Below, piece by piece: positions 1-24,000 of a stretch of 24,000 nucleotides of DNA. A program made the position numbers and the translations under genes. This DNA is from Sediminibacterium sp. (GTDB taxonomy: Bacteria > Bacteroidota > Bacteroidia > B-17B0 > Aurantibacillaceae). The stretch lies in contig JASGCO010000010.1 in NCBI GenBank assembly GCA_030054095.1, positions 102,865 to 126,864 on the forward strand, written 5' to 3'. The first letter of the stretch is position 1. Each line of letters begins with the position of its first letter. The notes below the pieces were generated by a model. It was not told where the DNA came from and did no database searches. It saw only the letters and a list, made by a program, of their open reading frames with translations.

Positions 1-755
1 GGAAATCCGCATTAACATTATTGTTTGATGAAATAAGCCGTTTGCAGGATAAGTATGAAGCAGGAACTGTAGTGCTGCGCGATTTTAAAACGGACGACGA
101 TGAGTTGGATAGTTTCTTTGCCGATAATGGATTCTTTAGGGTGCATATGCCAGATAATCATAGTATAAAACCAGATTGGGAAAATGGTGAAGAATATCTG
201 GAACGACTGACAGCGCGTTCTAAACGGCACGTAAAACAAGATATATTGCGCTACTTACCGTCTTATACGGTCGAAATTGTGAAGAATCCGAACGAAGAGG
301 TAATTAAACATTGGTATGAGTTATATCTGAACGTGAAGAATCATAGTCTGGAGTTAAATACGTTTGCGCTCCCTTTTAAACTTTTTAAAAATATTGCCAA
401 ACATCCTAATTGGGAAGTGATGACTTTATCTGTTCCGCAAGAGAACGGAAGAGACACTAAACCGGTAGCGGTATTGTTCAATTACGTAACCCCGACTGTT
501 TATAATTTTATGATGGTAGGCATTGATTATACAATGCGGGATGAGTATAAATGTTACAAGCAGGCACTATATCAGGCAATAATGAGGGGTAAGGCGTTAG
601 GTTGCAATCAAGTGAATCTTGGTTTCTCTGCTTCTTTAGAAAAGCATAAAGTCGGTGCCAAAGCCATTCCAACAGTAGCGTATATGCAAATGAAGGATAA
701 CTATAACATGACGGTAATTGCGAATATGAATGTTTTGGAAAAAGCGGGATTATAA
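1..755 (+). CDS. C-terminal part of a GNAT/FemAB-like acetyltransferase-domain protein; the 5' end is probably outside the window
   Basis: The frame of ORF 21..755 stays open back to nt 3 with no stop, so the TTG at 21 is probably internal. The C-terminal region (VAVLFNYV..MVGIDY..YKQALYQAI..LGCNQVNLGFSA) resembles the acyl-CoA N-acyltransferase fold. Family assigned by eye only. Confidence 0.45.
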   Translation, partial: KSALTLLFDEISRLQDKYEAGTVVLRDFKTDDDELDSFFADNGFFRVHMPDNHSIKPDWENGEEYLERLTARSKRHVKQDILRYLPSYTVEIVKNPNEEVIKHWYELYLNVKNHSLELNTFALPFKLFKNIAKHPNWEVMTLSVPQENGRDTKPVAVLFNYVTPTVYNFMMVGIDYTMRDEYKCYKQALYQAIMRGKALGCNQVNLGFSASLEKHKVGAKAIPTVAYMQMKDNYNMTVIANMNVLEKAGL

Positions 756-873
756 TTGGTGGCTTAATGGAATAACAGAGTAGTGATTCTAATGAAACGA
801 TTTTTACAATTCAACAGGCACAGATGTCATTTACGAGGATAAGATAAAGCAGTTTCTTTTATTTTTGTGAGAG

Positions 874-1701
874 ATGAAAGCTGTTATATGTTTCGCACTG
901 TTACAGGAAGCTCGTCCGTTTATTGAACGGGCCGACTGTAAATTAGTGGTGCAGAAAAAGCAACTGCATTATTTTTCGGGAAACGCAACAGATATACTAG
1001 TGAGTGGAGTAGGCAACCTGAACATGGCTTCTGCTATGGGTTGGTTGTTTGGGCAAAATCCTGAAGAGAAAGCGGTGTGGAACGTAGGAACCTGCGGAGG
1101 AAGCCAGAGCGCAAAACACCAGTGGTACCGCATAATAAAAGTAAACGGGGAAGCAGATGGCCGCGCTTTTTTTCCGGAAGTAATCCGTAAATCCATATTC
1201 CCGTTCCGGGAATTGATAACGCTTCACGCACCGGCTAACAAGATGAAACTGGAACAGGTAGCTCCGGCTTTGTGTGACATGGAGGGCTATGCTTTTTGCC
1301 GGGCGGCACAATCCTTTGTGGTTTCTTCCAGGATACATTTGCTCAAGTGGGTAAGCGATGATGATGGCGGGGCGTTTTATAAATCGGGCGAATGGAAAGC
1401 CCGTTACGCGGAGCAGGTGGATGCCGTTTTAAATGAAATTCTTTCAGAAACAGTATACTTACACGAAAAAGAGCATCAGGTAAGTCCTGACATTTCTATT
1501 TATCTTGAAAGTATAAATAGAAAAGTAACGCTTACATTTACACAAAGAGAACAGTTAAAGAATGCCTTGTTTTACGCAAGGCATTATAAACAGCACACGG
1601 ATCTGCTGGAAGTCATAGAACAATTACCCGCTACATTGGCGGATCGTCATCAGCAAAAAACCGCGTTTATACAATTACTAAAATCCCTTCGCGATGTTTA
1701 A
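874..1701 (+). CDS. Nucleoside phosphorylase / MTA-SAH nucleosidase superfamily (PNP_UDP_1-like) protein
   Basis: 275-aa ORF. VSGVGNLNMASAMGW and CDMEGYAF motifs are typical of the Pfs/phosphorylase-1 fold. Its stop overlaps the next gene's start. Confidence 0.6.
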   Translation: MKAVICFALLQEARPFIERADCKLVVQKKQLHYFSGNATDILVSGVGNLNMASAMGWLFGQNPEEKAVWNVGTCGGSQSAKHQWYRIIKVNGEADGRAFFPEVIRKSIFPFRELITLHAPANKMKLEQVAPALCDMEGYAFCRAAQSFVVSSRIHLLKWVSDDDGGAFYKSGEWKARYAEQVDAVLNEILSETVYLHEKEHQVSPDISIYLESINRKVTLTFTQREQLKNALFYARHYKQHTDLLEVIEQLPATLADRHQQKTAFIQLLKSLRDV

Positions 1702-2683
1702 ACAGGTTGTTTATGTAGAGGAGGAAATACAGGATCACCCGAATACTCAGAGGGTATTGTCTTTTTTTAAGGAGGCGGTGATTGTTTCAATACGGCATTA
1801 TAAAGATGTGTTTAATCAATCAGGGGCAGATTGGCGTGTACAGAAATCAGCGCAAAAGCTTATTCTGGCAAAACGGAGCGATCAGTATTATTACAAGGGA
1901 TCGGATATTACACCCAGTTTTGGATACCGCCATTTTTATTACAATACGTTAGCGTTGAATTGTGTTTACGATTGTTCGTATTGTTACCTGCAGGGCATGT
2001 TTACATCGGCGCACATGGTACTGTTTGTTAATACGAATGATTTTATAACGGCTACCCGGCAGTTGATACAACAGGTAAATGAGCCGGTATATATGGCACT
2101 GTCGTACGATACCGATTTGCTGGCTATTGAAGCGTGGTACCCATACTGCGCGGAGTGGATCGCGTTTAGTAAAACGGAACCTTTGTTAACAATAGAAATA
2201 CGTACCAAGAGTGGAAATATACAATCCTTGTTAAAGCAGGAACCGCATCCGGGTGTGGTGCTGGCGTGGACTCTTTCGCCGGATGAAATTATAATGCAAC
2301 ATGAGCCTTTAACGCCTTCTTTAATGGTGCGCATCAGAGCGTTGCGAAAGGTGCTGGATAAGGGATGGCGGGTAAGGGTGTGTTTAGATCCGGTACTGGC
2401 TGTTCCGGGTTGGAAGGCGTATTATTCAGGAATGATCCGGACACTGGCTACTGAAATTCAGCTCGGGCAACTGGATTCGTTTAGTGTTGGCGTATTCCGG
2501 ATGAACCGGCAGTTTCTTAAAAATATGCAGGGGAGCCGCAGTGATTCGCCGCTTTTGTTTGATAGGTATGTATTGGAGAACGATGTATATTCGTACACGG
2601 ATGATTTGCAGAAGGAGATGTATGGTTTTATTAGGGCGGAACTGGAAACGTATTGTCAGGATTTAAAAATTACCTTTACATAA
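1694..2683 (+). CDS. Radical SAM protein, spore-photoproduct-lyase (SPL/SplB)-like family
   Basis: 329-aa ORF with a CxxxCxxC cluster (CVYDCSYC). The ATG at 1694 overlaps the upstream stop (ATGTTTAA). Confidence 0.7.
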   Translation: MFKQVVYVEEEIQDHPNTQRVLSFFKEAVIVSIRHYKDVFNQSGADWRVQKSAQKLILAKRSDQYYYKGSDITPSFGYRHFYYNTLALNCVYDCSYCYLQGMFTSAHMVLFVNTNDFITATRQLIQQVNEPVYMALSYDTDLLAIEAWYPYCAEWIAFSKTEPLLTIEIRTKSGNIQSLLKQEPHPGVVLAWTLSPDEIIMQHEPLTPSLMVRIRALRKVLDKGWRVRVCLDPVLAVPGWKAYYSGMIRTLATEIQLGQLDSFSVGVFRMNRQFLKNMQGSRSDSPLLFDRYVLENDVYSYTDDLQKEMYGFIRAELETYCQDLKITFT

Positions 2684-2684
2684 C

Positions 2685-3374
2685 ATGGGGCTGAATATTT
2701 TAATAAGTGGTCACACAAGTGGCATAGGTTTAGCGACTTTACAAAGGTTACTGAACAAAGGAGCTGATGTAACCGGTGTTGCCCGACGTAAACTGGATGG
2801 TGTTTTGACCGGTTTAACTCAGATTCAGGCGGATTTATCGGATAAAAAGGACGTGTTGCGTGTTTGTAATAGTCTGGCCCACGAAAGTTTTGACGTGGTG
2901 ATTCTTAATGCCGGGTATAATACTATTAAACCACCCGAAGCTTATACACCGGAAGAAATCATGGATATCTGTACGCTTAATTTTACAGCGCACGCGGCTC
3001 TGCTGCGCGCGTGCTTACCCGGATTGCTGAACCGAAAGGGGAGTGTTATAGGGATAGGGAGTGTATCGGGACTGGAGGTAGAGAAATGGAATAACTACTA
3101 TGGCGCGTCCAAGGCGGGATTTCATCATTTACTGGATAATATGTTTGAACAGTATCGCCGGCAGGATTTACGGGTAACGAGTATAATACCGGATATCGCT
3201 AACACAAATTTCTACCAGCACCAGCAGTTTGAGCCTTCGGTAGAACCAGATACGTTTATAACGCCTGAGGCTATTGCGGAAGTAATTACTGGGTTAATTT
3301 TTGAGCCCCCGGCGTATGTGCCTGCCCAAATTGTCATGCGCCCGCAGCGGTTTGCGCTTAATCGTAAAAAATGA
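2685..3374 (+). CDS. Short-chain dehydrogenase/reductase (SDR) family oxidoreductase
   Basis: 229 aa. N-terminal glycine-rich dinucleotide motif SGHTSGIGLA and catalytic YxxxK (YYGASK). Starts 1 nt after the previous stop. Confidence 0.8.
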   Translation: MGLNILISGHTSGIGLATLQRLLNKGADVTGVARRKLDGVLTGLTQIQADLSDKKDVLRVCNSLAHESFDVVILNAGYNTIKPPEAYTPEEIMDICTLNFTAHAALLRACLPGLLNRKGSVIGIGSVSGLEVEKWNNYYGASKAGFHHLLDNMFEQYRRQDLRVTSIIPDIANTNFYQHQQFEPSVEPDTFITPEAIAEVITGLIFEPPAYVPAQIVMRPQRFALNRKK

Positions 3375-3375
3375 T

Positions 3376-3582
3376 ATGGAACCGGGAATTTACAGGCATT
3401 ATAAAGGAAAATTGTATGAGGTGCTGAATGTGGCGACGCATACAGAAACAGGAGAGCGGTTGGTGGTGTACAAAGCGTTGTATATTTCAGAAGGAGATAA
3501 CTGCTGGGTGAGGCCACTCAGTATGTTTAATGAAATGGTATTGGTGGATGGGGTAAGTATTAAGCGGTTTACAAAAGTATAG
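3376..3582 (+). CDS. DUF1653-family small protein
   Basis: GIYRHYKGKLYEV..THTETGE..VVYKALY is the DUF1653 signature. I chose the internal ATG at 3376 (MEPGIY) rather than track start 3301, which overlaps the SDR gene. Confidence 0.7.
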   Translation: MEPGIYRHYKGKLYEVLNVATHTETGERLVVYKALYISEGDNCWVRPLSMFNEMVLVDGVSIKRFTKV

Positions 3583-3596
3583 GGGTATTTGGTTGG

Positions 3597-3631
3597 CACG
3601 CAAAGATGCAAAGTACGCAAAGCACGCAAAG
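3597..3631. repeat. Four tandem 8-9 nt units (CAC/AT/TAC/CAC)GCAAAG
   Basis: cacgcaaag-atgcaaag-tacgcaaag-cacgcaaag, read directly, immediately after the DUF1653 stop. Confidence 0.8.
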
Positions 3632-3699
3632 GGGAATTGTGTGTTCGGTTAAGTAGATAAATCTGTTTGCGTTTCTTTTATTTTAATCAGCAATTGGTT

Positions 3700-3890
3700 T
3701 TACGCGTTAACCGGCCGAACGACTGTAGCGGCAGCCTTGCGCAGGGTTTTGCGAGTCAGCGCACCGTGGTGGAGGCGACCACCGGAAGCCCCCGCACACG
3801 GATGCGATGCTGCAAAACGCCAGCAAGCTACAGCGTAAGGCGTGGTTTTTAGCGGGGGTTGAGGGCAGGGAAAAACGGCCCCTGTTTTTA
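3700..3890 (+). ncRNA. Candidate structured GC-rich RNA of unknown class, ending in a terminator-like hairpin and T-run
   Basis: Markedly GC-rich island in an AT-leaning intergenic region. Long-range pairs TTACGC(3701)/GCGTAA(3832) and CTGTAGC(3723)/GCTACAG(3827). Internal hairpin GGTGG-AGGCGA-CCACC. CAGGG-AAAAACGGC-CCCTG followed by TTTTT (about 3865-3888). Confidence 0.25.
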
Positions 3891-4076
3891 TAACAGGATA
3901 AACGGGGTTAAAAACTGTTCGTTACTGCACATCAGGTGTTCATTTTCGGACACTGTGCGTTCAGGTGTAATTTTATAAATTATTGATTTTTAGTGTTTTG
4001 TGGTTTTTTTGCTACGTGGCATGACTTTAGCATAACCAATAACAGAAATAAGTAAAACAGTATAATACTACGCATT

Positions 4077-4406
4077 ATGAAAGCAATAAAACACATTATC
4101 ACCGTTTTGGCACTATTAGTTGTATCGGGTCGTTTAATGGCAGGGAACACACCTTCTGCTGTAAATACCTCCGTGCTATCGGTAATAAAAAACAACATTT
4201 CGTACACGCCGGCAAAAAGTGGTGAGGTTAAAAAGGTAACGTTTACATTTACAGTAAACGAATCTGGCAAAGTAAACGCGGTATCGGCAAATGCTGAGAC
4301 TATTCAGGAACGTAAAGAACTGGAAGCGCAGTTTGCAAAGTTGACGTTTAATCATTTAGCACAAGGTGTTACTTACAGTATTGCGGTTAATTTTATTAAT
4401 TATTAA
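4077..4406 (+). CDS. Small secreted hypothetical protein
   Basis: 109 aa. N-terminal signal-peptide-like MKAIKHIITVLALLVVSGRLMAG. No recognisable family. Confidence 0.55.
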   Translation: MKAIKHIITVLALLVVSGRLMAGNTPSAVNTSVLSVIKNNISYTPAKSGEVKKVTFTFTVNESGKVNAVSANAETIQERKELEAQFAKLTFNHLAQGVTYSIAVNFINY

Positions 4407-4443
4407 GTAGAGAACGGACTGTTAACAGGTATAATTTTGCAAC

Positions 4444-5685
4444 ATGGACAGAGTTATTGAAAAGAAGCGGATTGGTAAGAAACAGGTAATTTATATACTT
4501 GGTGGAGTTGGGTTTTTGGTACTGCTGATGTGGGCGTATTCCTTTTCAACAAAGAAAACGGTTCGTGTGGAAAAGGAGAAAGTTATATCGGGTAGTGTAA
4601 CGTTTGGCGATTTTGAAGACGTAATATTGCAGAGCGCGGGCGTAGAGCCGCTTAACAGTGTATATGTAAATTCTTTGCAGGGAGGAGTAGTAGAGCGGAT
4701 TTTTGTGGAAGATGGCGGAACAGTGCAAGAGGGAACGCCTTTACTGAAACTGAATAATCCTAATGTGCAGATGAGTTACCTGAGTCAGCAAACCGGAATT
4801 ATTCAAAACATTAGTCAGTTGCGAAGTATTAAGTTGCAACTGGAAACCAAAGAGCGTGAACTAAAGGAAAATCAGATGGACATGGAGGCCCGGTTAGATA
4901 AAGCACAACGACAGTTTGCCATTGACTCGTCGCTGTATGCCAAGGGCACCATTTCTAAACTGGAATACGATAATTCTGCACGCGAAAATAAACTGCAAGC
5001 CAGCAAACGCACTATCCTGAAGGAAACAATTGATCAGGAGAACCGTAACCGCGCCCGGCAACTGGAAGATATTAATAAATCAATTGGTAGTCTGGAGTCG
5101 CAATTGGAGCTGATTCGGGAGAACTATGAAAACCTTACCATTAAAGCTCCTGTGACCGGACGTTTAAGTAGTTTTGATCCTATCATCGGGAAAAATTATA
5201 GCAGTGGGGAGTTACTCGGTAAAATAGATGTATTAAATGGGTATAAGTTGGTGGCTCAGGTGGATGAGTATTATATTACGCGTTTAAAGGAAGGTCAAAA
5301 AGGCAGAGCAACGTTTAACGGTAAGGAGTTTAATTTACTGGTTAAAAAAGTACTCCCCGAGGTGGTGAAAGGAATGTTTACCGTAGAATTGAAATTTGAA
5401 AACGAAATGCCCGAAAAACTGAGCAGAGGTTTAACCGCGCAGATTAAAATTTCGCTATCGGATAATGTTAAAACCCTTCTGGTTCCGAGAGGGCAGTTTT
5501 TTGAGGCTACCGGTGGCAACTGGATTTTTGTGAAGAAAGGCGACAAAGCATATAAGCGCACAATTAAGGTAGGACGTAAAAATTATCAGAGTTTTGAGGT
5601 GTTGGAAGGACTTGAAAAGAATGAAGAGGTGTTGATTTCAGGCTACGATGGATTAACAGAATACGACGAAATAATAATAGAGTAA
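4444..5685 (+). CDS. HlyD/MacA-family efflux periplasmic adaptor subunit
   Basis: 413 aa. N-terminal TM helix, long coiled-coil segment and C-terminal beta-barrel region typical of membrane-fusion proteins. Lies directly upstream of the ABC ATPase. Confidence 0.8.
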   Translation: MDRVIEKKRIGKKQVIYILGGVGFLVLLMWAYSFSTKKTVRVEKEKVISGSVTFGDFEDVILQSAGVEPLNSVYVNSLQGGVVERIFVEDGGTVQEGTPLLKLNNPNVQMSYLSQQTGIIQNISQLRSIKLQLETKERELKENQMDMEARLDKAQRQFAIDSSLYAKGTISKLEYDNSARENKLQASKRTILKETIDQENRNRARQLEDINKSIGSLESQLELIRENYENLTIKAPVTGRLSSFDPIIGKNYSSGELLGKIDVLNGYKLVAQVDEYYITRLKEGQKGRATFNGKEFNLLVKKVLPEVVKGMFTVELKFENEMPEKLSRGLTAQIKISLSDNVKTLLVPRGQFFEATGGNWIFVKKGDKAYKRTIKVGRKNYQSFEVLEGLEKNEEVLISGYDGLTEYDEIIIE

Positions 5686-5696
5686 TATACCAATAT

Positions 5697-6395
5697 ATGA
5701 TTCAGATTGAACAGTTAAAAAAAGTGTACCGTACCGATGAGGTTGAAACGACAGCGTTAAACAATATTACACTGGATATTAAGGAAGGAGAATTCCTTTC
5801 TATAATGGGGCCTTCGGGATGCGGTAAATCCACCTTGCTAAACATTATCGGTTTATTAGATGACGCGGAAAGCGGATCGTACAAGTTTAACAGTCGTGAA
5901 CTGATAAAGTTGAGTGAAAAGGAGAAATCCGCGTTCCGTAAAGCACATATTGGTTTTGTGTTTCAGAATTTTAATCTGATTGATGAGTTGTCGGTTTTTG
6001 AAAACATAGAGTTGCCATTAATTTACAACGATGTTCCGGGCTCTGAGCGGAAGACACGGGTAAATGAGATTTTGCAACGGATGAATATTATGCATCGTGC
6101 TAAACATTTTCCACAACAGTTATCGGGTGGGCAGCAACAGCGTGTTGCCGTAGCAAGAGCCCTTGTTACAAAGCCCCGCTTAATTTTGGCCGATGAACCT
6201 ACCGGAAATCTGGATAGCAGTAATGGTAACGAAGTAATGGAACTATTGTGTGAACTTAATGAGCAGGGTACAACCATTATTATGGTAACGCATAGTAGCT
6301 ATGATGCTAATTTTTCGAAACGGATTATTCATTTAAAAGACGGGCAGATTATTTCGGAGAAAATGAATAAGGACAATAAAGCCCAGTTAATATAA
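5697..6395 (+). CDS. ABC transporter ATP-binding protein (MacB/LolD-like)
   Basis: Walker A GPSGCGKST, ABC signature LSGGQQQR, Walker B LILADEPT, H-loop VTHS. Confidence 0.95.
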   Translation: MIQIEQLKKVYRTDEVETTALNNITLDIKEGEFLSIMGPSGCGKSTLLNIIGLLDDAESGSYKFNSRELIKLSEKEKSAFRKAHIGFVFQNFNLIDELSVFENIELPLIYNDVPGSERKTRVNEILQRMNIMHRAKHFPQQLSGGQQQRVAVARALVTKPRLILADEPTGNLDSSNGNEVMELLCELNEQGTTIIMVTHSSYDANFSKRIIHLKDGQIISEKMNKDNKAQLI

Positions 6396-6506
6396 ACATT
6401 ACACGATCGGTATTCACCTACTGCCATCCTAAAGCCTGCTTAATTTCTAATTCATGGTGTGCGTAAAATAACAGCAGGCTTGGTATGGCGTAAACAAACT
6501 CTTTAA

Positions 6507-8882
6507 ATGACAGGTATCCATTTTAAAATCGCGATTCGGGCGTTACGGAAAAACAAGATGTATGGCGTAGTCAACATTCTTGGATTAGCTTTCGGATTGG
6601 CTACTTTTATAACTATTTTGTTATTTATTAACCGCGAGTACAGTTATGATACATGGAATCCCAATACGGATCGTTTAGTGAGGGTAAATCTGGGGACCCG
6701 CGACTCTGGTGCTACAGAAGGTGAGATGCGGGCGGTTGCCCCAAGCGAACTTGGCCCCATGTTTAAGGAACAGTTTCCGGAAGTAGAACAGTATGCCCGA
6801 TTTTTCATCTGGGAGATGGACAAAAAACTGTTTAAAAAGACGGATAATACGAAGTTCTACACTGAGAAAGTTTTTGCTACGGATAGTATGTTCTTTGAAC
6901 TTTTTCCGTATGAATTTATTTATGGCTCAAAACAAGGAGCTCTTTTAAAGCCTAATAGTATTGTTCTTGAAGAGTATTTTGCGAAGAAAGTATTCGGGGA
7001 TGTTAATCCGGTTGGGCAGACTTTAAATTACAACGCGCATACCAACCTCGAAATTACGGGAGTGGTACGAATGCCGGAAATACCTCAGCATTTCGATTTT
7101 GACGCGATTAAACGCTTAGAAACGCCACATTCGGAATGGGAAAATCAGAGCTATTATTGTTACGTTTTATTAAGGGCCGGAACGGATGTAGGTGCTTTAG
7201 AAAAGAGAATGTCGGCCTATGTTGACCGATATAAGTACAAGTTGCCTGAACAGGAACGGGAGAAAACTTACAGTATTTATTTAGAAGCTATTCCGGATAT
7301 ACATTTACACGGGGATCCGCATTCACAACTTGGTGCAACTAATGATGAGGCAACGCTTTATATGTTATTTGTGTTTGCGTTGTTGGTATTACTCATCGCT
7401 TGTATAAATTTTACAAACTTGTCCATTGCTCAGTCCAGTGGAAGAGCAAAGGAAGTGGGAGTAAAGAAAGTGCTGGGCATAGGTCGGTTTCAGTTAACGA
7501 GGCATTATATAGGAGAAACGTTTATTCAAGTGATTATCTCATTACTGCTGGCACTGATTCTGGTTGAATTTTTTATTCCCTTTATTAATAGTAATCTCGA
7601 TACCAATTTGTCGTTATTTCATTCCGGAGTATCGTGGCAAATACTATTACAAATTATAGCAATTGTTATTCTGGTGAGTTTTTTGGCAGGACTTTACCCA
7701 TCCATCATCCTTTCCCGGTTTCAGCCTTCGCAGGTGCTTAAAGGCAATTATACGTCGAGTGTAAGCGGCCGTCTGCTGCGAAAGGTATTGATGGTGTTTC
7801 AGTTTACGACAACCTGCATTTTTCTGATTTATTTATTTGTTATTCATAAGCAGTTTAATCACATGAAAGGTTTACCGCTTGGGTTTTCGCCCCAGCAGGT
7901 AATACGTATTAACTCATCGTCAGAAAATTTGCTGAATGGATTTGCCACACTTAAAAAATTGCTACTCGAAATTCCTGAAGTACAGTCTGTGTCCCGCACC
8001 AATTTTGAGCCCGGAAACGGATCTACAATCCATTCGCGTAATGTTACCCGCGATAGTACCGGGGAATGGGTGTTTGAATACGATGGGTTTTATGCAGATG
8101 TAGATTATTTTGAAACGCTTAAAATGAAGTTGGTAGAAGGCCGGTTTTTTGATGGGAAACATAATGATAGTAACGCGGTTGTTATTAATGAGGCGGCGGT
8201 GCGGCAACATAACCTGAAACATCCTATTGGAGAACGTTTTGCTAATGGAACTACTATTATTGGAGTGGTTAACAATCACTATCAGCGTAGTTTAAAAACT
8301 AAAATCGGGCCAATGGCATTCTTTTTCCCGCCAAATAATCACGATGTAAATAACATCGTTATCCGGTTAAATACACAGGATTTTCAGTCAACGCTTAAAA
8401 AGTTGGAGATGGCATGGAATCAGGTGGAGCCTGATTTTCCAATGGATTTTGTCTTTTTAGATCAGTTTTTTGGCAGGCGACTGGAGCGGTATTTAAAAAC
8501 AGAACGGATTTTTTCCGCATTCAGTATGATCACACTTTTGATATCCATAGTCGGATTATTTGCACTGTCGGCGTTTATTATTCATCAACGGAGCAAAGAA
8601 ATATCACTCCGTAAAATTTTGGGTGCCACTGATACAATGATTTTGCGCTTACTGATTAATGATTTTCTGAAATTAATTCTTATTTCGGGTATAATTGCAA
8701 TTCCATGTGCCTATCTGCTTTCCCAACGTTATCTCAGTGATTTTGCAAGCCGTATCGGTATGCCGCCGGAAGCATTTATCATCGTTATTGCAGGCTTGTT
8801 GCTGATATGCATAGTAACAATTCTCTTTCAGGCATACCGTGCCTCGCGTATAAAACCAATAACTGTTTTAAAATACGAATAA
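6507..8882 (+). CDS. ABC transporter permease, FtsX/MacB-type with two FtsX domains (paralogue 1)
   Basis: 791 aa. N-terminal TM plus MacB periplasmic domain, an internal and a C-terminal 4-TM FtsX module, conserved RxKEIGxRKxLGA motifs. Confidence 0.9.
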   Translation: MTGIHFKIAIRALRKNKMYGVVNILGLAFGLATFITILLFINREYSYDTWNPNTDRLVRVNLGTRDSGATEGEMRAVAPSELGPMFKEQFPEVEQYARFFIWEMDKKLFKKTDNTKFYTEKVFATDSMFFELFPYEFIYGSKQGALLKPNSIVLEEYFAKKVFGDVNPVGQTLNYNAHTNLEITGVVRMPEIPQHFDFDAIKRLETPHSEWENQSYYCYVLLRAGTDVGALEKRMSAYVDRYKYKLPEQEREKTYSIYLEAIPDIHLHGDPHSQLGATNDEATLYMLFVFALLVLLIACINFTNLSIAQSSGRAKEVGVKKVLGIGRFQLTRHYIGETFIQVIISLLLALILVEFFIPFINSNLDTNLSLFHSGVSWQILLQIIAIVILVSFLAGLYPSIILSRFQPSQVLKGNYTSSVSGRLLRKVLMVFQFTTTCIFLIYLFVIHKQFNHMKGLPLGFSPQQVIRINSSSENLLNGFATLKKLLLEIPEVQSVSRTNFEPGNGSTIHSRNVTRDSTGEWVFEYDGFYADVDYFETLKMKLVEGRFFDGKHNDSNAVVINEAAVRQHNLKHPIGERFANGTTIIGVVNNHYQRSLKTKIGPMAFFFPPNNHDVNNIVIRLNTQDFQSTLKKLEMAWNQVEPDFPMDFVFLDQFFGRRLERYLKTERIFSAFSMITLLISIVGLFALSAFIIHQRSKEISLRKILGATDTMILRLLINDFLKLILISGIIAIPCAYLLSQRYLSDFASRIGMPPEAFIIVIAGLLLICIVTILFQAYRASRIKPITVLKYE

Positions 8883-8885
8883 CAA

Positions 8886-17423: not shown

Positions 17424-17563
17424 AAACAGGTTAAGAACGGATAAACGCTTATTTTGTGCTCTAACCAACTGAGCTACACGTTAACCCTTAATAGGATTAA
17501 AAGTGGATGGGCTCGAACCACCGACCGCAAAAGCCGAAGTAAGTTTATTCTACGACACTGTTT
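17424..17563 (-). ncRNA. Y-RNA-like domain a: bulged long stem plus a permuted tRNA-like core (17452..17532)
   Basis: AAACAG-(9 nt)-ATAAAC-(8 nt)-GC-TTTTG-CGGTC-[GGTGG-TTCGAGC-CCATC]-[CAC..TTAATCC-TATTAA-GGGTTAA..GTG]-TA-[GCTC-AGTTGGTTA-GAGC]-A-CAAAA-TAA-GC-GTTTAT-(11 nt)-CTGTTT. The stems pair as AAACAG/CTGTTT, ATAAAC/GTTTAT and TTTTG/CAAAA. Confidence 0.6.
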
Positions 17564-17649
17564 AATAGGTATAAGAAGCAAAAGCAGGCGAAAGGAATAA
17601 GACACGTTCATTATCAGCGAAGTAAGTCTTATAAACGGCACTGCGTTTG

Positions 17650-17757
17650 TTTGAAAAGCAAGGGTAACGTATGTGTTTCCATCTCTGAATACAGAGAGGA
17701 TAAGGAGTCGAACCTTAATATTTGCCAGAAGTAACACACGTTTACGGCATTTTCAAA
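17650..17757 (-). ncRNA. Y-RNA-like domain d (108 nt): long bulged stem topped by a T arm and closed acceptor-like hairpin, with no D arm
   Basis: TTTGAAAA-TGCC-GTAAACGTGTGTT-ACTTCTGGCAAATAT-[TAAGG-TTCGACT-CCTTA]-[TCCTCTCTG-TATT-CAGAGATGGA]-AACACATACGTTAC-CCTTGC-TTTTCAAA. The outer 8-bp and inner ~12-bp stems are separated by an internal loop. Confidence 0.5.
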
Positions 17758-17931
17758 GCGATGACGAACACTTTCCATAGAGTAATACTTTCACAGGTGG
17801 GATTTTTCGTATAAGGATTTGCACCTTTCCTGTATGCGTTACCAAACAGGCCCTTCCCTTTCTAATGGTCGAAGTATCCTGTACTCACGACATCTATGTA
17901 AGCAGTTCGTCAATAGTTTGCTTCTTATTTT

Positions 17932-17948
17932 CAATATGTAAAAGAACG
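17932..17948 (-). repeat. 17-mer CAATATGTAAAAGAACG, copy 2
   Basis: Exact copy of 17021..17037. Begins 3 nt after the 3' end of tRNA-like remnant c. Confidence 0.85.
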
Positions 17949-17951
17949 ATG

Positions 17952-18060
17952 TGGCCCTGATGAGATTCGAACTCATATTTTCGTAACGAACAGTATGGCT
18001 GCAAATACGCTTCCCTACTTTGTTTCCATTTCGGTGCACTGTAAACTGAGCCCTTCGCAA
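17952..18060 (-). ncRNA. tRNA-like remnant c: D-arm-like and T-arm elements in normal order with a ~36-nt excess between them and an unpaired acceptor
   Basis: GCTC-AGTTTACA-GTGC (18036-18051), then ATGAG-TTCGAAT-CTCAT (17960-17976), then CAGGGCC-A. No complementary 5' acceptor strand was found. The 3' trailer is the same as that of tRNA-Tyr. Confidence 0.35.
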
Positions 18061-18146
18061 CGCGCAGTCACGCCGGGATTATCCATACACTCCGCGGACA
18101 GATTAAATTTTTCCGCAGCTTTTCCTTTTAAGCTACAGAGCCTTTT

Positions 18147-18176
18147 AAAACCCCGCCGTCCCCATTAACGGCGGGG
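18147..18176 (-). terminator. Rho-independent terminator of rsr
   Basis: Minus read CCCCGCCGT-TAATGGGG-ACGGCGGGG followed by TTTT, starting 4 nt after the rsr stop. Confidence 0.85.
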
Positions 18177-18179
18177 TGA

Positions 18180-19697
18180 TTATAGCGGTAGCTGTTTTAT
18201 TACTTCTACCGCGCTGCTTCCGTTTTCAAGCGCGTCCAGAACGTCAAACACTTTATCAGACCATCCTGCAATCAGCCAGACATCTTTCTGCAACAGGTTT
18301 ACAGGTGTAGTGCCATATCCGGCTAAGTCAAACAGATACAATCGGGCGGCAGGTGCCAGTAATTTATATTGCATCCAGGCTTTTTGCATGCTATGGTTAC
18401 CACCTTTACTGTTCCAAAGTTGACAATCAGTAAAAAGGACAACTTTATCCATCACCAGTTTACGTTTAATCAGATCTTCGATAACCAGATGACCATTGGT
18501 GGCATACCCCACTTCACCTTCCCGTTTATAAAAAGCGTTTACATTTGCCAATACGTTACGGGATGGCATGTTCACTACTTTCCATTTATCTCCGAACATG
18601 CCACTGATGACGGTTTCACATTTTGACTGCAGTAACATGGCCAACATTAAACCAATATCGTAAAGCAGTATTTTACTTTTGGGCGATATAGGCTTCTGCA
18701 TGGAGCCAGACACATCACAGGCAATCAGTACACGCGCATCCTTATCGAACCCCTTCATGTTTACCACACTCTGGCTAACAGCATCTTCCAGTGCATTAAG
18801 CAATTTGGAAGTATGCCAGGAACTAACACTGCTTAATTCGCGGTAAGCAGCCAGAAAACGGAATGGTAACTGCTTTGAGTTAGCGACTGCTTTGCTGTCG
18901 CTTAACGTGGCGCATACTATTCCGATATGTTTCCCAGACACACCGGCTTCCAGTATGTTGCGCAGATTTCGTAACAGCGCCATGTACCCCAACTGCCCAC
19001 TATCGATCAACTCCTCCCATTTTGCTGTAAACGCTTTATTTTTCGCTTTCATGGTTTCGAATTTCTGTTGCCCAAGCGCCGATAATTCCGTTTCCCAGGT
19101 ATATGGTGTAGCCAAAGTGCCAGCGGCTATTTTATTGAACAGTGTTTGCTGGCGTTCATCTTTTGCTTTAGGATGAACCAGAAACAACGCGTCGCGTAGC
19201 CTTATTTCGCCGGAGCGATCGTACTTGGCAAACTGGTATTCATCAAACTGATTAAATGCCAATGATAAACCCTTTTGGACCTGTTTCGACAATCTGTTTA
19301 ATTTTTTTACGCCATGCCGTTTGTTTGCCAATTGATAGTAAGCCAGCAATTCGGTTATTTCGTCGGCCCGTTTTACGACCTGATGAATCGTTTTGCTCAC
19401 CAGTGAAGTTCCGGCATGCCGCTTTGCCATCTCAACCGCCAGTACCATAGGAATGCTCCGTAAATGCATTTGATGACGTGCATAAATGGCCAGGCGGGCT
19501 ATATACTCAGGATCATTCTTCAACATCAGATCCTGAATGCGCGCTAAACGATCACTTCCTTTTTCGTAAAAGGTATCACTTAACGCGGCAGTAGATACGG
19601 CGGCATACAATTCCATTTCAGGACTCATGCTGTAAGCTGCAGCCTCTTCATGGTTCAGAGTGCTGTTCGCATTTCGTTTTAAGATGTTGAATTTCAT
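18180..19697 (-). CDS. rsr: Ro60 orthologue (Rsr): TROVE domain plus vWA domain
   Basis: 505 aa. N-terminal TROVE-type HEAT-repeat region (HEEAAAYSMSPEMELY..LSDTFYE..), C-terminal vWA with MIDAS DxSxS (CDVSGSM). Flanked by tRNA-like RNAs, as at known rsr loci. Confidence 0.85.
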   Translation of the reverse strand: MKFNILKRNANSTLNHEEAAAYSMSPEMELYAAVSTAALSDTFYEKGSDRLARIQDLMLKNDPEYIARLAIYARHQMHLRSIPMVLAVEMAKRHAGTSLVSKTIHQVVKRADEITELLAYYQLANKRHGVKKLNRLSKQVQKGLSLAFNQFDEYQFAKYDRSGEIRLRDALFLVHPKAKDERQQTLFNKIAAGTLATPYTWETELSALGQQKFETMKAKNKAFTAKWEELIDSGQLGYMALLRNLRNILEAGVSGKHIGIVCATLSDSKAVANSKQLPFRFLAAYRELSSVSSWHTSKLLNALEDAVSQSVVNMKGFDKDARVLIACDVSGSMQKPISPKSKILLYDIGLMLAMLLQSKCETVISGMFGDKWKVVNMPSRNVLANVNAFYKREGEVGYATNGHLVIEDLIKRKLVMDKVVLFTDCQLWNSKGGNHSMQKAWMQYKLLAPAARLYLFDLAGYGTTPVNLLQKDVWLIAGWSDKVFDVLDALENGSSAVEVIKQLPL

Positions 19698-19751
19698 AAA
19701 TTCTGTTTTTAGTACTATTTGTTTTATTTAACACGACAAAGGTTATATGTA

Positions 19752-19774
19752 AGTGCGCAGTGGTATTGCGTAGT
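19752..19774. promoter_or_regulatory. Operator-like imperfect palindrome, site 1 (AGTGCGCAG-N6-TGCGTAGT)
   Basis: 17/23 identical to site 2. Lies 55-77 nt upstream of the rsr start in the rsr/WYL divergent intergenic region. Confidence 0.4.
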
Positions 19775-19864
19775 AAAACATTTTTTTGTAAAAACCGCCA
19801 GATACTATTTAAACGATTGATATTCAATGTGTAAATTTCAAAGCGATTCAACCGGATGTATTAA

Positions 19865-19887
19865 ACTGCGCAGATAGATTGCGCAGT
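19865..19887. promoter_or_regulatory. Operator-like palindrome, site 2 (ACTGCGCAG-ATAGAT-TGCGCAGT)
   Basis: Inverted repeat AACTGCGCA(19864-19872)/TGCGCAGTT(19880-19888), 48 nt upstream of the WYL-regulator start. It is followed by a T-run, so a hairpin or attenuator is an alternative reading. Confidence 0.45.
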
Positions 19888-19935
19888 TTTTAATTTTTTT
19901 GCATCTTTAAACGCATTAACTACTGCTATAAACCT

Positions 19936-20955
19936 ATGCCAATCAACAAACTTGCGCTTATCCGCTACAAAACCATTGATAATTGCCTGCAAAACCGATT
20001 CCGTAAATGGACGCTGGACGACCTGATGGAGGCGTGTTCAGATGCTCTGTACGAGTACGAGGGAATTACCAGGGGTATTAGCCGGCGAACGCTTCAGATG
20101 GATTTACAAGCCATGCGAAGTGAAAAACTGGGCTATAACGCGCCCATTGTAGTAACCGATAAAAAGTACTACAGTTACGAGGACAAAAATTACAGCATTA
20201 CCAATAGTCCGCTTAATAGTCAGGATTTAGGAACCTTAACGGAAGTGCTGGGGGTATTGCAACAGTTTAAAGGGTTTAGCTATTTTGAAGAACTAACCGG
20301 AATGGTAACCCGTCTGGAGGATAAATTGTATAAACAGCAGCACAAAGGTCAATCGTATATTGACTTTGAAAAGAATGAATTACTGAGGGGCCTTAATCAC
20401 ATTGATGGATTGCATAAAGCAATCATTCAAAGGCAGACCCTTGAAGTGGTTTATCAGTCTTTTAAAGCCCGTGAAGCACAAGTGCTGGTGTTCTATCCGT
20501 ATTTGCTAAAAGAGTACCGGAACCGCTGGTTTCTTTTGGGGGTTAGCCGCAAAGGGAAAAGCGTGATGATACTGGCTTTGGATCGTATCGTACAATTTAA
20601 ATCAGTTCCTACGGAAAAATACCATAAGCCCGGGTTTGATGTGACTGCCTATTTTAGTGATGTTATAGGTGTGTCAAAGGTTCCTGATCAAAAACCGATT
20701 AATGTAGTTTTAAAGATCATACGCGAACACGCGCCTTACATCATTACCAAGCCCATACACCCCTCTCAGAAAATTCTGAAAGAGGAAAGGGATGGCACTA
20801 TTTTCTCACTGGATGTGATCTGGAATTTTGAACTTGAGCGCGAAATTCTTGGATTTGGCGAACAAATCAAAGTCTTGGCTCCCAAACGTCTGGCAGGGAA
20901 GATAATCAGTCGCCTGAAAAAAAGCACCATGCAGTATCAGGAAAGGGCTGATTAA
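19936..20955 (+). CDS. WYL-domain transcriptional regulator (N-terminal HTH, central WYL, C-terminal extension)
   Basis: 339 aa. N-terminal winged-HTH-like segment (RYKTIDNCL..ISRRTLQMDLQAMR). WYL core YPYLLKEYRNRWFLLGV. Confidence 0.8.
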   Translation: MPINKLALIRYKTIDNCLQNRFRKWTLDDLMEACSDALYEYEGITRGISRRTLQMDLQAMRSEKLGYNAPIVVTDKKYYSYEDKNYSITNSPLNSQDLGTLTEVLGVLQQFKGFSYFEELTGMVTRLEDKLYKQQHKGQSYIDFEKNELLRGLNHIDGLHKAIIQRQTLEVVYQSFKAREAQVLVFYPYLLKEYRNRWFLLGVSRKGKSVMILALDRIVQFKSVPTEKYHKPGFDVTAYFSDVIGVSKVPDQKPINVVLKIIREHAPYIITKPIHPSQKILKEERDGTIFSLDVIWNFELEREILGFGEQIKVLAPKRLAGKIISRLKKSTMQYQERAD

Positions 20956-21072
20956 TGTATGCCCGTGTTATACTACTATAGTGACTCAATTTTGCCCAAA
21001 ATTTTCTCTGGAAAAGTTGGGCTAAATATGCCAGATGCAAGTTCCGGCTTAGGCTATAGGGTAACATATAAC

Positions 21073-21089
21073 CAATATGTCAAAGAACA
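21073..21089 (-). repeat. Variant copy of the 17-mer (CAATATGTCAAAGAACA)
   Basis: 15/17 match to 17021..17037. Starts 2 nt after the CCA end of tRNA-Tyr on the transcribed strand. Confidence 0.7.
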
Positions 21090-21091
21090 TG

Positions 21092-21178
21092 TGGTGGGAA
21101 TGGTAGGATTCGAACCTACTCAGCCCAAAGGCAACAGATTTACAGTCTGTCCCGGCTCTCCAGCTCCGGCGCATTCCC
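21092..21178 (-). tRNA. tRNA-Tyr (anticodon GTA), class II, with encoded CCA
   Basis: GGGAATG-CG-CCGG-AGCTGGAGAG-CCGG-G-ACAGA-CTGTAAA-TCTGT-TGCCTTTGGGCTGA-GTAGG-TTCGAAT-CCTAC-CATTCCC-A-CCA. Confidence 0.9.
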
Positions 21179-21244
21179 AGATAGACGCAATAAAATGAAG
21201 GTGGGAGTCGTGTGTTTCATTGCGTCTGGGTTAATGGTTGTTTA

Positions 21245-21763
21245 CTAAAAGAAGAAGAAACGCTTTTCAATTAATCCGTTTTTTGTTTTAAGGCGTTCCA
21301 TACTTTCCAGTAGTGTATCCATTTCTTGTTTGTTAAGTGCATAGCGAATGGCCATTTTATAGGCTTGCGTCGCTTGTTTGTAGTGTTCGTTTACTTCATA
21401 CGATCGTCCCATTAAGGTGTATAGTATGTTTTTATTAACCCCTTCTACTGTAAGGACTTTTTCTGTATGTTCGATCAGCGCAGTATGCCGGTTCATAAAA
21501 AGCAGTAAGTGCGCCATGTTCAGGTAACCTGCCGGATACATGGGATCGAAGCGTATGGCCAGTCCATAATGATACTCTGCTTTTTCATAGTCATCCAGTT
21601 TGGCAAAGTACAGCCAACCCAAATGGTTATGCGCTTTGCCAAAGCCGGGTTCACTTTCCAGCAGTTCTTCCAGAATCTTTTTTCCTTCTGGAAATTCTCC
21701 CTTACTAAAATGATCGTCAACTTTTAAAAACAGTTCTTCGATCCATGAAGCATTCGTTTTCAT
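21245..21763 (-). CDS. Tetratricopeptide-repeat (TPR) protein
   Basis: 172 aa with repeated A/Y/L-spaced helical pairs (AHNHLGWLYF..YEKAEYHYGLAIRFDP; YTLMGRSYEV..YKQATQAYKMAI). Confidence 0.7.
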   Translation of the reverse strand: MKTNASWIEELFLKVDDHFSKGEFPEGKKILEELLESEPGFGKAHNHLGWLYFAKLDDYEKAEYHYGLAIRFDPMYPAGYLNMAHLLLFMNRHTALIEHTEKVLTVEGVNKNILYTLMGRSYEVNEHYKQATQAYKMAIRYALNKQEMDTLLESMERLKTKNGLIEKRFFFF

Positions 21764-21818
21764 ATCGCGTGTTTAAATAGTCTTTTACCTACTGTTGCAC
21801 ATGGCAACTTTACGTTTG

Positions 21819-21892
21819 CCGATTCATCAGGAGTCGAACCTGAAACCCCCGGCTTCGTAAACCGGTGCTCTGTCCAATTGAGCTATGAATCG
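21819..21892 (-). tRNA. tRNA-Arg (anticodon ACG)
   Basis: CGATTCA-TA-GCTC-AATTGGACA-GAGC-A-CCGGT-TTACGAA-GCCGG-GGGTT-TCAGG-TTCGACT-CCTGA-TGAATCG-G. Followed by a CAAAC trailer. Confidence 0.9.
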
Positions 21893-21972
21893 TTGATACG
21901 AACAGGGACAGCAGTTTAGCATGTCGTATTGTATTTAGCAGTGCGTTACATTCCTACCCTCCGTTCATTTTG

Positions 21973-22045
21973 TTGAGATAACAGGGATTGAACCTGTAGC
22001 CTTCTGCGTATAAGGCAGCTGCTCTTACCATTGAGCTATATCTCA
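21973..22045 (-). tRNA. tRNA with anticodon TAT (Ile, AUA-reading type)
   Basis: TGAGATA-TA-GCTC-AATGGTAA-GAGC-A-GCTGC-CTTATAC-GCAGA-AGGCT-ACAGG-TTCAATC-CCTGT-TATCTCA-A. One G:A at 27:43, otherwise canonical. Confidence 0.75.
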
Positions 22046-22050
22046 GTTTG

Positions 22051-22200
22051 CGGAGAGTACAGGAATCGAACCCCCTCTCTACGAGTGCTCAAGTTTTCAT
22101 GCCGGTGTTTTCGGCAGGAAGCATGTTGCGGTCATTTGGCATTTTATTTAGGCAAATGACCGGAGCAAGACTTGTTGTACACCATGTACGCTACTCTCCG
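22051..22200 (-). ncRNA. 150-nt tRNA-like RNA with a Ser-type 8-9 bp acceptor stem, compact D hairpin, weak T arm and a ~85-nt structured insertion at the anticodon-loop position
   Basis: 5' CGGAGAGTA pairs with 3' TACTCTCCG. D hairpin GTACA-TGG-TGTAC. CAAGT/ACTTG stem enclosing hairpins CGGTCATTTG..CAAATGACCG (10 bp) and TGCCG-AAAACAC-CGGCA. T region GGGGG-TTCGATT-CCTGT has mismatches. 3' trailer CAAAC. Confidence 0.4.
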
Positions 22201-22204
22201 TTAG

Positions 22205-22273
22205 CCGGTCAGGACAAATGGAAATAGCTTTTTTTTGGGAAAGCAGCCATTGTTCCATCTGCCTGATAACCGG
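22205..22273 (-). ncRNA. 69-nt rod-like imperfect hairpin filling one slot of the tRNA array
   Basis: CCGGT-TAT-CAGG..ATGGAA..(A/U-rich loop)..TTCCAT..CCTG-ACCGG. Not a cloverleaf. Confidence 0.4.
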
Positions 22274-22277
22274 CAAG

Positions 22278-22350
22278 GTTGAGATAAGGGAATCGAACCC
22301 TTATTTACTGCGCCACAAGCAGTCGTGCTAACCGTTACACTAATCTCAAC
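22278..22350 (-). tRNA. tRNA-His (anticodon GTG) with encoded G-1
   Basis: G-TTGAGAT-TA-GTGT-AACGGTTA-GCAC-G-ACTGC-TTGTGGC-GCAGT-AAAT-AAGGG-TTCGATT-CCCTT-ATCTCAA-C. The G-1:C73 pair is the bacterial His identity feature. Confidence 0.9.
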
Positions 22351-22356
22351 GTGTTA

Positions 22357-22428
22357 ACGACTCATCATGATTTGAACCTGAACCTCCGGCTCCGTAGGCT
22401 GACGCTCTGTCCATTGAGCTATGAATCG
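22357..22428 (-). tRNA. Degenerate paralogue of tRNA-Arg(ACG); possible pseudogene
   Basis: CGATTCA-TA-GCTC-AATGGACA-GAGC-G-TCAGC-CTACGGA-GCCGG-AGGT-TCAGG-TTCAAAT-CATGA-TGAGTCG-T. Same acceptor and D arm as 21819..21892, but with A:C in the anticodon stem, G:A in the T stem, and discriminator T instead of G. Confidence 0.5.
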
Positions 22429-22434
22429 TTTATG

Positions 22435-22507
22435 TGGACACGAATGGAGTTGCACCATTTTCTCACCGTCTTCAGCGGCGCGCATATACTACATCTGCTA
22501 CATGTCC
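22435..22507 (-). tRNA. tRNA-Phe-like (anticodon GAA) with non-canonical D and T loops
   Basis: GGACATG-TA-GCA-GATGTAGTATA-TGC-G-CGCCG-CTGAAGA-CGGTG-AGAA-AATGG-TGCAACT-CCATT-CGTGTCC-A. Good stems, but no GG in the D loop and TGC instead of TTC in the T loop. Confidence 0.5.
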
Positions 22508-22513
22508 GTTTTG

Positions 22514-22585
22514 TCGGGAAAGCAGGACTCGAACCTGCAACCCCGGGCACCCAAAGCCCGGCTTCTGACATTGAATTATTTCCCG
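22514..22585 (-). tRNA. tRNA-Pro-like (anticodon TGG) with a D loop lacking GG
   Basis: CGGGAAA-TA-ATTC-AATGTCA-GAAG-C-CGGGC-TTTGGGT-GCCCG-GGGTT-GCAGG-TTCGAGT-CCTGC-TTTCCCG-A. Confidence 0.6.
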
Positions 22586-22610
22586 TATATAAAAGAACGT
22601 TTTGCGTTTG

Positions 22611-22698
22611 CGGAGAATTGAGTTCCCGACACTCATTCTTTCGATGAAAGAACGCTTTGTTTAGCAAACAAGCCCGGACCCCGTCCGGTTAATTCTCC
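22611..22698 (-). tRNA. 88-nt Sec/allo-tRNA-like cloverleaf (8-bp acceptor, 6-bp D stem, long variable arm, 4-bp T stem), Ser-type acceptor, anticodon GCT
   Basis: GGAGAATT-AA-CCGGAC-GGG-GTCCGG-GCTTGT-TTGCTAA-ACAAAGC-G-TTCTTTC-ATC-GAAAGAA-T-GAGT-GTCGGGA-ACTC-AATTCTCC-G, followed by CAAAC. Confidence 0.45.
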
Positions 22699-22704
22699 AA
22701 ATTG

Positions 22705-24000: not shown

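Follow-up and report, generated by a model that had tools for sequence, protein, structure and literature searches.

A probable serine tRNA gene with an (8/4) cloverleaf in the tRNA array of a Bacteroidota RNA-repair island, and its relatives in phages

The DNA analysed here (the window, meaning the whole stretch of 24,000 nt) carries an array of tRNA genes on its minus strand, with the gene for an ATP-dependent RNA ligase directly upstream. Along that strand the array comprises Gln, Leu(UAG), Leu(UAA), an element interpreted below as an (8/4) Ser(GCU), Pro, Phe, Arg, His, an interrupted Ser(UGA), Ile(UAU) and Arg. The element in question is 88 nt long and is flanked, on the same strand, by tRNA-Leu(UAA) at 22704-22779 and tRNA-Pro(UGG) at 22513-22585. 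The Ser(UGA) gene of the same array, at 22050-22200, is broken by a 68-nt insertion, of which no second copy was found among the sequences searched. The surrounding island includes a divergently oriented regulator with WYL and WCX domains and an orthologue of Rsr/Ro60, together with genes for a TPR protein, a Band 7/SPFH protein, an S24-like protein and an RNase T-like exonuclease. Y-RNA-like modules, distinct from the 88-nt element, lie directly downstream of rsr (17278-18060), with weak YrlA matches at 17278-17549. Elsewhere in the window lie MacB/FtsX, HlyD and ABC genes. A Por_Secre_tail protein and a shikimate dehydrogenase are encoded on the source contig, which is longer than the window, and together these genes indicate a Bacteroidota chromosome. 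The features are collected in Table 1.

Table 1. Coordinates of the locus and of the parts of the 88-nt element in the window (A2, alignment of 11 loci; A3, alignment of 24 distinct island-borne members)
Feature	Position	Strand	Basis or remark
(8/4) tRNA-Ser(GCU) gene, whole (probable)	22611..22698	-	G1 at 22698, discriminator G73 at 22611
Acceptor stem, 5' strand GGAGAAUU (8 nt)	22691..22698	-	partner 22612-22619
Acceptor stem, 3' strand AAUUCUCC	22612..22619	-	covariation in A3
AA connector, acceptor to D stem (2 nt)	22689..22690	-	invariant in A2, nearly so in phage members
D arm: 6-bp stem CCGGAC/GUCCGG, 3-nt loop GGG	22674..22688	-	pairs covary
Anticodon arm: 6-bp stem, 7-nt loop UUGCUAA, one extra nt in 3' strand	22654..22673	-	covariation
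Anticodon GCU	22663..22665	-	invariant in A2; AGY serine codons
Variable arm UUCUUUC-AUC-GAAAGAA: 7 bp, 3-nt loop	22636..22652	-	covariation
T arm: 4-bp stem GAGU/ACUC, loop GUCGGGA	22620..22634	-	stem pairing in A3 and phage members
tRNA array with the 88-nt element	21818..22932	-	ARAGORN and Rfam; same array 3' of ligase in relatives
tRNA-Tyr, outside array	21092-21178		
tRNA-Lys, outside array	17188-17261		
tRNA-Thr, outside array	14688-14760		
ATP-dependent RNA ligase	22999..24000	-	PHA02142 OB and RNA_ligase domains; JGI name gives TIGR02306 family
WYL-WCX domain regulator, divergently oriented	19936..20955	+	domains; conserved array neighbour
Rsr/Ro60 orthologue	18180..19697	-	TROVE and vWA domains

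Read on the minus strand from 22698 to 22611, the element is GGAGAATT-AA-CCGGAC-GGG-GTCCGG-GCTTGT-TTGCTAA-ACAAAGC-G-TTCTTTC-ATC-GAAAGAA-T-GAGT-GTCGGGA-ACTC-AATTCTCC-G (88 nt), in letter-for-letter agreement with the cloverleaf that an earlier sequence-only reading had placed here. The unconstrained minimum free energy fold of the 89-nt RNA is this same four-arm cloverleaf, at -34.1 kcal/mol, compared to a mean of -21.7 kcal/mol (sd 3.2) for shuffled sequences (z = -3.90), none of the 200 shuffles folding as well as the real RNA. No CCA is encoded, and CAAAC follows directly after G73. The only other way to read the D arm is as a 5-bp stem with a 5-nt loop. The D loop is NGG in every member of the family described below, island and phage alike, and the GGG of the window gene provides candidate equivalents of G18 and G19. 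A sigma-70 promoter and terminator scan, which does not cover Bacteroidota promoters, flagged the D arm as terminator-like. In the anticodon arm, the bulged A that the sequence-only reading had pointed out proved to be a family trait, since the 3' strand of the stem exceeds the 5' strand by one nucleotide in all members, including those of phages. The anticodon loop reads YUGCUAA without variation among GCU members, and U33 and A37 are conserved across the family. The T loop, GUCGGGA, is indeed as non-canonical as had been claimed: U55 and C56 are retained, and G replaces both U54 and A58.

The earlier description of the acceptor as typical of tRNA-Ser is likewise borne out, as the pairs G1-C72, G2-C71 and A3-U70 and the discriminator G73 are all present and fit serine identity. 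G73 is invariant among the island members (24/24), and Mukai et al. (PMC5389517) tie two discriminators, G73 and U73, to seryl-tRNA synthetase (SerRS). Serine identity thus appears to fit the element in terms of its discriminator, its first acceptor pairs, its long variable arm and the serine-only anticodons of its relatives, as judged from sequence features.

None of the standard detectors recognizes the element. ARAGORN called 12 tRNAs in the window, the 88-nt gene not being among them, and Rfam at its gathering threshold reported the same 12 and made no call on it. The general tRNA model RF00005, whose gathering score is 29 bits, gave no match to it at E<=10, compared to 46-77 bits for the neighbouring tRNAs. 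At E<=10, a search of the 2.1-kb region with Rfam returned no tRNA, tRNA-Sec or YrlA match to the gene, and a search of its 106-nt region returned only noise (snoZ159 and TYMV_upPK). The tRNA-Sec model RF01852 was thus without a match in both regions, as was the YrlA model RF02553 on the gene itself. The check with the Rfam tRNA and tRNA-Sec covariance models, which had been put forward with the sequence-only reading, therefore came out negative, and because of these negative scores the support for the gene rests on a family-specific model and on covariation.

In order to collect relatives, homologues of the ligase were aligned and then used to gather 80 genomic loci. The 11 loci with the nearest ligases (68-72% identity, from Bacteroidota MAGs) all carry a similar array 3' of the ligase, and ten of them have a homologue of the 88-nt gene in the same slot of that array, so that the proposed search for homologues at ligase loci was successful. 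The arrangement of ligase and array is shared by L001-L010, L015 and L201, and relatives also keep the WYL regulator and Rsr/Band 7 linked to the two. L201, a relative of 86% identity from another sample, has the same island without rsr and a nearly identical copy of the 8/4 gene. In the eleventh locus (L004), a canonical 7/5 tRNA-Ser(GCU) follows Leu(UAA), in the very slot that the 8/4 form takes elsewhere, which implies functional equivalence of the two forms.

A covariance model, R1, was built from A2, a plain MAFFT alignment of 11 sequences. A scan of metagenomes with a pattern for the T arm and acceptor gave 120 matches, most of which were due to chance; 17 passed R1 and were added as members. 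The divergent members include L161, L166, L172 and L105, one locus (L050) comes from the isolate Emticicia sp. C21, on contig NZ_QVMT01000014.1 at about 53377-53460, and another (L099) has two copies, with anticodons CGA and GGA. Members score 46-105 bits with R1, compared to about 25 bits for canonical (7/5) tRNA-Ser(GCU) genes called by the standard tools; the window gene scores 100.9 bits (E = 2.7e-21).

The cloverleaf is supported by covariation throughout. In A2, 98.6% of cells are paired and compensatory changes occur in 15 of the 29 pairs; in A3, 97.6% of cells are paired and 26 of the 29 pairs show such changes. In neither case did any of 500 shuffles equal the real alignment, which answers the demand that the structure be better than shuffled controls. 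As a further control, sliding the 3' partners by 1-3 columns lowered pairing to 35-51% in A2, and slid controls gave 35-50% in A3. Every arm contributes to this signal in A3: the acceptor stem is paired in 100% of cells, with compensatory change in 6 of its 8 pairs; the D stem in 98.6%, with change in 6/6 pairs; all six pairs of the anticodon stem covary; and in the variable arm, whose length and sequence differ freely from locus to locus, covariation extends to each of the five outer pairs, with 95.8% of cells paired. The T stem is fully paired in A3, and in the phage members it is 99.2% paired, with covariation.

The division of the acceptor branch deserves separate consideration. Among the closest 11 sequences there is no variation at U8, at the U preceding the T stem or at the A following it, and these nucleotides fit an 8/4 and a 7/5 reading alike. 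In A3, all 24 members form the eighth acceptor pair (18 as U-A, 4 as A-U and 2 as G-C), whereas the pair that only a 7/5 fold would need is formed by 18, as U-A, and broken in 6/24. The 8/4 helix arithmetic of the sequence-only reading therefore holds, because its own pair covaries and that of the competing fold does not survive; the canonical 7/5 fold was weighed seriously and was dropped once distant members were included. The branch is thus supported, on comparative sequence grounds, as 12 bp made up of an 8-bp acceptor and a T stem of 4 bp.

The same data bear on the suggestion that the element is a decayed tRNA pseudogene, or a set of chance hairpins between two real tRNA genes. Such an origin would be in keeping with its being missed by ARAGORN and Rfam, and with the disruption of the adjacent Ser(UGA). 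The probability that can be left to it is next to nil, as the covariation is overwhelming, the sequence is kept across ligase homologues that are only 59-72% identical, the anticodon loop is invariant and none of the 200 shuffled sequences gives an equally good fold. The covariation of A2, A3 and the phage set refutes both a pseudogene and a chance structure.

Relatives in phages came to light with one search strategy out of several. A Megablast search with the array in 50,697 phage records gave no match, blastn of the 88-nt gene alone against the same records gave a single chance match (E = 0.2), and the first viral pattern, composed of the T arm and the 3' acceptor strand (GTGTCGNNAACTCNNNNCTCCG), found nothing; the combination of T loop and stem in that pattern is specific to the island lineage. 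When a pattern that described the cloverleaf's 5' half was run over IMG/VR, followed by R1, 83 matches were obtained, 66 of them distinct, with the same architecture, and several contigs carried more than one copy. The 66 distinct genes have the anticodons GCU (51), UGA (11), GGA (3) and CGA (1), so that, together with the 24 island members, the family exhibits serine anticodons only (GCU, UGA, GGA and CGA). Their eighth pair is A-U in 37, U-A in 16, G-C in 8 and of another kind in 5, which bears out the 8/4 split in this set too. Position 73 is occupied by G in 53 of them, by U in 12 and by A in 1. The T loop is UUCGAGU in 21 and GUCGGGA in 10. Pairing in this set amounts to 93.4%, with compensatory changes in 27 of the 29 pairs.

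One example is the crAss-like phage cr85_1 (MT774390.1, Crassvirales), whose complete genome has 21 annotated tRNAs for 17 amino acids, none of them a tRNA-Ser. R1 finds two unannotated 8/4 serine genes exactly in a 272-nt hole of its tRNA array: a Ser(UGA) of 69.6 bits and a Ser(GCU) of 55.1 bits. The former has the GUCGGGA T loop, which is thereby common to the window gene, to 10 distinct phage members and to this phage. It is hard to explain these two genes otherwise than as the serine tRNAs of the phage.

This phage also weighs on the serious rival of a translated tRNA, namely a tRNA mimic that does not take part in translation. Such an RNA would serve as a decoy or sensor for a nuclease, as a Y-RNA-like ligand of Rsr/Ro60 or as a signal to the WYL regulator, its tRNA shape and anticodon loop being kept only for recognition by proteins. 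The setting is an inviting one, as the island codes for an RNA ligase, Rsr, a WYL regulator and an RNase T-like exonuclease. Bacterial Y RNAs imitate tRNA, the YrlA stem equivalent to the anticodon stem being kinked (PMC4201824; bioRxiv 10.1101/312249), yet the open acceptor stem with G73 and the normal 7-nt anticodon loop of the present gene are not of YrlA topology, and the YrlA model does not match it. Y-RNA-like modules occur separately in the island, directly downstream of rsr, and L201 has lost rsr and still retains its 8/4 gene nearly unchanged. Y-RNA identity was rejected on the grounds of topology, of this separate cluster near rsr and of the rsr-less locus. The non-canonical T loop, with G54 and G58, and the bulged anticodon stem would also suit a mimic, and the main text of PMC5389517 describes some allo-tRNA groups as inactive in translation and associated with toxin-antitoxin loci. 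Against this stand the serine-only anticodons of more than 90 distinct sequences, the canonical tRNA-Ser(GCU) that stands in for the 8/4 gene in L004, and the 8/4 genes of cr85_1, a phage with a broad tRNA set that has no other serine tRNA. On balance, a mimic is considered unlikely, though it is to be taken seriously.

Several observations speak against a functional tRNA in general. The T loop offers no U54/A58 pair, the conserved bulge might distort the helix of the anticodon stem, no standard model recognizes the gene, and it resides in an RNA-repair island beside Rsr, a place where tRNA mimics such as Y RNAs are known.

A role in the selenocysteine pathway is a further alternative, whereby the RNA would be serylated, converted by SelA by virtue of its 8-bp acceptor and 6-bp D stem, and used to recode AGY or another codon. 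The 8-bp acceptor, the 6-bp D and anticodon stems and the long variable arm do resemble tRNA-Sec (PMC7609411), and engineered allo-tRNAs can carry selenocysteine via EF-Tu (PMC9561287). The anticodon, however, is GCU and not UCA, the acceptor branch has 12 bp compared to the 13 bp (8/5) of bacteria, and Rfam tRNA-Sec gives no match even at E<=10; these points agree with the statement of the sequence-only reading that the gene is not a selC. In addition, SelA, SelB and SelD domains are absent among the ORFs scanned, and the family, which is abundant in phages, has members for every serine codon box. This pathway is thus very improbable. The broader likeness to tRNA-Sec and allo-tRNAs that had been noted held in part: the 8/4 split and the 6-bp D stem stand, and the 3-nt NGG D loop differs from the tetraloop given for allo-tRNAs in the main text of PMC5389517.

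Taken together, the 88-nt element is very probably a genuine serine tRNA gene with anticodon GCU and a non-canonical (8/4) cloverleaf. Its structure, its conservation, its membership in the array and the serine-only anticodons of the family were observed directly. Its processing, charging and use by EF-Tu and the ribosome, deduced from established knowledge, and a back-up role are inferred as follows. The gene would be transcribed as part of the minus-strand array downstream of the ligase gene, and the tRNA would be excised by RNase P and a 3' processing enzyme. CCA would then be added, a step proposed because it is not encoded. Seryl-tRNA synthetase would charge the product by reading the long variable arm, G73 and the first acceptor pairs, ignoring the anticodon; according to the main text of PMC5389517, SerRS charges 8/4 and 9/3 tRNAs, and such tRNAs insert serine in E. 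coli. Acceptance by EF-Tu may be expected, given that acceptor and T stem together retain the usual 12 bp, and the tRNA would decode AGU and AGC on the ribosome. The elbow of the L-shape would be held by the GG of the D loop and by U55 and C56 of the T loop. A cryo-EM study of an allo-tRNA derivative has shown that a compact D loop is still able to form G18:U55 and G19:C56 on the ribosome (PMC9561287).

The lineage is of the phage type and has become fixed in the auxiliary tRNA array of a Bacteroidota island for RNA repair or stress, made up of the RNA ligase, the WYL regulator, Rsr, Band 7 and the RNase T-like exonuclease. Most likely, the gene would supply a serine tRNA as a spare or a replacement, a role suggested by the analogy of stress-induced tRNA arrays (PMC8421152) and by the fact that ligase, array, WYL regulator and Rsr/Band 7 stay linked among relatives. 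A bolder proposal, speculative and more doubtful than not by a wide measure, would regard the remodelled body (the 8/4 branch, the mini D loop, the G54/G58 T loop and the bulge) as an escape adaptation, which leaves the tRNA chargeable by SerRS yet invisible to tRNA-targeting toxins or nucleases. The whole island of ligase, array, WYL regulator and Rsr would then be a co-regulated module to replace and repair, captured from phages by Bacteroidota.

The present work has consequences for annotation, as ARAGORN and Rfam wholly overlook this class of (8/4) tRNA-Ser. Since ARAGORN and all Rfam models miss it, genomes of Bacteroidota and of crAss-like phages are published with serine tRNAs that seem to be missing. 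The family also provides more than 90 natural, covarying sequences in which a 3-nt D loop, a T loop without U54-A58 and a bulged anticodon stem are tolerated, a diversity that may be useful to designers of orthogonal tRNAs, who already exploit allo-tRNAs. The constant presence of the 8/4 gene in an island of ligase, array, WYL regulator, Rsr and Y-RNA-like modules offers a testable tie between tRNA replacement and RNA repair. The gene is widespread, its context is suggestive, and it is experimentally tractable, an isolate (Emticicia sp. C21) being among its carriers.

The (8/4) tRNA-Ser class as such is already published: Mukai et al. 2017 (NAR 45:2776, PMC5389517) describe, in their main text, tRNAs with 8/4 and 9/3 acceptor branches, including (8/4) tRNA-Ser in bacteriophages, proteobacteria and rumen Clostridia. 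Relative to that main text, in which the word "Bacteroidetes" is absent, the hosts are new, i.e., a Bacteroidota chromosome and Crassvirales phages. Equally new with respect to that main text are the fixed place in an island of RNA ligase, tRNA array, WYL regulator and Rsr, and some anatomical details, namely the D loop of three nucleotides (NGG), the G at positions 54 and 58 of the T loop and the bulged base in the anticodon stem.

The features that can be read from sequence place the family with the (8/4) tRNA-Ser of Mukai et al., as their main text defines it: a 12-bp 8/4 branch, a long class II variable arm, G73 (or U73), a serine anticodon and a long, tRNA-Sec-like D stem, in genes that are located in tRNA gene clusters and are often borne by phages. 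Differences from that main text, as distinct from its sequences, are the hosts, which it does not name, and the GUCGGGA T loop without U54/A58 together with the one-base bulge of the anticodon stem. Allo-tRNAs (8/4 and 9/3; Acidobacteria, Clostridia and Proteobacteria), as far as they are described in the text of PMC5389517 and PMC7609411, share with the family the 8/4 architecture, the SerRS identity elements, the longer acceptor and anticodon stems and the compact D arm. In those texts, however, allo-tRNAs have mostly non-serine anticodons (35 codons) and act as suppressors, of the missense or the nonsense type, or are inactive RNAs located near toxin-antitoxin loci, whereas the anticodons here are those of serine only. 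Allo-tRNA species of serine are moreover counted in the main text of PMC5389517 by Y20 of the D loop, and the island and phage family has no pyrimidine at position 20. Thus, a D tetraloop with Y20 and a diversity of non-serine anticodons, by which allo-tRNAs in the strict sense are known, are both lacking, and the label (8/4) tRNA-Ser is preferred to allo-tRNA because the D loop is a 3-nt NGG and not the tetraloop of that main text.

Bacterial tRNA-Sec (selC, RF01852) resembles the family in its 8-bp acceptor, 6-bp D stem and long variable arm, and also in that serylation by SerRS is its first step. It differs in its 8/5 branch of 13 bp, its 4-nt D loop, its UCA anticodon and its need for SelA and SelB, none of which is a feature of the present gene, whose 4-bp T stem gives a total of 12 bp. 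YrlA, for its part, has a closed acceptor-like stem and a helix that binds Ro60 and is built from its 5' and 3' ends, in contrast to the open acceptor with a discriminator base found here.

With regard to the setting, stress-induced chromosomal tRNA arrays were reported in 2021 (PMC8421152), an array in Anabaena being co-regulated with the RNA repair ligase rtcB. The array of the window is similarly an auxiliary chromosomal one, with diverged tRNA genes and a proposed back-up role; unlike those arrays, it is shorter (about 12-14 genes), is fused to an ATP-dependent ligase of the TIGR02306 type, a WYL regulator and Rsr, and holds 8/4 serine tRNAs. Finally, van den Berg et al. 2023 (PMC10264068) showed that phage tRNAs evade anticodon nucleases through changes in the anticodon loop. 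The present family may likewise consist of phage-derived spares that could replace host tRNAs under attack, yet here the anticodon loop is canonical and it is the body of the molecule, in its D arm, its T loop and its acceptor/T split, that is remodelled, with a putative role in evasion.

The RNA ligase gene and its tRNA array belong to an island that is conserved in Bacteroidota, recurring at five homologous loci that include Emticicia sp. C21 (L050) and the closest island relative, L201, whose ligase is 86% identical. The genes of the island code for an ATP-dependent RNA ligase of the TIGR02306 type, an array of 10-14 tRNAs, a TPR protein, a WYL-WCX regulator, Rsr, a Band 7/SPFH protein, an S24-like protein and an RNase T-like exonuclease. 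The tRNAs that recur in the array are Gln(UUG), Leu(UAG/UAA), Pro(UGG), Phe, Arg(ACG), His, Ile(UAU), Tyr, Lys(UUU) and Thr(UGU). A published description of this linkage was not found in the literature searched.

The array contains a second non-canonical serine tRNA gene, of the UGA family, which exhibits an 8-bp acceptor (GGAGAGUA/UACUCUCC), GC as connector, a UGG loop closed by a 5-bp D stem, and UUCGAUU as its canonical T loop. Its anticodon loop is split directly 3' of C32-U33 by a unique insertion of 68 nt, which is flanked on either side by TG and folds into two hairpins. The insert is absent from the gene in L201 and in ten other loci, and its removal in silico renders tRNA-Ser(UGA) callable by ARAGORN again. 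The insert is not long enough to be a group I intron; it could represent either a small intron of a novel kind or an insertion that inactivates the gene. The RNA ligase gene lies about 800 nt away.

Two further elements occur within the array. Between tRNA-His and the interrupted gene there is a long, near-perfect hairpin, which measures about 70 nt and has a loop rich in A. It is present in nearly the same sequence in L201 and could serve as a processing signal, a termination signal or a small RNA. The 79-nt spacer between tRNA-Ile(UAU) and tRNA-Arg(ACG) holds two motifs, CUGCUAA and AUGCUAA, that resemble anticodon loops. Its fold is weak (-17.5 kcal/mol) and no tRNA is called in it by ARAGORN; it may be the remnant of a decayed serine tRNA.

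Features of the island and of the phage cr85_1, with their positions in the window unless another record is named
Feature	Position	Strand	Remarks
Conserved Bacteroidota island	13738-24000		also in L201, L050, L114, L132, L082
tRNA-like modules, three or four in a cluster	17278-18060	(-)	downstream of rsr
Spacer	21893-21971	(-)	
Interrupted tRNA-Ser(UGA) gene	22050-22200	(-)	insert 22100-22167
Hairpin	22201-22276	(-)	
8/4 serine tRNA genes of cr85_1	L323 1378-1463, 1501-1587		MT774390.1 2087-2172, 2210-2296

Serine tRNAs of the 8/4 format (8-bp acceptor stem, 4-bp T stem) are also encoded by phages. The complete genome of the crAss-like phage cr85_1 carries two such genes, unannotated, with the anticodons UGA and GCU, which fill a gap in the annotated tRNA array; tRNA-Ser is absent from the list in the record as deposited. 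The same situation probably holds for cr111_1 (MT774387.1, around 87856-87941). On a single phage contig (L225, IMG/VR 3300032030_000028, 5376-10300) there are five separate genes for 8/4 serine tRNAs, whose anticodons include GCU, GGA, CGA and UGA; some phages thus carry the complete range of serine isoacceptors in this format.

Comparison of L201 (4268-6220) with the window (17262-19935) shows that rsr, which in the window separates the genes for the WYL regulator and the Band 7 protein, is missing from L201, yet L201 retains the 8/4 tRNA along with the array; maintenance of the array therefore does not depend on Rsr. The tRNA-like modules downstream of rsr display GGTTCGA T-arm motifs near 17975, 17715, 17520 and 17365, and a tRNA model matches 17344-17483 with a long internal insert (32.8 bits). 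These modules probably act as the Y-RNA-like partners for the Bacteroidota Ro60 encoded here. Their matches to the Rfam YrlA model are weak (28.1 bits at 17437-17549 and 26.1 bits at 17278-17388, compared to a gathering score of 69), and they diverge from the curated YrlA family.
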